The notes beneath the pieces are model-generated. The model was not told the DNA's origin. It made no database searches and saw nothing but the letters and a program-made list of their open reading frames with translations. A program made the position numbers and the translations under genes. From the NCBI GenBank assembly GCA_963665665.1, contig OY762428.1, positions 3,840,001 through 3,904,000 of the forward strand: DNA of 64,000 bases, in the 5' to 3' direction. Source of the DNA: Candidatus Kapaibacterium sp. (GTDB taxonomy: Bacteria > Bacteroidota > Ignavibacteria > Kapaibacteriales > UBA2268). Shown here piece after piece: positions 1 to 64,000 of the stretch. Position 1 is the first letter of the stretch. Each line of letters opens with the position of its first letter.

Positions 1-1029
1 CCTATCTGTTTTAACAAGAGGAATTCCGGGATTGGTAATTTCTACCCTGTTCGAAAATATTTCAACTGTTGTTCCGGTTCCGGTTGCAAAAAAATCCTGA
101 TGAATCAATGCATTAGCAACTAATTCACGCAAAGCAAGTGGTGGAAACATCAGAGTGTTTTTTCTTATTGCATTGCCAATTTGCTCATTGCCGGGAATTA
201 AATCCAATACTATTTCCATTAATCTTTCAAATCCGGAAGCATAGCCATGATTTATAATCTTTTCTTTCCTGGTAGTTAATTTATTGATACCTTCATATTG
301 AATAATTCGAACTTTTTTTCTTTTTAATTTAAAAAAATCATCCAAATTATTTGCGAAAAGAATTGCTCCCAAATTTGTGATATTGTATAGGCCATTATCA
401 TTTTTTTTAATAATATTATCATCCGATAAAGCTTCAATAATTGCCAATGTTCCATCTGGCAGGGCTTTATTCAATAGTTCAAAATATGACGAAAAATCAA
501 TAAATTTTAAAATTTGATCGGCTTCAATATTTTCTTGAGCATAAATCAATTCAAAAGTAGTATTCTCAAAAATTCTCCATAATTCTTTTTCTTTTTCCTG
601 ATAATCCTTTAATTTCTTTTTATATGATCCTACTCGAATATATTCTACCCCTTTAAATTGAACAGGATGATGAGATGCAGCATTAATTTCTAAAAGTACA
701 ATCTTCTTAGCATTATATTCTGTCTGATAAAATTTAAAATTAATATTTGGTCTTAGCAGTCTAAGTAACCAGTTTTCAAGCTCTTCATTGCCAACTTTCA
801 TTTTTTTTGGATTAAAATCAGAACCAACAATATCATGATCCGAATCACTTATACCCCAAATCAAATAGCCATTAACTTTTCCAAGAATAGCGGCAGAATT
901 TGCCAAGGCCGAAATATACTCACCAATTTCATGAGGATTGAAATTATTTTTTTTAAATTCTATCCACTCTGTTTCAGCCGGATATTTTATTATTTCTTCG
1001 ATTAGATTCCGAAGATAATTCTTGATCAT
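1..1029 (-). CDS. AlbA_2/Schlafen-domain + HATPase_c_4 (RecG-C-like) protein, 3' end truncated by the window edge
   Basis: Absent from the ORF track because there is no stop in the window. Translated by hand from ATG 1029: MIKNYLRNLIEEIIKYPAETEWIEFKKN..EYISALANSA..GYLIWGI (AlbA_2 motifs) and later ALRELVANALIHQDF..VEIFSNRVEITNPG (HATPase_c_4 motifs); open to position 1. Confidence 0.85.
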   Translation of the reverse strand, partial: MIKNYLRNLIEEIIKYPAETEWIEFKKNNFNPHEIGEYISALANSAAILGKVNGYLIWGISDSDHDIVGSDFNPKKMKVGNEELENWLLRLLRPNINFKFYQTEYNAKKIVLLEINAASHHPVQFKGVEYIRVGSYKKKLKDYQEKEKELWRIFENTTFELIYAQENIEADQILKFIDFSSYFELLNKALPDGTLAIIEALSDDNIIKKNDNGLYNITNLGAILFANNLDDFFKLKRKKVRIIQYEGINKLTTRKEKIINHGYASGFERLMEIVLDLIPGNEQIGNAIRKNTLMFPPLALRELVANALIHQDFFATGTGTTVEIFSNRVEITNPGIPLVKTDR

Positions 1030-1259
1030 GATATCAAACCCTCAAGTTTTTCATTTCCAAATGTGATTTTTGTTAACAAAGTAAAATTAATATAGCTTTT
1101 CGCTGATAATTTAGCAATAATATTTTTTACTATATTTTTATGATGTTGAAAAAAAATATATTGCCAGCACAAAATTCCTTATTATCTTTGTGATCGTACA
1201 AATTTGGCAGACAAATATTTGAAAAATCAGAAAAAAATTCCGTTGTTGAAAAAAAATGC

Positions 1260-1290
1260 TTTGATTTTAAAAATATCTCCCGTAAATTTG
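1260..1290 (+). promoter_or_regulatory. Bacteroidota-type housekeeping promoter (-33 TTTG, -7 TAnnTTTG)
   Basis: TTTG 1260-1263, 19-nt spacer, TAAATTTG 1283-1290, directly upstream of the ribosomal protein operon. Confidence 0.7.
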
Positions 1291-1327
1291 TTATTCGTAA
1301 TGATTAAACATATATTTTGATTGAGTT

Positions 1328-1504
1328 ATGGCTAAAACACAAACATTCGGCGATAAGCTTAAGAAGAAAAAAGGCGACGACAAGACATGGGTAAAAGTAA
1401 TCTCGTGGTACAACTGTGACAAACGCGGAACTCTCCGCCAGTTAGACCGCCTTGTCGGAGTAAAAGATATAGCAGAAGTTGACAAATTGGAAGTAACTAA
1501 ATAA
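1328..1504 (+). CDS. 58-aa basic small protein, possible ribosomal protein (DUF4295/bL38-like)
   Basis: Below the ORF track cut-off. MAKTQTFGDKLKKKKGDDKTWVKVISWYNCDKRGTLRQLDRLVGVKDIAEVDKLEVTK; first ORF after the promoter, 8 nt before rpmE. Confidence 0.7.
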   Translation: MAKTQTFGDKLKKKKGDDKTWVKVISWYNCDKRGTLRQLDRLVGVKDIAEVDKLEVTK

Positions 1505-1512
1505 GGGATGCT

Positions 1513-1752
1513 ATGAAAAAGGGAATTCATCCGCATTATCATAATGTTGAAATTAAGATGACTGACGGGTCAACCTTCGTAACAAGGTCCTGCTACAAGT
1601 CAGACAAAATGGTGCTTGAAATTGATTCAAAATCACATCCGTTCTTCACTGGTAAGCAGGTACTCGTTGATACCGCAGGTCGCGTTGACAGGTTCAACAA
1701 GCGTTTTGAAAAATCTAAGCAAATTCAGGAATCAAGGAGAGGCGCTAAATGA
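1513..1752 (+). CDS. rpmE: 50S ribosomal protein bL31 (no CxxC zinc ribbon)
   Basis: [33 protein letters not shown]. Confidence 0.97.
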
Positions 1753-2015
1753 ACGCTATTCATCCAATGCAGACAGGAACGGCTTTCAGGCCAAACAAAA
1801 GGTCAGGCAAGAAAAAGCCTAACCCACTGAAACATTCAAAAGTAATTGATTATCTTGATCCGAAATTCTTATCAAGATTCACAAACGATCAGGGCAAGAT
1901 TCTTCCCCGCAGGATTACAGGCGTGAACGCTTACCAGCAGAGGCAGATTGCCAGGGCTATCAAATTTGCCCGCCACCTTGCAATTATTCCTTTCGTAGCT
2001 CAGGATATTACTTAA
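1749..2015 (+). CDS. rpsR: 30S ribosomal protein bS18 (Cys-free)
   Basis: [46 protein letters not shown]. Confidence 0.96.
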
Positions 2016-2040
2016 TCAATTGCAGGTTAGAATAAATTTC

Positions 2041-2079
2041 GGGGAAGGTTTTAGCACCTTCCCCTGTTTTTGTTTTTTT
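2041..2079 (+). terminator. Rho-independent terminator
   Basis: GGGGAAGGT-loop-ACCTTCCCC followed by T-tracts, after rpsR. Confidence 0.85.
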
Positions 2080-2254
2080 ATAGTACCATTATTTCTGCAG
2101 TTTATTCCAAAGCCATCATTACTGACCCGTGATCGAAAAATCAAAGAAGAAAAGAATAACGGAGGTAAATAAAGTACCGTGTTTATCAACAAATTTTACC
2201 ATATCAATATATCTGAAATATGAAGTATTTTAATGCCTGACCTCCAAAAACCGC

Positions 2255-2432
2255 CCTGCCCATGACTTGTCGGGATCGGAGAGGGCCATTCCAATCCGTT
2301 ATTCTGAGCAACAGAGAAGAGCCCGGCTTTCTTACAAATAATGTATGAAGAATATATCCTTAGCGTCGCTCAGGATGACTATCCGGCCTGCCTTCGTCAA
2401 ATTCAATAGCCAGGTGCTGAAGCACATGCTAT
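2255..2432. repeat. Cluster of degenerate REP-like palindromes
   Basis: GTTATTCTGAGC..GCTCAGGATGAC (2298-2379), a CTTGTCGGGA short palindrome, and AATTCAATAGCCAGGTGCT related to the 8257/10095 repeats. Confidence 0.6.
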
Positions 2433-2862
2433 AATATGTAAATTTCAGAGTTTATCTATGCTATTCTTTGGAATAACAACGTGTCTTTACTAATGCTGTT
2501 ATTTATGAAATTTCACTTTATTTGTCAAAGAAATGGGGGATGTTATTTTATTAGTGAGATTCAAATATCATGAGCGTAGTGAAATGGAAATAGCAAGTTG
2601 AACAATCCCGAAGAAGTCGTTGGGAAAACACACAGCAGCCAGCTGCAAATCCGTTTTAAAAGTTTACTTTGGGGTTTAAATTCGTGATTACAAACTAATA
2701 AATAAATAATCAAGTGGCCTCAATAACTATCTTGGAAAAAAATATAATGTTGCAAAAATGTGGGAATAATAATTATCGTATAGATTGTTGCAAAATATTT
2801 ATCAATCTATAAAATAATCTGTACCCAAATTATATATTGACTTGTTATATCATCAGACGGAT

Positions 2863-3465
2863 ATGAAAAATGATTTAAGAACATATTGCGATATTGAACT
2901 TCAGGAACTGACAGCCTCCGGCCATCAGCTCGGAGATGAAGCATTCAAGATTATTTACGACCGCCATAGCAATTCGATTTTTAATCACTGCATGTATCTG
3001 GCCCCAAAAAATGAAATTGCCGAAGATATCTTTCAACAGACCTGGCAAAAATATTATGAGATTCTTTCAGGTGGGCGGGTAATTGAAAAAGTCGGGGCAT
3101 TTCTTTATACTATTTCGACAAATCTTACCAGAAACCTGGTAAAAAAACGATCACGTGAAATATTACTGAATACAAATGATAATGAGTATATCATTAATAA
3201 TATTGACTATTCATCCTCGGTTGACAACGAAATGGATAAGCAGGAATTATATGAACTGCTGATAAGGGCTATTGACCTGCTCGATGAAAAAGACAGGGAA
3301 GTGATTGTTATGAAAAAGCTTGACGGCCTGAAATACAGGGAAATAGCTGAAATATACGGCCTTAGCCTTGAAGGAGCAAAAAAAAGGGTACTCAGGGCAA
3401 TGGGCAGACTTCTGAATATACTCGAACCGTATCTTGAAGATTTATCAAGGAATTCTGCAAGGTAA
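2863..3465 (+). CDS. ECF RNA polymerase sigma factor
   Basis: AEDIFQQTW region 2 and REVIVMKKLDGLKYREIAEIYGLSLEGAKKRVLRA region 4; ATG 2863 preferred over TTG 2842. Confidence 0.93.
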   Translation: MKNDLRTYCDIELQELTASGHQLGDEAFKIIYDRHSNSIFNHCMYLAPKNEIAEDIFQQTWQKYYEILSGGRVIEKVGAFLYTISTNLTRNLVKKRSREILLNTNDNEYIINNIDYSSSVDNEMDKQELYELLIRAIDLLDEKDREVIVMKKLDGLKYREIAEIYGLSLEGAKKRVLRAMGRLLNILEPYLEDLSRNSAR

Positions 3466-3471
3466 ATAAAT

Positions 3472-4758
3472 ATGAACAGATATAATGATTTAATAGATTT
3501 TGTTGATGGTGAATTAAGCCCGGAGAAAGAATCCGCGCTGATGTTTGAAGTTTCGGAGAACCCCGAGCTTCTGGCAAAATTCAAAAACCTTCTGAAAGTT
3601 GAGAAAACTTTCGCTGATAAAGCTGCAATAAGCAATACTCCACCCGTACTGACAGGTAAGGTATTTGACTCTATCGGCATTAATTCGTCAGCTGCCGGAA
3701 ATATAAGTAGCGGAATATTTGCATCAAAAATGAAAGCATTACTGGCCGGTGCAAAGTCGGGAATTATCGGGCCGGCTATATCTGCTCTGCTTACCGGAAC
3801 AATTTTTGTTTGTCTTATCAATCCCTTATGGTACGGTGATTATGAAAAGAATGTATCCGTATTCGAAAAAAATGTACCTGTTATAAGTTCATATTTAGAT
3901 GAAGATATACTAACCGAAAAAAATCAAAAAATCAATAAGCTGGCTGAAAAATTACATAACTCAGAAGGATTGATTTCCGATTTACAAAATGAAAATAACA
4001 GGCTGAATAATTTATTGGCAAATAACTCGGATGATCACTATGAAAAAGTACATAGTGAAAAAAGCCAATCAACTCCGTCAGCATTTACCAGGAATGAACT
4101 TTTGGGTTACCTTTCCTGTAATGATAATTCCAGGAAGTATTCATCGCTGAACGAAACACTTCCTGCACTTAATAATTCAGGAATTCCTACTTTATCCGTC
4201 TCTCCGACTATTAAAGCCAGAACTTCCGTTCTTCCTGATATTGATATGCTTAATTTGGGGTCTGGCATGCCGGTTCTCGTGGAATTCAGTAAAGAAGAAT
4301 CGAATTACCTGAGTAAGGCTACTATATCTCCGAGCCAAAGAATGCTTTTCAGGGATATGAATGTCAGGGTATTGTACAAATTAGCATCATATCTTGATGT
4401 TGGGGCTGAATACAGAGCTGAGAATTTCTTTTTGAAATATCATGGTTACGAGAATGACGTGCTTTATGATTACGAACAGCAACCGAATTTCCAAACTATA
4501 AGCGCAGTTGTTCGCTCGGGATTGTTTTCCTTTGGCAAAACAGATGTATTTGCTCAATATAGCCTTGGATTTAATAATGTCGGATTCGTTAACCGGCTGA
4601 TGCTGGGAGGAAATTATAAAACCAGCGGCGGATTTGGATTTATAGTTGGCCTGGAATATTCAGACATGAGGTTCACAAGGCAGAATATTGATTTTGACTC
4701 TCAGAAAATCTCACTCAACTATGGTATTCAGTTTGATCTTAGTAAGGATACGAAATAA
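3472..4758 (+). CDS. Anti-sigma factor: N-terminal anti-sigma domain, TM helix, coiled coil, C-terminal outer-membrane beta-barrel
   Basis: LIDFVDGELSPEKE N-terminus, hydrophobic helix ~aa 98-118, amphipathic beta strands ending SLNYGIQFDL; directly after the ECF sigma. Confidence 0.75.
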   Translation: MNRYNDLIDFVDGELSPEKESALMFEVSENPELLAKFKNLLKVEKTFADKAAISNTPPVLTGKVFDSIGINSSAAGNISSGIFASKMKALLAGAKSGIIGPAISALLTGTIFVCLINPLWYGDYEKNVSVFEKNVPVISSYLDEDILTEKNQKINKLAEKLHNSEGLISDLQNENNRLNNLLANNSDDHYEKVHSEKSQSTPSAFTRNELLGYLSCNDNSRKYSSLNETLPALNNSGIPTLSVSPTIKARTSVLPDIDMLNLGSGMPVLVEFSKEESNYLSKATISPSQRMLFRDMNVRVLYKLASYLDVGAEYRAENFFLKYHGYENDVLYDYEQQPNFQTISAVVRSGLFSFGKTDVFAQYSLGFNNVGFVNRLMLGGNYKTSGGFGFIVGLEYSDMRFTRQNIDFDSQKISLNYGIQFDLSKDTK

Positions 4759-5423
4759 TGAGGAATTTCCCTGCCATAATTTTGCTGTCAGTAATGATGA
4801 TTTCCTGTTACGAGGATCCGCTGAACTCAGAATCGAACGTTGTTCGCAAAGCAAGATATATTCAGGATATTGATGATGGTGACCTTGATTTATCTGTGAT
4901 AAAACCCCTGGCATTGGGCAATGAATGGACTTATCATCAATACTGGTTTGATGATGAAGGTAAAGATTTTGAGTCGGAATATACATTGGAAATCACAGAT
5001 ACACTGAATTATCGTGGCTATACATGGTATCTTTGGCTTGAAGGTTTTGAAAAATTAGAAAAAATTTGGCAGCGAAACAGTGAAGAAGGTCTTTTAATAT
5101 ATTTTGATCCTTTGCCGGAAGTGATTGCACTTGAAGCTAAATATCCTGCAAAAGCAGGTGATACCTGGAAATATGACGCATACAACAGGGCCGTTGTAAA
5201 AGTAGATACATTGATAAAAGTTCCTGCCGGTGAATTTCCCTGCATTTATTATCTAAGGGCTTATAAATATTCAGATAGTACTGAATTTATGAATAAAACT
5301 TTTTATTCTCCCGGAATCGGGATGATAAAAACCGAGAACCTGACAAAAGAAAAAGATGACCGAGAATATAAAATAAGCAATGTCCAGGAATTAAAGACAT
5401 TTAATATTCAAATAAACGAATAG
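4758..5423 (+). CDS. Lipoprotein of unknown function
   Basis: Lipobox MMISC; PLALGNEWTY, IKVPAGEFPC and FYSPGIGMIK motifs. Confidence 0.8.
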   Translation: MRNFPAIILLSVMMISCYEDPLNSESNVVRKARYIQDIDDGDLDLSVIKPLALGNEWTYHQYWFDDEGKDFESEYTLEITDTLNYRGYTWYLWLEGFEKLEKIWQRNSEEGLLIYFDPLPEVIALEAKYPAKAGDTWKYDAYNRAVVKVDTLIKVPAGEFPCIYYLRAYKYSDSTEFMNKTFYSPGIGMIKTENLTKEKDDREYKISNVQELKTFNIQINE

Positions 5424-5489
5424 TTTAAATTACTAACTTATAGATACTTATATTTAATATTCCATTCAAAAAAATTTTTTAGGTGTATT

Positions 5490-7793
5490 ATGAAAAACAT
5501 TCTATTAGGGATTGCTATATCCTTTCTGTTTTTAAGTTCTAATGTACTGGCGCAGGAGGTGCTATGGTGGATTTCCGGGATCAGGTTATCAGCTTCTGCT
5601 CCTGTTCACAGGCCCGGCACTGATCTTATTTATATTTTCAAGCAGCAAAGGTCAGGAGGAACCCTCCATGCATTCTGGGAAATCTGGGATTATAAAACGG
5701 GAGAAAAGCAGGGATCAATTCAATCTCCGCAATGGACAGCCAGAAAAGCTGTGATATCAAAGAACGGAAAATATATGGCTGCAACTGAGGCAGGTTATTA
5801 TTCATCCGATATTTATTTTTATGACCTGGAAGCAGGTGAATTTATTGATAAAATTGAAGCAGAGAATGATGGCGAAATGTTTATTTATATCGCTGATTTT
5901 GCGTTTATCGGAAATTCTTCTAATCTTGCAGCTTATGTATATAACTGGCCAAAAATACAAATTTTCAAAGCCCCTGCGGCCTCGGCGGATTATTCACTGG
6001 CCATAGATGAGGGGAAAGTTGACTCTTTCGAATTTTCCGAGGATGCTTCAACGGCTGTAATCCAATATGAAAATAAAAATGTTGACTTTGTGGAAACAGA
6101 AACCGGCATGAAGATTAATTCAATGAATTTTGATTATGAAGGTTATATCTGTGATGTTTCTTCCGATGGAGAAAGGGTTCTTGCTATTGTTACTGACAGT
6201 CTGAACGATAATGACCTTTGCCTGTTCGACTGCCAAAGCGGAGATATTATTGCCAGCTGGGAAAAAGGAATAAGCAGGTCCTTATTATCACCGGACGGAA
6301 AATATATTCTGGCCCAGGAAAACTCATACTCCAGGCTTACGGTATTCAGAACTGATGCACCCGGATTTGAAAGGAATTTTAATAACTTCCTGTTATCAGA
6401 TCAACTTTCTTTCATCGAAGGCAGCAGTGAGATAGTGGCAATCGGAAAAAGAGCAGATATAAATATTCTTAATTATGCTAATGGCGATCTGGTTAATCGG
6501 GTGGGGGAGATTAATGAGAATGTTCAGCTTACCGGAGGAGAGGAAGTGATATTCAGCCCGGACGGAAATTTTCTGGTTTCCGGTACTAACAATGGGATTA
6601 TCAAAGTCTGGATTGCCGAAACCGGCGAACTCTACAAGATGTTTGATTTGTCATCATCGTACATAACCGGTATTGATTTCAAGGATAACGGAAATAAAAT
6701 GGCGGTTACTTCCGCAAAGGGTGATGTATATGTTTTCAATGTTGTTAATAATTTTGAACTGATCCTTGAGCAAACGGATAATTACAGCTATATCGAAGAC
6801 GTGAAATTCCTGCCATCAAAATTTTATGATCTTACTACTCCCTGTTGTGATTTTGAAGAATATTTTTTCTGCTCCTGGCATGGCGGTATATATAACCTGC
6901 CCTGCGGTGGCGGAGATGCCGGCAGAATGGATACTACATGGAAAATGATCCAGACTCTTGATATCTCGCCTGACGGAATGACAATTGTAGCAGGTAGTAA
7001 AGATAAACATGCAAGGGTTTATAAATATAAAGAAAGTATTTTTGGGAACAAACATGAGTTTGATTCTGAATTCAGGGTGTCTTATACAACAAACGAAGGC
7101 CATCTCGGAGTTGTTGAAGTTGATTATTCACCCGATGGCAGCGAAGTGCTGATCGGAACCGGAGGAGACATGGCATTTCGTATTTATGATGCTCAGAATT
7201 TTAATTTGCAAAGAGAATATTACCTTAATACCCAGCCTGCCGGGATATCAACAGGCACGCCGCATTGCTGCCGCTATTTCGATGATGGCAGGAAGTTTCT
7301 TACAGGAGATTTTGCCGGTGGTATCAGGCTATGGGATAAAGAATCAGGCCAGGTTGTATACGCCACTGATATTATGAAACAACACATGGCTGCAAATGGA
7401 TCAGGCACAGACAAAGCTGTTAATAAAATAGCCGTATCCCCCAACGGGCGCTATATAGCTGCTATTGATGATTTCGGGGATGTTGTGGTATTTGATTTCG
7501 AAGATATGCTGACAGATGTTGAAACTAACGATATTGAATTAACAGAAGTTAAAGTTTACCCTCAGCCAAGTTCTGATTTTCTGAATATCAGATTATATTC
7601 TCAAATGAATGTAAACGCTGAGGTTGCAATACATGATAATCTTGGCTGCCTTGTGCAGAAAAGTTCAAAATGGCTTGCGAACGGTACAAATATTATTAGT
7701 CTGAATACTATGGATCTGCCATGTGGCTCTTACATGTATAGTATTCAAACAGGCAACAAAATTTTACAGGGAAAATTTATCGTTTCCAGGTGA
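5490..7793 (+). CDS. WD40 beta-propeller protein with T9SS C-terminal sorting domain
   Basis: Signal peptide; FSPDG..SG..IKVW repeats; VYPQP..LPCGSYMYSIQ..KFIV C-terminal domain. Confidence 0.9.
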   Translation: MKNILLGIAISFLFLSSNVLAQEVLWWISGIRLSASAPVHRPGTDLIYIFKQQRSGGTLHAFWEIWDYKTGEKQGSIQSPQWTARKAVISKNGKYMAATEAGYYSSDIYFYDLEAGEFIDKIEAENDGEMFIYIADFAFIGNSSNLAAYVYNWPKIQIFKAPAASADYSLAIDEGKVDSFEFSEDASTAVIQYENKNVDFVETETGMKINSMNFDYEGYICDVSSDGERVLAIVTDSLNDNDLCLFDCQSGDIIASWEKGISRSLLSPDGKYILAQENSYSRLTVFRTDAPGFERNFNNFLLSDQLSFIEGSSEIVAIGKRADINILNYANGDLVNRVGEINENVQLTGGEEVIFSPDGNFLVSGTNNGIIKVWIAETGELYKMFDLSSSYITGIDFKDNGNKMAVTSAKGDVYVFNVVNNFELILEQTDNYSYIEDVKFLPSKFYDLTTPCCDFEEYFFCSWHGGIYNLPCGGGDAGRMDTTWKMIQTLDISPDGMTIVAGSKDKHARVYKYKESIFGNKHEFDSEFRVSYTTNEGHLGVVEVDYSPDGSEVLIGTGGDMAFRIYDAQNFNLQREYYLNTQPAGISTGTPHCCRYFDDGRKFLTGDFAGGIRLWDKESGQVVYATDIMKQHMAANGSGTDKAVNKIAVSPNGRYIAAIDDFGDVVVFDFEDMLTDVETNDIELTEVKVYPQPSSDFLNIRLYSQMNVNAEVAIHDNLGCLVQKSSKWLANGTNIISLNTMDLPCGSYMYSIQTGNKILQGKFIVSR

Positions 7794-7839
7794 TCAAACC
7801 GAGGCCGGGTTCCAGGATAACTCCCGGCAAAACTCACTC

Positions 7840-7868
7840 AGGGGGAAGATGGAAATCTTCCCTTTTTT
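7840..7868 (+). terminator. Rho-independent terminator
   Basis: GGGGAAGAT-GGAA-ATCTTCCCC followed by TTTTTT. Confidence 0.8.
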
Positions 7869-8037
7869 ATATTTGGAAGGTATCAAAATATTACATTAAA
7901 ATGCTATTTTTCGAAATTTTGAATCTATGTAGATTTTAGTACCCAATGTTTTATTATCCAATTCAGTTTAAGCCTTCATGCCTACCCATCTTGGCGGCGG
8001 ATTCTTTTTCCGATTGAAGTTATTATAGTTGCTGGAT

Positions 8038-8421
8038 GTCATTCTGAGTGCCAGCGAAGAATCCATTCTTATTACACTATCTAACTAAAGAAGATGGATT
8101 CTTCGGTCGCTTCGCTCCGTCAGAATGACGGATGGGAATGTCCCCCGCTGGCGGGGGTGGACTTCCGGAAAAATTCCCCTCGTTGAGGGATGGCGAGCGC
8201 AGCGAGTTCCCGACACGTCGGGACAGGCTGGGGTGGGTTCTTTTTCTTAGCCTCCCTTATCCACGAGCTAAAGCACGTGGCTATTGAATTTGTCGATTAT
8301 AATGCTGGAAGGTCATTCTGAGCACCAGCGAAGAATCCATTCTTTATACACTATCTGCAAACGAAGATGGATTCTTCGGTCGCAAGCTCCGGAAGCCTGC
8401 CCCGACGTGTCGGGGAATGAC
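8038..8421. repeat. Cluster of REP-like palindromic repeats, some nested
   Basis: Two GTCATTCTGAG..GAAGAATCC / GGATTCTTCG..GAATGAC units (8038-8129, 8312-8421), CCCGACACGTCGGG palindromes, CCCCCGCTGGCGGGGG. Confidence 0.85.
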
Positions 8422-8438
8422 AACATAATACATCCTTC

Positions 8439-8900
8439 TCCGGCCCTTACCCCCCGTTCTTCCACCCCAATGAACAGGCCGCCGGCCTTAATTCCCCAAC
8501 CTGTGGTTCCAATGAACCGGATAATTTCCTTAATTCAATGCTGTTTTGAACCAGAATCCTGATGTATGGGCTAATTGCTTGGATTGCAGGGCTTTAAACT
8601 GCCATGGCAGGGGGTATTGAACTACTGTTTGGCCTTAATGTAATGAAATTTCGCCTTACTGATGTCTTATTCTGCTTCATTGATCACTTGTTCCACATTA
8701 CTGATGTCTTGTTCTGCTTCATTGCTCACTTGGTTTGCCTTACTGTTTGCTTGTTCTGCTTCATTGCTCACTTGTTCCGCATTACTGATGTCTTGTCCGG
8801 CTTCATTGCTTGCTTGTTCGGCTTCATTGCTTGCTTGTTCGGCTTCATTGCTTGCTTGTTCGGCTTCATTGCTTGCTTGTTTGGCTTCATTGCTTGCTTG
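8439..8900. repeat. Tandem 21-bp array (22 units, consensus TTCGGCTTCATTGCTTGCTTG)
   Basis: 12 clear units 8649-8900. The outer degenerate units keep the phase: CCAATGAAC at 8467/8509, CCTTAAT at 8486/8528/8633. Confidence 0.9.
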
Positions 8901-9459
8901 TTTGGCATTGAAATCCCGAAGATACAAATGAGAATAGTATATAGATAGAACTGATAATCAAATATATAGGTAAAATTACTAAATATTATACTATTTATAT
9001 TAAATATATAGTATTTATAATAATATATATAATATATCCAAGCCTTGATATAGTTCATCTAACAAAACTTTTTATATAAATCACAAAATATATTATATAT
9101 ATAATTAAATAATTGATATGATTTATTAAATTCATTTTATAAACTATTAAATATCAGTATTAACCTATTAATTAATCAGTATATCTAATTTGTTAGGACA
9201 ATTAAATATATACTTGGATAATTAATATATTTTATAAAAGAAAAAGAAGAAATTATTAGAAATAGTGATTAATGACTTGTTTAAATTATTTATTTGATTA
9301 GTTATATTATTAATATTGTAAATCTATATGATTATTTAATAATCTGATAAAAATATTTACTACAAACACTTAAATATTTACTGATTTTGAGCATATATTT
9401 AATAATCCAATTTTAATAAATAATACAATTAGTTAAATATTCCGGATTCCAACGCTACA

Positions 9460-9958
9460 CAAGCAATCATTACCACCAACCGAGACAACAATAGAATCAA
9501 ACATTGGTGCTTTGCTCCTGACCCCTCCCAAACCCTCCCCGAAGGGGCGGGCTTTGAAGAAGAATAAGGCAACAACAGAATAAAACATCAGTACTTTGCT
9601 TCCAACCAAGGCAGCAACAGAATCAAACATTGATGCAATAGCTTCAACCAAGAGTTCATTATCATTAAACATTGCTGCAAAAGGTGCAAACAAGACCTCA
9701 ATACTTCTGACCCCTCCCAAACCCTCCCCGAAGGAGAGGGCTTTGATGGAAAACAATGCGGCTTTGGCTCTGACCAAGGCATCATTATCTTCAACCAAGG
9801 CGTCAATGGAATCAACCATTGGTGCATCGGCTTCGACCCCTCCCAAACACACGCGGTGTGGAACCCTCCCCAAAGGAGAGGGCTTTGAAGTAAAACATGG
9901 CAACAACAGAATAAAACATTGATGCAATGACTTCAAACATTGGTGCATTGCTTTCGAC
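9460..9958. repeat. Degenerate 21-bp array (23 unit-lengths +16 bp, consensus CAAGGCAGCAATGACTTCAAA) with embedded hairpin modules
   Basis: Units start CAAG/CATT every 21 bp; CCCTCCCAAACCCTCCCC-AAGG-G-GGGCTTT modules at 9523, 9712 and 9838. Confidence 0.85.
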
Positions 9959-10236
9959 CCTTCCTACCTACCCCTGACACCCTCCTTCGATAGGAGGGGG
10001 AGTTAATTCTATGTTATTTAACTTCTTATCCCTTCCTCGCGGAGGAGGGGAATACAGGGGTGGTTTTCTTTCTTTGCCTCCGGGCGTTGCACCTTTATCC
10101 ACGAGATAGAGAACCTGGCTATTGAATTTATCGAAGGCAGTTGGGGGAGATTCGAAAATAAAGGGAATATCATGTAAAAAATAATAAGGTGTCAGCAAAT
10201 GTGATGGGGATTAGTATACTTTATTGAAATGCAGTT

Positions 10237-10632
10237 TTAATTGGTTTCGCCGATCTCGACAAGGTAGTAATTGGCAAGGTAGCCCGAGTTATAGATATTC
10301 TTCCTGACTTTCACAATGGAAGAATCCTGAACTGAAACATCGTCATTATTGTGCATATCCAGCTTCACTTCAACCTTGGATGAATCGCTGACAGTGATGG
10401 TTCCTAAAGTATTAATCAAATTCTGGTCAACATATAATGATGATTTACCACTTGATTTTATTACACCGTTACTTTCGTTATTGAAATCAGTATTAAATAC
10501 CCTGACATGCATACCATCGCCGATTTTAATTACAGCCCCCTTGTTTACTCCTTTTTGGGCAAACAGTGATGTTTGTACACTAATCAGAGTGAGCATTATT
10601 AGAAGGGCTATATGTATTATTAATTTTATCAT
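10237..10632 (-). CDS. Secreted beta-strand-repeat hypothetical protein
   Basis: Signal peptide MIKLIIHIALL..SLFAQ; start coupled to the stop of the upstream gene; VSDSSKVEVK/VQDSSIVKVR repeats. Confidence 0.75.
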   Translation of the reverse strand: MIKLIIHIALLIMLTLISVQTSLFAQKGVNKGAVIKIGDGMHVRVFNTDFNNESNGVIKSSGKSSLYVDQNLINTLGTITVSDSSKVEVKLDMHNNDDVSVQDSSIVKVRKNIYNSGYLANYYLVEIGETN

Positions 10633-10633
10633 T

Positions 10634-12664
10634 TTACTGGTTAGCGCGTCTGGTTGATATAACATACCACGTGGAAATTCCATCACTTACAAGCAAAGCA
10701 CCTGAAAAATCGGAGTTCCCATTACCATAACTAAGGGTAGCTGTTGTTAGATCGTTTCGAACTGCAATTACGTCACTACCGGATCTGGTAATATAACCGT
10801 CCTGGTTATTACCAAAACTGGTTGAAATAACAACATAATAGACTTTTCCTTCTGCTGTTGAAGCTTCAGGTAAATAAACAGTTGATCCTGGAGAGGAAAT
10901 TACAATTAAAAAATCATCTAAGTTTGCATTATAGTCTGAACTTGAAGGGGTAACAGTAATATTAACATTTATTATATCTGAAGCCTTCACCCAATTAAGA
11001 GGTCCGTTCCCGTAATTATTACTTAGTAAATTATACTTTGAGTTGTTATCTGCTTGTTCGACAGGCCATACATAATTGAAATTCGAACTCTGAGATCCGG
11101 TAGTAAATGAAGAATAATTTCCGCCGCCGTCAGGCTCGTAATGATAGAAGGTGGCCGTGGAACTTGCCGCACTGGAAAGCCCGATATTACCTTGAACTTC
11201 AAACTCGCTTGACGGGGTTGCAGTACCAATGCCTATCTGCCCGGTTGAATTTATTCTCATACGTTCAGTATTATTTGTTTTAAACACTACAGGCTGTGCA
11301 TCGGTTGTTCCAATAAAATTATTTGTAGAATCAGTTGATGCATTTCCATAGAGAGACCAGTAATCTGAGCCGCCAGTTGATATCAGCTGCCATTGAGTGC
11401 CGTCGTAATAATAGAAGCCTTCATCGCCGTCGGTCTGGTAAACAATCAGGCCGGTTGCGGGGTTGGATATACTTGTTCTGTCATTTTCTGTCATACGGGG
11501 CATTAATACTCCCTGTGTTGATGACTGAATATCGAGAACTGCCGAAGCATCAGGCGATGAGTTCGAGCCGATTGTAACGGCACCGTTAACAATAAATTCC
11601 GATGCAGCATCATCCCATGTAAAATCCGGGCTTGATGTAAGGCTTGAACTACCTGAAAAAACAGCAATTTCGTTATTACTGCCAGAACCTTCTAAGCCGC
11701 TGCTTCCTCCGGAATTAGGAAGCCATGTCAGCGAGCCCGAAGCATCAGTTGTCAGGTATGAATCATTCTGTGTTTCAAGATATGAAAGCCCACCTGTTGA
11801 ATTGCCATATAGCACTGCATTCTCGGGAATATTTGCAAGGCCTGTACCACCGTTGGATACATCCAGAACGCCGTTAACCTCGCCTGTTCCCAGATCCACC
11901 TGATCAGTAGTAGAACCGGTTCCGGTATATGTATTTGCTGTTACCACCCCAAGATTTTCCGGAACAAGGTATGCTCCTGAACCAACAGTCATAGTGGCAG
12001 AAGTATTTGTGCCTGTTCCGATAAGGTCAAATGTATTATTTATATAAGGACTTGGGTCGGACCATGAAAGATTGCCAGTTGCATCAACCCTCAGAAAATA
12101 ATCAGCCGTCGGGCCGTCGTTTGGCAGAGTATAATTATAAGTTGCAGTCTGGCTTGGTGAAGTGATCAGATTGTTAGTGAAAGAACTGGCAGGGTCAGCA
12201 ATACCAAGATTACCGTAGAGAAGCGCTCCGCCACCGCTGTTAATTCTCAGTCTTTCAGTTGCATTGGTTTTAAAAACCAAATCCTGTGCATCAGCTGTAC
12301 CAATATAATTAACATTAGGATCGGTACTGCTATTGCCGAGAAGATTCCAGAAATTACCGCTCATGCCTGCCTGGTTGAATATCATAATCCATCTGCCGTC
12401 AGGAACACTATAGTACCAGATTCCGGGATCTTCACCATCATCGGAATTGGTCTGGATTATCATAAGCCCATGAGCAGGATTGGATATGGCTACCTTTTCA
12501 TCCTGGGTCATTCTTGGCATAAGGAATCCCATACTACTTGTATTCAACTCAAGTATTGCACTCGGATCGGGCACAAAAGTAGAATCTTCACCTATACCAA
12601 CATTCTGTGAATAAACAGTTAAAGGTAAAATTAATATTAAAATTATTATGTAATAAACTCTCAT
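10634..12664 (-). CDS. Secreted fibre/adhesin-like protein with duplicated modules
   Basis: Signal peptide; two SAILEL/SAVLDI..LMPRMT..GL..QT..G..YY..W modules and two W.L.GN..IGT.DAQ..FKTN.TER.RINS modules; tail-fibre-like C-terminus. Confidence 0.8.
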   Translation of the reverse strand: MRVYYIIILILILPLTVYSQNVGIGEDSTFVPDPSAILELNTSSMGFLMPRMTQDEKVAISNPAHGLMIIQTNSDDGEDPGIWYYSVPDGRWIMIFNQAGMSGNFWNLLGNSSTDPNVNYIGTADAQDLVFKTNATERLRINSGGGALLYGNLGIADPASSFTNNLITSPSQTATYNYTLPNDGPTADYFLRVDATGNLSWSDPSPYINNTFDLIGTGTNTSATMTVGSGAYLVPENLGVVTANTYTGTGSTTDQVDLGTGEVNGVLDVSNGGTGLANIPENAVLYGNSTGGLSYLETQNDSYLTTDASGSLTWLPNSGGSSGLEGSGSNNEIAVFSGSSSLTSSPDFTWDDAASEFIVNGAVTIGSNSSPDASAVLDIQSSTQGVLMPRMTENDRTSISNPATGLIVYQTDGDEGFYYYDGTQWQLISTGGSDYWSLYGNASTDSTNNFIGTTDAQPVVFKTNNTERMRINSTGQIGIGTATPSSEFEVQGNIGLSSAASSTATFYHYEPDGGGNYSSFTTGSQSSNFNYVWPVEQADNNSKYNLLSNNYGNGPLNWVKASDIINVNITVTPSSSDYNANLDDFLIVISSPGSTVYLPEASTAEGKVYYVVISTSFGNNQDGYITRSGSDVIAVRNDLTTATLSYGNGNSDFSGALLVSDGISTWYVISTRRANQ

Positions 12665-12836
12665 ACAACTTTCCATATTTACGAACCTTTTCGAAATTAC
12701 TAATATTACGTATGTGTAATATTGAAATTGCGTAAATCAGCTAAAAATAAGTAGTTGTACTTACTTGTTTATTACAATTAATTAATTAAACAATAAATGT
12801 ACTATTTAAGTTGAATTTTGATATTTGTATATATAT

Positions 12837-15167
12837 TTAAATTTTTTCCAATTTGGCAAATTTCATCATCAGTTTTTTCTTGCCAACCGGGGGGAAATAA
12901 ACAACAGCCTGGCGTTTATCTCCGTATCCGCTCATACCGGTAATCTTCCCGATTCCAAAATGGGGATGCTTCACTTTATCGCCAACCCTGAAGGATGAAA
13001 AATCCTGTGGTATTTGAGAGTAACTCTCCTGTTTCGGCATATCATCTGCGAAAAGCGAATCTTTTTCATAAGTTCTTCTTCCGGGAGCGCCTGCCGAAAC
13101 TTTTGGTTTCTCTCTTCTTGCAACCGGCCTTCCCGCACCTGGAGCCAATTCAACAAGTGACGGTTCAATTTCATTCAGGAAGTTCGACGGCGGATTGTAG
13201 GATAGTTCACCAAATTTCGTTCTTTTCTGGGCATAAGTAAGATACAGTTTTTCCTCTGCTCTTGTAATACCCACGTAAAACAGCCTTCTTTCCTCTTCCT
13301 CTTCTTCAGGATGCATTTCGGCTTTGGAAAGCGGAAAAAGCCCCTGTTCCATTCCGGCAATTATTACAACCGGGAACTCAAGGCCTTTGGCAGCATGTAG
13401 TGTCATCAATGTTACTTTTTCCTGGCTTAGGTCTTTTTCATCAATATCGGACACCAGTGAAACTTGCTCGAGGTAATCCTGGAGGGTGCTTTCTTCATTC
13501 TTCCTGAAGAACAAAGTGATATCCGATACGAGTTGCTGGATATTATTCCACCTGTCAAGTGATTCCTCGGTATTTATTTCTTTATACATCTGCAGAAGGC
13601 CCGTATCTTCGATAAATTTTATTACAAGCTCTTTCTGCGAAGATCTTTCTTTTATTTCGTCATATTTCCTGAAGATATTTGCAAAATTCTCACCGGATTT
13701 TTTAGCCCTTGGTTGTAGTCCGGGCACTTCCTGTATTCTCTCGAAGGCTTGGAATAGTGGAATATTATTTTCATCGGCAAACCTGGCTACATGCCCAATA
13801 GAAACCTGCCCGAGGCCACGGGGAGGCTCATTTACAATCCTGACGAGAGATTCGCTGTCTTTCCTGTTCAGAAAAAGCCTCAGGTATGCCAATGCATCCT
13901 TTACTTCCTTACGTTTGTAGAAGGATAAACCTCCGACTATTACATAGGGTATCTGAGCCTGGCGCAGGGAGTTTTCTATTGAAAGCGACTGTGCATTTGT
14001 ACGGTAAAGGATTGCCAGGTCCTTCAGTGTGTAATCTTTTTTAAGGTTTTCATTAATAAGAGAAACAATCCTCTCGGCTTCAAATCTTTCATCGGAGCAT
14101 GAAAACACTTTTATTTTCTCTCCCTGAACATTATCTGTCCAAAGCTTCTTGGGTATCTGTTTCCTGTTATTTTTAATAACCGAGCCGGCAGCTTCAATAA
14201 TCGTTTTAGTGGAACGGTAGTTTTGTTCCAGCCGGATTGTTTTTGCGTTATCATAATCTTTCTGGAAATCCAGGATATTTTTAATATCAGCTCCCCGCCA
14301 ACGGTAAATACTCTGGGCATCATCGCCCACAACGCAAAGATTTTTATACCCGGCAGCAAGCATTTTCACGGCAATATACTGCGCCCTGTTAGTATCCTGA
14401 TACTCATCCACAAGTAAATACCTAAAGCGCCTCTGGTAGTATTTCAAAGTTTCCTCGCTTGCTTTCAGGGCGGCGATCATATTCAGCAGCAGATCGTCGA
14501 AATCCATGGCATTATTGTTTTTCAAAGCTTCCTCGTAAGCCCTGAAAACCAGTGCAGTCTGTTTTTCCAATACTGATGCCGCCTGATGGGAATACTGCTG
14601 CCACGAGGTCATGTTATTCTTGGCTCCTGAAATTCTCGACCTCATACCTGAGGGCGGATATTCCTTCTGGGTTAACCCGATTTTATACATTATCGATTTT
14701 ACCAGCCTGAGGGAATCTTCTGTATCGTAAATTGAAAAGGAACTGGTATAACCCAATGCAGGGGCCTCTTTTCTTAAAATCCTGGCAAAAATTGAGTGGA
14801 AAGTCCCGGCCCAAATCTGCTGTGCTGCATCTTTTGATACAATTTTTGCTATTCTTTGCTTCATTTCGTTGGCTGCCTTGTTGGTAAATGTCAGGCAAAG
14901 GATACTCCATGGCTTTACGCCTTTTTCTATCAGGTATGCGGTGCGGTGGGTCAGCACCCTTGTTTTGCCGCTCCCTGCTCCGGCAATAACCAGCAGGGGC
15001 CCGTTGATCGATTCAACCGCTTCTTTCTGGCTCGGGTTCAGTCCGGCCAGTATCTTCGAGGGATCGGGAGTTTTCTGAATTGTTTCTTCGGGTTTTATAT
15101 CTGATTCTGATTCAGTTTTCTTTTTTAATATTAATTTCTTTGCCATAACAATTTTGCCAATTTTCAT
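12837..15167 (-). CDS. pcrA: ATP-dependent DNA helicase UvrD/PcrA with C-terminal Tudor-like domain
   Basis: AGAGSGKTRVL, LVDEYQDTN, VGDDAQSIYRWRGA, MTLHAAKGLEF, EERRLFYVGITRA, GDKVKHPHFGIG; start may be 15146. Confidence 0.95.
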   Translation of the reverse strand: MKIGKIVMAKKLILKKKTESESDIKPEETIQKTPDPSKILAGLNPSQKEAVESINGPLLVIAGAGSGKTRVLTHRTAYLIEKGVKPWSILCLTFTNKAANEMKQRIAKIVSKDAAQQIWAGTFHSIFARILRKEAPALGYTSSFSIYDTEDSLRLVKSIMYKIGLTQKEYPPSGMRSRISGAKNNMTSWQQYSHQAASVLEKQTALVFRAYEEALKNNNAMDFDDLLLNMIAALKASEETLKYYQRRFRYLLVDEYQDTNRAQYIAVKMLAAGYKNLCVVGDDAQSIYRWRGADIKNILDFQKDYDNAKTIRLEQNYRSTKTIIEAAGSVIKNNRKQIPKKLWTDNVQGEKIKVFSCSDERFEAERIVSLINENLKKDYTLKDLAILYRTNAQSLSIENSLRQAQIPYVIVGGLSFYKRKEVKDALAYLRLFLNRKDSESLVRIVNEPPRGLGQVSIGHVARFADENNIPLFQAFERIQEVPGLQPRAKKSGENFANIFRKYDEIKERSSQKELVIKFIEDTGLLQMYKEINTEESLDRWNNIQQLVSDITLFFRKNEESTLQDYLEQVSLVSDIDEKDLSQEKVTLMTLHAAKGLEFPVVIIAGMEQGLFPLSKAEMHPEEEEEERRLFYVGITRAEEKLYLTYAQKRTKFGELSYNPPSNFLNEIEPSLVELAPGAGRPVARREKPKVSAGAPGRRTYEKDSLFADDMPKQESYSQIPQDFSSFRVGDKVKHPHFGIGKITGMSGYGDKRQAVVYFPPVGKKKLMMKFAKLEKI

Positions 15168-15325
15168 TTATGCTAAAAACAGGAAAACAAAGATAATAGT
15201 TGACAGTATATATAGCAATCAGAAATCAACTTTGTGCAAAAGTAGTTTGAAAGTAAAAATAAATATTTACGTCCACAGGCTGGTTATTCGAAACCAATCA
15301 GTATTCGTCTTAAATAATTGCAATA

Positions 15326-16345
15326 TTATTCTTTATCAGATAATTTTCCATCGGACAGAGTCGAAAGCAGAAATCCTTCACTCATTTTTATCGACCAGTT
15401 GTCTTTCTTTTCCGATATAATTATCAGAGCTTCGGTATCGGGAATATTTTCAATGAATGAAATTGCTTCTTCAGGGTCGAACAGCATCAGGACGGTAGAA
15501 AGGCCGTCTGCGTCAATGCATTTCGGACAAATAACCGTTGCGCTGAGTATATTCTTACCTGCCGGCATTCCGGATTCAGGATCAATTATGTGGGAAAACG
15601 GCTTACCATTATGTATGTAGAATTTTCTCCAGGAACCGGATGTTGATACTGAAGCTGACTTTAACGGGAATGTCAGGCTGCTGCTAATTTCAACTCCCGG
15701 CGGTAGCTCTATTCCGATATTCCATTCGGTATCGTCCGGTTTTGCCCTGCCGCACCTTATCTCGCCTCCAAGCTCAATCATATAACATAAAATCCTGTTT
15801 GATTCAAGATATTCAGCCAACAAATCGATAGTGAAGCCCTGAGCTATTGCGTTCATATCCAATTTCAGGCATTCCCGGAATTTAATAACAGAATCGTTGC
15901 TAATAATAAATTTATCCATTCCGCAGCAATCCCGGGCAATATTCAGCGAGTCGGCATTGAGTGAATGCGGGGCCTTCTTTTTATCGAAACCCCAGAATTT
16001 ATACAAAGGATACAGGCTAATATCGAATTTACCATGGCTTTTTTTGTGAAGTCTGCGGCTGTATTCAATTAACCTTCTGAACAGGAGGGAGGCAGTTTCC
16101 CCTTTTTCCGAATCATTTAATAAGGAGATTTCCGAAACCGGATTGTAAACAGAAAAAGTATTGTCAATCAGGTTTATTATTGAGTCTATCCCATGACGGT
16201 TTAGGCTGTCAATAGCATAATAAGTTATTTTGCAGGTAGTTCCCTGGGCTGGAAATTCAACTGTCTTTACCTGGTAATCCGGAGCTGAACAGGCAAAAAA
16301 CAAGAAAAATATTCCAAAAAGCAAAAAAGGTATTTTCAAATTCAT
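15326..16345 (-). CDS. apbE: FAD:protein FMN transferase, lipoprotein
   Basis: Lipobox FFAC; LDMNAIAQG, IELGGEI, STSGSW, SHIIDP, ADGLST. Confidence 0.93.
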   Translation of the reverse strand: MNLKIPFLLFGIFFLFFACSAPDYQVKTVEFPAQGTTCKITYYAIDSLNRHGIDSIINLIDNTFSVYNPVSEISLLNDSEKGETASLLFRRLIEYSRRLHKKSHGKFDISLYPLYKFWGFDKKKAPHSLNADSLNIARDCCGMDKFIISNDSVIKFRECLKLDMNAIAQGFTIDLLAEYLESNRILCYMIELGGEIRCGRAKPDDTEWNIGIELPPGVEISSSLTFPLKSASVSTSGSWRKFYIHNGKPFSHIIDPESGMPAGKNILSATVICPKCIDADGLSTVLMLFDPEEAISFIENIPDTEALIIISEKKDNWSIKMSEGFLLSTLSDGKLSDKE

Positions 16346-16402
16346 TTCTTTTTTTATATTAAGTATAAGAAAAAATATAATATTAACAAATATTCGTGAA
16401 TT

Positions 16403-17320
16403 ATGAAAGTTGCGGCCGGAATAGATATTGGCGGGACAAATATAAAGTACGGGCTTGTGGATGCCCGGGGTAAGATTCTATACCGTGGCAGAATTAAAAC
16501 CCGTACATTTCCCCTGGCAGATGATTTTGCAGATTATTTTTTGCACGAATCAGGAAAAATTATCGCCGGATTAGATGGTGATTATGAACTTGGAGGTATT
16601 GGTATTGGCTCTCCGAACGGAAACCATATCACGGGCTGCGTTGAATACGCCCCAAACCTGCATTGGAAGGGCAGGGTAGAGCTTGCCAGGATATTCACGG
16701 ACAAATTTGGGATTAAAACTTATATTGATAATGATGCAAATGCAGCAGCTCTTGGTGAACTACTATTCGGCAACGGCAGGGGAATGAAAAATTTTGTAAT
16801 GCTTACCCTTGGAACAGGCCTTGGCAGCGGTATAATTGTTGATGGTAAATTATTAAGGGGCAGCGACGGGCTTGGTGGTGAGGCAGGGCATACTATCGTG
16901 GTTGAAAACGGCCGTCAGTGTGGCTGCGGCAGAAAGGGCTGCCTGGAAACCTATGTTTCCGCTACAGCGCTCATGACCACATACCGAGAGATTACAGGAA
17001 AGAATCTGCCTGCACGTGATATTTCAGATAATGCGGCAGCAGGCGAACCCGAGTGCTTTCAGGCTCTGGATCAAATGGCTGATACTCTTGCTAAAGGACT
17101 GGCAAACCTGAAATCAGTCCTTTCTCCTGAAGCTTTTATTATCGCGGGCGGAATATCTGCTATAGGTGAAGCATTTTTGAAACCGGTCAGAAAATATTTC
17201 GATCAATACGTACTTAATATTTATACACAACAAACGAAGATAATGAACTCCGCCTTAGAAGGAGCAGACGCGGCGATTCTCGGTGCTGCTTCATTAGGGA
17301 TGGATTTTGATTTGGAGTAA
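16403..17320 (+). CDS. ROK family sugar kinase
   Basis: GIDIGGT, NDANAAALGE, LTLGTGLG, EAGH..CGCGRKGCLE. Confidence 0.93.
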   Translation: MKVAAGIDIGGTNIKYGLVDARGKILYRGRIKTRTFPLADDFADYFLHESGKIIAGLDGDYELGGIGIGSPNGNHITGCVEYAPNLHWKGRVELARIFTDKFGIKTYIDNDANAAALGELLFGNGRGMKNFVMLTLGTGLGSGIIVDGKLLRGSDGLGGEAGHTIVVENGRQCGCGRKGCLETYVSATALMTTYREITGKNLPARDISDNAAAGEPECFQALDQMADTLAKGLANLKSVLSPEAFIIAGGISAIGEAFLKPVRKYFDQYVLNIYTQQTKIMNSALEGADAAILGAASLGMDFDLE

Positions 17321-17444
17321 ATATAAGATTAAACTAATAATCTGATCACAATCCTCCATATTGTCCCAATAACATCCCTGATAAATTTATGAATATCCCT
17401 AAAAAAAATAATAGTTAATCGCAGAAAATGAAATATGCTGCTGC

Positions 17445-18563
17445 CTATGCAATCCTGTTTTTAAATATCATCAAGGCCACGGCAACAATTTCGTCCATGT
17501 TGTAATATTTATATTCAGCAAGGCGGCCTGTAAATATTACACTATCCTTCAGCTTTTCAGTTTCTTTACGGTATTGTTCATACCTTACGTGGTTTTCATC
17601 GTTTGGCACGGGATAATATGGATCGTTGTTCCCGGGCAAATATTCTTCGGGATATTCATAAGCCACTGTGGTGAAATCAGATTTCTGATCGGTGAAATGC
17701 CTGAATTCAGTTATCCTGGTATAGTTATGATTATTCGGGTAGTTTACCTGGGCGGTTTCCTGAAACTGATCTTTCCTGTATGATTTAAGATCAAAACTGA
17801 GGCTACGGTATGGAAGTTCGCCGTGCATATTATCAAAGAAGAAATCAACAGGGCCTGTATAGACCATCTTATTGAATTTAATATCATCGACGATATCTTT
17901 GTAATCGGTTTTCAGCATTATATGAATATTATCATTAGCAAGCATCCTGTTGAACATTTCGGTATATCCGCGTCCGGGTATACCCTGGTACTGATCCTGA
18001 AAGTATCGGTTATCGCGGCTCAGGTAAACAGGAACGCGGGAGGTAACAGAAAAGTCGAGCTCCTCGGGTTTCAGACCCCACTGCTTCATGGTATATCCCT
18101 TGAATACATTTTCATAAACGTATTCTGCAAGGAATTTAAGGTCGCTGTCATTGCTTTCCATTAATTTCAGAATTGGAATTTTCAGACCGTAGCTGAATTT
18201 ATCAAGCAGAAGGTTTTCAAGCCTTGCAGCAAAATTGGCGGGAAAAAGCTGATATATGGAATTGAAATTAAAAGGTACAGGAACTTTTTTTCCTTCGATT
18301 ACAGCCAGCACATGATGATAATATGGCAGCCAGGAAGTAAAACCGGAAAGATAGTTCCATACTTTCGAAGATTTTGTATGGAATATATGAGGCCCGTATT
18401 TGTGTATCAATAGGCCGTGCTCATTATAATAGTCATAAGCATTACCGCCAATGTGATTTCTTTTATCAACAATTAAGACTTTTTTATCCAACTGAGATGC
18501 AATTCTTTCGGCAATAACAGCCCCGGCATAACCCGCGCCAACTATCAGATAATCAAATTTCAT
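17445..18563 (-). CDS. glf: UDP-galactopyranose mutase
   Basis: IVGAGYAG, HIGGNAYD, HKYGPHIFHT, PYYP, GRLAEYKYYNMD. Confidence 0.96.
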   Translation of the reverse strand: MKFDYLIVGAGYAGAVIAERIASQLDKKVLIVDKRNHIGGNAYDYYNEHGLLIHKYGPHIFHTKSSKVWNYLSGFTSWLPYYHHVLAVIEGKKVPVPFNFNSIYQLFPANFAARLENLLLDKFSYGLKIPILKLMESNDSDLKFLAEYVYENVFKGYTMKQWGLKPEELDFSVTSRVPVYLSRDNRYFQDQYQGIPGRGYTEMFNRMLANDNIHIMLKTDYKDIVDDIKFNKMVYTGPVDFFFDNMHGELPYRSLSFDLKSYRKDQFQETAQVNYPNNHNYTRITEFRHFTDQKSDFTTVAYEYPEEYLPGNNDPYYPVPNDENHVRYEQYRKETEKLKDSVIFTGRLAEYKYYNMDEIVAVALMIFKNRIA

Positions 18564-19966
18564 TTTTTTAGATATCCCTTTAATTCATTTATTTTTATCA
18601 TCCCGCCTGCAAATATCACCGTAATATAAACAATAAATGTTACAATAAAAGCAGGAATGTAATGAATACCGTACTGAAGCATTATATAGCCTGCCGTGCC
18701 GGAAATCAGCGATAACAAGCCGAATTTTATAAGATTGGAAATATATATTCCGCCCTGAACTTTTGCAAAAATAAATATCAGGGCCGTAAATACCGTCAGT
18801 TCGCTTGCAATAGTTGAATAAGCTGCCCCGAAAATTCCGTATGTTTTAATGGTGGAAAGATTAAAAATTACATTTACAATGCCCCCGCAGGCAACGGCAT
18901 ACATCACTTTTTTTTCCATATTCCAGGCAATCAGCGGAGCCGAATAACTTACGGTCATGAACATTAGGATAGTTGTTACTGAAAGTATACGTAAAATAAC
19001 AGCACTTTCCATGTAATCGCTTCCGAAAACAATGGATATAACCGGTTCTGCAAATACGAACAAACATACGGAAATGAACGTTCCTGAAAAATATAGTATT
19101 TTAGTGTATTTATTCATAATATCTCGCCGGGATTCCCTGCTGAACGACCTGGAAAGCATTGGAAAAAGTGAGCTTTGAATTATTGTGGAAGGAAGTATGG
19201 ACAGAACCAGGACTTTGTATGCGCTGAAGTAAAATCCTGTTTCGTCCTCGGTTCTCCATTCGCCGAGCAGGGTGATATTGAAATTATTATAAATTGCAAC
19301 AATAAAGAAACTCAGCCCTATCGGGAAAGAATTTTTAATTAATTTTTTCCAGAACTTTAGATCGAATTGGAATCTGAACGGATGGTAAGCCTTGATATAA
19401 TATAATACCATCCATGTAGAATTAATTATCAAGGTGAAAACCATTATTGATATGGCAAGAACTGTATCGGAATAATCGTTCACAAGAAGTACTATTCCAA
19501 GGAAATTCAATATACCTACTGCGATCTGCCTGACGGCGAGCACTTCCATTCTTTCCAATCCGATATAAACCCATGAAAAGTAAAAAGCCGTGGCAAACAA
19601 ATTCAGGCCCTGTATCAGGACAGCGTATTTAATCATGGGGGGTTTGTCCAGGAAATAAACCATAGCTGCCAGGATTAAATATCCAATAAGTGCGAAGGCA
19701 AACCTTATAGTTGTCAGGTGATTTACAAATTTTGGGAGATCAGCTTCAGGCTTGGCAATTTCTCTTTGCCCGATCTGGTCGAACCCCTGGCTGACGATAA
19801 GAGTGAAATATGCAATAATGGAAGTGGAATAACCAAAAATCCCCATACCGCTTGGTTCAATAACACGGGCAAGATATGCCATCAGAAGAAATGCAAGGCC
19901 CTTGTTGGCCATTTCTGCTACTGTCAGTGAAAATATATTTTTAAAGATGCGCCTTGATGTTTTCAT
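18560..19966 (-). CDS. wzx: Polysaccharide flippase (Wzx family)
   Basis: Multi-TM protein, KNIFSL..YLARV N-terminus, YGIFGAAYST; coupled to glf. Confidence 0.88.
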   Translation of the reverse strand: MKTSRRIFKNIFSLTVAEMANKGLAFLLMAYLARVIEPSGMGIFGYSTSIIAYFTLIVSQGFDQIGQREIAKPEADLPKFVNHLTTIRFAFALIGYLILAAMVYFLDKPPMIKYAVLIQGLNLFATAFYFSWVYIGLERMEVLAVRQIAVGILNFLGIVLLVNDYSDTVLAISIMVFTLIINSTWMVLYYIKAYHPFRFQFDLKFWKKLIKNSFPIGLSFFIVAIYNNFNITLLGEWRTEDETGFYFSAYKVLVLSILPSTIIQSSLFPMLSRSFSRESRRDIMNKYTKILYFSGTFISVCLFVFAEPVISIVFGSDYMESAVILRILSVTTILMFMTVSYSAPLIAWNMEKKVMYAVACGGIVNVIFNLSTIKTYGIFGAAYSTIASELTVFTALIFIFAKVQGGIYISNLIKFGLLSLISGTAGYIMLQYGIHYIPAFIVTFIVYITVIFAGGMIKINELKGYLKK

Positions 19967-20085
19967 AAACCGGAATCTGCCCGAAACTTTGACATTGAAA
20001 CTATGTAATGGTTTGTATTATATACCTCCGGTTTAGAAATCAACTTATAAGCAAAATTAAAAAATTCCGTCCTATTGACAATATA

Positions 20086-21804
20086 TTATTTGAAGGGATC
20101 CTGCCACCATCCAAGTTCCAATTCAGGAAATACGGGGTTTAATTTCTCTGTTTTATCAATAAAACTTAGCTGCTCATTTGTTAAGTCTTTTCCTTCCAAT
20201 AGAATATCAATTATATCGCAAAGTCGGTTAAAATCGTTTGTATGGAAATAAAATCTTTGCTCGGCGTAATCTTTGGCGGCTATTGTATGGATAAGGAACT
20301 GCCAGTCCGAAGAATGCATCAGCATTAATTCACGAACAGCCTGCAACATTACCCTTTTAAGCATACCCTTTGGAATATCAATTTTTTCAAAAATTTTGTG
20401 CAACCTGAGTTCCGAATTATAAATCGCCTCCCAGGTCCATTTATTATTCTCATTCATCCATACATCATGATTATTGTTTTCTCCCCATGAACCCTCTGGC
20501 ATAGTAACTATTTCCCTTGGGTTAATATTATATAGCTGGTTCGATGCGCTAACAGTATTTACATAGGGCGAGTGATAAAGCCCCTTGATCACTTTTTTCA
20601 GAAATTCAGGGCCCTCGAACCACCAGTGTCCGAATAGTTCTGTATCGAAAGGAGCGCAAAGAGTTGCCGGACTGCCATATTTATTTTTATTCCAATTTAA
20701 AGTATTTTCTATATGATGAATAAAATGGTTTGCCTGAAGTTCTGTTTTATCTTCAGTCCAATCGGGATGATATAATGTTTTATACATCATGTCGGCTTTG
20801 TTGTCCGTTACCCGCCAATACCTCAGCATTGAGTCAAGATGTTTTTTATGAAAATCAAGGTAATCCGGTTCACCGGGATATCCAACTTCTCCGCTCCAAA
20901 CCTGCATTGCAATATCACGATGACGCGTAAATACAGCAGCAGTACCGTAATCAGGATTACCTGAGGAAATATTGAAAATATTCAACGGTGTCGGTGTAAA
21001 ATCGGGCTGGAAATTATTTATATCAGGATTATCAGTATGAACAAACTTATCTTTATTATCATCAATATACTTCCCGACCGGGTTTATTCTTTCTATCAGG
21101 TCCTGATCTGTAACGAAGTATTCTATACCATGCAGGGCAAGAAATTGTTCAATCCCTGCACGAAGTTGTTTCTGATTGAACGGAGCTACCGGTATCATGG
21201 AATGCCATTCGTATGCCGGACGGTAAGCGCATTCGGGCAGCCAGATACCTTTGGGCTCGCGGCCGAAATGCTTCTTGTAATTTTCAATTGCAACTTTAAT
21301 CTGCAGGTTTATGCTTCTGTCATATCCAAGTAAGGGCATGTAGCCGTGGGTTGCACCGCATGTCATTATCTCAATAGCACCATTGTCCTGAAGCTCTTTA
21401 AGCCCTTTAATTACTGAGTGGCCATATTTCTTCTCAAAATCATCAAGGCGGCTTTTATACCAGTCTTCCCAATATTTTGTCAGCCAGATATGATGTTCGG
21501 AATATCCCCATGATTTGAAATTTTTTCTGTCCTTTACCGCAGCGGCTGCCATTGAATCACAATAATTCCTGAACCTGTTTTTAAAATCAGGATGTTCAAG
21601 CTGCTCGCAAAGGATAGGAGATATATCCAGTGTGACTCCCGGATTGATACCTTCGGCGTTCAACTCATTAAAAACATTGAGCAGTGGTATATAGCATTCC
21701 GCAACGGCTTCGAACAGCCAGGCTTCACCGTGTGGCGCTTTGCCGTGGTTGAAAACCCAGGGCAGATGTGTATGAAGAATAAATACAAGGTTACCGGAAT
21801 GCAT
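20086..21804 (-). CDS. GH57 1,4-alpha-glucan branching enzyme (DUF1957)
   Basis: LHTHLPW, ATHGYMPL, GIWLPECAY, PFDTELFGHWWFEG, SSDWQF. Confidence 0.93.
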   Translation of the reverse strand: MHSGNLVFILHTHLPWVFNHGKAPHGEAWLFEAVAECYIPLLNVFNELNAEGINPGVTLDISPILCEQLEHPDFKNRFRNYCDSMAAAAVKDRKNFKSWGYSEHHIWLTKYWEDWYKSRLDDFEKKYGHSVIKGLKELQDNGAIEIMTCGATHGYMPLLGYDRSINLQIKVAIENYKKHFGREPKGIWLPECAYRPAYEWHSMIPVAPFNQKQLRAGIEQFLALHGIEYFVTDQDLIERINPVGKYIDDNKDKFVHTDNPDINNFQPDFTPTPLNIFNISSGNPDYGTAAVFTRHRDIAMQVWSGEVGYPGEPDYLDFHKKHLDSMLRYWRVTDNKADMMYKTLYHPDWTEDKTELQANHFIHHIENTLNWNKNKYGSPATLCAPFDTELFGHWWFEGPEFLKKVIKGLYHSPYVNTVSASNQLYNINPREIVTMPEGSWGENNNHDVWMNENNKWTWEAIYNSELRLHKIFEKIDIPKGMLKRVMLQAVRELMLMHSSDWQFLIHTIAAKDYAEQRFYFHTNDFNRLCDIIDILLEGKDLTNEQLSFIDKTEKLNPVFPELELGWWQDPFK

Positions 21805-21858
21805 GATACTATCTCCAAAGCATTTTAAAAAAAAGCAATATAAACATTAAGTATAAAT

Positions 21859-21883
21859 AAAAAAAGCAGGGCGAACCCTGCTT
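21859..21883 (-). terminator. Rho-independent terminator
   Basis: On the minus strand GCAGGGTTCGCCCTGC followed by a T-tract. Confidence 0.8.
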
Positions 21884-21914
21884 ATCAGAAATAATTAAAT
21901 CTGTTTTCCCATTG

Positions 21915-22241
21915 TCAGTTAACTTTGGGAATATCGCCCGGAAAACCAGGAAAATTATTCTGGCCGGGATTTTCAGTTTTAATCTCACCGTTTCTCTGCT
22001 CGTATCTTGCGATATTATCATTAAGAGCTTTAAGCAGGAGCTTGGCATGCTGAGGTGTCATGATTATTCTACTCATAACTTTTGCTTTCGGAGCTCCCGG
22101 CATTACCCTGGTGAAATCAAAGACGAACTCCGCATTCGAGTGAGAAATTATCGCGAGGTTTGAATATGTACCCTCGGCTTCTTTTTCACTCAATTCAATA
22201 TTCAGTTGTTTTACCTGGTTAGGATTTTTTTTGTCTTCCAT
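21915..22241 (-). CDS. DUF3467 family protein
   Basis: EGTYSNLAIISHSNAEFVFDF..AKVMSRIIMTPQHAK. Confidence 0.9.
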   Translation of the reverse strand: MEDKKNPNQVKQLNIELSEKEAEGTYSNLAIISHSNAEFVFDFTRVMPGAPKAKVMSRIIMTPQHAKLLLKALNDNIARYEQRNGEIKTENPGQNNFPGFPGDIPKVN

Positions 22242-22258
22242 AACGCACCAATTTATGT

Positions 22259-23797
22259 TTATTCGTATTCAGCCAGTTTTTCTTGAATTTCTTCCAGTTT
22301 TTCTGTATTCTTCATTCTGCTGTATATATTCAGCATCTGTAACAGGTATTGCTGCTGCTGTGCATCATCAATCATATATTCCATTGTTTCCAGTTCGCCA
22401 AGGTGCTCTTCCATTTTTTCTTTTTCATCAAGAACTTCATATATATTGACGAGTTCGCCGTGAATGCTGAAATCATCCTGATATTCATCAGATTCAAGAG
22501 ACCTGGAGAAATATTCTGCTGATTCCTCGAGAAGCGGGAAGTATCTTTCCGTTTTCTGGTCGTACCTTTTATTTTCTTTTTCTGCAGCTTTCTGTTTGTC
22601 AGATTCTTCTTTCTGGATAAGGCCTGCTTTGTTTTTGATGGCAATAGCAAGGAATTTCATGATGCTGTAATAGTCTTCGTCTATCTCAAGTGCTTTTTTA
22701 TATTCAGCAATGGCTTTATCCAGATATTTTGGATCGTCATTGGCTTTTGTCAGGTACAGATCTCCAAGCTGGGCAATATAAAATTTATTATCAGGATTTT
22801 CTTTAATCATATTTTCAAGTGATTTGAATGCTTCGTCTTCTTTGCCGCTTTGCTGATAGATATTTATCATAAAAGCGCTTGCCTGCTCGTTCGAAGGTTC
22901 AATCATAGTGATTTTTTTAAGAAATTCCAACGATTTATCGAAATCTTTTTTATTATAATAAATTGAAGCCAAAGTAGAATATGTAAGGGTTGAGAACTGG
23001 CCAATCATTGATTTTTCCTGATCAAGCCAATGTTCCGGAGGATCGTAACGCCAGCCTTTTACAAAAGCTTTGTTTTTGTCATTCAGGAAAGAGAAAAGGA
23101 AAAACTGCTTTTTATCAATTTCAAATTCATCAACCAATACAGAATCATTGTCGTTGTATTTTTTTCCTTCTGTTTTTTTCGGAGGGTCAAGCCTTTTCAG
23201 AGCATCTTCCCTTGGCATATTGATAATAATTCCGTTGTCAACAGCAAATTTGTAAGATGGTTCGATAAGTTCACAGAATTTGTTATAGTCTTTAATTCCT
23301 TTTGTAGTGTCGCCTTTTGTTTCAAAGATACCTGCTCTGATCTTGTATGTATCCGGGTAGTAAGGTTTAACCCTGATTCCAAGATTGAACTGGAAAAGAG
23401 CTGAATCGAGGAATTTATCATTTTTGGTCTTAAGGTATTTGTTATAGAATTTTATACCTTCATTGTAAGTATTTGCCCATTGCTGATATTTGAAATTGGC
23501 AGCTCTTTTCTTAAGATTTTTATCTTTAATAATATCATCTGCTTTCAAAATAGTTTCAATAGCGCCGGCAACGTCAGGATCTTGTTTCTGAATTTTTACT
23601 TCTGCCAGTCGGATCCAAGCTTCTTCGTTGTTTGGATTTTGCTTAAGCTCTTTTTCATAGCCTTTTTCTGCTTCATCAAAAAGTTTCAACTTATGATTTT
23701 TTTTAGCTGTATTGTATGCTACCGAGGCACATTTAAAAGAAGATGCCAGAATGGTACCTACAGTTAAGGCGGTAATCAATAAAATTATTCTTTTCAA
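22259..23797 (-). CDS. TPR-repeat protein, probable lipoprotein
   Basis: TTG start with GGGAG ribosome-binding site; SSFKC; several TPR helices (KAIAEYKKALEID). Confidence 0.85.
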   Translation of the reverse strand: MKRIILLITALTVGTILASSFKCASVAYNTAKKNHKLKLFDEAEKGYEKELKQNPNNEEAWIRLAEVKIQKQDPDVAGAIETILKADDIIKDKNLKKRAANFKYQQWANTYNEGIKFYNKYLKTKNDKFLDSALFQFNLGIRVKPYYPDTYKIRAGIFETKGDTTKGIKDYNKFCELIEPSYKFAVDNGIIINMPREDALKRLDPPKKTEGKKYNDNDSVLVDEFEIDKKQFFLFSFLNDKNKAFVKGWRYDPPEHWLDQEKSMIGQFSTLTYSTLASIYYNKKDFDKSLEFLKKITMIEPSNEQASAFMINIYQQSGKEDEAFKSLENMIKENPDNKFYIAQLGDLYLTKANDDPKYLDKAIAEYKKALEIDEDYYSIMKFLAIAIKNKAGLIQKEESDKQKAAEKENKRYDQKTERYFPLLEESAEYFSRSLESDEYQDDFSIHGELVNIYEVLDEKEKMEEHLGELETMEYMIDDAQQQQYLLQMLNIYSRMKNTEKLEEIQEKLAEYE

Positions 23798-23953
23798 AAC
23801 TCAACTCCCAAAAAATATAACTTCAAATATTTTATTCTTTCTACAGACTACTAAAATAAAAAAGCTTGGCGACAGATAAAAGAAGTAATTTCTTTCCTGT
23901 ATTGCCAATTGATAATAATAATATAATGACAATTTCAATCAGTGATTGGTTAC

Positions 23954-23984
23954 AAACAGGCCTCCCGAAGCAGGAGGCCTGTTT
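23954..23984. terminator. Hairpin/terminator downstream of rlpA
   Basis: AAACAGGCCTCC-CGAAGCA-GGAGGCCTGTTT, a perfect 12-bp stem. Confidence 0.7.
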
Positions 23985-23988
23985 AGTT

Positions 23989-24777
23989 TTAATTGTTGGC
24001 AAAATATATCTCGCGCTTTAGCATTGCAGAGTCAGAAATCATTTGGTTATTGCCTGATTCGTTAATGTAAGCCAGATAATATCTATAGTCGGAATTTTTC
24101 TTTTCTCTTCTTTGCAGTTTGTCGGCTTTGATGAAAAGGTAGGCTGATGAATTATTTCCCCTCATCTTTTTTACCATTTCATAAGCGTCTTCGAACTTTG
24201 TAGTTGAATCGACAAAGCTAATGATTTCACCCGGAAGGCAAAGCAAAGGGCCGTCCACGGAATAACCAAAATAATAGTTATCCATTCCGTCTGGGTTATC
24301 ATTGCCCGGCAGTAAAGTTTCAATTTTTACTTTTGGCAGGCCAACTCCTTCAATTTCTTTGGCGGCGCCATAGGACAGATCAAGAACCCTTCTTTTAATA
24401 TAAGGGCCTCTGTCATTTATTCGTACCAATGTTGCTTTACCTGAATGCAGGTTTGAAACTTTCAGTATCGAACCGAATGGCAGCTTCTTATGTGCAGCCG
24501 TCGGTGCATACATGTCAAACCTTTCACCGTTTGCCGTTCTTCTTCTATGGAATCTCTTTCCGTAATAAGATGCTGTTCCTGTAATTTCTTTTACGAAATT
24601 ACCGCTTATATCCAATTCTTCGATTGGATCGATCCTTTTTTCCTGAGTTTCCTTTTTGTCTATTTTGGGAGTATCTTTGGCAAAAACAATATAAGTTACA
24701 AAAAGCAAGGAAACTGGTAGAACGATAACTGCTATTAATCTTGTTAAAGAGCTATCTCTCTTACCGAATTTTACCAT
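23989..24777 (-). CDS. rlpA: Septal ring lytic transglycosylase RlpA family
   Basis: [44 protein letters not shown]. Confidence 0.9.
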
Positions 24778-25070
24778 CTGAGGAATATCCTCTATTGTTA
24801 AACATAACTTTGCAGCCCTTTTCTTACCGGCTGCGTCTTATAAACTGAATTTCAATACCATGCCAATCCTTCAATAATAATTGCTCGAAAATAAATACGT
24901 CAAAAAAAAACACATCCAATGAATGTGCGCACGAAATAATTAAAAACTTATTGTACAAATCACCATGTACAGACTTTAAATTTAATAAATTTTATAATAA
25001 TAAAAAAACAATAAATGAATATGCAGGAAATAATATTCAGATTTTTCATGATAAAAATGGGAATTCTGGA

Positions 25071-25733
25071 CTATTGATCGATGATATTCTGAATATCTTC
25101 CAGCCTGAGATTTACTGCATATTTTAAAAGCCTGGTTAACTTTTCTGCATCAATATCAGCGTTGGGGTTGATATGATTTTTTTCAAAATATTTTAAAAGC
25201 ATTGTAGAATTCTCAGTTTTGCCCTGCCTTATCTGAAGTAGCATACCTGCCGGGTTGTCTGCATATTGTTCGCCTGTTCCATTCGATATCCAGCTCATAT
25301 TGCATCCGGCTCTTGTCATCATATTTATAAACTCGGTTCCGGGTATGCTGTTTTTGTAGAGAATATCAAATAATTCATTATGATCAGTATTCATGATGAG
25401 CGAAAAATTTTCAAGGGATGAATAATTTTCCCTGATCCAAACTTTTATTCTGTCGAATGGTGTATCAGGTTCAGGTTCTATCTCGTTTTCAATTTTCTTT
25501 CTTAGTTGCTGGCCTACTGCATTATTTGCATACATCGTGCCTGAACCGTCCAGAAGCCAGTCGATAGACATACCCGCTTTTTTGAATTTAATAAGAACAT
25601 CTGCGCCGGGGAGTGCTTTGTCATTTACATATCTGTTGATAACAGCCACACGTACACCTGTGGACTGGGCAAAGTTTGTTTGAGTTTTGTATGCCTCGCT
25701 TATGTATTTCTTTATTCTATTGCCTATCGTCAT
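25071..25733 (-). CDS. XRE/Cro-family regulator with two tandem HTH modules
   Basis: TQTNFAQSTGV..GMSIDWLLDGSGTMYA and a second module GCNMSWISNGTGEQYA. Confidence 0.8.
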   Translation of the reverse strand: MTIGNRIKKYISEAYKTQTNFAQSTGVRVAVINRYVNDKALPGADVLIKFKKAGMSIDWLLDGSGTMYANNAVGQQLRKKIENEIEPEPDTPFDRIKVWIRENYSSLENFSLIMNTDHNELFDILYKNSIPGTEFINMMTRAGCNMSWISNGTGEQYADNPAGMLLQIRQGKTENSTMLLKYFEKNHINPNADIDAEKLTRLLKYAVNLRLEDIQNIIDQ

Positions 25734-25846
25734 CAGTATAAACCAATTTTTCCATTCTAATTAATCTAAGAAAAATTAACGAATTTCAAAACTAAATTCC
25801 ACAAAAGATATTCAATTTATGAAAAAAATAACAGCAATTCGAATAT

Positions 25847-28800
25847 TTATCTTATAAACATAGCTTTTCCAAATTTAGGGTCGGCATAAATACTGCCATT
25901 TAAACGTATGATATAATAATATGTACCGGGTGCTGCCCTGTTTCCGTTGCCATTAAAACCGTCCCAGATGACCTCGTGGCGGCCTATGGTCATATTTTGT
26001 TTTATTGATCGGACAAGCTGGCCGATAGAATTATAAATATCCACAACAACCTGCCCGCCAGGCTCAGGGCCTTTTACACGGAAATCAATATTAAGATATT
26101 CTCCGAAAGGATTCGGATAATTTGACAGGCCGTAAATCTCGCCATTCAGCGATACATTGAAATATCGGAACAATGTATCACTGTTGCCGGAAGCATCAGA
26201 TGCTGCTATCCTTATCCAATGCTGTGTATAATCAAGGTCCTGCGGAGTAAACCTTATTATACATTTCAGGCCGGCAGATACAGGAAATGATTCGAAGAAC
26301 CATTCAGTAGTGCTTGCTAAATTCTGCCTGTAGCCATCAATCCAAATGTCGATATTGTTCGGGTCATCAATTACCAGCCTGGAATTATCATAAATTTCTA
26401 TCTTCATTTCCGGATGTATTGATGTATAGCCATTTTCCTCGAGAATATAGTTGTCTGCATATAAAAATATTTCCGGTTTTGTAGTATCCTCATAGACATA
26501 AAATTTACTAACCGCAATATTATTCGAGTAAATAAATTCGTTCTCTGTTCTGATATTATTCACATTCAATTGAAGGGAATTAATCAGATCGATATTGCTT
26601 GTTTCAATTTCACTTGTTATTGTTGAAGACGAATTAATGTCGATATTGGGATAGTTCAGGTCAAATGTTGACAGAACTCCCTGATCATTAAGAATATTAC
26701 CACGGATATTACCTGGTTCGGATACGGTTCGCCGGGAAATATTTACTATCTTACAAGCAAAATCCTCTATATCGCCACGCATGATAGCAGGAGATTCAAA
26801 ATTTATATAGTGATCTCTAAGAATAAGTTCCGCGGCAGGAATAAAATCAAAACTTAAGGAATTTATCTTAAAACTGTCGCTAAATTCAATTAAATTTACC
26901 TGGTAAAGTAATTTCAGGAAGGGATATTTGCCTGCATCAATTCCTGATAAATCAGTATCGCCTGATATTTCCTGTATTTTTGTTTCTTTTCCATTGTAAT
27001 CAATACCGGCCAGGGTTATGGTGCAACTGGAGTTGTAATCTGTAAACTCGTTATCTAAAGTAAGATATTTCCATTTTTTGGCAGGCCCGAATATTTTGCT
27101 TGTGAATTTTGCATCGGAGGTGTAGAAAGGAATATCTCCGCTAATGGCAGCAGTATCCGTTCCGGGGTAATAATTTTCAAATACTTTATCTTCTTCAGCA
27201 TTTCTGTGCGATAGTATTACAAAGGAGCAGGTACTGTCCAGGGAATCAATAAATTTCGAACCATACATTCTGAAAGTTTCTTTCAATGAATCCAGCAGGG
27301 TAGTACTTATCACATCATCACTAAATATTTTATAAAGTGCATTATCGCAAGTGGCAAGAGCAAGATATTCATTATTACTGATACTGTCTCTGATGAATTT
27401 AATCATAGTCGAGATAGTATCCGGAGTTTTCCAGGTATCATACCTACGGTATCTGACTTCGCCGGTGAACATCGACACAGCTGCTATATTTATTCCGCGA
27501 TGAAATGGCCCGTTCACAATAGAATTTTCACCAATGTTCATTTTCACCCATTTCTGAGGTTGCAAATCCTGTGTGCCGTTCAATCCAAGAATTGTAAAAT
27601 TTTGTGGAATTATTTCATTTGTCAGATATTCATGGTCAGATACTTCTATTTGCATACCGGTAAAATCAGAACCCCTGAACCCCATTTTACCACCCTCAAC
27701 GGCTTTAACTCCTGATTCAATATCTTCATTGTCAGTATAGAAAGGTAATGTCAGGTATGCACTTGAAACCCCGCTGATATTGTCAGTTAGACGAGCAAAA
27801 AGATTGTAGCCGCTGTTGTTTTCAAATTCGTATTCAGGAATCCAGTCGATATAGTTTTCATCAACAATTATTTCATCACGGGTTGAAATGTATAGTTTAG
27901 TCTCTGAATCATTTATACTGGTTAAATAGAAATCGTAGGAAAAATCAGATTCTGACTGAATCCTGTTTATCAGCCTGAATACCGGACGGCCCTGGTAAAC
28001 ATTCCAGTTTGGCATTGGGTCGAAAGCGGTTAATGCAGGTTCATAGACCTGGTGGGAAATATCCAGTTTGTTATTGTCTCTGTCTGAATCTACAAGTAGT
28101 TGTTCCGGATCGATAATCAGTTTGATTTTATGCTCACCGGGCAAACCCTTTACCGGCAGACGGAATTCAAAATCAGCATACCTGCAAATCCCCTGAAAAG
28201 CAACAGTATCTTGGAATATATCATTACCAACCGATCTTTCGATTACCAGCTCGAAATAATCATTTGTTTTTATTCCGGCATTATAAATATTGCCACTGAT
28301 GATCATAATGGAATCTGAAGACTGAACCAGTCCGTCCTGATTATTTTCTCTTAAAAATTTTACGTCAAACTTATCGATATATGGATTGGCAGTAGTATCA
28401 ACTTTAAATCTTATCATTGGGTCGGCAAGAAGTGTAAATTGATATTTGCCGTGCCTGTACCAGTCGTAGTCGCCTCTTAAACCACTTTTACCATAATTCA
28501 TAATATGGCCAAGGTAGCGGCCTTTGATTTGTGGGTCAAATATACTTTTCATGGCATAGGAAAAAAAAGCCAGGTCAACATCCAGATTACTCACGTTGGA
28601 AGATCCAATGGAACCGACAAAGCCCTTCAACGGTTCGGTCATATATTCTTCATTTCTCGACTGTATTGTTGGTTCGCCATAAGCGGAAGAATTGCATGCC
28701 AGGGTCGAAAATATACCATATCTGCCGGTGTTGTTAAGTGTGGAGGCATGCCATCCGTCCATATCAAAGACTTCTGCGGCGGCATGGCCGACGTAATTAA

Positions 28801-31456
28801 GCCATGCTGTACCATTATTGATGGCTCGCTTGATCACTCCTGCTTCTCTGTCCCCACCTACATCTTCACTATATTTTCTTATGAATGAAGTGTCTGCACA
28901 TAAGTCAGAGTTATAAATATCATAAGAAAAACTCAGATTGTAATTATAAAAAATATCTCTTTCCTGCTCGTTAAATCCTCCCGAAAGATAAAGGAAATCC
29001 TTCATCCAGGGCCTTGGCGGAGTGTTTTCATAGGAAACGATTTTATCTATGTAATCCGAGGCAAGTTGTTCATTATATACCGGTATACGTCCTATCATCG
29101 CATCGGGTTCCAAATCATTCCCGTCAAGCAAAGTGTAGTAAAAGTCTGATACAGGAAATCCCCATGCCGGAATATAATCTTCATTTACTGCACCTTTGCT
29201 GACTTTTCGGGGATCCCAGGAAGCATCCCCGAACAAGACAATAAACTCCGGAGGAACCAATTGGTTGTTGTAACAATATTTCAGATAATCCCTTACTGTT
29301 TCCGAAGATTTTTTTCCGTAGTTAAATTCTTTATAAATATTATCAATATCAGTCAGCTTACAGGAAATACCATCTGTTTCTCTTATTTCAGCGAGATATT
29401 CAGCTGCCTTTTTAAATTTTTCATGATATATAATTATTGCCCGTGCATCCTGAGTATCAGTAAGGGTGCTTTTTTTAACTTTAGTTATCAATGGTCTTTC
29501 AATTTCAATCATCGATTGAACGAAAACGTGATAATCTCTGCCTGATTTGAAATTTAAATCGAAGCTATATGATCTTCCGTCATTGTCAGGAATAAATTCA
29601 GCAATTGAAACCGCTTTTTCCGAAATTTCCTCTCCGAAATTTCCATCAGATAGATACCATGCATAAGAATTGCCGGAAATAAAATTATTTATTTCGGAAG
29701 CTCCCTTTGAACTAAGCCACGATTTAATATCAGAATTAATATCAATATATCCGTTTATAATACCTGCTACTACAGCAACATTACCGATAGAATCCAGGAA
29801 TTTCTTTGCTTCACCAGAAGTTGTAGCAATTCTGTATATTGCATTGTCATCAGGATTTTTCCTGTATAAAAAATGAAAACCCGGAATTTCAGATACAGAG
29901 GTATCTGAATCAATTATTATACTTGAACGGGCTTGATTGTTGGTTATTCCACCTGCTATAACAGAATATCCCGGCCGTCCATCCTTAGTGATTATTTCAT
30001 CTGTAAGCGTATCAATTATAACTATTTCCGGGGACGATAGCCCGAAAAACCTAATAGAAAAATCGTTAATATCTTTTTCAACAAAAAATTCATTGTTTCC
30101 TGCCTTTATATATGGCAGGCTTTTGTATGAAGCTTCAATCCAGTCAAACAGGGCATATCCTGATTTTCTTTCTTCGTAATCGTTGTATCTGATATGAACA
30201 TTGTTGTATCCCGTAAAAAAAATGCCATTGGCAAGTGTATCTCGATAGGTAACAGAAGCAATATTTTCATACCCGACATTTCGAATAGTATCTCCGTTAA
30301 CAAGCTGTTCAATATTATTTTTATGAATATAAAATCCGGTTTTGGTAAAAGTTGTATCAGTCATCGCAACCCTCATTGCCAGCTCAACAGGATTGGAATT
30401 TGCAACAGGAGTCAGCATCACATCAGTTTTAAAATCCCGGCTTGTCAGTGCATCAATTTTATCGCCCCAGTACCAACCTTCATTAATGATATTCTGAGTG
30501 AAAATGTAATGAATCCCCCCCCAGTAAAATGTTTCGTTTTCAAAGTGAATGTAAGATTTTACATAATCCCTTTCAAATCCGGGGGTAGAAGGTTCGTTAT
30601 AAATATTAAATCTTAGCCCGTCAGAATTTTTATCATAATACAAATAAAAAGGTTCGTATCTGCTGAAGTAACTCCACCATGTAGTATCTCCTGCAGGCCT
30701 TTTTCCCCGAAATAAAATATAATCACTGTTGTCGATTATACCATTTTCATCGACAACATGGATTGGAACTTCATAACCGAGATACAAAAGTTTCAGCCCG
30801 GATATATTCTTTCCCGACAAATTATCTTCAGGAAGTTCTGAGATATTGATCCTGGCAATTCCGTCTCTTGATGTTTCAATTCTATAATAATCAACATCAT
30901 TATCATACCAGAATTTTTCGGATTGAACCCGGTCTTTACCTGATTTCAATTTTTTAAATTGTTGGAAACTTTCGATTGCTTTTTTATTAATAACATCCGG
31001 ATACCAATTATTTATATTATCATCTACTGATTCTGATAAAACTGCCGGTTTACTGTAAAATACTTCTAAACGTATTGCAGCAGGGCTACAATTCAAAGAA
31101 TCATGAGTTTTGAATGGACTTAACTCTATTTTGTGCAGATAAACTCCTCGTCTTTTCCCGATATAAGTCCAATTAATTACACAGTCATAACCTCCGGGCT
31201 CTTCTTCATTTTCTGAATATGAGATATTCATAACAGGTTTCAGAGAGTCAGGCAGTGCTATTATCCATTCCGGCCTTTCAGCTGTTTGTCCGGCAGGTAT
31301 CAGGCTTGAATTTTCTGTGAGCTTAACTTCAAGATCAATTTTTTCAGAATACTCCCTTATATTAAAATCTTTATAATCCGAATGCAATTGAGCGTAAGCA
31401 TTATCCGGAATTAACACAAGGACCAGTGAAAGCAACAAAAAAAACCTGCCAACCAT
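25847..31456 (-). CDS. Peptidase C25 (gingipain/PorU-like) with CARDB-like and FlgD/T9SS C-terminal domains
   Basis: FIVLFGDASWDP, SDFYY, IGRIPV, NYVGHA and TLAC (His-Cys dyad), LLADP, NYPNPF..WDG..PGTYYY. Confidence 0.88.
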   Translation of the reverse strand: MVGRFFLLLSLVLVLIPDNAYAQLHSDYKDFNIREYSEKIDLEVKLTENSSLIPAGQTAERPEWIIALPDSLKPVMNISYSENEEEPGGYDCVINWTYIGKRRGVYLHKIELSPFKTHDSLNCSPAAIRLEVFYSKPAVLSESVDDNINNWYPDVINKKAIESFQQFKKLKSGKDRVQSEKFWYDNDVDYYRIETSRDGIARINISELPEDNLSGKNISGLKLLYLGYEVPIHVVDENGIIDNSDYILFRGKRPAGDTTWWSYFSRYEPFYLYYDKNSDGLRFNIYNEPSTPGFERDYVKSYIHFENETFYWGGIHYIFTQNIINEGWYWGDKIDALTSRDFKTDVMLTPVANSNPVELAMRVAMTDTTFTKTGFYIHKNNIEQLVNGDTIRNVGYENIASVTYRDTLANGIFFTGYNNVHIRYNDYEERKSGYALFDWIEASYKSLPYIKAGNNEFFVEKDINDFSIRFFGLSSPEIVIIDTLTDEIITKDGRPGYSVIAGGITNNQARSSIIIDSDTSVSEIPGFHFLYRKNPDDNAIYRIATTSGEAKKFLDSIGNVAVVAGIINGYIDINSDIKSWLSSKGASEINNFISGNSYAWYLSDGNFGEEISEKAVSIAEFIPDNDGRSYSFDLNFKSGRDYHVFVQSMIEIERPLITKVKKSTLTDTQDARAIIIYHEKFKKAAEYLAEIRETDGISCKLTDIDNIYKEFNYGKKSSETVRDYLKYCYNNQLVPPEFIVLFGDASWDPRKVSKGAVNEDYIPAWGFPVSDFYYTLLDGNDLEPDAMIGRIPVYNEQLASDYIDKIVSYENTPPRPWMKDFLYLSGGFNEQERDIFYNYNLSFSYDIYNSDLCADTSFIRKYSEDVGGDREAGVIKRAINNGTAWLNYVGHAAAEVFDMDGWHASTLNNTGRYGIFSTLACNSSAYGEPTIQSRNEEYMTEPLKGFVGSIGSSNVSNLDVDLAFFSYAMKSIFDPQIKGRYLGHIMNYGKSGLRGDYDWYRHGKYQFTLLADPMIRFKVDTTANPYIDKFDVKFLRENNQDGLVQSSDSIMIISGNIYNAGIKTNDYFELVIERSVGNDIFQDTVAFQGICRYADFEFRLPVKGLPGEHKIKLIIDPEQLLVDSDRDNNKLDISHQVYEPALTAFDPMPNWNVYQGRPVFRLINRIQSESDFSYDFYLTSINDSETKLYISTRDEIIVDENYIDWIPEYEFENNSGYNLFARLTDNISGVSSAYLTLPFYTDNEDIESGVKAVEGGKMGFRGSDFTGMQIEVSDHEYLTNEIIPQNFTILGLNGTQDLQPQKWVKMNIGENSIVNGPFHRGINIAAVSMFTGEVRYRRYDTWKTPDTISTMIKFIRDSISNNEYLALATCDNALYKIFSDDVISTTLLDSLKETFRMYGSKFIDSLDSTCSFVILSHRNAEEDKVFENYYPGTDTAAISGDIPFYTSDAKFTSKIFGPAKKWKYLTLDNEFTDYNSSCTITLAGIDYNGKETKIQEISGDTDLSGIDAGKYPFLKLLYQVNLIEFSDSFKINSLSFDFIPAAELILRDHYINFESPAIMRGDIEDFACKIVNISRRTVSEPGNIRGNILNDQGVLSTFDLNYPNIDINSSSTITSEIETSNIDLINSLQLNVNNIRTENEFIYSNNIAVSKFYVYEDTTKPEIFLYADNYILEENGYTSIHPEMKIEIYDNSRLVIDDPNNIDIWIDGYRQNLASTTEWFFESFPVSAGLKCIIRFTPQDLDYTQHWIRIAASDASGNSDTLFRYFNVSLNGEIYGLSNYPNPFGEYLNIDFRVKGPEPGGQVVVDIYNSIGQLVRSIKQNMTIGRHEVIWDGFNGNGNRAAPGTYYYIIRLNGSIYADPKFGKAMFIR

Positions 31457-31534
31457 ATTTATTTACCTGTAAAATTTTAACATTCAAATCTAATGACAAT
31501 TCAGCTCTTTAATTATTTTCAAACAGCAAAACAT

Positions 31535-31571
31535 AAAAAAAACCGCATTAGTATTATAACACCAATGCGGC
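31535..31571 (-). terminator. Rho-independent terminator
   Basis: On the minus strand CCGCATT..AATGCGG followed by a T-tract. Confidence 0.65.
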
Positions 31572-31596
31572 TGATTTGTCACATAAAGACAAAATT

Positions 31597-32964
31597 TTAT
31601 CTTCTTCTCAGATTTCCGCCGTGCCCTGGATGTTTGGCAGTATCTTCGCGAACTCCAATCAAAATCTTGTCAACAATTGCTTTGGCGACAGATTTCTCGA
31701 TATTGTTTTCACTTGTCATGTACTCGGAAATTGCGCTTTCAACACGGTTACGTATGATTTCAGCAGTTTGTCCAACAAGAGCGTTGGAAAGCTGGTGAAT
31801 ATCTGACTGCTGTCCTTTAAGAGTTTCAAGCTGGCTGCGGTTTGCATCTTCCATTTTCTTCATCATCTTGTCCATACGTTCTTCTTCTTCAGTGTAGAAG
31901 AGTGTGATGGCAAGAAGCATAAGCATGGTAAACTCAAGTGTAATAGCAAGAAGGATGAAAGAAGGTTTTGTAGGCGGAATAAATTTCAGACCGCGAATAC
32001 CAACGGCAACGATAAGGAATGCAGCACCGCCATAAGCCATACCGGTAACGTTGTTTGAATATTTTTCAGTGAAGTGGTGCGACATATAAAGCCTGAGGCC
32101 TTTGCCGATAAGAAGGTGATTCCTGCGCCAGTTAAGGCCGTCTTTTGTATCTTCAATTTCTTTAACAACAAAGTCAGAGAAAAATTCTTTGATACGGCCG
32201 TAAAGAACTGTGTTACGGAATTTTACGATATCTGTATTTTCATCGAACAAGTCGTCGAAGTTAACGTGGTGTTTTGCAGAAGCAAGTTCTTCAGTTTCTG
32301 TCCTGTCCCAAACCATCAGGAAGGCATGTTCAACTTCGTGAACTTCTTTTTCTGCAAGTTTATCATCCGGCATGATCAGGAGCTCCACGATATCTGAAGA
32401 AAATCCTGTTTGAAGCCTGATTTTTGTCTGTACTTCATTTATCTGTCTGTCGAAAAGAACTGCCATAAGCCCCATGCCGCTTGGCATAACCATAGTTATA
32501 AACACTACAATTGCTATACCAAAAACGCCTGCCAGCCACCAGAAGCCAACCCATGGCTGAAGTATAATAGCGTGCTCGCCGAGTAGCGGTGATTTAGCGT
32601 ACCATTCAGTACTTCCTTTCACATATCCGTGTACATCAGCTGTTCTTTCTGTCCATGAAAAGTCAAAAATAAAGTCGGAGTTAATGTAATCCTTTTTAAC
32701 TTCCATGTTTTTGCCTTTAAGCCCGGGTTCTTTATCCTTGGATGTTGAAGCCCATGTAAGGCCGTCGAATTGAACAAAACCGGTTTTTTCCAACTGTTCG
32801 CCGTCAGGCTGGAAAAGAGGTACCACAAATTGAGCTACTCCCCAGGGAATAACGGTAAAGTGGAAGAAAACAAAGAAGAGACCCGACAACACCAAAAAAA
32901 TCGCTACATGCTGAAAGCCAACCTTGTGTTTTTTCTCTGTTGTTTGAGATAGTGCTTGTGCCAT
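31597..32964 (-). CDS. Inner-membrane protein, GldL/PorL-like C-terminal half with long N-terminal extension
   Basis: GMAYGGAAFLIVAVG..LLAITLEFTML hairpin with an intramembrane Glu, followed by a coiled coil; upstream of the C25 gene. Confidence 0.6.
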   Translation of the reverse strand: MAQALSQTTEKKHKVGFQHVAIFLVLSGLFFVFFHFTVIPWGVAQFVVPLFQPDGEQLEKTGFVQFDGLTWASTSKDKEPGLKGKNMEVKKDYINSDFIFDFSWTERTADVHGYVKGSTEWYAKSPLLGEHAIILQPWVGFWWLAGVFGIAIVVFITMVMPSGMGLMAVLFDRQINEVQTKIRLQTGFSSDIVELLIMPDDKLAEKEVHEVEHAFLMVWDRTETEELASAKHHVNFDDLFDENTDIVKFRNTVLYGRIKEFFSDFVVKEIEDTKDGLNWRRNHLLIGKGLRLYMSHHFTEKYSNNVTGMAYGGAAFLIVAVGIRGLKFIPPTKPSFILLAITLEFTMLMLLAITLFYTEEEERMDKMMKKMEDANRSQLETLKGQQSDIHQLSNALVGQTAEIIRNRVESAISEYMTSENNIEKSVAKAIVDKILIGVREDTAKHPGHGGNLRRR

Positions 32965-33615
32965 TGTAATCGCTGCTCCTAAGTAGTTTAAATAAGTTAT
33001 TTTTGACTTGTCTTAGCGGGGAGTTTGTTTGGGTATCTCTTCGACTCTCAAAAATAAAATCTTAAAGTTTAATTATCAATTTATTTAAGTTAACAAATAT
33101 TATATTTCAAAACAAATTACTTAATACTTCAAATTTATAACATAGTTATGAAATATCAAATTAAAATTTTTCCACAAATCATTTTTTTTCACAATTTTCA
33201 CCTTGCCACGATTAAAACCGTAGTGATAGATGACTTGTTAATTTATTACTTTTTTAGGATATTTCAAACAAATTTGCTCAAAAAAGATTAATATTCAACA
33301 AATATTTTTCTTTTTAGAAGAATATGTATAAAATATTTTTTTTCTTGAGATATTTTCATAACTTGCAATTATGAGGAATAAAACGATTAAAGCGTCTTCT
33401 TGTTTGTGCAACTCCGGAACAATTCGGGGGGGATCTTTTATATCCTCAGTTTTAGTTACCCAAAAGCATCTGATCTATTTGCTAAACTCAGGTGCAATCC
33501 CGCTATAAACCTATCCCTTTAAAATTTGCTTCGCTATCTGATCGAATAATTTAACAGTAATGTTAGAATATATAATTTTATAATTTTTTAAATCTCATAA
33601 ATCAAGGGTTATGTG

Positions 33616-34944
33616 ATGAATAAGTATAAGAATCGTTATAGTGTTGAAGCTAACAACACACATGAAGAACTCGGAAGGTATATGCTTGTTGACGGTTTTG
33701 ATTTTGTATTGGATCTTGAAAAGAGTAAAGGCGCAGGATTCGTTGAAGCCAGGACAGGCAAGGAATACCTTGATTTCTTTACATGTTTCGCATCAATGCC
33801 TATTGGCATGAACCATCCGAAAATGAAGGATGAAGATTTTATTAAATATCTTGGTAACATTGCATTGAACAAACCGTCAAACTCGGATGTTTATACCGAA
33901 GCAATGGCTACTTTTGTAAAAACTTTTCACAGTGTGGCAGGAATGGAAAAATTCAAGTATTCATTCTATGTTTCCGGCGGAGCACTCGCAGTTGAAAACG
34001 CTCTTAAAACAGCTTTTGACTGGAAAGTCCGCAAAAATTTCCAGAAGGGCTATAAGGAAGAAAAAGGAAAAAAAATTATCCATTTTAAAGAGGCTTTCCA
34101 CGGGCGCAGTGGCTATACAATGACTCTTACAAATACTGATCCTGTAAAAACAGCTTATTTCCCCCAGTTCGACTGGCCAAGGGTAACAAACCCGAAGGTT
34201 AAGTTCCCTTTGAATGATACGAATCTTGAAGAAGTAATTAAACTTGAAGAGCAGTCGGTAAAAGAAATTCAGCAGGCATTTAAAGACAATAAAGACGATA
34301 TCGCTGCAATTATAATTGAACCAATCCAGGGCGAGGGCGGCGACAACCACTTTAGACCGGAATTTATGAAGAAACTTCGCGAACTTTGCGATGAAAACGA
34401 AGCACTGCTGATTTTCGACGAAGTTCAGACAGGCGTTGGGATTACCGGTAAGTGGTGGGCTCACCAGCATACGGACGTTGTTCCCGATATTATGAGCTTT
34501 GGCAAAAAAATGCAGGTTTGCGGTATTGTAGCAACCGACAGGATTGACGACGTTCCTGACAATGTTTTCCATACTTCCAGCCGTATAAATTCAACGTGGG
34601 GCGGCAATCTTGTGGATATGGTCAGGTCAACAAGATACCTTGAGATTATAGAAGAAGAAAACCTTGTTCAGAATGCTAATGAAAAAGGCCTTTATCTTGA
34701 CGAAAAACTTACTAAACTGATGGAAAACAATCCTGAAATTATTTCCAATGTTCGCGGTAAAGGGCTTTTCCGCGCCTTTGATATGCCAAATGCAGATATT
34801 AGAAGTAAATTCCAGGCTAAAGCATTCGAAAGCGGACTTATCATTCTTCCCTGCGGAACCAACAGTATTCGCTTCAGGCCTCCGCTGAATATCACAAAAG
34901 AAGAAATTGACCGCGGTTTGGATATTATTGAAAAGTCACTCTAA
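33616..34944 (+). CDS. lat: L-lysine 6-transaminase (class III PLP aminotransferase)
   Basis: NKPSNSDVY, GGALAVENALKTAFDWK, AFHGRSGYT, EPIQGEGGD, DEVQTG, FGKKMQV, SRINSTWGG. Confidence 0.93.
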   Translation: MNKYKNRYSVEANNTHEELGRYMLVDGFDFVLDLEKSKGAGFVEARTGKEYLDFFTCFASMPIGMNHPKMKDEDFIKYLGNIALNKPSNSDVYTEAMATFVKTFHSVAGMEKFKYSFYVSGGALAVENALKTAFDWKVRKNFQKGYKEEKGKKIIHFKEAFHGRSGYTMTLTNTDPVKTAYFPQFDWPRVTNPKVKFPLNDTNLEEVIKLEEQSVKEIQQAFKDNKDDIAAIIIEPIQGEGGDNHFRPEFMKKLRELCDENEALLIFDEVQTGVGITGKWWAHQHTDVVPDIMSFGKKMQVCGIVATDRIDDVPDNVFHTSSRINSTWGGNLVDMVRSTRYLEIIEEENLVQNANEKGLYLDEKLTKLMENNPEIISNVRGKGLFRAFDMPNADIRSKFQAKAFESGLIILPCGTNSIRFRPPLNITKEEIDRGLDIIEKSL

Positions 34945-34975
34945 AATATTCATCCCCGAACATACCCTTTTCTTG

Positions 34976-35003
34976 TCCCCCTTTAACCAGGGGGATTTTT
35001 TTT
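34976..35003 (+). terminator. Rho-independent terminator
   Basis: TCCCCCT..AGGGGGA followed by a T-tract after lat. Confidence 0.7.
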
Positions 35004-35080
35004 GTTAAGATTATTATGGAAAAAGCTTTTCTGACGGCCAATATTCTTAAACTAAATTCCGGATTTTGCTATTTATGCAT

Positions 35081-35605
35081 CTAAATAAAATAACCGGGCA
35101 GTAATCGAGTTAGTTCATTAAGATTGTCGATCCTGAAATCTGAATATGCTCCTTCCGCTTCGTGCCCCACATTAACGGATTTTATTCCGGCATTACTTGC
35201 GGCAATAGCATCTTTATCGCTGTCGCCAATCATAAAGCAGTCGCTTTTTTCAAGGTTAAATTTTTTCATGGCTGATAATAACATACCGGGCTCGGGCTTC
35301 CTGCATGAGCATTTATCCGTCGCCAGGTGCGGGCAAAATTCAATGTGATCGAATTTACGACCGTATTTATCTTGAAGATAGTTCTGCATAAATGTATGCG
35401 CTGAATTCAAATCCTCTACTGTCATCAGACCCTTTCCTATTCCCTGCTGATTTGTGATCAATATGAGAATAATATCCGGGTGTATTTTTGGAAATATTTC
35501 CAGGAAGTCCGGAATAAATGAGAATGAATCGGGAGAGCTTACGTATTCTCCTACCGGACGATAGTTTATTGTTCCGTCGCGGTCGAAAAGCAGGGCTTTT
35601 TTCAT
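35081..35605 (-). CDS. gmhB: HAD IIIA phosphatase (heptose-1,7-bisphosphate phosphatase-like)
   Basis: FDRDGTIN, TNQQGIG, CPH..CSCRKPEPGM, MIGDSDKD. Confidence 0.88.
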   Translation of the reverse strand: MKKALLFDRDGTINYRPVGEYVSSPDSFSFIPDFLEIFPKIHPDIILILITNQQGIGKGLMTVEDLNSAHTFMQNYLQDKYGRKFDHIEFCPHLATDKCSCRKPEPGMLLSAMKKFNLEKSDCFMIGDSDKDAIAASNAGIKSVNVGHEAEGAYSDFRIDNLNELTRLLPGYFI

Positions 35606-36834
35606 CGCGGGTCAATCTCCTGCATAATGTCGTCAAGGGCATCCCATACGGCTTCCCAGGAGTGAGTGTTTACCATTAGTTCCCTGCCGTTGGCACTTAT
35701 CGAATCTGCCAGTTCTTTATTTGTAAGAATATCAATAGCGTGATTTGCCATTTCCACTGAATTTTCGCCAAGCATAAGGTGTTTGCCGTGTTCACCGTAA
35801 ATACCCTGGTTGCCTGTTGGTGTTGTTACTACCGGACATCCGCAGGCCATAGCTTCGAGCAGTTTGTTCTGAATTCCCGATCCGCCTGAATGTGGATGCA
35901 GAAACAGAGCCGCTTCCTGAAGGAAAGGAATCATCTCAGGCACGTTTCTGTGAAGGGAGATATAATCGTTTTCTTTAACCAGCGCTTCAACTGCAGGGGT
36001 TGGGTTGGCCCCGACAAGATTCAGCCTCGTTTCGGGTAATTTTTCATGAACAAGGGGCATTATTTTTCCAACTATCTGTCTTATCATCAAAACGTTTGCC
36101 CAGATATCCAGCTTTCCACTGAACAGAATATCTTTCCTGTTGGAATTATTTTCCGGAGTAGTGTAACTATATATATCAGTTCCGTTTGTAAGCAGCCTGT
36201 AAACAGCATCGGAGTTTTGGCCTTTCATTGCTTCGATATCTTCTCTTGTAACAAGAGTTGTTATATCGAAATGGTTAACAATTTCAGGCTCATATTTTTT
36301 TAGTTTAAAGTATTCCCAGGAGCGAACAGACTTCTGAACCAGGTTATCGCTTTCCTCCGAAGATCTTTTTTGATATAGAGTTCGGCAGTCCTCGGCTATA
36401 AGCACTTTTTTAATATTTTTATTCTTCAGATACTCTGCTGTGCGCATAAAAAATGCAAAGGCAATATCGAAATCGTTATCTTCGATCAACTTATCAACAA
36501 TACGGCGATAATCTGCCTGATAGTAATAGGATATTTCCAGAGGATATCTGAAAGGCAGGCGAAGAATGGTTTCGACGCCGGCTTTAACGGGGTTTAGCCT
36601 GAGATATTCGAGCTTTGCGCCGAGGCCGGTTATTGCTTCAACATATTTTTTTGAAGGTGCTTCGCCCTGATAGAATGAAACAAGGGTAAGGTCATGATAT
36701 TTTGCAAGATGCTTTATCAGGTTATACGGTTTCAGCCTGTCTCCGCCGATAAGAGGATAAATAAATCTCGGAGTAAGAAAAAGTATTTTCCTTCTTCTCT
36801 TCATGTTCGCTGATTCGCTGTTTTCCTTGTCCAT
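35602..36834 (-). CDS. Glycosyltransferase family 4
   Basis: GSGIQNKLLEAMACGCPVVTT. Confidence 0.9.
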   Translation of the reverse strand: MDKENSESANMKRRRKILFLTPRFIYPLIGGDRLKPYNLIKHLAKYHDLTLVSFYQGEAPSKKYVEAITGLGAKLEYLRLNPVKAGVETILRLPFRYPLEISYYYQADYRRIVDKLIEDNDFDIAFAFFMRTAEYLKNKNIKKVLIAEDCRTLYQKRSSEESDNLVQKSVRSWEYFKLKKYEPEIVNHFDITTLVTREDIEAMKGQNSDAVYRLLTNGTDIYSYTTPENNSNRKDILFSGKLDIWANVLMIRQIVGKIMPLVHEKLPETRLNLVGANPTPAVEALVKENDYISLHRNVPEMIPFLQEAALFLHPHSGGSGIQNKLLEAMACGCPVVTTPTGNQGIYGEHGKHLMLGENSVEMANHAIDILTNKELADSISANGRELMVNTHSWEAVWDALDDIMQEIDPR

Positions 36835-36922
36835 TCCGGATCCTGATAATTAATAATGTCTCAAATATAAGAAAGTCAAAATTAAGAAAAATCATTTAAT
36901 ATTGATAAACAATCATATAATA

Positions 36923-38941
36923 TCAATTCAACGGCAGTTCTTCGTCTTCGTTATCATCGTCGGATTCGTCCACGATTACGAATTTCTCAGCCAGAGTTTC
37001 ATCAACGCCTTTCAGGAACCTGGACTGTTCCGAGAGGATGAATCCGCTTTGCTGATCGTAGATATTTATCGGGTATGAAATTATCAGCCTGTCCATGGCG
37101 CGGGTACAGGCTACATAAAATAATCTTCTTTCCTCTTCCAGGTTATCAACTGATTCAACAGCAAGGGATGAAGGGAAACGTCCTTCCAGCGCCCATATCA
37201 GAAATACTGCTTTCCATTCCAGGCCTTTAGCCGAATGTATCGTTGATAAAGTCAGGTATTCCTCATCCTTTGGGAGGGGAGATAAAGATTCAAGCGATTC
37301 TGTTGGCGGTTCCAGTGCCATATCGCTAAGGAATTCCCGCAGGGATTTATATTTTTCCGCAATCATCAGGAATGTTTCAATATCTTTCCAGCGTTTTTGC
37401 CAGTCGTCATGTTTATCTTTGAGTAATGGTTTGTATATTTCCGAGATAACCGAGGCTTTTTCGGCAACGCTGCCCCTTTCGGCAGAAAGTTCCCGGAGGT
37501 CCTGGATCAGTTCTCTGACATCAGGCCCGATTCGTTTTATATCAGGGATTTTGAATTCTTTTGAAAGAAAATCCTGAGAACTGATGGAGTCTATAAGCTG
37601 GCTGGCTGTTCCGGGGCCGATACCTTTCTGCAACAGCAATACCCGATGCCAGGAAACTGCGTCGAGCGGATTAAACAGAATACGGATATATGCCAGCATA
37701 TCTTTGATATGGGCTGTTTCCATAAGTTTCAGCCCGCCGAATTTCCTGAATGGAATGTTTGCCCTGCTGAGTTCTATCTCCAGATCGAAAGAATGAAACC
37801 CTGACCGGAACAAAACTGCAATATCGTCAAGGCTGTATCCTTCTTCCCTCAATTCCAGAATATATTGCGATACGAATTCAGACTGCTGCCTTTCATCTCC
37901 GGCGCAAACTATCATTGGCAGTTCATCGCCTGTTTTACGCGTGAACAATTCCTTTTCGTATTTATAAATGGCTTCGCCGATCACTGTATTGGTCAGGTTC
38001 AGGATTGGCTGGGTACTTCTGTAGTTTTCCTCGATCTTGAATATCTCGCATTTTTCGAATGATTCAGGAAAGAACATTATATTCTGAAAATTAGCGCCCC
38101 TGAACGAATAAATACTCTGGGCATCGTCGCCAACAGCCATAATGTTATTATGTCCTTCGGCAATTTTCAATACTATCTCGTGCTGAAGGCGGTTGGTATC
38201 CTGGTATTCATCTACCATAATATATTTATAATTTTTGTTGACCTCTTTGCGTATTTCCTCGTGATCTTTTAATAAATTCAAAAGATGAAGCAGCAGGTCG
38301 TCGTAATCCATCAGGCTGTATTTCTTCTTGTATTCAGCGTAATTATCAAAGATCAGTTTTATTTCATCAGAATAATCAATGTATCTCGGGAAATCCTTTT
38401 CGAGTATATTCTCCAGGCTTTCCTGTTTGTTTGTCATAAATCCGAGAATTTTAGCCAGCGTATTTTTCCTGGGGAATTGCCTTTTTGATTTGTCAAGTTT
38501 CAGTTCTGCCCGAAGTATATTTAGCACATCTTCGCTGTCTCCCTGGTCCAGGATATTGAAACTCTGCCTGAAACCAATATGCGCGGCGTATTTTCTTAGT
38601 AACTGCAAAGCGAAAGAGTGAAAAGTCCCGCCGGATACCTTGTCGCAGCGTCCATCCAGGATAATTGATGCCCTTCTTAGCATCTCGGATGCTGATTTGC
38701 GGGTGAAAGTTAATAATAAAATTGATTCCGGCACTACTCCGTCCTCTATCAGCCTTGCAACACGGTAAACAAGTGTCCTGGTTTTTCCGGTACCTGCTCC
38801 GGCAATTACAAGAGCCGGCCCGTTATTATGCATTACTGCTTCATACTGGGCTGCATTCAGTTCCCTTTCATAAGATATTTTATATCCTATTCGTTTGCGG
38901 GGTGTTATGTCTGACTTCTTTTTAAGAACAAATTTTTTCAT
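36923..38941 (-). CDS. Second UvrD/Rep family helicase
   Basis: AGAGTGKTRTL, MVDEYQDTN, STIHSAKGLEW, EERRLFYVACTRA; ATG 38941 preferred. Confidence 0.93.
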   Translation of the reverse strand: MKKFVLKKKSDITPRKRIGYKISYERELNAAQYEAVMHNNGPALVIAGAGTGKTRTLVYRVARLIEDGVVPESILLLTFTRKSASEMLRRASIILDGRCDKVSGGTFHSFALQLLRKYAAHIGFRQSFNILDQGDSEDVLNILRAELKLDKSKRQFPRKNTLAKILGFMTNKQESLENILEKDFPRYIDYSDEIKLIFDNYAEYKKKYSLMDYDDLLLHLLNLLKDHEEIRKEVNKNYKYIMVDEYQDTNRLQHEIVLKIAEGHNNIMAVGDDAQSIYSFRGANFQNIMFFPESFEKCEIFKIEENYRSTQPILNLTNTVIGEAIYKYEKELFTRKTGDELPMIVCAGDERQQSEFVSQYILELREEGYSLDDIAVLFRSGFHSFDLEIELSRANIPFRKFGGLKLMETAHIKDMLAYIRILFNPLDAVSWHRVLLLQKGIGPGTASQLIDSISSQDFLSKEFKIPDIKRIGPDVRELIQDLRELSAERGSVAEKASVISEIYKPLLKDKHDDWQKRWKDIETFLMIAEKYKSLREFLSDMALEPPTESLESLSPLPKDEEYLTLSTIHSAKGLEWKAVFLIWALEGRFPSSLAVESVDNLEEERRLFYVACTRAMDRLIISYPINIYDQQSGFILSEQSRFLKGVDETLAEKFVIVDESDDDNEDEELPLN

Positions 38942-39060
38942 AAAATTTGATATTTGTTTGTTTTCAATTAAATAAAAATACATAATATTGTATGGAGCGG
39001 CAAACAAAACCGGAAAGGATACGTTATATCAATAATTATTTTTTCAAGATTGGAGACACA

Positions 39061-39951
39061 ATGAAAAGAAACATACTAATATTACTGCTGGGAATGATAA
39101 TTTTTCCTGTAATAACAAATGCTCAAAGCTTCAAAGCTTCAGAGGGTATTCAGGTTGCTGAAGACAAAGCAATAGAACTTGGATTGACTGACCCTCAGTT
39201 AATTTCAATTGGCACAATGTCCGGTGCTATAGACGGATTTCCAATAGAACTTGAATTTGACATGGAAACCGGAGAAAATGTAGCATGGCTATACCTTTTT
39301 ACAGAAAAAGACGATCCTGAAACAAGAAAAGCTGTTGGAGTTGTACGTGTAATGATATTCATGGCTCAGGAAATTAGCATGGATATGCTTGAAGGGCTTC
39401 CTGTGTCACCTGATGCGCCGCTTGAAACCGGATGGATCGACAGCGATGAATTTGTTAATAATTTGAATGCAAACGACAGCTTCGAATCATTTGCTGAAGA
39501 GAATGATGATGCCGTGATGAGGCTTCTCGGCCTTGGTGTAAACAAAATGAATCCGTTATTTATAATCGATGATCCTTACTGGATGGCAATATACGGAACC
39601 GAAATGCAGAATATTACCTGTTTTGTTCATGCTGAAACAGGCCAGGCTCAGTGCCTGGATATATCTGATGTTAGCGATGAATATGGTGAATCCATGAGGC
39701 TTGCTGTTTATCCTAATCCGGCAGTTGATATGGTATTTATTAAAGTCCCGGAAAACGTCAAAACAAATAATTATAAGCTGGGAATTTATGATTTATACGG
39801 TAATCTTGTAAAAACTATAACTAACCTTCCTGCTCCTTGCGAAACTGAACACCTGATACTTCCGGTTTCTGATTTTCCTTCAGGTTCTTATTATGTTCTT
39901 TTTGAAAGTGAAAATGAAACACAAGCCGAGCAATTGATAATTGTCAGGTAA
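39061..39951 (+). CDS. T9SS C-terminal domain protein of unknown function
   Basis: Signal peptide from ATG 39061; VYPNPA..IYDLYG..PSGSYYV. Confidence 0.85.
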   Translation: MKRNILILLLGMIIFPVITNAQSFKASEGIQVAEDKAIELGLTDPQLISIGTMSGAIDGFPIELEFDMETGENVAWLYLFTEKDDPETRKAVGVVRVMIFMAQEISMDMLEGLPVSPDAPLETGWIDSDEFVNNLNANDSFESFAEENDDAVMRLLGLGVNKMNPLFIIDDPYWMAIYGTEMQNITCFVHAETGQAQCLDISDVSDEYGESMRLAVYPNPAVDMVFIKVPENVKTNNYKLGIYDLYGNLVKTITNLPAPCETEHLILPVSDFPSGSYYVLFESENETQAEQLIIVR

Positions 39952-39968
39952 AAAATCAGAATCTTATG

Positions 39969-40007
39969 AAAAAAAGGAGTTTGTCATACAGGTAAACTCC
40001 TTTTTTT
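39969..40007. terminator. Bidirectional terminator
   Basis: AAAAAAAGGAGTTT..AAACTCCTTTTTTT between convergent genes. Confidence 0.8.
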
Positions 40008-40028
40008 AATGTTTTTTTTAAAACGATA

Positions 40029-41141
40029 TCAGTGTTTGGTATAAACTACCAGAAGGTCGTTGCCGATTTTCCTGAAACTTCTGAGTACAAATTGAGGCGC
40101 TTCGTCAAGAAATTCTATTGTGAAATCACGAAAAGCGCCTGTAGCGTTTCCGAAAATCTTTGGTGCAATAAATGTCTGGATTTCGTCAACCAGTCCTTCC
40201 CGGAGGAAAGAAGAGAATACTTGTGAACCGCCTTCAACAAGTATGGATGCAATGTTCATTTTGCCTGCAATATCCCTGAGGGCCTTTTTAAGAAAAATAA
40301 TTCCGTTTTTATCAGTATCCACCGGCAGTATCGTAATTCCGGCTATTCTTAAGGTCTCAGCTCTGCGGTATTCGGAAGCCTCTTTGGAACAGCAAACTAT
40401 TGTATGATTTCTGTTTTTATCAGTATAAACTTTTCTATCAAGAGGCAAACTCGCATCGGAATCAAGAATTATCCGGAATGGATTCCTGCCATTAACTTCC
40501 CTTACTGTAAGCTCAGGATTATCGGATGCAACAGTACCGGAACCAACCATAACTGCGTCAAGATTTGCCCTTAACTGATGTACAAATTTTCTGCTTTGTT
40601 TGCTGGTTATCCATTTAGACTGTCCCTTGGCGCTGGCAATGTTCCCATCGATTGACTGTCCTGTTTTTACAACAATATACGGTAGCCCTGTTGTAATAAA
40701 TTTTATAAAAGTTCTGTTTAGCCATTTGCATTTCTCTTCAAGAACACCGGCAACTACTTCAATACCTGCATTTTTTAATTTTTCGATACCGCTGCCAGAG
40801 ACTTTCGGATTAGGGTCTGTCATTCCGATAACAACCTTTGAAAATTTCCTCTCAATAATCATATCTGCACAAGGAGGAGTTTTTCCCTGGTGAGAACATG
40901 GTTCAAGGTTTACATACAGAGTAAAACCTTCGAACGATTCCAAAGAAGAATTTTTTACTGCCATTACTTCCGCGTGGTCGTCCCCGAATTGCTTATGCCA
41001 TCCTTCAGCAATAATTACATTATCCCGGGTAATTACAGCACCGACTTTGGGGTTGGGGCTGACTTTGCCGCATCCTTTATGAGCAAGTTCAATTGTTCTG
41101 TTTATCATCTGATCGTCAAAACTCAGGTTTTCATTTTTCAT
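40029..41141 (-). CDS. ribD: Riboflavin biosynthesis bifunctional deaminase/reductase
   Basis: PNPKVGA, HAE, NLEPCSHQGKTPPC, SKWIT, LVEGG. Confidence 0.96.
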   Translation of the reverse strand: MKNENLSFDDQMINRTIELAHKGCGKVSPNPKVGAVITRDNVIIAEGWHKQFGDDHAEVMAVKNSSLESFEGFTLYVNLEPCSHQGKTPPCADMIIERKFSKVVIGMTDPNPKVSGSGIEKLKNAGIEVVAGVLEEKCKWLNRTFIKFITTGLPYIVVKTGQSIDGNIASAKGQSKWITSKQSRKFVHQLRANLDAVMVGSGTVASDNPELTVREVNGRNPFRIILDSDASLPLDRKVYTDKNRNHTIVCCSKEASEYRRAETLRIAGITILPVDTDKNGIIFLKKALRDIAGKMNIASILVEGGSQVFSSFLREGLVDEIQTFIAPKIFGNATGAFRDFTIEFLDEAPQFVLRSFRKIGNDLLVVYTKH

Positions 41142-41631
41142 TTTCGGGATTCCATTCGTATTTGAATTCTGAAAGATATGCTTTTGGTTTTGCAGGTATA
41201 ATCATTCTTATGTTATATAAACCTGCTTTAGCAATATTACCGGAATTATCTTTTCCGTTCCATGTTAATTGGTAGTCATAGGTTTCTCCGGGATTCTCCG
41301 GCAGGACATCACTGATAACCTGCATGTGCATCTTGTTGTTGTTCGAACTCCAGATAGTTTTTCCCTTTTGGTTAATAATTTCCACCCGGAATGTTTCGCT
41401 CGAAGGGCAGTATTCACCTTCAACTAAGGCCTGCCTATAGGCGGATATTCCAAATATCACGCTTCCGTCCGGCTGTTCGTTGAAAAATGGTTTTAGCAGG
41501 ACTGCCCTGTCGATATCAGAATCACAGCAGGGTTCGGCAAATTCCATTTTTTCACTATCCCTGCTGGCATTTGATGAGCAGGATACTGCCAATATTGTAA
41601 GTATCAATAGAAAAACTTTGATTCCCGACAT
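41131..41631 (-). CDS. Lipoprotein with BsuPI/FlgD-like Ig domain
   Basis: Lipobox LAVSC; PGETYDYQLTWNGKDNSGNIAKAGLY. Confidence 0.7.
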   Translation of the reverse strand: MSGIKVFLLILTILAVSCSSNASRDSEKMEFAEPCCDSDIDRAVLLKPFFNEQPDGSVIFGISAYRQALVEGEYCPSSETFRVEIINQKGKTIWSSNNNKMHMQVISDVLPENPGETYDYQLTWNGKDNSGNIAKAGLYNIRMIIPAKPKAYLSEFKYEWNPENEK

Positions 41632-41781
41632 TAATTTTTTCTTTTCTAAATTTATCAACTTTTCTAACTCGTAATCTAAAAAAATAATCAAAAAAAATGT
41701 AACATTCAAAAAAAATAAGATTAAATTTGTATATACTTGATTTTAATATGATGTTTTGTCATAAAATTCAAAGGCGGGGGA

Positions 41782-42555
41782 ATGATTCGCAGCATAATGT
41801 TAACAGCAATAATATTATCAATTTTTACCGGAAATATTTTATTTGCTAAAGGTTCTGCCGGGTCGGCGGCAACTTACGAGTCCAGGTTTATCGTCGATAT
41901 GCCTACTGCGGGAGTTATTTCAAAGGGCAGTTTTGCTATTTACGCATATACTTTCACCGGCGGCGGCCTGATGACAGAAATTTCTGCTGCTCCTTTCGAA
42001 AATTTCAATATGGGGCTAAGTTATAGCGGAAGCAATATTGTCGGAAATCAGAAAATTGTGTGGCAGGATATACCTGGGATTCATATCAAGTATCGCTTAT
42101 TTGATGAAACTAAAGGAATTCCTGCAATCCTTCTTGGAATTTCAACCCAGGGACGCGGAATATTTTTTAAAGATTCCGAGCGTTTTGAAACTTTCTCTCC
42201 GGGATTTTTTCTTGCCCTCAGCAAAAATTTTACCTGGGACCTTGGAACTCTTGCTGTTCACGGAGGAATAAATTACTCACTTGAACCTGAAACTGATAAC
42301 AGGGCGCCAAATATTTATTTCGGATTTGAACATTCAATCGGAAAATATGCTTCTCTGAATATTGAATACAATGCCAATATTGATGAAGCTGATAAAAATA
42401 TTTTATCTCATAAGGGGCTGCTCAATGCTTCATTAAGATTTGCAGTTGTTCAGGGCCTGACATTCGACCTGCAATTAAGGGATTTACTTGAACATATTAA
42501 ATATAGCAGGCAGATCAGCAGGTTTATTGGAATTGAATTTATTGCAGCCTATTGA
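41782..42555 (+). CDS. YjbH-like outer-membrane beta-barrel protein
   Basis: Signal peptide; IVDMPTAGVI motif; amphipathic strands; terminal aromatic residue. Confidence 0.7.
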   Translation: MIRSIMLTAIILSIFTGNILFAKGSAGSAATYESRFIVDMPTAGVISKGSFAIYAYTFTGGGLMTEISAAPFENFNMGLSYSGSNIVGNQKIVWQDIPGIHIKYRLFDETKGIPAILLGISTQGRGIFFKDSERFETFSPGFFLALSKNFTWDLGTLAVHGGINYSLEPETDNRAPNIYFGFEHSIGKYASLNIEYNANIDEADKNILSHKGLLNASLRFAVVQGLTFDLQLRDLLEHIKYSRQISRFIGIEFIAAY

Positions 42556-42627
42556 TATATTTGTGATGTAACCTTTGGCAGCTTATTCTGTCATTCTAAA
42601 AAGTTTTGTTTTTGATAAGGAAAAATA

Positions 42628-44802
42628 ATGATAAAGAATTTTAATATACTGCTTGCTTTTCTAATTTGTACGATATCAGCAAAAGCTGATGATTATTACT
42701 GGGCCAAGGTTAAAGATTTTACATCAACAAATATTGTATCGATCCAGGCAAGCGGAGGTACTGTTTACGCTGCTCGTGAAAAAGGCGGATTATGGCTGTC
42801 CTCCGATCAGGGAAAAACGTGGGAAATGAAAGAGAACGGCGAATTCAAATGTATGATCATCAAAAATGACGGAACCATATTTGCCGGACAAAAAGAAGAC
42901 GGAATAATACGCTCAACTAATGGAGGCGCTTCTTTCAAAGACGCAAACGATGGGATTGACGATAACATCCAGGGATTGAAGCCTGTTCTTGCCATGGCTG
43001 CCGACAGTAATGGAAATATCTGGGCGGCTGTAAAAGCCGGCGGGCTGTACAAATCTAATAATAACGGCAACTCTTGGACAAGGGTTAACGCTGATCTTTT
43101 TAATGAATTCAAAACCATACAAACCATAGCAATTGGCAGGGATGGCAAGATATTTCTCGGCCTGTATAATAATGGTATTTATACTTCTGAAGATGACGGT
43201 GAAAGTTGGGAATATTTTGAGCTAAATGAAAACCAGGTGTTGAATTCGGTTATTTCACTTTGTGCTTATAAGCCACATGAATTATTGAATTATTGTATTG
43301 CCGGTACAAACCATAACGGAGTATTTCTTAGCACCGATAACGGTAAAAACTGGGAACAGATACCTGATGAAGAATTAAAATCAGTTTTTGCTTACAGAAG
43401 TTTTCTTCCTGCTGATACCATTCTTTTTGCAGGAACGCACAAGGGCGGATTGTATATCACAAGGGATGACTGTGAAACCTGGAATAAATCCAATGAAGAT
43501 ATTGACAGCAGGATAATAAACGATATTTGCTTTTCTTACGAAGACAGCTATTATGCTGCCACTGACGACGGCGTTTTTAAATATATAAGGGTAAAGGGCG
43601 CCCTGGCAATTGAAGTAAACAGGGATATTAGCGAGGACGAGCTATTACTTCCAGGCGACAGGATAGTATTTGAAGTCAAAGTTCTTGATGATCAGGGTGA
43701 AGCTCTCGAGGGCGCTGATGTTTACGCTGTTTCTAATATTGATAATATTCAGAAGCAATTTCAAAGCGATGTTAGAGGCTATGTGCTTTATACCTATGAA
43801 ATTCCTGCCGATGCTGTTAGGGGTGACTATTACATGACGTTCAGGGCCGAAATGGATGAATACAAGAACAGCCCTAAGAAAAGTTCACTTATGCAGGTAA
43901 GAACTGCCGACAGTCTTAGCCTGTTTGTTGAAATAACTCCGGAATTAAAACAGGAAATTACATTGGGTGATGAAGTAAAATACTCGATAACTGTTAAAGA
44001 TTATAAAGACCAGCCTGTTGAAAATGCTACTATTACGGTTACTGATGCACTTATGGCCGTACAGCCGCAGCTTTTGACAGATGCCAATGGCAGTTCTACT
44101 TACACTGTAATTCCGGATGAAGAAACAAGGCAGGCTGAATACAGGATTGATTTTAATATTGAAGCAGACGGATTCAATCCCTTACCAACGGAAAGTCGTT
44201 TCATTAAGTATAATTATTCTGATGAAAAAATTATCAATATGATTATACTTCCGGATAGTTCAATAGTTTTAAAACAGGGAGAATTACTGGAATTAAAAGC
44301 CGGCGTTACAGATTATGAATTAACTCCTTTGTCAGGGGTAACAATTTCTTATGATGATAAACTGGTAAATGACGAGGGAACTATTGAAAGCGGTTCGGAT
44401 GGTATTGCCGAATACAGCTATACGATTTTTAATGACAAAACACCAGGCAAATATCTTATGATATTTAAAGCTTCGAAAGACGGGTATCATACTACCGATA
44501 CAATTCAAAAGTATGTAGAAGTAATTGATGCTAATTCTGTAGTCGAGATTTCCTCATCAAATATGAACATTTATCCTAACCCGGCAAATGGTCATATCTA
44601 TTTCAGTATTGATGATGAAAATATTGATAATGCTGAAATTTCGATTATAAATATTATAGGAGAAGTTATATTTACCTCAAATATATTGAATAATAATGAA
44701 ATACATAAAATTGATATCTCCGGTTTTGCTTCCGGAAATTATTTTCTTTCAATTAAAACAGGAAAAAAATTATACCATAAGAAATTCCTGATCGTCAATT
44801 AA
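42628..44802 (+). CDS. BNR/Asp-box beta-propeller + Ig-like domains + T9SS C-terminal domain
   Basis: SSDQGKTW, STNGGASF, SEDDGESW, STDNGKNW; IYPNPA..SGNYFL..KKFLI. Confidence 0.9.
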   Translation: MIKNFNILLAFLICTISAKADDYYWAKVKDFTSTNIVSIQASGGTVYAAREKGGLWLSSDQGKTWEMKENGEFKCMIIKNDGTIFAGQKEDGIIRSTNGGASFKDANDGIDDNIQGLKPVLAMAADSNGNIWAAVKAGGLYKSNNNGNSWTRVNADLFNEFKTIQTIAIGRDGKIFLGLYNNGIYTSEDDGESWEYFELNENQVLNSVISLCAYKPHELLNYCIAGTNHNGVFLSTDNGKNWEQIPDEELKSVFAYRSFLPADTILFAGTHKGGLYITRDDCETWNKSNEDIDSRIINDICFSYEDSYYAATDDGVFKYIRVKGALAIEVNRDISEDELLLPGDRIVFEVKVLDDQGEALEGADVYAVSNIDNIQKQFQSDVRGYVLYTYEIPADAVRGDYYMTFRAEMDEYKNSPKKSSLMQVRTADSLSLFVEITPELKQEITLGDEVKYSITVKDYKDQPVENATITVTDALMAVQPQLLTDANGSSTYTVIPDEETRQAEYRIDFNIEADGFNPLPTESRFIKYNYSDEKIINMIILPDSSIVLKQGELLELKAGVTDYELTPLSGVTISYDDKLVNDEGTIESGSDGIAEYSYTIFNDKTPGKYLMIFKASKDGYHTTDTIQKYVEVIDANSVVEISSSNMNIYPNPANGHIYFSIDDENIDNAEISIINIIGEVIFTSNILNNNEIHKIDISGFASGNYFLSIKTGKKLYHKKFLIVN

Positions 44803-44843
44803 AGAAAAGAGTTTAGAGGATATTTAATATTGAGGACAAGGAA

Positions 44844-45929
44844 ATGGAAAAGAAAGAGTTTATCAAAAACTATAGCGAAGAAGAATTAAGGGCAATTATT
44901 GCTGATTTTGGCGAAGCTCCGTACAGGGCCGGCCAGATAATGAGTGATATTTATAAAAAACGTGTTTTATCATTCGAAGGTATAAAACAAATTCCTGTTG
45001 ATCTAAGGAATAACCTTAGCAAACATTTTGCACTTAACAGCATTGAAATAAAGAAAGTATCAAAATCTTCGGACGGCTCAGTTAAATTCCTTTACAAACT
45101 TCATGACGGTAACCACATTGAAGCTGTTGTTATGCCCGGTGAGTATAAGGATCGTGAGTACAATACAATTTGCATATCATCTCAGGTAGGCTGCCAGTTA
45201 GGATGCGCCTTTTGTGCTACCGGCACCATAGGTTTGAAAAGAGACCTTGAACCTGCCGAGATAATTGATCAACTCCTATTGGCAGAAAATGAAACCGGAA
45301 TTAAAATATCAAATATCGTATTCATGGGTATGGGCGAACCACTTCTTAATTGGGAAAATGTTTCGAAAGCAGTTACCATAATTTCAAAACCAGATTACAA
45401 AATGGTTTCGCATAGAAAGATAACAATTTCTACTTCAGGGATTGTTCCGGGAATTGAAAAAATGGCTGAATTTCAACCTCAATTGAAACTGGCACTGTCA
45501 TTACACGCTACAACAAACGGATTGAGAACAAAACTTATTCCGATTTCAAAAAAATGGGATCTTCAAAAGTTACTCGCGACAGTTGATGAATATTATCGTC
45601 TGACAAAAATTCCGATTACCTATGAATATATTCTTTTTGAAGGGCTGAATGACAGCGAGGAAGATGCAAAGCGCCTGGCAAAGATCAGCAGAAGAGTCCC
45701 TTCAAAAGTTAATATTATTCCCTTCAATGATATTTCCTTCACGGAATATTCAAAAACTGGCCCGGAGTTAAGGCCGGCAAACAAAGAAAAAATCGAATCC
45801 TTTGCGGCCTATCTGAAATTACTCGGTACAAATGTTTTTGTAAGGGAATCTTTCGGGCCTGATATCGAAGCTGCCTGTGGGCAGTTAGCTCTTGCGGAAA
45901 AAAAGGAAAGGGATAATGAAAATCAATAA
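44844..45929 (+). CDS. rlmN: 23S rRNA (A2503-C2) methyltransferase
   Basis: CISSQVGCQLGCAFCATG, VFMGMGEP, LALSLHA, DIEAACGQL. Confidence 0.96.
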   Translation: MEKKEFIKNYSEEELRAIIADFGEAPYRAGQIMSDIYKKRVLSFEGIKQIPVDLRNNLSKHFALNSIEIKKVSKSSDGSVKFLYKLHDGNHIEAVVMPGEYKDREYNTICISSQVGCQLGCAFCATGTIGLKRDLEPAEIIDQLLLAENETGIKISNIVFMGMGEPLLNWENVSKAVTIISKPDYKMVSHRKITISTSGIVPGIEKMAEFQPQLKLALSLHATTNGLRTKLIPISKKWDLQKLLATVDEYYRLTKIPITYEYILFEGLNDSEEDAKRLAKISRRVPSKVNIIPFNDISFTEYSKTGPELRPANKEKIESFAAYLKLLGTNVFVRESFGPDIEAACGQLALAEKKERDNENQ

Positions 45930-46836
45930 TCAATCAAAGTTGTTGTTATTATTAATTTTTCTCATTATTTGTACCGGAAAATCATTAGCTGCTGATCTGG
46001 ATGGTATCCTGCCCTCTAAATCGAAAATATATGTTATCACTCTGCTGAATGGTGATATGCTCAGCGGGCCGGTCGTTGAATTGATAAATGATCCTAAAGA
46101 AGGTGAAGGAATAAAAGTAAAAACAGAGATAGGTACTGCTACAATCTTTGCTAATCAGATAAAGTCTATCTATCTGAAAGATGATTATTACCGGCATAAG
46201 CACAGGGTTTTCCTGATGCCTACCGCCGAACCAATCGGCAGCGACCATTTTATCGGTTCTTTTGAACTACTGCTGCTATATGGCGGTTTTGGTATATCTG
46301 ATTATTTATCAGTTACGGCAGGTCGTTCGCTTGTTCCCGGAATTGCATCCAGGGAACAGTTCTCTATGATAAATGCTAAAGTATCTTTGTTTTCAATGGA
46401 TTTTAAATCCGATATTCAAAATATTGCCTTAGCTATCGGAGGCAATCTGGCATTTATTAATTCAAGGAACAAACTATCGCACCTTTATGCAGTAACAACT
46501 ATTCGTTTTGACCGCACCAGAGTAAGTGCTTCGATATTCACAAAAACCGGTGCAAACGACTATTATATTTTAACCGCACAAAGTAATATTGAAGATTTAA
46601 TATATGAGGACGGCTCTTTCGGGCTGGCAGCAGGTATTGATACAAAAATTCCCAAATGGCATACTATGCATTTCATCGGAGAACTATGGAATTCCAATGT
46701 TGAAAAACCTACTAACACTGCTATATTCCTTGGATTACGCCATTGTAATGAAAGAATTTCAGCCGATTTCGGATTGGCACTTTTCACTCAGCCATTTGTT
46801 ATTCCTTTTTTCGGATTTTCTTGGACTCCGTTTTAG
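45916..46836 (+). CDS. Secreted/outer-membrane beta-barrel hypothetical protein
   Basis: Signal peptide; ITLLNGDMLSG N-domain; FLMPTA; ends FGFSWTPF. Confidence 0.7.
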   Translation: MKINNQSKLLLLLIFLIICTGKSLAADLDGILPSKSKIYVITLLNGDMLSGPVVELINDPKEGEGIKVKTEIGTATIFANQIKSIYLKDDYYRHKHRVFLMPTAEPIGSDHFIGSFELLLLYGGFGISDYLSVTAGRSLVPGIASREQFSMINAKVSLFSMDFKSDIQNIALAIGGNLAFINSRNKLSHLYAVTTIRFDRTRVSASIFTKTGANDYYILTAQSNIEDLIYEDGSFGLAAGIDTKIPKWHTMHFIGELWNSNVEKPTNTAIFLGLRHCNERISADFGLALFTQPFVIPFFGFSWTPF

Positions 46837-46842
46837 TTTATC

Positions 46843-47157
46843 ATGTTAAATCAGGAAGAAATATTAAATTTGTATAAACTTGCCGGATTGGAGTATCACA
46901 CCGGCAGAGATAATAAATTGATTGAAGATGTTCTGCGTATCAGAGAATTTTTCTCTGTAGTTGATAAGTTTGAAATTACTAATGAATTAGATGATTGCCA
47001 TGCAAACAGGCATAGCCCGGATAGAGAGTTTGAACAAAAGAATAAGTTTAAACCGGATACCCTTTCCAGGGATGAAATTATCAGAAATGCCGGACTTGAA
47101 AGCGGCAGCCTGTTTTTGGCAAAATCTAAAAGAAACATAAGAAATGAAGATGAATAA
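46843..47157 (+). CDS. Divergent GatC-like protein
   Basis: EEILNLYKLAGLE and LSRDEIIRNA..LF resemble GatC N- and C-terminal patterns. Confidence 0.55.
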   Translation: MLNQEEILNLYKLAGLEYHTGRDNKLIEDVLRIREFFSVVDKFEITNELDDCHANRHSPDREFEQKNKFKPDTLSRDEIIRNAGLESGSLFLAKSKRNIRNEDE

Positions 47158-47914
47158 TAAAGCTATTGGGATAATTCCTGCAAGGTATGCATCATCCAGG
47201 CTGCCCGGAAAGCCGCTTGCCGATATTAATGGTAAGCCTCTTATCCGGAGAGTATGGGAAGCAGTGTCCGGAAGTAAACTGTTATCCGAAGTAATTATAG
47301 CAACTGATGACAAGAGGATAATGGAAGCTTGTAAAGAATTCGGTGCAAAAGTGGTAATGACTCCAGCCGAACTCCCATCCGGAACAGACCGTATTGCTGC
47401 TGCCTGCAAGGATAATGATGCAGATATTATTGTAAATATCCAGGGGGACGAGCCAATGATAAATGGTGACAGTATTGACAATCTGATCTCTGAATTTACG
47501 AAGTCTGATGCTGATGTTGCTACCATGTATAAAAAAATTGATAATTCAGATGATATTTTTGATCCTTCAGTTGTAAAAGTTGTTTTCTCTGATAATAAAA
47601 AAGCACTTTACTTTTCACGATCACCGATACCTTATATCAGGGATGTTGACAAATGTGAATGGATTAGAAGTAACGATTACTTCAAACATATTGGCATATA
47701 TGCATATAGACGCAAAGCTCTTATTGATTTTACCGAGCTGAAACAATCTCAGCTTGAAAAAATGGAGTCACTTGAACAGCTTAGATTGTTGCAAAGGGGC
47801 TATAGCTACCTATGTGTGGAAACAAAGGATTCAATGCTTGGGGTAGATACTCCGAATGACCTGGAAAAAGCCCGTGAATATTTCAAAAACCTTGAATCAG
47901 GCACTGATAAATGA
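47150..47914 (+). CDS. kdsB: 3-deoxy-manno-octulosonate cytidylyltransferase
   Basis: IPARYASSRLPGKPL, SGTDR, VNIQGDEP, ALYFSR, HIGIYAY, ESLEQLR. Confidence 0.96.
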   Translation: MNNKAIGIIPARYASSRLPGKPLADINGKPLIRRVWEAVSGSKLLSEVIIATDDKRIMEACKEFGAKVVMTPAELPSGTDRIAAACKDNDADIIVNIQGDEPMINGDSIDNLISEFTKSDADVATMYKKIDNSDDIFDPSVVKVVFSDNKKALYFSRSPIPYIRDVDKCEWIRSNDYFKHIGIYAYRRKALIDFTELKQSQLEKMESLEQLRLLQRGYSYLCVETKDSMLGVDTPNDLEKAREYFKNLESGTDK

Positions 47915-49008
47915 AAATCCTGCATCTAAGTTCGGAAAAGAGCTGGCGTGGTGGTGAACGGCAAATTTCATTTCTGATCGAAGAACATAGGAAAAAAGCC
48001 GTAGATGTTTTTGTTGCCTGCCGGAAGAATTCTGCTTTCGAAGAGTATTGCCGGAAGAATTCTATCTCCCACAGATCATTCTCATTTTCAGGAGAATTTG
48101 ATATTTCGACTGCACTTTGCACAAAGAAATATTGCAACGATGAGAATATTGATATTATTCATACTCACAGTGGAAAAAGTCACGGGCTGGCATACTTGTC
48201 TTATTTATTGGGTAACAAAACTCCGCTTGTAGTATCAAGAAGGGTTGATTTTCCAATTAAAGGAAATATTATTTCCAGGGCTAAGTATAATTCTGCCTGT
48301 GTAAAAAGGATTATCTGCGTATCCGACGCAATTAAGGAAATTGTTGAACCTTCGATAAAAAATCCTGAAAGGCTGGTAACAATTCACAGCGGTATTGATA
48401 CAAGCCTCTTTGCAGATCAGGAAAGAAATGATTTTCTCAGGGAAAAATTCAACATTCCCAAAAGCAAAACTATAGTTGTTAACACTTCGGCAATTGCCCC
48501 ACACAAGGACTATTACACTTTTGTGGATACTGCGGAACTTGTTCTGAGACAATCTCCTGATTTTCATTTTTTTATAATTGGCGACGGGCCTGAGAAAAAT
48601 AATATCGCAGAATACATTTCTCGAAAAAATCTTAAAAGCAATATTACAATGACCGGGTTTATGGATAATGTCCCGGAAATATTAAAAAGCGCTGATATTT
48701 TCCTGATAACTTCAAAAACAGAAGGCCTTGGTACTACTATTCTTGATTCTTTCGCATCGAATCTTCCTGTTGTAGCAACAAATGCCGGTGGAATACCCGA
48801 GCTTGTTATTGATGGAAAAACCGGTTTGCTGGCAATGTCCGGTAATTCAAAAATGCTTTCCAAACATATTATTGAACTTAGTAAATATGCCGTGCTCCGA
48901 AATAAAATTACTGAGGCTGCAGGAAAACACCTGCAAAAATTTACTAAAACTGCAACAGCCGAAAAAACTTTTTCGGTTTATATGGATATTCTGAATAAAC
49001 ACAAATAA
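47911..49008 (+). CDS. Glycosyltransferase family 4
   Basis: WRGGERQ, EGLGTTILDS, VVATNAGGIPE. Confidence 0.92.
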   Translation: MKILHLSSEKSWRGGERQISFLIEEHRKKAVDVFVACRKNSAFEEYCRKNSISHRSFSFSGEFDISTALCTKKYCNDENIDIIHTHSGKSHGLAYLSYLLGNKTPLVVSRRVDFPIKGNIISRAKYNSACVKRIICVSDAIKEIVEPSIKNPERLVTIHSGIDTSLFADQERNDFLREKFNIPKSKTIVVNTSAIAPHKDYYTFVDTAELVLRQSPDFHFFIIGDGPEKNNIAEYISRKNLKSNITMTGFMDNVPEILKSADIFLITSKTEGLGTTILDSFASNLPVVATNAGGIPELVIDGKTGLLAMSGNSKMLSKHIIELSKYAVLRNKITEAAGKHLQKFTKTATAEKTFSVYMDILNKHK

Positions 49009-49407
49009 TATTTCAATAATTCCACCCAATTGTTTGCAACAGGGCGTACTTATCCATTGCTTTTCCTGAACAAGCCTGTTTTAGCACAAGAAGACAATTT
49101 ACCTGAACAAGTTCTGATACTAATATGATTTCGAATAACTGACAATCAGACTCCTTTTCTTAATTATTTTTCCTTTTTTTCATTAGATACAGCCTGATAT
49201 TTTCGCACTGCCATTTCTCCGCAGTTTTGTTGCCGGTTTTCTTTCAAAATTGTTTTATCAGCCTGAAAAATTCCCCTCCGGCGGAGGGGAATCAGTTGGG
49301 GGAGGGAGTATTAATTTTAAAAGCGGTCATTCTGAAAGAGCGAAGCGACCGAAGAATCCATGTTAAATTGCAGATAATGTATTAAAGATGCGGCCTGGGG
49401 AAGGCGA

Positions 49408-51045
49408 CGTCATTGCCGCCCTGTTTTACTTCAAAGCCCTCTCCTTCGGGGAGGCACGGCCCCTTGCGAGGGTTCCACACTGCGTGTGTTTGTGAGGGGT
49501 CGAAAGCAATGTACCAATGTTCGAAGATATTGCTGCACTGGCCAGAAGCAAAGAAAGAAAACCTCCCCTGTATTCCCCTCCTCCGCGAGGAGGGGATAAG
49601 AAGTTAAATATCATAGAATTAACTCCCCCTCCTTCTGAAGGAGTGGGGCGGGGGGAGGTAGGAAGGATCAGCTGCATTTCACCGATGTTCTAAGTTATTG
49701 CTGCCCTGCTTTTCTTCAAAGCGCTCTCCTTCGGGGAGGGTTTGGGAGGGGTTGGAGTCATTGATGCCTTGTTTGAAGTCATTGCTGCCTTGGTCGGAGT
49801 CATTGCACCAATGTTTTATTCTATTGATGCCTTATTCTTCTTCAAAGCCCTCTCCTTCGGGGAGGGTTTGGGAGGGGTCGGAGTTATTGCTGCCTTGGTC
49901 GACGCTATTGCACAGATGTTTGAAGTCATTGCTGCCTTGGTCGGAGTTATTGCTGCCTTGGTCGGAAGCAAAGTACCGTTGTTTGATTCTATTGTCGCCT
50001 TGTTTGAAGTTATTGATACCTTGTTTAGAGGCAAAGTACTGATGTTAGAAGTCATTTAAATCTTGGTCGGAGATATTGATTGCTTGTGTAGCGTTGAAAT
50101 CCGGAATATTTAAGTGTTTGAATTATTTACAATACTTGAATTATAAAATAAATAATAAGAATTAGTAAATATTTAAGTATTTGTAATAAATATATTTATC
50201 AGATTATTAAATAATCATATAGATTTACAATATTAATAATATAACTAATCAAATAAATAATTTATACAAGACATTAATCACTATTTCTTATAAATTCTCT
50301 TTCTTCTTTTATAAAATATATTAAGTATCCAAGGATATATTTAATTGTCCTAACAAATTAGATATACTGATTAATTAATTGGTTAATACTAATATTTAAT
50401 AGTTTATAAAATGAATTTGATAAATCATATCAATTATTTAATTATATATATAAAATATTTAGTTATACATATAAAAAGTTTTGTTAGATAAACTATATCA
50501 AGGCTTGGATATATTATATAAATTATTATAATTACTATATATTTAATACAAATAGTATAATATTTAATATTTTAGATTGAATATTTGATTATCAGTTCTG
50601 TCTATAGACTTTTCTAATCTGCACATTTGGGATTTTAATGTCAAACAAGCAAGCAGTAAGGCAAACCAAGAAAGCAATGAAGCCGGACAAGTGTGCAGTA
50701 AGGCAAACCAAGCGAGCAATGAAGCGGAACAAGATTTCAATAAGGCAAAACATCCAAGCAATGAAGCGGAACAAGACTTCAATAAGGCGAAACAAGTAAG
50801 CATTGAGGCGGAACAAGCAAGCAATGAAGCCAAATTTCACTACATTAAGGCCAAACAATGCTTCAATACCTCCGGACAAGGCAGTTTAAGGCCCTGCCAA
50901 CAAAGCAATTAGACCAAACATCATGGTTTAGATTAAAAACAGCATTGAATTAAGGAAATTATCCGGTTCATTGAAACCACAGGATGGGGAATTAAGGCCG
51001 GCGGCCTGTTCATTGGGGTGGAAGAACGGGGGGAGAGGGCCGGAG
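49408..51045. repeat. Copy 2 (inverted) of the ~1.6 kb foldback element
   Basis: Reverse complement aligns with 8438-10077; arrays 49667-50086 (20x21 bp) and 50646-51044 (19x21 bp), core 50087-50645 (559 bp). Confidence 0.9.
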
Positions 51046-51149
51046 TTGGGATTTTAATTAACAATGAATAATTAAAAATGAAGAGAAAACCGGGCTAATT
51101 CACCTCTCCTGGAGGGGAGTCCGAAGGACGGGGGTGGTTTCTTTTTTCC

Positions 51150-53556
51150 CCTCATTACGAAGTTGTACTTCGCAATGCAGTTTTCTTTTGAAACTAAGCT
51201 TCATAATTCCAAAGTATAACTTTGCAGGAAATTGACCTTCCCAAGTGTAACCTGGGAAGGAGAAAAAAGAATAAAAAGATAAAATCTTGGAAAACAGCTG
51301 CTGTTTTTATAAATTAAGATAATGTTTGATTTGATACGTTTTTGATTAAAACCTTGTGAGGCAGAAATGTATAATTTTAAAGAAAAATATATAAATCCCT
51401 TTACCGATTACGGCTTTAAAAAGCTTTTCGGAGAGGAACCCAATAAAGACCTGCTACTGGATTTCCTGAATGAGCTGTTGAGGGAAGAACAGGGCGAGAT
51501 AAAAGACCTGACCTATCTGAAAAATGAAAACCTGGGCGCTGCCGAAGCAGACCGAAGGGCTATTTTCGATCTTTATTGTGAAAATGAGAAGGGTGAAAAA
51601 TTCATCGTCGAGCTGCAGAAAACCAAGCAGAACTTCTTCAAAGACAGAACGGTTTATTATTCTACATTTCCTATCAGAGACCAGGCACAGCGCGGCGACT
51701 GGAATTATGAGTTAAACCCCGTTTATACAATCGCTGTTCTGGATTTCATTTTCGACGATGACAAAAAAGAACCTGAAAAATTCCGATACAACGTGAAATT
51801 AAGCGATTTGGACAGCCACGAAGTATTCTATGATAAGTGGACATTTATATACCTTGAAATGCCAAAGTTCAACAAAAATATAGATGAGCTTGAAACCCGG
51901 TTTGACAAATGGCTGTATGTACTCAGGAATCTGAACAGGCTGGATCGTGTTCCGGATAAACTTCGTGAAAGAATATTCGAAAAACTTTTCGAAACTGCCG
52001 AGATTGCGAAATTCACTCCCCAACAGGTAATGAATTACGAGGACAGCCTGAAATACTACAGAGACCTGAAAAATTCTATTGACACCGCCCGCGATGAAGG
52101 CAAAGAAGAAGGGTATGAACAAGGTGTCGAGAAAGGAATAGAAAAAGGAAAAATTGATATAGCCAGGAAGATGATTCAAAAAGGAATGTCTGTTGAAATG
52201 ATTATTGAACTGACGGGGATGAGTGAAGGCGATATAAACAGTTTGAAATCACTGGTATGAATCCCAAAGTAAACTTTGGAAACTGATTCCGCAGCAAGCT
52301 GCGGGGTATTTTTTCCCTCCGACTTCGTCGGGATTGTTCGACTATCAAATTTCTTTCTCTTCGTTCATGAAATTTGAGTCTCACGAATAAATTTCCCCCC
52401 CACCGTACCCGATTTATCGGGGAAAGACAAATAGCAAAAATTCTCCTCATTACGAAGTTGTACTTCGCAATGCAGTTTTCTTTTGAAACTAAGCTTCATA
52501 ATTCCAAAGTATAACTTTGCAGGAAATTGACCTTCCCAAGTGTAACCTGGGAAGGAGAAAAAAGAATAAAAAGATAAAATCTTGGAAAACAGCTGCTGTT
52601 TTTTTAAATTAAGATAATATTTGATTTGATACGTTTTTGATTAAAACCTTGTGAGGCAGAAATGTATAATTTTAAAGAAAAATATATAAACCCCTTTACC
52701 GATTACGGCTTTAAAAAGCTTTTCGGAGAGGAACCAAATAAAGACCTGCTACTGGATTTCCTGAATGAGCTGTTGCGAGAAGAACAAGGCGAGATAAAAG
52801 ACCTGACCTATCTGAAAAATGAAAACCTCGGTGCTGCCGAGGCAGACAGACGGGCTATTTTCGATCTGTACTGTGAAAATGAAAAAGGTGAAAAATTCAT
52901 TGTCGAGCTGCAGAAAACCAAGCAGAACTTCTTCAAAGACAGGACGGTTTATTATTCCACATTTCCTATCAGAGACCAGGCACAGCGCGGCGACTGGGAT
53001 TATGAGCTAAACCCCGTTTATATAATCGCTGTTCTGGATTTCATTTTCGACGATGACAAAAAAGAACCTGAAAAATTCCGATACAACGTGAAATTAAGCG
53101 ATTTGGACAGCCACGAAGTATTCTATGATAAGTGGACATTTATATACCTTGAAATGCCAAAGTTCAACAAAACTATAGATGAGCTTGAAACCCGGTTTGA
53201 CAAATGGCTGTATGTACTCAGGAACCTGAACAGGCTGGATCGTGTTCCGGATAAACTTCGTGAAAGAATATTCGAGAAACTTTTCGAAACTGCCGAGATT
53301 GCGAAATTTACCCCCCAACAGGTAATGAATTACGAGGACAGCCTGAAATACTACAGAGACCTGAAAAATTCTATTGACACCGCCCGCGATGAAGGCAAAG
53401 AAGAAGGGTATGAAGAAGGCGTCGAGAAAGGAATAGAGAAAGGAATAGAAAAAGGAAAAATTGATATAGCCAGGAAGATGATTCAAAAAGGAATGTCTGT
53501 CGAGATGATTATTGAACTGACGGGGATGAGTGAAGGCGATATAAACAGTTTGAAAT
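51150..53556 (+). repeat. Tandem duplication of 217-bp leader + Rpn gene (51150-52249 and 52445-53556)
   Basis: Near-identical copies at offset 1295 bp, separated by a palindrome-rich spacer. Confidence 0.95.
51367..52260 (+). CDS. Rpn family PD-(D/E)XK nuclease / putative transposase
   Basis: PFTDYGFKKLFG, IFDLYC..FIVELQK, FIYLEMPKF, EGxEKG repeats, IARKM..IIELTG. Confidence 0.92.
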   Translation: MYNFKEKYINPFTDYGFKKLFGEEPNKDLLLDFLNELLREEQGEIKDLTYLKNENLGAAEADRRAIFDLYCENEKGEKFIVELQKTKQNFFKDRTVYYSTFPIRDQAQRGDWNYELNPVYTIAVLDFIFDDDKKEPEKFRYNVKLSDLDSHEVFYDKWTFIYLEMPKFNKNIDELETRFDKWLYVLRNLNRLDRVPDKLRERIFEKLFETAEIAKFTPQQVMNYEDSLKYYRDLKNSIDTARDEGKEEGYEQGVEKGIEKGKIDIARKMIQKGMSVEMIIELTGMSEGDINSLKSLV

Positions 53557-53558
53557 AA
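52662..53558 (+). CDS. Rpn family PD-(D/E)XK nuclease, second copy
   Basis: Same motifs; one extra GIEK repeat and a shorter C-terminus. Confidence 0.92.
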   Translation: MYNFKEKYINPFTDYGFKKLFGEEPNKDLLLDFLNELLREEQGEIKDLTYLKNENLGAAEADRRAIFDLYCENEKGEKFIVELQKTKQNFFKDRTVYYSTFPIRDQAQRGDWDYELNPVYIIAVLDFIFDDDKKEPEKFRYNVKLSDLDSHEVFYDKWTFIYLEMPKFNKTIDELETRFDKWLYVLRNLNRLDRVPDKLRERIFEKLFETAEIAKFTPQQVMNYEDSLKYYRDLKNSIDTARDEGKEEGYEEGVEKGIEKGIEKGKIDIARKMIQKGMSVEMIIELTGMSEGDINSLK

Positions 53559-53609
53559 ATAACATTCAGGAAATAAGATCTATAACGATTTGTTGAAAAG
53601 TATAATTAT

Positions 53610-53643
53610 CAGATGTCCAACCCCTGAGAGATATTGGACATCT
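53610..53643. terminator. Hairpin between convergent genes
   Basis: AGATGTCCAA..TTGGACATCT 10-bp stem. Confidence 0.55.
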
Positions 53644-53677
53644 ATATATGATAGAATATAAACCTGATTATCCCTTA

Positions 53678-55591
53678 TTAACCGAAAAATCTACGATACC
53701 ATATTGATAGCATAAACAAAGTGAATATCTCAAGGCCGTGATTTTTACCCTGCTTATGTGTTCTGAAAAGCCTGGAAATATACTTTGCATCAAGTATTTT
53801 CTGCTTCACAAGGTATGAATCCATTATCTCTGATTCCGCCAGAACAGACCATTGTTTCCTTAGCCACTCGTTTACAGGAGCCCAGAAACCCTGCTTTTTC
53901 CTGTAAATAATTTCGTGAGGAAGAATAGGTTCCACGGCTTTTTTCAGGATATATTTTGTAACGTTCATATCCGGAATCTTTATGGAAGGCGGCAAAGACA
54001 TAGTAAACTCCACAATCCTATGGTCAAGGAAAGGCACTCTTGCTTCAATGCTGTGCGCCATACCGATTTTATCCACACGCATAAGAAGTATTTCCGAAAG
54101 GCGCATCCTAAGTTCATTATGGGCTATTCTCTGGAGTATATCAACCCCCGGATAGATTTTTTCCGCTTCACTGTTCAGATCATTAGCCAGTTTCACGGGA
54201 TTTTCTTTCAGGTAATTGTATTCGGATGTGAACAGATCTTCCTGGTGGGACGGCGAAAATATCGGCATACCGCTCCAGTAAAGGTGATTGCTTTCAGCTC
54301 CTTTACGGATATAATCCAGAGCCTGATTCTGATCCATTGCTTTAAAAAAAGGTTTGGCTAACTGGTAAGCACCTTTTCGCAGGCCTTTGGGCACAGAGTT
54401 GAACATTTTCCAGGCGCTGTTGAATACTTTTATTTCCCTCATCATCCAGGGGTAACCGACAAACTGCTCGTCGCTTCCTTCGCCAACCTGGATAACTGTA
54501 GTGCCGGAATCCCTTGTCAGCTTGCTGAGAAACCACAGCGGCATACATACCGGATCGGCGTTCGGTTCGTCTTCGTGCCAGGCAAGGTCTTCAAGAATCG
54601 GCAGGGCATCATCGGAATCGATCAGAATTTCATTGTGATTAGTATTATAAATATCCGAGATTTTTCGTGCGTATTCCAGTTCGTTATATTTTTCAAGTTC
54701 TTTAAAACCTACTGAGTAGGTGTCAATCGGCCTGTCCATGAATTCATGCATCAGTGCCACGTTAAGGCTGGAATCAATTCCTCCGCTTAGAAATACGCCG
54801 AAAGGAACGTCGCTCATCATTCTGTCGGCTATAGCCTGGCGCAGCGATCCAACCAATTCTTCTTTGACCTCGTTTTCCGATAATTCAGAATACTTCATAT
54901 CGGGTTGTATCGGATTCCAGTACATTTCAACTTTCAATTCGCCTTCAGAATTCAAATACAGCCAGTGTCCGGAAGATACTTTATGAATATCTCTGAACAT
55001 TGTATCAAAATTTCCGGACATTCCGAAATTAAGATATACAGGAAGCTGATCAAGGTTCATTTCAGTTTTTACGTCAGGATGCTGAAGGATAGATTTTATT
55101 TCAGAGCCGAAAATCAGGCGTCCGTTTTTGTGATAGTAATACAAAGGCTTTATACCTATTCTGTCTCTGGCTGCAAAGAGTTCCTTTTTATCATTATCCC
55201 AGATAGCAAAGGCAAACATACCTGTAAGCTTACGGACAATATCCCTGCCGAACTCCCTGAAACCGTACAGGATTGTCTCGGTATCGGTTCCCGAGCGGTA
55301 TTTATAGCCCCGGGATACCAGTTCTGCGCGAATTTCCCGGTGGTTGTATATTTCGCCGTTGAAAACAATTGAAAAACGGCCGTCATCGCTGTGCATTGGC
55401 TGATTACCGGCGTCGCTCAGGTCAATGATCGATAGGCGGCGAAAGCTTAAACCGCATTGCCTGTCGTCGCTCATCCACTGGCCTTCCGAGTCGGGGCCCC
55501 GGTGGATAATAACATCGCTCATTTTCTTCAATATTTCCCGGTTTACCTTCGGGTTTTGATTACGGTCAATAATTCCGGCAATTCCGCACAT
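53678..55591 (-). CDS. asnB: Asparagine synthase (glutamine-hydrolysing) family amidotransferase
   Basis: MCGIAG, HRGPD, RRLSIIDL, FNGEIYN, FLSGGIDSS, GEGSDE, EARVPFLD. Confidence 0.93.
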   Translation of the reverse strand: MCGIAGIIDRNQNPKVNREILKKMSDVIIHRGPDSEGQWMSDDRQCGLSFRRLSIIDLSDAGNQPMHSDDGRFSIVFNGEIYNHREIRAELVSRGYKYRSGTDTETILYGFREFGRDIVRKLTGMFAFAIWDNDKKELFAARDRIGIKPLYYYHKNGRLIFGSEIKSILQHPDVKTEMNLDQLPVYLNFGMSGNFDTMFRDIHKVSSGHWLYLNSEGELKVEMYWNPIQPDMKYSELSENEVKEELVGSLRQAIADRMMSDVPFGVFLSGGIDSSLNVALMHEFMDRPIDTYSVGFKELEKYNELEYARKISDIYNTNHNEILIDSDDALPILEDLAWHEDEPNADPVCMPLWFLSKLTRDSGTTVIQVGEGSDEQFVGYPWMMREIKVFNSAWKMFNSVPKGLRKGAYQLAKPFFKAMDQNQALDYIRKGAESNHLYWSGMPIFSPSHQEDLFTSEYNYLKENPVKLANDLNSEAEKIYPGVDILQRIAHNELRMRLSEILLMRVDKIGMAHSIEARVPFLDHRIVEFTMSLPPSIKIPDMNVTKYILKKAVEPILPHEIIYRKKQGFWAPVNEWLRKQWSVLAESEIMDSYLVKQKILDAKYISRLFRTHKQGKNHGLEIFTLFMLSIWYRRFFG

Positions 55592-55640
55592 ATAACAGTT
55601 CCGTTTTTCTAAATCAATTTATTTTTCTCTAATAAGTGGC

Positions 55641-55761
55641 TGTCTCAAAAACTTTTAATGCTGTCACTCTGAGCGCAGCGAAGAGTCCATAACCTAAGTG
55701 AATAGTGGATTCTTCACTTGGTTCAGAATGACAAAAAATACAAATTTAGAATAATGAGACA
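55641..55761. repeat. REP/MITE-like palindromic element
   Basis: TGTCACTCTGAGC..GAAGAGTCC / GGATTCTTC..TCAGAATGACA inside TGTCTCA..TGAGACA ends; same family as 8038-8129. Confidence 0.75.
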
Positions 55762-55795
55762 TTGCCTTCTCAAATAATTTGCAAAGCAACTATCA

Positions 55796-56539
55796 TCACA
55801 TGTCAATATTACGATGCAAAGTAGCAGTATTTATTAGCTGTATCATTTCTTTAACCGCAGCGTCAAGGCCTGTGAATATGGCTCTTGCCATAATCGAATG
55901 CCCAATACTAAGTTCGTCAATTTCATGAATAAAGCAAATCGGACGAGTGTTAACATAATTCAGGCCGTGCCCGGCGGCTATCTGAAGCCCTGCATTGGAA
56001 GCATACTGGCAGGCGCTGATGATCTTATTCAGCTCATTATTCACTGCTTCGCTTCCTCTTGCGTTAGCATAAATACCTGTATGTATCTCAACCATATCGG
56101 CATCTGCTTTTATAGCGGCGTTTATCTGTTCTTCAGTTGGTTCAATGAAATACGAAACTTCAATACCTTTGTCATGAAAACGGCCAGAAAGCTTTTTGTA
56201 TCTTTCAATGTCAGCAGCCATGTTAAGCCCGCCCTCGGTGGTAAGTTCCTGCCTTTTTTCAGGTACAATGGTCACCAGTTCAGGTTTTGTATCAAGAGCA
56301 ATGTTGATAATTTCTTCATTGGCAGCCATTTCAAGGTCCATTTTTGTCTGGACAATTTCTCGTATCAGCCTAACGTCCCTGTCGTTAACGTGACGCCTGT
56401 CCTCACGAAGGTGGCAGACGATACCCTGGGCGCCTGCAAGTTCAGCAATCGAAACTGCGGCTACCGGATCCGGTTCGATACCGCCACGCGCCTGCCTGAG
56501 CGTGGCAACATGGTCTATATTAATATTCAGTCTTATCAT
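55796..56539 (-). CDS. pdxJ: Pyridoxine 5'-phosphate synthase
   Basis: NIDHVATLRQAR, HLREDRRH, VPEKRQELTTEGGL, AGHGLNY, SIGHSI. Confidence 0.97.
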   Translation of the reverse strand: MIRLNINIDHVATLRQARGGIEPDPVAAVSIAELAGAQGIVCHLREDRRHVNDRDVRLIREIVQTKMDLEMAANEEIINIALDTKPELVTIVPEKRQELTTEGGLNMAADIERYKKLSGRFHDKGIEVSYFIEPTEEQINAAIKADADMVEIHTGIYANARGSEAVNNELNKIISACQYASNAGLQIAAGHGLNYVNTRPICFIHEIDELSIGHSIMARAIFTGLDAAVKEMIQLINTATLHRNIDM

Positions 56540-56872
56540 TTGTATATCTCCAGCTTAATTCACTTTTAGTTAGATAACAAAATTATTCAATTTAGCTGAT
56601 ATTCTCAAGGAAAAGAAAAAATTGAGGCAGATTAACAATCCGATTATCTTTGCTCTTGTAAATTGAACCATAAAATGATTGAAGAACAAATTATTAATAA
56701 TGATAAAAAGGTTATGAATACCAGGAACTTTTCATAAAATCAATCATTTTCAATCTGATAAATTTGCCTTTTCAATATTCGGCCAGACAATAAAAATAAT
56801 TGCGTAACTTTTAATAAGATCAAATGTTTTTACTGGTAGTAATTATATTGTCAATATTATCGGGATGGGAAT

Positions 56873-58405
56873 ATGGGCAGGTTCAGGTTTATTACTAATT
56901 TATTTTTTACACTTTTACTTTTGATTTTTCCGGCCTGTTTACAGTCACAGGATACGGGGGTTTTCCAGAAAAATATCACAGCAGAAGACGGGACTGATAT
57001 TGTTATTCACTTCTATGTACCCGACAGCTATGATGCTGATAAGGAATATCCTCTTGTAATCGGTTTGCCCCCGGGTACAACTTCCGGCGTTTTTTTCAGG
57101 GATATGCTTTATTTCAAAATAAGCGATAAGGATCTAATTATGGCCTGTCCTGATGAAACCTATAAGGATCATGAAATTATTGCCCACACTATAAAATATT
57201 GTCAGCAGGAATACAATATTGACGGGGAAAACATTGTTCTTTCCGGCTACTCGGCAGGTGGCAGCAGTGCATTTGCCTGGGGATATGACAAAGCAGACAT
57301 TATCAAAGGAATATTGGGGGTAGCCCCTGCAATCGGCGGTTTTGATTATTCTTACGTACACAACCGTCCGTTTGCGCTGATTTGCGGCGACAAGGATGCC
57401 CTGATTTCAGTTAGCCGTACATTGAATGAAAATATCAATCTAAATAAAGGATCCTGCATATTAATCGAGAAACCCAATGTAGGTCATTCAGGCGATTATT
57501 TTATGATGTCGGAATTCAGGGACGACTGGTGGCAATGTTATGAATTCATACAAAATTTCCAGCCACTGCCGCAGGTTGAGCTGATAGCTCCGAAAAATAA
57601 TTCATCAGGAATCAAGCAGCCTGTTCAATTAAAATGGAACAAATTCGATTCATTTGGCGAATATGAAATCGAAGTATATAATTATTCTGAAAAAATATTG
57701 ACTGATACGATAAATAATACAGGCTATACCATTGACGGATTTGCCGGAAACTACAAATTATCCTGGCTTGTAAGGCCACTAACAGAAAGCGATGATTTGA
57801 TGTGGTCGCAGAAGTGGAATTTTACAACAAATATACTACCAATTGAAAACAAGGTTGAATTGGACTTTCCAGCCGACGGCGCTGAAAAGCAGGCTATCGT
57901 AGCTCAGCTATGCTGGAATGTTGAAAGCCAGGCAGAATTTTATCATTTGCAACTTAGCGAGGATGAATTCCAAACCTTTACAATTGATAATGACAGCCTG
58001 GAAGCTAAACAGGGATATATACGCTATCAGCATCATGAATACTACAAGGAAGGAACAAAATACTGGTGGAGAGTTCGTGCAGGCAACAGCCTTGGTTGGG
58101 GCCCATGGTCTGATGCAAGAACCTTTACAACTATGATTTACAATTCGGTAGATGATGATATATCCGGCCAGCCGTCCTTAATACTCTATCCGAATCCGGC
58201 AGGTGATTATTTGATTATTGATACCGATAATATCAATTTGAATAATTCAATAGTTACAATAGTTGACTATCCTGGAAAAATTATACACTGGGATGTAAGC
58301 ACAAACGGACAGATCAATATCAGCGAATTGCCGGCAGGGTATTATACATTGTTGTTATATACAGGAAAAAATATTATCAGAAAAGAATTTGTGATCTGCA
58401 GGTAA
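56873..58405 (+). CDS. Alpha/beta hydrolase + FN3-like domains + T9SS C-terminal domain
   Basis: LSGYSAGG nucleophile elbow, CGDKD, VGH; YWWRVRA..GPWS; LYPNPA. Confidence 0.85.
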   Translation: MGRFRFITNLFFTLLLLIFPACLQSQDTGVFQKNITAEDGTDIVIHFYVPDSYDADKEYPLVIGLPPGTTSGVFFRDMLYFKISDKDLIMACPDETYKDHEIIAHTIKYCQQEYNIDGENIVLSGYSAGGSSAFAWGYDKADIIKGILGVAPAIGGFDYSYVHNRPFALICGDKDALISVSRTLNENINLNKGSCILIEKPNVGHSGDYFMMSEFRDDWWQCYEFIQNFQPLPQVELIAPKNNSSGIKQPVQLKWNKFDSFGEYEIEVYNYSEKILTDTINNTGYTIDGFAGNYKLSWLVRPLTESDDLMWSQKWNFTTNILPIENKVELDFPADGAEKQAIVAQLCWNVESQAEFYHLQLSEDEFQTFTIDNDSLEAKQGYIRYQHHEYYKEGTKYWWRVRAGNSLGWGPWSDARTFTTMIYNSVDDDISGQPSLILYPNPAGDYLIIDTDNINLNNSIVTIVDYPGKIIHWDVSTNGQINISELPAGYYTLLLYTGKNIIRKEFVICR

Positions 58406-58715
58406 AGTTGTCGATAACAGCAGCAATTTTTACAAAAGATGTTTTGTTATCGTTAATCAAATAATTTTAAACATATCATCACATATCATAAGATGGAATC
58501 AAACAGGACGGCGTTGATAACAAAGATTGCTTATATTAATTTCAGAAATTTTTAAAAATTTTCCATCCTCCCCGATACTTTTTCTAAATCAGTTCGTTAT
58601 TAAAAGCAAGAAACCAGAATAAAGGAATGACACACAAAAACACCGTGCCTGTATTGCACGGCGGGGATTTTTTTGCTTATAAACAACTTGTTTTATTTAT
58701 TGATAGGGGACTGTC

Positions 58716-60839
58716 ATGAGAAGGTACTGTTCCACAATGATCGTTGCTTTTGCTTTTTTCTTATTCGTCTGTGCTGCCGGCGCCACAAACCGCCTGACCG
58801 TATTAAACCCGCAACAAAGCTGGAATTCTGCAACCGGTACTATCGAAGAATGCGTAATAACCTGCCAGCCGCGGGGCGCCTTCATTGAATATGATATGTA
58901 CCTGACTTTTTCCGCTCGCGATCTGAATTATTACTCAAATACCCAGCTGGAAGTAGTGATGGATTTTCAGCTTCCTGAAAATGCCCTGCTTTGTGATTCA
59001 TGGCTTTGGGTTGGCGATACAATAGTTGTTGCCGATATAATTGATAAATGGACGGCTTCGATGGTTTACGAGGGAATTGTCAAACGCCGCCGCGACCCTT
59101 CACTGCTTACTAAAAGCAGTTCTACCCAATACCAGCTGCGGGTATATCCAATGCTTGCAAATTCTACAAGAAAAGTGAAAATATCATATATGGTTCCGTT
59201 TAACTGGAACGAGGACAAAGTATTTGCCGCTCCTTACCTGGACATTGTCAGCCAGAGCCTCCGGCGTCCTGAAAAAATTCAATTAATATCCTATGTTGAT
59301 ACCGATTTTTCTAATCCCGTTCTGACCGGCTCAACAAGCCAGCTTACTTACGGAAATATTCCGGAGATAGGGAATTGTTATTATGCTGATATCGATTATG
59401 CCGAGGCTAAAACCGGAAATGTTAAGATACATTTCGATACTGAAGTTTCATCAGGGAATTATCTGAATGTAAACAGGGTTGGTGATGAAAATTATTACCA
59501 GTTGGTTGTTAATACTGATAACATTATTACAGATATTACTCCCAGAAAAGTTCTTGTTCTTTTTGACTATGATTATGGAAAATCAAATTACCCGAAAATG
59601 TCTGTCAATCAGTCAATCAAAGATGCCATCATCGCCAATTTAACGCCGGTTGATTCTTTCAAACTGCTTTATACAGATTATATATTGAAACCAGTTAGTG
59701 ATGAATGGACTGCTGCCACAAATTCGGAAATAGACAGGATATTTGACCTTATTGATGATTCTGATATTTCAGATTTCAGTAATCTGCCAGGGCTGCTGAT
59801 GGAAGCTGTCAGGATAATAAATGAAACTGACGACGAATACACAATATTGCTTGTAACAACAACCGATAAATACGGCAGTCAGGATGCCGGCAATCTGCTT
59901 GTAAATGAAATGCTGAACAATCTCGTCAGAAAATTACCTGTTTATATTGTTGATATTTGTAATGTTAATCCCGCAAGGTACAGGATTAACGGAATAAATT
60001 ATGACGGAAACGAATACCTGAACTATCATCTTGCCAGAATGAGTGGCGGGGAATCTTTGAAATTATACGGGACAAGCTATACAATTACACAACTATTGAA
60101 TCAGGCAATGAGTATGATCTTTTCTTCTGTAGCGGATTTGAATATCCATTATAACCTCGATAATGGTTTCTGCTACAGGAAGCACAATATTTCAGGAGAT
60201 TTTTCAATTGGGAAGAATTTTATTGAAACAGGGCTGATGACAGGCGATTTCCCGTTTGAAATTGAAATAACAGGCTTTTATCGCGACGACCCGTTTTTCA
60301 AAAAAATAGTTATCGAAGAAGATGAAGTATCAATTGTAAGTAATAATAACAATGTTGTCTGGAATGGGTTTGACATAATTGATAAAGAAAAAACATCAAA
60401 TAAAACGAACAAACTGATCCAGGAAATTATTGACCAGAGTATGGACAACAGGGTACTTTCACAATATACTGCATTCCTGGCACTTGAACCGGGAATGGAT
60501 ATTGACTCACTGAAAGGCGAAGAAGATGATGAGGACGTTAATACCGATGTCGTATATAACCGAAACAAACAAATAAATATAACAACATATCCGAATCCAT
60601 TCAGTGAATTTACAACACTAGACCTAAGAAGCCTTTCTTTATCTGAATTGAAGAACGTTTCAATCGAGATATTTAATACAGAAGGATCAAAAGTATACTA
60701 TAGTAATAATATTTCAGGTAGCGAAATTCGATGGGAAGGCATTGACGATTCAGGGAATAAATTGCCGGCAGGAGTTTACACTATTTTAATAAAAACAGAT
60801 GAAAGTTCATATCGGATAAGTACCGTTCTAATCAGATAG
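58716..60839 (+). CDS. VIT + vWA-like domain protein with T9SS C-terminal domain
   Basis: YEGIVKRRRDPSLL..YQLRVYP (VIT), VLSQYTAFLALE, TYPNPF..LPAGVY. Confidence 0.8.
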   Translation: MRRYCSTMIVAFAFFLFVCAAGATNRLTVLNPQQSWNSATGTIEECVITCQPRGAFIEYDMYLTFSARDLNYYSNTQLEVVMDFQLPENALLCDSWLWVGDTIVVADIIDKWTASMVYEGIVKRRRDPSLLTKSSSTQYQLRVYPMLANSTRKVKISYMVPFNWNEDKVFAAPYLDIVSQSLRRPEKIQLISYVDTDFSNPVLTGSTSQLTYGNIPEIGNCYYADIDYAEAKTGNVKIHFDTEVSSGNYLNVNRVGDENYYQLVVNTDNIITDITPRKVLVLFDYDYGKSNYPKMSVNQSIKDAIIANLTPVDSFKLLYTDYILKPVSDEWTAATNSEIDRIFDLIDDSDISDFSNLPGLLMEAVRIINETDDEYTILLVTTTDKYGSQDAGNLLVNEMLNNLVRKLPVYIVDICNVNPARYRINGINYDGNEYLNYHLARMSGGESLKLYGTSYTITQLLNQAMSMIFSSVADLNIHYNLDNGFCYRKHNISGDFSIGKNFIETGLMTGDFPFEIEITGFYRDDPFFKKIVIEEDEVSIVSNNNNVVWNGFDIIDKEKTSNKTNKLIQEIIDQSMDNRVLSQYTAFLALEPGMDIDSLKGEEDDEDVNTDVVYNRNKQINITTYPNPFSEFTTLDLRSLSLSELKNVSIEIFNTEGSKVYYSNNISGSEIRWEGIDDSGNKLPAGVYTILIKTDESSYRISTVLIR

Positions 60840-60872
60840 AAAGCACGGGAAATTGATCACCCGAATAGTGAT

Positions 60873-60909
60873 AAATCCGCTTTGGGCAAAAGCTTAGGGC
60901 GGATTTTTT
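60873..60909 (+). terminator. Rho-independent terminator
   Basis: AAATCCGCTTT..AGGGCGGATTTTTT. Confidence 0.65.
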
Positions 60910-61080
60910 CTTTTAGAAAAAAAATTGCCGGTTCTTCGAGGAGAGCTTTCATTTATAAATTTTCATCTGATATAAATATTGCAGTGCTTGTTAAAAATTT
61001 CGTTAACGAAAAAAATCCTGAGACTTTTTCAATTATATTTGTTATTATAATTGAACTTGTTAACGAAATATTGAGAAGCA

Positions 61081-63555
61081 ATGAAACCATTCCTTTACTT
61101 TTTTATTATCCTTATGTCTTCTGTACAATTAAGTGCTACGGCCCTGAGGTCCGGTATATTTCTGCATCATTCCACAGGCGCTAATATTTGGGGGCCCAAC
61201 GGATCGAACACAAGTATTCCGGCTGAACTTGAAGCATACAACAATACTAATGGCTATAGCGGTGATAAAACCTGTAGCATGGCTGAGCAGGGCTGGCCGG
61301 TAAATCCCTGGAACAACGAATGGGAACGCTGGCACAGGATATTTGATAATAACGACCCTGAAGCTGAGATAACAGATTTCCTTTCTTCATACGGAACGAT
61401 TGTTATTAAATCCTGCTACCCTTCATCGGCATTGGAAGAATGGGGCGAACCTTCAGATACCCTGACTCCTACAAAGAAAACGGTTTACAATTATAAATGG
61501 CACTGGAGAAATTTTATTCGAAAAATGGAAACCATGAGTTCGAATTTCTTTGCCGTATGGACTAATGCACCTCTTGTTGAAGCAGCTACTGATGATAATG
61601 CTGCTCTGTTATCGCATCAATTTTGTACCTGGGCAAAAGATACGCTTGCAACAGGCCTTGATATCCAATATGGTGAGTTCCCGGAAAATGTCTATATATT
61701 TGACTTTTTTCATAAACTTGCAGGCCCGGATTATAAACTAAGAAGTGATTATGCTGCAGGTACTAATGACAGCCACCCAAACGCTGCTGCTACGGAGCTT
61801 GTTGCCCCTCAATTTGTAACTGAAATATTTGATGCTGCTATAGAATATGAACAAAATTTTCTGAATGAGGCAGTCCCGGAACTTATATCTCCTTTGGATA
61901 ATTCCGAAGGTATCAGGCCGGATGTTACTTTCAGGTGGAAAGAATTTGATTTTGCAGAGAATTATCTTTTACAAGTGGCTACAGATGCTGATTTTAACAA
62001 TATTGTTTTTGAAAAATTAACTGACAGCACAGCTGTTAAAGCCCAAGGATTAGGATACAACAGATCCTATGTCTGGCGGGTTAAAGCAGTTTTTGGAATA
62101 CTAACCTCTGAGTTTTGCAAAGCCTGGACATTCCGAACAGCAGATTTTCCTCCGGATCAACCAGAGCTTCTTTACCCGGAGAACAGGGCGATAAATATTG
62201 AAACCAAACCTGTTTTCAGGTGGAAATCGCAGAGAAAAATCGATAAATATCATATTTATGTTGCTGAAGATATTTATTTCGATAATATAATATATTCAAG
62301 AATTGGTATAAGGGATACATTTATAGTACCACAGGAAGAACTCCTTAAATACAGGAAATATTATTGGTATATATCAGCATATAACGATGACGGCTTGTCG
62401 GTGGATAGTGAAATATTCGAATTTACAACAGGCGACCCGCTGCCAAACAAAGTTAAACTGATCAATCCACCCGACGAAAGCACTGATATATCTCCATTCG
62501 TTAAATTTGAATGGTACGAAGCCGGATATGCGGAACAATACAGAATAAATATCTTCAAAGACGATATTGTATTATTCATTAGCGATACCACTGATGTTTC
62601 AAATTATTCAACAGACTATCTTGAAACAAATTCGGTTTATTATTGGGGTGTTGCAGCAATAAATTCAACCGGTTTGGGCGAGGAATCTGAAATTTGGAAG
62701 TTTACCACAGGAACTGCCGTAGATCTGATACCAAGCTTTGACTGTATATCTGCTGATGATGATTGTGTGGAGCTGAATCATGAATTCAAATGGACAAAAA
62801 TATCTGATGCAAAAGAATATGAGATTGAAATATACTTCATGGATAATTATTCTAATCCGGTGATAAATGAGATAGTTGAAGATAATTCCTGGATAGTTTA
62901 TCCCATGATGAAGTCCGGCAGGGACTATTCTGTTCGGATCAGGACGATTTTTGAAAGCAGAACCGGGCCATGGAGTGATTTCCTGAATTTCAAAACAGTA
63001 ACTATTCCTGACAGGCCCGTAATTACATATCCTTTGAATAATTACAATGGGGTTAGCCCTGATCCTGTTTTTAAATGGACTGAATCAACCTGTGCAAAAG
63101 AATATTATGTCGAGATTGCTAAAGATATTGATTTTGCCGATTATTCATCTATTAGTTCAGAATCCAATACGGTTACACCTGAAAACCCTCTTGATGATGA
63201 AACCGAATATTTCCTGAGAGTTAAAGCTCAGAACAGTGCCGGGCAAAGCTCATGGAGCGAAATAGTAAAATTCAGAACCGGAACTAATTCTGTTTTTAAT
63301 TCTGATATTAATTGGGACTATATCTGTCCCAACCCGTTTGATGAAATCATTCTGTTGAAAGTTCCAGTGAGTAATAATCCTGTCAGGATAGATGTTGTTG
63401 ATATTAATGGTGTAAGCATTTACTGTAAGGAACATATTTCTAAAGAAGGTAAACTGGCAATTAATACCGCCGGGCTAAATATATCTTCGGGGCTGTATTA
63501 TATTCGTATTATTAACGGGGACAATATTCAAATCTTAAAAGCAATTAAGTTGTAA
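61081..63555 (+). CDS. Secreted protein: uncharacterised N-terminal catalytic-like domain + five FN3-like domains + T9SS C-terminal domain
   Basis: Signal peptide; P.L..P.N..P.F.W..Y..Y.WRV repeats; ICPNPF..SGLYYI. Confidence 0.85.
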   Translation: MKPFLYFFIILMSSVQLSATALRSGIFLHHSTGANIWGPNGSNTSIPAELEAYNNTNGYSGDKTCSMAEQGWPVNPWNNEWERWHRIFDNNDPEAEITDFLSSYGTIVIKSCYPSSALEEWGEPSDTLTPTKKTVYNYKWHWRNFIRKMETMSSNFFAVWTNAPLVEAATDDNAALLSHQFCTWAKDTLATGLDIQYGEFPENVYIFDFFHKLAGPDYKLRSDYAAGTNDSHPNAAATELVAPQFVTEIFDAAIEYEQNFLNEAVPELISPLDNSEGIRPDVTFRWKEFDFAENYLLQVATDADFNNIVFEKLTDSTAVKAQGLGYNRSYVWRVKAVFGILTSEFCKAWTFRTADFPPDQPELLYPENRAINIETKPVFRWKSQRKIDKYHIYVAEDIYFDNIIYSRIGIRDTFIVPQEELLKYRKYYWYISAYNDDGLSVDSEIFEFTTGDPLPNKVKLINPPDESTDISPFVKFEWYEAGYAEQYRINIFKDDIVLFISDTTDVSNYSTDYLETNSVYYWGVAAINSTGLGEESEIWKFTTGTAVDLIPSFDCISADDDCVELNHEFKWTKISDAKEYEIEIYFMDNYSNPVINEIVEDNSWIVYPMMKSGRDYSVRIRTIFESRTGPWSDFLNFKTVTIPDRPVITYPLNNYNGVSPDPVFKWTESTCAKEYYVEIAKDIDFADYSSISSESNTVTPENPLDDETEYFLRVKAQNSAGQSSWSEIVKFRTGTNSVFNSDINWDYICPNPFDEIILLKVPVSNNPVRIDVVDINGVSIYCKEHISKEGKLAINTAGLNISSGLYYIRIINGDNIQILKAIKL

Positions 63556-63564
63556 TATTGTTCT

Positions 63565-64000
63565 TCAGGTTGATTTCTTTTTTATTCTGGTAATTATTTT
63601 TTCATCATTGAGTTCCCGGACAGCATCATTAACCGTCCAGCGGGCAGCCTTGCTTTCCGGATGTTCTTTTAGTATTGTGGCGCATAAATCCAGAGCTTTT
63701 GACCTAAGGTTCATGCTTCTCTTTCCAATTGAACGTATTGCCCAGTTAACAGCTTTTTTTACAAAATTCCTGCCGTCGCCGGCTTCCTTTATCAAATAGG
63801 GAAAAAACTGCTCGAACAAGCTGTCGTCTGACTTTTTATCATGAACTGAAAGGCAGGCCATCATTACAAAACCGGCTCTTTTAACAAATTCTTTTTCACT
63901 GCTCGTCCATTCAAAAGATTTTTGAATGGCTATCGGGGTTTTATCAAGAACAGTACTGCAGGCCTGATCGCAAATATCCCACGAGTAAAAATCATTCACC
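63565..64000 (-). CDS. DNA alkylation repair protein (AlkD-like), 5' end outside the window
   Basis: SWDICDQ, WTSSEKEFVKRAGF, DGRNFVKKAVNWAIRSIGKR. Confidence 0.88.
   Translation of the reverse strand, partial: VNDFYSWDICDQACSTVLDKTPIAIQKSFEWTSSEKEFVKRAGFVMMACLSVHDKKSDDSLFEQFFPYLIKEAGDGRNFVKKAVNWAIRSIGKRSMNLRSKALDLCATILKEHPESKAARWTVNDAVRELNDEKIITRIKKKST

What the first reader, a model, noticed from the sequence alone, without database searches (positions are those of the whole stretch)
8438..10077. Giant tripartite foldback element: 21-bp array / fixed-length AT core / inverted 21-bp array, two copies
Seen: a ~1.6 kb stretch with no credible gene recurs inverted at 49408-51045. In both copies the central core is exactly 559 bp (8901-9459; 50087-50645), below ~20% GC and about 85-90% identical by eye. 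The two flanking arrays are reverse complements of each other (left rc CAAGCAAGCAATGAAGCCGAA vs right CAAGGCAGCAATGACTTCAAA). Their inner junctions form a 20/25 inverted repeat (8892-8916 vs 9444-9468), so the whole element could fold into a >1 kb rod. Inference: I do not recognise this as a REP, CRISPR or IS class. Candidates are a non-autonomous foldback-type mobile element, a long rod-shaped ncRNA, or a centromere/origin-like protein-binding platform (iteron-like arrays around an unwinding-prone core).
Basis: partly seen in the sequence, partly recalled or inferred. Interest (0 to 1): 0.92.

Follow-up and report, generated by a model that had tools for sequence, protein, structure and literature searches.

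The report
Dispersed 21-bp lattice repeat family
The stretch is one member of a family of about 55 non-coding repeats, found only in this bacterial genome, that are built throughout on a strict 21-base (two DNA turns) register, an extreme and unusually structured example of an already reported but unexplained kind of bacterial satellite DNA.

Summary
Two inverted copies exist, each with a 559-bp core (GC 16.6% and 16.3%, 499/559 identical) and a 20/25 junction inverted repeat.

It is not a two-copy oddity. The 5.46-Mb genome holds 16 full cores and 51 copies of the left flank. Most copies lack the core and are about 1 kb: leader, left 21-bp array, palindrome GAACATGTTC, inverted right array, hairpin tail.

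The key result is that the whole interior is one 21-bp lattice.
- The leader and the AT core are themselves 21-periodic.
- Left arrays are 19 mod 21 in 14/14 core-bearing copies.
- Leader-to-tail distance is 11 mod 21 in 21/23 core-less and 3/4 core-bearing copies.
- Leader and core carry 10-60x fewer indels per substitution than the neighbouring repeat modules.

I found no Rfam or Pfam family, no protein homologue, and no copy in 40 relatives or in the genome, metagenome, plasmid or phage collections searched. The coding tests showed no coding signal.

Best reading: a non-coding modular mosaic repeat, akin to BrickBuilt and BOX and to the 20-21-nt constant-size tandem-repeat families. This one has an inverted two-array, foldback layout. 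The register is probably held by a protein that binds a conserved 9-bp motif every two helical turns; that step is inferred. How it spreads is unknown. It is a new variant of a known kind.

The parts
8258..8312 (+). Module D, upstream copy: a conserved motif of about 34 nt, TTATCCACGAGCTAAAGCACGTGGCTATTGAATTT, plus linker
   Evidence: 103 copies of the 30-mer (up to 5 mismatches) in the genome. Island grammar is D A LF ... C D. The 30-mer is 96-100% identical and multi-copy in four other genera.
8313..8425 (+). Module A: a long REP-like hairpin (GTCATTCTGAGC...GAATGAC) next to the leader
   Evidence: By eye, most of the 47 upstream sequences printed carry it (4 of 51 copies had no anchor). 48 copies in the genome. 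Repeat depth is about 140.
8438..8650 (+). Leader (left flank, LF), 213 bp, a degenerate 21/42-bp lattice
   Evidence: 51 copies, 81-94% identical to this one. Autocorrelation at lag 21 is 0.401 and at lag 42 is 0.404, against a mean of 0.262 (sd 0.047), reached by 0/2000 shuffles. 3 gap openings per 1053 mismatches.
8651..8900 (+). Left 21-bp array, unit GGCTTCATTGCTTGCTTGTTC (the type with variable hexamer GCTTGC)
   Evidence: TRF. Units phased. Length is 19 mod 21 in 14/14 core-bearing copies, range 103-712 nt.
8901..9459 (+). AT-rich core, 559 bp: a degenerate 21-bp array with motif TATTAAATAT
   Evidence: 16 copies with no gap in any of the 559 alignment columns. Pairwise identity 0.79-0.95. 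Rows of 21 shown. GC 16.6%.
9034..9053 (.). Most conserved island of the core: the near-palindrome ATATCCAAGCCTTGATATAG
   Evidence: At up to 3 mismatches there are 20 hits: the 16 cores, 3 diverged core-like loci and 1 unrelated locus. Column variability is near zero.
9460..9960 (+). Right arm: 21-bp units with the conserved motif inverted (TCRACCAAG), interleaved with hairpin units B
   Evidence: Core end to module C is 2 mod 21 in 9/12 copies. This copy is 18 because of a 16-nt insert.
9520..9559 (+). Hairpin unit B, part of a 42-nt (2 x 21) in-register unit
   Evidence: Read. 94 B copies in the genome.
9709..9748 (+). Hairpin unit B (42-nt unit)
   Evidence: Read.
9835..9890 (+). Hairpin unit B variant with a 16-nt insert, the only register break in this copy
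   Evidence: Alignment with copy 2 shows the 16-nt gap. It accounts for the phase offset seen.
9961..10077 (+). Tail (right flank, module C): two G+C-rich hairpins
   Evidence: About 70-80 copies. Terminator-like hit at 9981-10000.
10094..10129 (+). Module D, downstream copy, the end of the repeat island
   Evidence: Right-end listing. Repeat depth falls to 1 at about 10150.
50833..51045 (-). Copy 2 leader (LF)
   Evidence: (G000 3890833-3891045, 89%).
50646..50832 (-). Copy 2 left 21-bp array, 187 nt = 19 mod 21
50087..50645 (-). Copy 2 AT-rich core, 559 bp
49665..50086 (-). Copy 2 right arm, 422 nt = 2 mod 21
49548..49664 (-). Copy 2 tail (module C)
   Evidence: G000 3889548-3889664, 91%.
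49300..49547 (-). Copy 2 extra right-arm units, a hairpin unit and a partial module A beyond the tail
   Evidence: repeat depth 19-84.

Best explanation
The 1.6-kb stretch is one of 16 core-bearing members of a family of about 55 non-coding mosaic intergenic repeats. The family covers 75 kb (1.4% of this genome) and was found nowhere else I searched.

SHOWN.
- Islands follow a fixed, co-oriented grammar: D, A (REP-like hairpin), leader, left 21-bp array, then either the palindrome GAACATGTTC or the 559-bp AT-rich core, right 21-bp array with in-register hairpin units, double-hairpin tail C, D.
- Everything between A and C is one 21-bp lattice (two helical turns).
- The leader and the core are degenerate 21-bp arrays.
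- Each array unit has a constant part, including CTTGGTYGA on the left and its complement TCRACCAAG on the right, and a variable hexamer.
- Array lengths differ only by whole units.
- Small indels are nearly absent from leader and core but common in the adjoining modules.

INFERRED.
- It encodes nothing and is not a structured RNA.
- Arrays grow and shrink by slippage or unequal exchange in 21-bp steps.
- Modules are reshuffled by recombination between copies.
- The family spread into intergenic regions on the 3' side of genes by a trans-acting enzyme, or by recombination, that I could not identify.
- The register is kept because a sequence-specific DNA-binding protein sits on the 9-bp motif on one face of the helix every two turns. 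The two arrays point towards the centre. The AT-rich core is an optional third array with its own palindromic site.
For: Copy number and modularity:
- 16 cores, 51 leaders and about 70-89 tails.
- Fixed island grammar.
- 55 loci totalling 75,389 nt.

Lattice:
- Core autocorrelation peaks at lags 21/42/63.
- Leader autocorrelation peaks at 21/42, reached by 0/2000 shuffles. Lag-21 self-identity is raised only from about 8378 to about 9950.
- Left arrays are 19 mod 21 in 14/14 copies, and right arms are 2 mod 21 in 9/12.
- In core-less copies, leader to centre is 10 mod 21 in 26/26. Leader to C is 11 mod 21 in 21/23 core-less and 3/4 core-bearing copies.

Indel control, as gap openings per 100 mismatches: leader 0.28 and core 0.21, against C 2.15, D 2.44, B 8.27 and A 13.8.

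Unit structure: unit positions 9-21 are almost invariant within each class, and variation sits at positions 1-8.

Non-coding:
- An in-frame TAA is present in 35/51 leaders. Codon-position variability is 2.63/2.78/3.29.
- Core variability shows no 3-periodicity, 0.079/0.070/0.080.
- 0 protein homologues.
- Only sub-threshold or borderline coiled-coil hits in Pfam.
- No Rfam family.

Intergenic, on the 3' side of genes: the two neighbours are convergent at 21 of 55 loci, tandem at 28 and divergent at 6.

Genome-wide: 288 of 833 TRF rows have period 21, and a second, unrelated 21-bp array family exists.

Lineage-specific: 0/40 relatives hold the leader. Three patterns in four scans of genome and metagenome contigs found nothing. 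No plasmid or phage match.

In print:
- Leader, minisatellite, tail MITE in P. gingivalis (PMC4596501, abstract and sections 5 and 7 read).
- Species-specific non-coding 20-21-nt constant-size repeat families with a conserved short motif, for which a polymerising protein was proposed (PMC8161180, abstract and sections 11 and 14 read).
Against: - No binding protein is identified, and there is no expression or binding data.
- Mobility is not shown. I saw no terminal inverted repeat beyond a 7-nt CCACCCC/GGGGTGG, read by eye. I found no target-site duplication and no empty site.
- The only Y1 transposase with flanking REPs has different REPs.
- The strict register could come from the mutational mode alone, that is whole-unit slippage plus conversion between copies, without any selection.
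- At 0.4-1.5 kb, helical phase between the two ends has no physical meaning. Only local register could matter.
- The leader tree does not sort by array type or by core presence, so simple copy-and-paste of whole elements is not supported.
- Several frames are open across whole elements on both strands. The outward left frame looks coiled-coil-like: Alanine_zipper scores 25.0 bits against a cut-off of 23.1, with no single stretch passing on its own.
Confidence: 0.6

Rival explanations
1. Neutral satellite only. The register and the lack of indels come purely from how the DNA mutates, by whole-unit slippage, unequal exchange and frequent in-register gene conversion among about 55 copies. No protein reads the lattice and the cell gains nothing.
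For: - Length differences are only whole units.
- The core alignment shows mosaic variant blocks.
- The leader tree is not congruent with array type, so conversion or recombination is frequent.
- A second 21-bp family behaves the same way: 9/9 are 7 mod 21.
Against: - Leader and core are not crisp tandem arrays, so slippage cannot purge indels there. Yet they have 10-60x fewer gap openings per mismatch than modules A, B, C and D in the same islands.
- Unrelated sequences in one genome share the same 21-bp period. The same is reported for other phyla (PMC8161180, section 14 read). This points to a constraint on size, not on sequence.
Confidence: 0.2
2. Foldback nucleic-acid structure. The element acts as a long imperfect hairpin, either as a transcript (a long hairpin RNA, perhaps processed) or as single-stranded DNA during replication or transposition. 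The inverted arrays exist in order to pair.
For: - MFE of a core-less copy is -334 against -281 +/- 6.4 (z -8.3, 15 shuffles). 129 of the 143 paired left-array bases pair across the centre.
- Copy 1 has z -6.8 (10 shuffles), and 150/250 left-array bases pair with the right arm.
- Position 5 of the unit tends to agree between arms, counted by eye: left G with right G in 19/21, left T with right T in 18/33.
- The centre is a perfect 10-nt palindrome.
Against: - Arms match at only about 13/21 positions. That gives helices of 8-9 bp separated by 12-nt internal loops.
- Five left-array hexamer types occur with essentially the same right-array unit, so there is no compensatory change.
- Pairing occurs in shifted registers.
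- No Rfam match.
- The leader has weak consensus folds, -3.2 and -12.1 kcal/mol.
- The shuffle control does not preserve tandem repetition, so the z-scores overstate the case.
Confidence: 0.1
3. Protein-coding heptad-repeat genes. 21 bp equals 7 codons, so the arrays would encode small coiled-coil-like proteins. These could be two ORFs converging on the centre, or two ORFs diverging from the central ATG of GAACATGTTC.
For: - Frames are open across arrays on both strands.
- Inward left frame: M(A/S)GGIELLFGLNVVKF followed by LVDLTEH-type heptads.
- Outward left frame: SKVNQVF-type heptads with weak coiled-coil Pfam hits. DUF948 scores 29.9 bits against a cut-off of 37.2, and Alanine_zipper scores 25.0 against 23.1.
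- By eye, several changes at the left core edge are synonymous in the inward frame.
- The central ATG is present in 26 of 40 copies classed core-less.
Against: - A TAA stop lies in the inward frame in 35/51 leaders, and codon positions vary equally.
- 4 of 6 frames open in a 21-mer is about what chance gives (my estimate).
- The heptad types LFDFIPR (a proline in every heptad) and LFGFIAC do not fit one fold.
- Core-bearing copies lack a start for the outward frame (read).
- The 16-nt insert breaks the right-arm frame in copy 1.
- The lattice persists through the AT core, which has no ORF of 30 aa or more lying wholly inside it.
- No homologue among 6,576 word-sharing candidates in a database of 5.8 billion protein clusters, near-length search only.
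Confidence: 0.07
4. Replication origin or partition site: iteron-like arrays around an unwinding-prone AT core.
For: Phased 21-bp repeats beside a 16%-GC stretch look like iterons next to a DNA-unwinding element. This likeness is recalled from plasmid biology and was not tested here.
Against: - 16 core-bearing and about 37 core-less copies lie on one chromosome.
- No rep, par or dnaA-like gene is adjacent. The neighbours are a WD40 protein with a T9SS sorting tail, a glycosyltransferase and a PDDEXK_2 protein.
- No plasmid or phage similarity.
- GC skew and gene-strand bias place a single origin near 1.9 Mb.
Confidence: 0.02
5. Assembly artefact of a repeat-rich long-read assembly.
For: Short-read contigs do not span the element.
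Against: - Repeat pieces occur in the contigs of four runs from two studies, at depths matching the assembled copy numbers.
- 16 cores differ from one another by 5-21%. They are distinct loci, each in its own surroundings outside the repeat island.
Confidence: 0.01

Closest known systems
BrickBuilt, the minisatellite-bearing MITE of Porphyromonas gingivalis (Klein et al. 2015, PMC4596501; abstract and sections 5 and 7 read)
   Same: - Leader, tandem array without spacers, tail.
- Unit of about two helical turns (23 nt there, 21 nt here).
- Variable copy number (1-22.8 there, about 4-33 here).
- Each unit has conserved and variable halves.
- Dispersed and always intergenic.
- Restricted to one species or genus.
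- No gene of its own.
- Annotation pipelines call spurious ORFs in it.
   Different: - BrickBuilt has one direct array. Here two arrays are inverted about a palindrome or about a 559-bp AT-rich third array.
- BrickBuilt has 12-nt IS5-like terminal inverted repeats and some putative target duplications. I found none here.
- 19 copies there against about 55 here.
- Here the leader and core are on the same 21-bp register, and hairpin units of 42 nt sit inside the array.
- I did not compare the sequences directly.
Species-specific 20-21-nt constant-size tandem-repeat families (Subirana and Messeguer 2021, PMC8161180; abstract and sections 11 and 14 read)
   Same: - Several families in one genome share the repeat length but not the sequence.
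- They are non-coding and species-specific.
- A short sequence is conserved in all repeats.
- The authors note that 21 nt is two turns of DNA, and they propose a polymerising protein or small RNAs.
   Different: - Those papers describe arrays, not a compound element with leader, tail, inverted partner array, AT-rich middle array and hairpin units.
- The parts I read report no register conservation across non-array parts and no indel deficit.
BOX elements of Streptococcus pneumoniae (Croucher et al. 2011, PMC3049150; passages read)
   Same: - Composite repeat: boxA, a variable tandem array of boxB, boxC.
- Length varies by whole modules.
- Open reading frames form on both strands.
- Predicted stem-loops.
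- Dispersed and mostly intergenic.
   Different: - BOX elements are 67-637 bp with a single direct array of boxB. The 45-bp boxB length is recalled, not read.
- BOX elements have terminal inverted repeats and target duplications.
- They have no inverted second array, no AT core and no 21-bp register.
REP/BIME mosaics of enterobacteria (abstracts of PMC3333891 and PMC2817692 seen in the search listing)
   Same: Mosaic of short palindromic modules with a grammar. They lie in intergenic regions, often on the 3' side of genes, and are known protein-binding sites.
   Different: - BIMEs alternate the orientation of REPs. Here all modules are co-oriented.
- REPs go with a RAYT. The Y1 transposase gene here is flanked by other REPs.
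- BIMEs have no long 21-bp arrays.
Foldback (FB) transposons of Drosophila (abstracts of PMC4079207 and PMC3688188 seen in the search listing; the rest recalled)
   Same: Long inverted arms made of short tandem repeats, variable arm length, and an optional middle segment.
   Different: - They are eukaryotic.
- Their arms are close inverted copies, whereas here the arms are about 62% complementary.
- They are mobilised by a known transposase with target duplications. None of this is shown here.
Plasmid iterons with an adjacent AT-rich unwinding element, and iterated centromere sites (recalled)
   Same: Repeats of 17-22 bp phased on one face of the helix next to AT-rich DNA. Binding by a dedicated protein is what I infer for this element.
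   Different: - They occur once per replicon, next to rep or par genes, with 3-10 repeats.
- Here there are about 55 chromosomal copies with up to 33 units and no such gene.

Membership tests
20-21-nt constant-size tandem-repeat families (Subirana and Messeguer) | Repeat unit of 20-21 nt | tested here: met
   TRF gives period 21 in the window. 288 of 833 TRF rows genome-wide have period 21.
20-21-nt constant-size tandem-repeat families (Subirana and Messeguer) | Several families in one genome with the same length but different sequence | tested here: met
   Left array types, right array, AT core and a second family (GCACGAACCAACGCTAAGACG / GCTCGGGGGAACGCTCGGAAA).
20-21-nt constant-size tandem-repeat families (Subirana and Messeguer) | Species-specific and not part of protein genes | tested here: met
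   0/40 relatives. No hits in genome or metagenome contigs. The coding tests showed no coding signal.
20-21-nt constant-size tandem-repeat families (Subirana and Messeguer) | A short sequence conserved in all repeats | tested here: met
   Unit positions 9-21 are invariant within classes. CTTG(G/T)T(T/C)G is shared by all left and (as complement) right consensuses.
MITE | Terminal inverted repeats matching an IS of the host | tested here: not met
   In the listings of 47 left and about 40 right ends I saw, by eye, only a 7-nt CCACCCC/GGGGTGG. I made no systematic comparison with IS ends.
MITE | Target-site duplication or empty sites | tested here: inconclusive
   Ends are embedded in other repeat modules. 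No empty site is available because relatives lack the family. Joints in short-read contigs come from other copies.
MITE | Small, non-coding, multi-copy, intergenic | tested here: met
   55 intergenic loci. At 0.6-3.6 kb per repeat island it is larger than my recollection of typical MITEs.
BrickBuilt-type minisatellite MITE | Leader, spacer-less tandem array, tail | tested here: met
BrickBuilt-type minisatellite MITE | A single direct array of 23 nt with IS5-like 12-nt TIRs | tested here: not met
   Two inverted 21-nt arrays. I did not see the GAGACC...-type TIR printed in the paper in the end listings.
REP/BIME | REPs in alternating orientation | tested here: not met
   All modules are co-oriented in the listed island grammars, with a single inverted B as the exception.
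REP/BIME | A cognate RAYT flanked by the same REPs | tested here: not met
   The Y1_Tnp gene at G000 1821817-1822161 is flanked by different palindromes of about 25 copies.
Foldback transposon | Long, closely matching inverted arms made of tandem repeats | tested here: inconclusive
   The arms are inverted tandem arrays, but the consensus units match at only 9-17 of 21 positions, mean about 13.
Foldback transposon | Transposase-mediated mobility | not testable with these tools
   No autonomous partner was found. The PDDEXK_2 gene next to copy 2 is not associated with the other copies.
Iteron origin or centromere | One or few per replicon, beside rep or par genes | tested here: not met
   55 loci. 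Neighbours have no rep or par domains.
CRISPR | Repeats separated by unique spacers | tested here: not met
   Units abut without spacers.
Any Rfam RNA family | Match at the gathering score | tested here: not met
   0 matches in the window. The best sub-threshold E-value is 0.077, to a miRNA model.

The most novel reading that the evidence does not exclude
The elements are chromosomal landing pads for a filament-forming DNA-binding protein. It reads a 9-bp motif every two helical turns and polymerises inward from both arms towards a palindrome or an AT-rich core. About 55 dispersed copies would then act as nucleoid-organising or insulating sites. That would be the first functional explanation of the enigmatic 20-21-nt constant-size repeats of bacteria. 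The near absence of indels in leader and core would be the footprint of selection on that register.
Probability: 0.2. Interest if true: 0.85.

Novelty: new variant of a known kind. Interest (0 to 1): 0.55.

Why it matters
Tandem repeats of constant size (20-21 nt) but unrelated sequence have been reported in several bacterial phyla without an explanation. This genome is an unusually rich and clean case.
- It has about 55 elements of one family and a second family besides.
- Period 21 accounts for a third of all tandem-repeat calls.
- There is an internal control: 10-60x fewer indels per substitution in lattice parts than in adjacent hairpin modules. This argues that the register itself is constrained.

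Together these turn a vague puzzle into a testable one. A defined 9-bp motif, a defined spacing and a defined organism are now available for pull-down, DAP-seq and spacing-mutant experiments.

The inverted two-array layout, with an optional AT-rich middle array, is a compound architecture I did not find described for prokaryotes in two searches and the papers I read.

Practically, such elements break short-read assemblies and generate spurious ORF calls on both strands.

Tried and rejected
Structured RNA. Rfam at gathering score gave 0 hits in the window. At E up to 1 over 7900-10250 there were three sub-threshold chance-level hits. An alifold of 51 leaders gave weak consensus energies and few compensatory pairs. 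ARAGORN found no tRNA or tmRNA.

Coding.
- I made a frame-by-frame listing over 51 copies and a codon-position test.
- I listed the long open frames.
- One protein search, near-length only, gave 0 hits. I did not run the 'longer' and 'shorter' searches.
- A Pfam scan of five element ORFs gave only coiled-coil noise.

Relatives and other collections.
- The leader was absent from all 40 relatives searched.
- The core gave only short AT-rich matches, at best 70% identity over 169 nt, which I read as low-complexity chance.
- Two scans of genome contigs and two of metagenome contigs found nothing. These need exact matches to my patterns, so diverged relatives would be missed.
- Plasmids and phages gave no match.

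Transposase links.
- The RAYT-like gene has different REPs.
- The PD-(D/E)XK transposase-like gene next to copy 2 is not near the other copies.
- A 304-aa multi-copy ORF, whose AT-rich leader shares a 24-nt motif with the core, has no Pfam family. I did not follow this further.

Promoters and terminators. The sigma-70-type scan found 16 sites against 9.2 +/- 3.2 expected, all weak. The organism probably uses another promoter type, so I drew nothing from it.

Expression. No RNA holder was listed, so nothing can be said about transcription.

Read laying. Only Logan contigs were available. No contig spans the element, and the joints seen have depths typical of other repeat copies. No empty site or strain polymorphism could be read.

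Orientation against replication. The apparent split of core-less copies (+ in 0-2.85 Mb, - in 3.0-5.46 Mb) does not match the origin and terminus inferred from GC skew and gene-strand bias. The split was chosen after the fact, so I left it unexplained.

Leader tree against array type. There was no clean sorting. Support values were not examined, so I use this only as a hint of recombination.

The supplementary tables of the Subirana and Messeguer papers and of the BrickBuilt paper were not seen. They may list further taxa or sequences that bear on novelty.


Full report
THE OBSERVATION. The region 8438-10077 and its inverted partner 49408-51045 align over their whole length with 84% mean column identity. 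Both cores are exactly 559 bp. Their GC is 16.6% and 16.3%, and 499 of 559 positions are identical. The junction inverted repeat is 20/25. TRF reports 21-bp arrays, and multiples of 21, on both sides of both cores.

SCALE. The window lies at 3,840,001-3,904,000 of a single-contig genome of 5,458,198 bp.
- The 559-bp core occurs 16 times at 82-100% identity. Fifteen copies are 559 bp and one is 557 bp.
- The 213-bp left flank occurs 51 times and the 117-bp right flank about 70-89 times.
- Most elements, about 37, have no core. They are about 1.0-1.2 kb: leader, left array, a short centre holding the perfect palindrome GAACATGTTC, right array, tail.
- I catalogued 55 loci totalling 75,389 nt, which is 1.4% of the genome.
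- Repeat depth rises from 1 at about 8000 and falls back to 1 at about 10150. The repeats therefore fill most of the intergenic gap between a gene ending at 7793 and one ending at 10237.
- Short-read contigs of four runs from two studies hold the pieces at depths that match the assembled copy numbers, and they break at the edges of the island. This is not an assembly artefact.

GRAMMAR. I split the island into modules:
- D: a motif of about 34 nt with CCACG-N9-CGTGG
- A: a long REP-like hairpin
- LF: the leader
- the arrays, with or without the core
- B: a hairpin unit of 42 nt
- C: the double-hairpin tail

The order and polarity are nearly always D A LF ... B ... C D. Modules can be missing or tandemly multiplied, and only one inverted module appeared in all the island strings listed.

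Module D is old. Its 30-mer is 96-100% identical and multi-copy in four other genera of the same family, and it has 103 copies here. The leader was found in none of the 40 relatives searched. The core gave only short AT-rich matches there.

THE LATTICE. This is the main finding.
- The core is not a foreign insert of arbitrary sequence. Its consensus has autocorrelation peaks only at lags 21, 42 and 63 (0.49, 0.46, 0.48; mean 0.365, sd 0.037). Written in rows of 21, it shows a recurring TATTAAATAT motif.
- The leader is periodic too. Lag 21 gives 0.401 and lag 42 gives 0.404, against a mean of 0.262 and sd of 0.047, and 0 of 2000 shuffles reach these values.
- Along copy 1, lag-21 self-identity is above background only from about 8378 to about 9950, that is exactly between modules A and C.
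- Left-array length is 19 mod 21 in 14 of 14 core-bearing copies that have a leader, over a range of 103-712 nt.
- The distance from core end to the first C module is 2 mod 21 in 9 of 12 copies. Copy 1 is off by 16 because of a 16-nt insert in one hairpin unit (9835-9890). Two others have only distant C modules.
- In core-less copies the leader-to-palindrome distance is 10 mod 21 in 26 of 26.
- The leader-to-C distance is 11 mod 21 in 21 of 23 core-less copies and in 3 of 4 core-bearing copies. The fourth is copy 1, with its 16-nt insert.
- Hence the 559-bp core plus its arrays occupies the same register as the core-less interior.

INDEL CONTROL. I counted gap openings per 100 mismatches among near-full-length copies:

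| Module | Gap openings per 100 mismatches | Counts |
|---|---|---|
| Leader | 0.28 | 3 per 1053 |
| Core | 0.21 | 2 per 968 |
| C | 2.15 | |
| D | 2.44 | |
| B | 8.27 | |
| A | 13.8 | |

Indels do arise and persist in this genome's other repeat modules, but hardly at all in the lattice parts that are not crisp arrays. Slippage cannot explain that.

UNIT ANATOMY. Across 593 phased left units, unit positions 9-21 are nearly invariant within each class, and variation sits at positions 1-8. The classes differ in a hexamer: GAACAC, GAGGAC/GAGGTC, CCACGC, GACAGC, or GCTTGC and its kin. The last group goes with the core-bearing copies. The consensus of the right array, reverse-complemented, shares CTTG(G/T)T(T/C)G and a few more positions with the left unit. 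The match ranges from 9 to 17 of 21 positions, with a mean of about 13. So the arms are inverted arrays of a related unit and not close inverted copies.

IS IT A GENE? I think not.
- Four of six frames are open in the unit, about what chance gives for 7 codons.
- The inward left frame has a TAA in 35 of 51 leaders, and its three codon positions vary alike, 2.63/2.78/3.29.
- Core variability has no 3-periodicity.
- The heptads differ too much for one fold. LVDLTEH, LFDLTED, LFDFIPR (a proline in each heptad) and LFGFIAC all occur.
- The outward frames start at the central ATG in core-less copies but have no start in core-bearing ones.
- The 16-nt insert breaks the right-arm frame in copy 1.
- A protein search found nothing.
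- Pfam gave only coiled-coil-type noise for one outward frame.
- The lattice persists through the AT core, where no ORF of 30 aa or more lies wholly inside.
- BOX elements are also reported to form open frames on both strands (PMC3049150, passages read).

IS IT A FOLDED RNA OR DNA? Predicted folds are more stable than dinucleotide shuffles, with z -8.3 for a core-less copy and -6.8 for copy 1. The left array pairs mainly with the right arm. However:
- The helices are 8-9 bp, separated by large internal loops.
- Registers slip by whole units.
- The shuffles destroy the tandem repetition, so the control is lenient.
- Five left hexamer types face essentially one right unit, so there is no compensation.
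- A mild association at unit position 5 between the arms, which I counted by eye, could equally reflect shared ancestry.

There is no Rfam family, and the leader has no convincing consensus fold.

IS IT MOBILE? The evidence is indirect. There are 55 dispersed intergenic copies that relatives lack. Divergent, promoter-bearing gaps are under-represented: the two neighbours are divergent at 6 of 55 loci, convergent at 21 and tandem at 28. This used crude stop-to-stop ORFs of 200 codons or more.

I found no terminal inverted repeats, no target duplication and no partner transposase. The Y1 transposase gene has its own REPs. The PD-(D/E)XK gene beside copy 2 is not near the other copies. The leader tree does not sort by array type or core presence. 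The core alignment also shows mosaic blocks. Recombination between copies is therefore frequent.

GENOME-WIDE CONTEXT. Period 21 accounts for 288 of 833 TRF rows, and periods 42, 63 and 84 add 83, 56 and 33 more. A second family with unrelated units and its own leader consists of two direct arrays. In it the leader-to-junction distance is 7 mod 21 in 9 of 9 loci that have both anchors.

This is exactly the phenomenon Subirana and Messeguer described: several species-specific, non-coding families of 20-21 nt in one genome, each with a conserved short motif. They suggested a protein that polymerises on DNA, or small RNAs (PMC8161180; abstract and sections 11 and 14 read).

The nearest described compound element is BrickBuilt of P. 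gingivalis. It has a leader, a 23-nt minisatellite and a tail, occurs 19 times and is intergenic. It has IS5-like ends and bidirectional promoter activity (PMC4596501; abstract and sections 5 and 7 read).

VERDICT. This is a non-coding, genome-specific, modular repeat built on a strict 21-bp register. It is a new variant of known kinds.

New relative to what I read:
- the inverted two-array layout
- the optional AT-rich third array
- the register running through leader and core
- the indel deficit

I favour a phased DNA-binding protein as the reason for the register. That step is inferred and no protein is identified. A purely mutational explanation remains the main rival. How the family spreads is unknown.

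Noticed in passing
G000:C1:235702-236291 (outside the window); also near 1574018, 2720713, 2870627, 3994235, 4357729, 4735823, 4754682 and 4903588: A second, unrelated family of 21-bp arrays. It has a conserved leader, then array 1 (GCACGAACCAACGCTAAGACG), a short junction, and array 2 (GCTCGGGGGAACGCTCGGAAA) in direct orientation. The leader-to-junction distance is 7 mod 21 in 9 of 9 loci that have both anchors.
   Followed up: partly
window 8258-8292 and 10094-10129; L083 (G009), L084 (G007), L085 (G020): The 30-nt motif ATCCACGAGCTAAAGCACGTGGCTATTGAA (module D) has 103 copies in this genome. It is 96-100% identical and multi-copy in at least four other genera of the family. In G007 it often occurs as inverted pairs about 110 bp apart. 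Such conservation across genera suggests the end of a shared mobile element or a protein-binding site.
   Followed up: partly
whole genome G000: Core-less copies point + in 0-2.85 Mb (18 of 21) and - in 3.0-5.46 Mb (14 of 18). GC skew and gene-strand bias place the origin near 1.9 Mb and the terminus near 4.9 Mb. The split was chosen after the fact and is borderline after correction. Core-bearing copies show no such pattern.
   Followed up: partly
G000:C1:4923544-4925584 and five further copies (for example 3453477-3455536 and 4943206-4945070): A 2-kb repeat made of a 1.1-kb AT-rich leader and a 304-aa ORF with no Pfam family. The leader shares CTTGATATAGTTYATCTAACWAAA, and about 72% identity over about 120 nt, with the 559-bp core. 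Two copies are split by an inserted repeat carrying a 273-aa ORF that I took for an IS3-type transposase by recall. One copy lies 256 bp from a core-less element.
   Followed up: partly
G000:C1:2032444-2034374: A diverged seventeenth core (72-77% identical), split by about 1.5 kb that carries the same 273-aa ORF. It is flanked on one side by arrays of a longer period and a different unit. So the AT-rich core can occur with other arms.
   Followed up: partly
G000:C1:1821817-1822161 (L080): A Y1 (IS200/RAYT-like) transposase gene flanked on both sides by its own palindromic repeats of about 25 copies. These are unrelated to the modules of the element studied.
   Followed up: yes
window 51367-52260 and 52662-53555: Two tandem, 97%-identical genes of the PD-(D/E)XK nuclease-family transposase type (PF12784), directly beside copy 2. 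There are further copies elsewhere, and they are not associated with other elements.
   Followed up: yes
window 9835-9890: Hairpin unit B normally fills exactly 42 nt (2 x 21). This copy has a 16-nt palindromic insert (CACACGCGGTGTGGAA), which is the only break of the 21-bp register in copy 1. The same variant occurs beyond the tail of copy 2 (about 49440-49500).
   Followed up: partly
G000:C1:1353142-1356730: One locus carries the tail modules C and D as a higher-order tandem repeat. The string C D recurs about nine times after a core-less element.
   Followed up: no

Follow-up and report, generated by a model that had tools for sequence, protein, structure and literature searches.

The locus studied here raises the question of why four pairs of short motifs should lie mirrored about one axis in an AT-rich part of the window (the whole stretch of 64,000 nucleotides that was analysed). 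It was originally predicted that the symmetry reflects selection on a hairpin or cruciform of about 350 nt, or on dyad-symmetric protein sites as in res, att or telomere-resolution sites. All four pairs were found to be exact reverse complements, and the recomputed coordinate sums of pairs 1 to 4 are 18255, 18256, 18255 and 18255. The span and the two copies of the AT-rich core in which it occurs are:

8955..9300, no strand assigned: span with the four co-axial motif pairs, exact complements, sum 18255/6, axis 9127.5
8900..9460, plus strand: AT-rich core of subfamily A, copy c01, 561 nt, about 14% GC, 21-nt periodic
50086..50646, minus strand: AT-rich core copy c08 (copy 2 of the original prediction), inverted relative to c01, 89% identity, ungapped

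The 346-nt stretch of the prediction is the middle of this 561-nt core. The same four pairs are indeed present in copy 2, but this second sighting is not independent evidence, because copy 2 (50061-50733) is copy 1 (8813-9485) reverse-complemented, with 88% identity over 677 nt in a self-BLAST. The motifs had also been described as unchanged between the copies, with the sequence between them drifted at constant length, and this is the case: 29 of 346 positions differ between c01 and c08, and all of them lie outside the 66 motif columns (hypergeometric p = 0.0016).

The 5.46-Mb genome contains 16 full-length copies of the core at 82–100% identity to c01. They form a gap-free alignment of 561 columns with 225 variable sites and pairwise identities of 79–95%. 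The symmetry is not kept across these copies. Four perfect pairs exist only in two of the 16, c01 and c08, both in the window. Pair 2 is imperfect in 13 copies, its Watson-Crick pairing at four positions being retained in just 7–12 of the 16, and pairs 1–3 are specific to subfamily A and absent from the more diverged subfamilies B and C. Chance was assessed with 1000 dinucleotide-preserving shuffles of the 511-nt AT-rich region 8930-9440 (14% GC). Four or more co-axial runs of at least 7 nt arose fairly readily in such DNA (78/1000), while the observed count together with the summed length was reached in 16 of 1000 shuffles, and in 2 of 1000 when the post-hoc span of the prediction itself was used. 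The region contains 115 inverted runs of at least 7 nt as compared to 97 ± 12 in the shuffles. Under an ungapped log-odds score the predicted axis was reached in 48 of 300 shuffles with one choice of target identity and in 135 with the other; this score undervalues motifs containing G or C because A-T and G-C matches weigh equally in it. These counts would agree with the view that the four pairs are pure chance in low-complexity AT-rich DNA and carry no biological meaning. That view is nevertheless quite improbable, as the axis falls in a strongly enriched class modulo 21 and the region belongs to a repeat family that is conserved and length-locked. Chance covers the pairs alone; the repeat family is no chance feature.

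Folding of 8955-9300 gave z-scores of -0.12 as DNA, -1.24 as RNA of the plus strand and -1.18 as RNA of the minus strand (100 composition-matched shuffles per strand and type), and the predicted minimum-energy folds do not contain the co-axial helices, the terminal one excepted. Over the 16 copies a compensatory double change was seen once in 528 cells. Pairing in the four helices was retained in 92.8% of cells against 93.1% with shuffled partners, the covariation score was 0.026 against 0.031 for shuffles (394 of 500 shuffles being at least as high as the observed value), and the substitutions in the motif pairs of the alignment were mostly pair-breaking. Along the whole axis 52% of positions match against a background of 38%, and the best ungapped segment on it is 47 nt long with 72% matches. 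With arms that are not complementary over most of their length, ordinary folding energy, no covariation and loss of pairs in other copies, selection on a hairpin or cruciform is unsupported. Sites of the res, att or telomere-resolution type do share with this region dyad-symmetric short motifs in AT-rich DNA, but they are single, short and located beside a recombinase or resolvase gene, whereas here there are many equivalent axes, no perfect palindrome and no conserved neighbour. No such context was found at the 16 copies, which have no common flanking gene: a comparison of their flanking ORFs, which differ from copy to copy, revealed no recombinase or resolvase gene common to them. A site-specific recombination or telomere-resolution site was rejected also because at least 13 axes fall in one class modulo 21 in place of one short single-dyad core. 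The selected hairpin, cruciform or single-dyad recombination site is thus largely refuted and must be regarded as most improbable, even though the four exact co-axial pairs are present and identical in both window copies and conservation over the 16 copies is slightly higher in the motif columns than elsewhere (0.953 against 0.913, p = 0.003).

The core has a strong internal rhythm. Its seven best direct autocorrelation lags are 21, 63, 42, 84, 105, 126 and 168, with scores of 0.46–0.52 against a mean of 0.376 (sd 0.041). The single axis of the original prediction did not hold, as 13 of the 16 best inverted axes share the coordinate-sum class 6 modulo 21 (sums 18255, 18276, 18297, 18318, 18339, 18360, 18381, 18402, 18423, 18444, 18486 and 18528 among others). 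Three axes, 9222, 9159 and 9180, score above the predicted one, and about 9180 the two edges of the core form an inverted repeat:

8893..8919, no strand assigned: left half of the boundary inverted repeat, partner 9441-9467, 21 of 27 positions matching, sum 18360, axis 9180
9441..9467, no strand assigned: right half, 21 of 27 positions matching 8893-8919

A 55-nt inverted segment, 8953-9007 with 9353-9407 (75%), has the same axis. The sum 18360 is itself in the class 6 modulo 21, and the predicted axis is shifted from it by 5 × 21 in the sum. The unit-averaged 21-mer is AATTATATAATTTATATAATT, and what is conserved in it is a palindromic AATTAATT-like core, which lies across the unit junction and recurs every 21 nt. 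Since a quasi-palindromic unit repeats every 21 nt, short inverted matches pile up on many axes. This generates a ladder of axes 10.5 nt apart, and the four pairs are matches that chanced to fall on one rung. The four mirrored pairs are real, yet they are a side effect of the 21-nt rhythm. It should be noted here that co-axial short inverted matches are to be expected in periodic AT-rich DNA and are not to be taken for hairpins. The observation in the original prediction is thus partly confirmed and its interpretation partly supported: the region is constrained and carries dyad-symmetric sites, but of a different kind, namely a AATTAATT-like core every 21 nt and two boxes.

A coding core was rejected under any reassignment of stop codons, as TAA, TAG and TGA occur in all six frames with at least 10 stops per frame, and the variable sites of the core have no period-3 pattern (p = 0.33). 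A search of Rfam 15 gave three matches with E values of 0.08–0.41, far below the gathering score and none of them inside the core. A scan for promoters and terminators found 14 sigma-70 promoter-like sites against 8.5 ± 3 in shuffles, a number that is uninformative in AT-rich DNA. Among the fragmentary contigs of four sequencing runs, where no listed piece spans the stretch, none of the 12 listed indels falls inside 8925-9440. Homology among the 16 copies ends 0.2–1.4 kb to the left and 0.5–1.0 kb to the right. The copies have no neighbouring gene in common, the orientation of the flanking genes is inconsistent, and no pattern of copy orientation against chromosomal position was seen by inspection. 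A 17th, diverged A-type core (C1:2032415-2034426) is interrupted by an IS3-family element of about 1.47 kb (orfA/orfB) inserted between core positions 302 and 306, and the same element is found between island and gene in two of the B cassettes described below and near c12 and c13.

The genome was surveyed for islands with at most 20% GC over 300 nt. Of 118 such islands 30 are 21-periodic, and 14 of these are not A copies. Besides the 16 A copies, 13 diverged islands were assigned to two groups, B and C. The six copies of subfamily B are 86–94% identical, with no gap over 718–897 nt. The seven copies of subfamily C are only 61–75% identical and still align mostly with 0–2 gaps (best pairwise alignments of 424–705 nt); two C pairs at 73–75% identity align over 705 and 658 nt without a gap, and the exceptions are two alignments of i3764828 with 4 and 8 gaps. 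The dispersed units are thus 16 A, 6 B and 7 C islands together with one IS3-split copy. Two boxes stand out in these islands:

9044..9063, plus strand: Box 1, CTTGATATAGTTCATCTAAC, its 3' end being motif 4L and its 5' end abutted by motif 3L
9178..9197, plus strand: Box 2, AGTATATCT-N6-TTAGG, containing motif 4R

In the form common to A, B and C the 20-bp Box 1 reads CTTGATATAGTTYATCTAAC and is present in 29 islands. When the islands were stacked without gaps on Box 1, Box 2 (AGTATATCT-N6-TTAG) was found at +134 in all 16 A and all 7 C islands; in subfamily B it is arranged differently. Pair 4 of the original prediction overlaps Box 1 and Box 2, which are conserved separately and not as a pair, because the G changes of 4R are unmatched in 4L.

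Constraint is visible in the length and in the helical phase. None of 15 copies differs in the net length of the core, in spite of 817 mismatches, and the same holds for the tail described below (0 of 47 copies, 1001 mismatches). In three neighbouring small repeats, copies with a net length change number 13/30, 8/10 and 10/67. The gaps which BLAST places in the core are mutually cancelling pairs within variable patches, which could stem from indels that compensate one another or, as artefacts, from patchy gene conversion. Length invariance could also result in part from register-preserving gene conversion among periodic copies and not from selection. The variable sites of the core are phased with a period of 21 (p = 2.6e-5) and of 7 (p = 3e-4). 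Conservation profiles per phase, taken modulo 21 with the register set by Box 1, correlate between subfamilies (A and C, rho 0.75, p = 8e-5; A and B, 0.51, p = 0.018; B and C, 0.47, p = 0.03), and subfamily B taken by itself (six copies) gives no significant result in the phase test (p = 0.37). The conserved features are the total length, the 21-nt phase, equivalent to two helical turns, Box 1, and Box 2 exactly 134 nt away, and not a hairpin.

The core is bordered on both sides by arrays of 21-nt units, with the following layout in the two copies of the window:

8440..8650, minus strand: conserved tail beyond the left arm, 211 nt
8660..8911, minus strand: left arm, 12 in-register 21-nt units in c01, running outward from the core
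9441..9950, plus strand: right arm, related 21/42-nt units in inverted orientation with GC-rich hairpin inserts between them
50647..51045, plus strand: left arm and tail of c08 (self-BLAST 50644-51045 against 8839-8438, 83%)
49440..50085, minus strand: right arm of c08 (self-BLAST 49542-49921 against 9515-10083)

The left arm comprises 5 to 34 units over the 16 copies, all in register, and TRF assigns it a period of 21/42. Its tail has 47 near-full-length copies in the genome with a mean identity of 89% and no net length change in any of them. Tail copies are about three times as many as copies of the AT core. In the right arm a repeat search found the families D2, D4 and D5, with spacings of 42, 126 and 189, and TRF an array at 9566-9652. 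GC-rich hairpin inserts of the CCCTCCCC-GAAG-GGGCGGG type are located at 9515-9557, 9704-9746 and 9862-9919, spaced by 189 and 142–158 nt, and their in-frame translation recurs as FGEGLGGV; GC-rich hairpins of this arm have spacings that are multiples of 21. Small hairpin-bearing repeats resembling MITE or REP elements (8022-8110, 8296-8383 and 9975-10075) lie nested within its outer ends, with roughly 87–146 BLAST hits genome-wide.

The arms could be read as present or former protein-coding genes of heptad repeats that converge on the core, in which case the core would be no more than the intergenic or terminator sequence shared by their 3' ends. The left-arm frame running inward (heptad LFRLIAC) stays open across the array in 14 copies out of 16, the exceptions being c04, with an internal stop, and c12, with one near the end. 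After IEIPKxxMRIVYR the frame is closed by the same conserved stop, inside the core, in 11 of the 16; this position is read through in c08, c10, c12 and c13, and c16 stops one codon earlier. Read inward, the right arm also has similar hydrophobic heptads (VIAALVG) ending at the core edge. An open inward frame is however expected in any case, because the consensus codons are far from stops, and variability is lowest at its third codon positions (0.55) and highest at its first (0.84). Its start codon is unconserved, with ATG in 3 copies, and the frame in the right arm has several stops in c12–c15. Read outward, both arms carry an N-[DE]-x-[DE]-Q heptad, and the outward frame of the left arm (heptad EAEQASN) has 11 stops in 1791 codons, T changes that create a stop being no rarer than the other T changes. 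The arm translations matched no Pfam or NCBIfam family, no heptad is common to the arrays that precede homologous genes in other genomes, and a coding origin of the arms leaves the conservation inside the core unexplained. Coding arms are therefore a minority reading, which we consider improbable.

In subfamily B the island travels with a gene. The B cassette is about 2.1 kb long, exists in six copies and consists of about ten 21-nt units, an AT-rich 21-periodic island of about 700 nt and a 304-aa gene. The copies are located outside the window:

C1:4923900-4925580: B cassette
C1:164000-166900, 860200-861400, 3453500-3455000, 4627000-4630000 and 4943200-4944800: five further B cassettes, approximate limits

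Each B island is directly upstream of the 304-aa gene, with IS3 between the two in two copies. The six gene copies are near-identical and have 55–60% GC as compared to about 38% for the genome. A family search with the protein gave no Pfam family and one PHROG match at E = 0.44. Five metagenomic homologues at 32–37% identity and two paralogues in the same genome at 39–40% were found. The AlphaFold2 model (pLDDT 86) predicts long helical hairpins followed by a C-terminal FN3 domain, and fold searches with this model matched the FN3 domain alone, so that no DNA-binding or Rep-like fold is recognised in the predicted structure. The homologues in other genomes come from records titled Candidatus Kapaibacterium and others, and in five of six assessable loci a 21-periodic stretch is present within the 400 nt before the start codon (one locus shows no array, and one further locus was masked):

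L054:2400-2640, L056:3700-3905 and L060:1-225: 21-nt repeat arrays beside homologues
L057 and L059: 21-periodic stretch upstream of position 4001

The first three arrays comprise about ten 21-nt direct repeats and end roughly 100–170 nt before the start codon, and the unit sequence is private to each locus. Of the two paralogues, one has 14 GC-rich 21-mers upstream. Upstream of paralogue 2 (1351783-1352685), at C1:1352686-1354000, right-arm and left-arm arrays meet head to head without an intervening AT core, and the tail, small repeats and finally the gene come after them; this arrangement resembles an 'empty' version of the A element. These arrangements suggest a conserved array-gene module with private repeats. 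As homologues elsewhere carry arrays, the arms would belong to this array-plus-gene module, to which the AT-rich island was added in the present genome.

From the anatomy of the islands we infer that the element is a periodic repeat acting as a helically phased protein-binding scaffold or control region, and we give this reading, with its protein binding, its phasing on one face of the helix and its regulatory role, a probability of roughly 55%. The element is lineage-specific, multi-copy and non-coding, and its AT-rich core of fixed length (561 nt) consists of about 25 degenerate 21-nt units, each with a conserved palindromic AATTAATT-like centre. The core is placed between two 21-nt-unit arrays of variable length which face each other as inverted repeats around the axis at about 9180. 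The two boxes, and the dyad sites that recur along one face of the helix, could be bound by one or more dimeric DNA-binding proteins, and the island could then control the flanking arrays and also, in the B cassettes, the gene downstream. Gap-free copies, the 21-nt period, the phase profile shared by the subfamilies, the length lock, the boxes and the arrays beside homologues of the B gene speak for the scaffold. On the other side, the B gene, the one gene tied to related islands, has a modelled product with no recognised DNA-binding fold; the A copies have no common neighbour gene to regulate, and no copy was found outside the own genome. Gene conversion, moreover, possibly lies in part behind the length lock, and there is the non-significant phase test in B alone. 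If the scaffold reading holds, the islands would be a rare case in bacteria of selection for helical phase along more than 500 bp, recurring across a chromosome, and questions of chromatin-like organisation or centromere-like sites in bacteria would become directly testable in one organism.

A different account of the dispersal is that the islands, with or without their arms, are non-autonomous mobile elements moved in trans by a recombinase, with Box 1 as a recognition or nick site and the constant length reflecting a copied, defined unit. At least 29 dispersed copies lie in unrelated intergenic contexts and in both orientations, C-type pairs have sharp homology boundaries, the B type travels with its gene as a unit in six copies, and IS3 copies are inserted in or near several islands. 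The nick of rolling-circle origins of the pC194 type is made within CTTGATA, and Box 1 starts with this heptamer. It is printed in a RepH-dependent rolling-circle origin (Appendix B, PMC7072734). The likeness to origins of the pC194 or phiX174 type is, however, a weak match of a single shared 7-mer; such origins have a cognate HUH Rep, whereas here no transposase or HUH Rep was detected, nor any Rep-like family in the B gene, the only associated gene. No terminal inverted repeats or target-site duplications were seen by inspection at the B and C ends, and the ends of the A element are blurred by nested small repeats. Mobility alone does not account for a phase-specific conservation common to subfamilies that are 60–75% identical. 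Unit mobility is therefore a live rival, though a rather unlikely one on present evidence, and it is compatible with the scaffold reading. Equally tentative is a bolder form of the scaffold, in which the islands would constitute a new class of chromosomal nucleoprotein elements with about 25 dyad sites at exact two-turn spacing and two anchor boxes, at about 30 chromosomal places, with selection against any indel. Such elements might assemble into a defined protein-DNA superstructure comparable to a positioned chromatin particle or to the centromere of a plasmid, which might tune the 21-mer arrays on either side or be tuned by them.

Among known systems, plasmid type II centromeres (parC of R1, and the centromere of pSK41 with its 20-bp repeats) and the heptad operators of the omega protein of pSM19035 are built of phased, dyad-like tandem repeats of 7, 11 or 20 bp. 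These arrays can flank a promoter, and small dimeric proteins bind them cooperatively to form one extended complex. The islands resemble them in having helically phased tandem short repeats with dyad character, to which binding is putative here. They are different in being 500–650 bp long with 86% AT and in about 30 chromosomal copies, and in having no parM/parR-like or RHH gene adjoining. With iteron-type replication origins, in which iterons are combined with an AT-rich region for unwinding, they share 21-nt direct repeats adjoining a long AT-rich stretch and, in the B and paralogue loci, arrays just upstream of a gene. The many chromosomal copies and the inverted arms of 5–34 units are unlike such origins, and so is the adjacent gene, which, where present, is modelled as helical hairpins with FN3 and has no recognised Rep-like fold. 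Direct repeats of about 20 bp in register, as iterons and centromeres have, are present in the left arm (5–34 21-mers); an adjoining gene for a Rep- or ParR-like binding protein was found neither at the A copies nor in the B gene. REP/BIME, MITE and Correia-type elements are likewise non-coding, multi-copy, intergenic and lineage-specific and are often nested with small repeats, but they tolerate indels, are usually shorter than 300 bp and have one hairpin or terminal inverted repeats as their defining feature. The present element is 1.5–3 kb long with a periodic core of fixed length, and no terminal inverted repeat or target-site duplication was found.

The repeat family appears to be private to this genome. 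In 40 related genomes a BLAST search with the core gave only short AT-rich matches, the best being 70% over 177 nt at a locus (L031) that is without the island architecture. The exact core pattern had no match in public genome collections and none in metagenome contig collections, and the arm 20-mer pattern gave 5 single chance matches in unrelated genomes. Box 1 at up to 2 mismatches occurs 29 times in its own genome and 7 times in 100 other genomes of the family, in which the reversed control pattern has 12 matches, and nothing similar to the islands was found in these 100 related genomes by the Box 1 search. As the repeat family was not found outside its own genome, the scaffold reading has no deep comparative support. 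A full-text literature search found no published description of such islands. As far as that search reaches, the combination of private 21-nt arrays with an orphan gene family of helical and FN3 proteins in several genomes is also undescribed.

Lying in opposite orientations, the two A copies (8.9 and 50.1 kb) could bring about an inversion of the segment between them. Over 8000-42000 of the window the GC skew changes sign twice: it is positive as far as about 8 kb, turns negative between about 9 and 39 kb and is positive once more beyond about 42 kb, but the second switch is not at copy c08. Beside c08 there are two tandem genes (51367-52260 and 52662-53558) that are 96% identical at the DNA level and which, judged by eye, we take to resemble Rpn/YhgA-type PD-(D/E)XK nucleases ('putative transposases').
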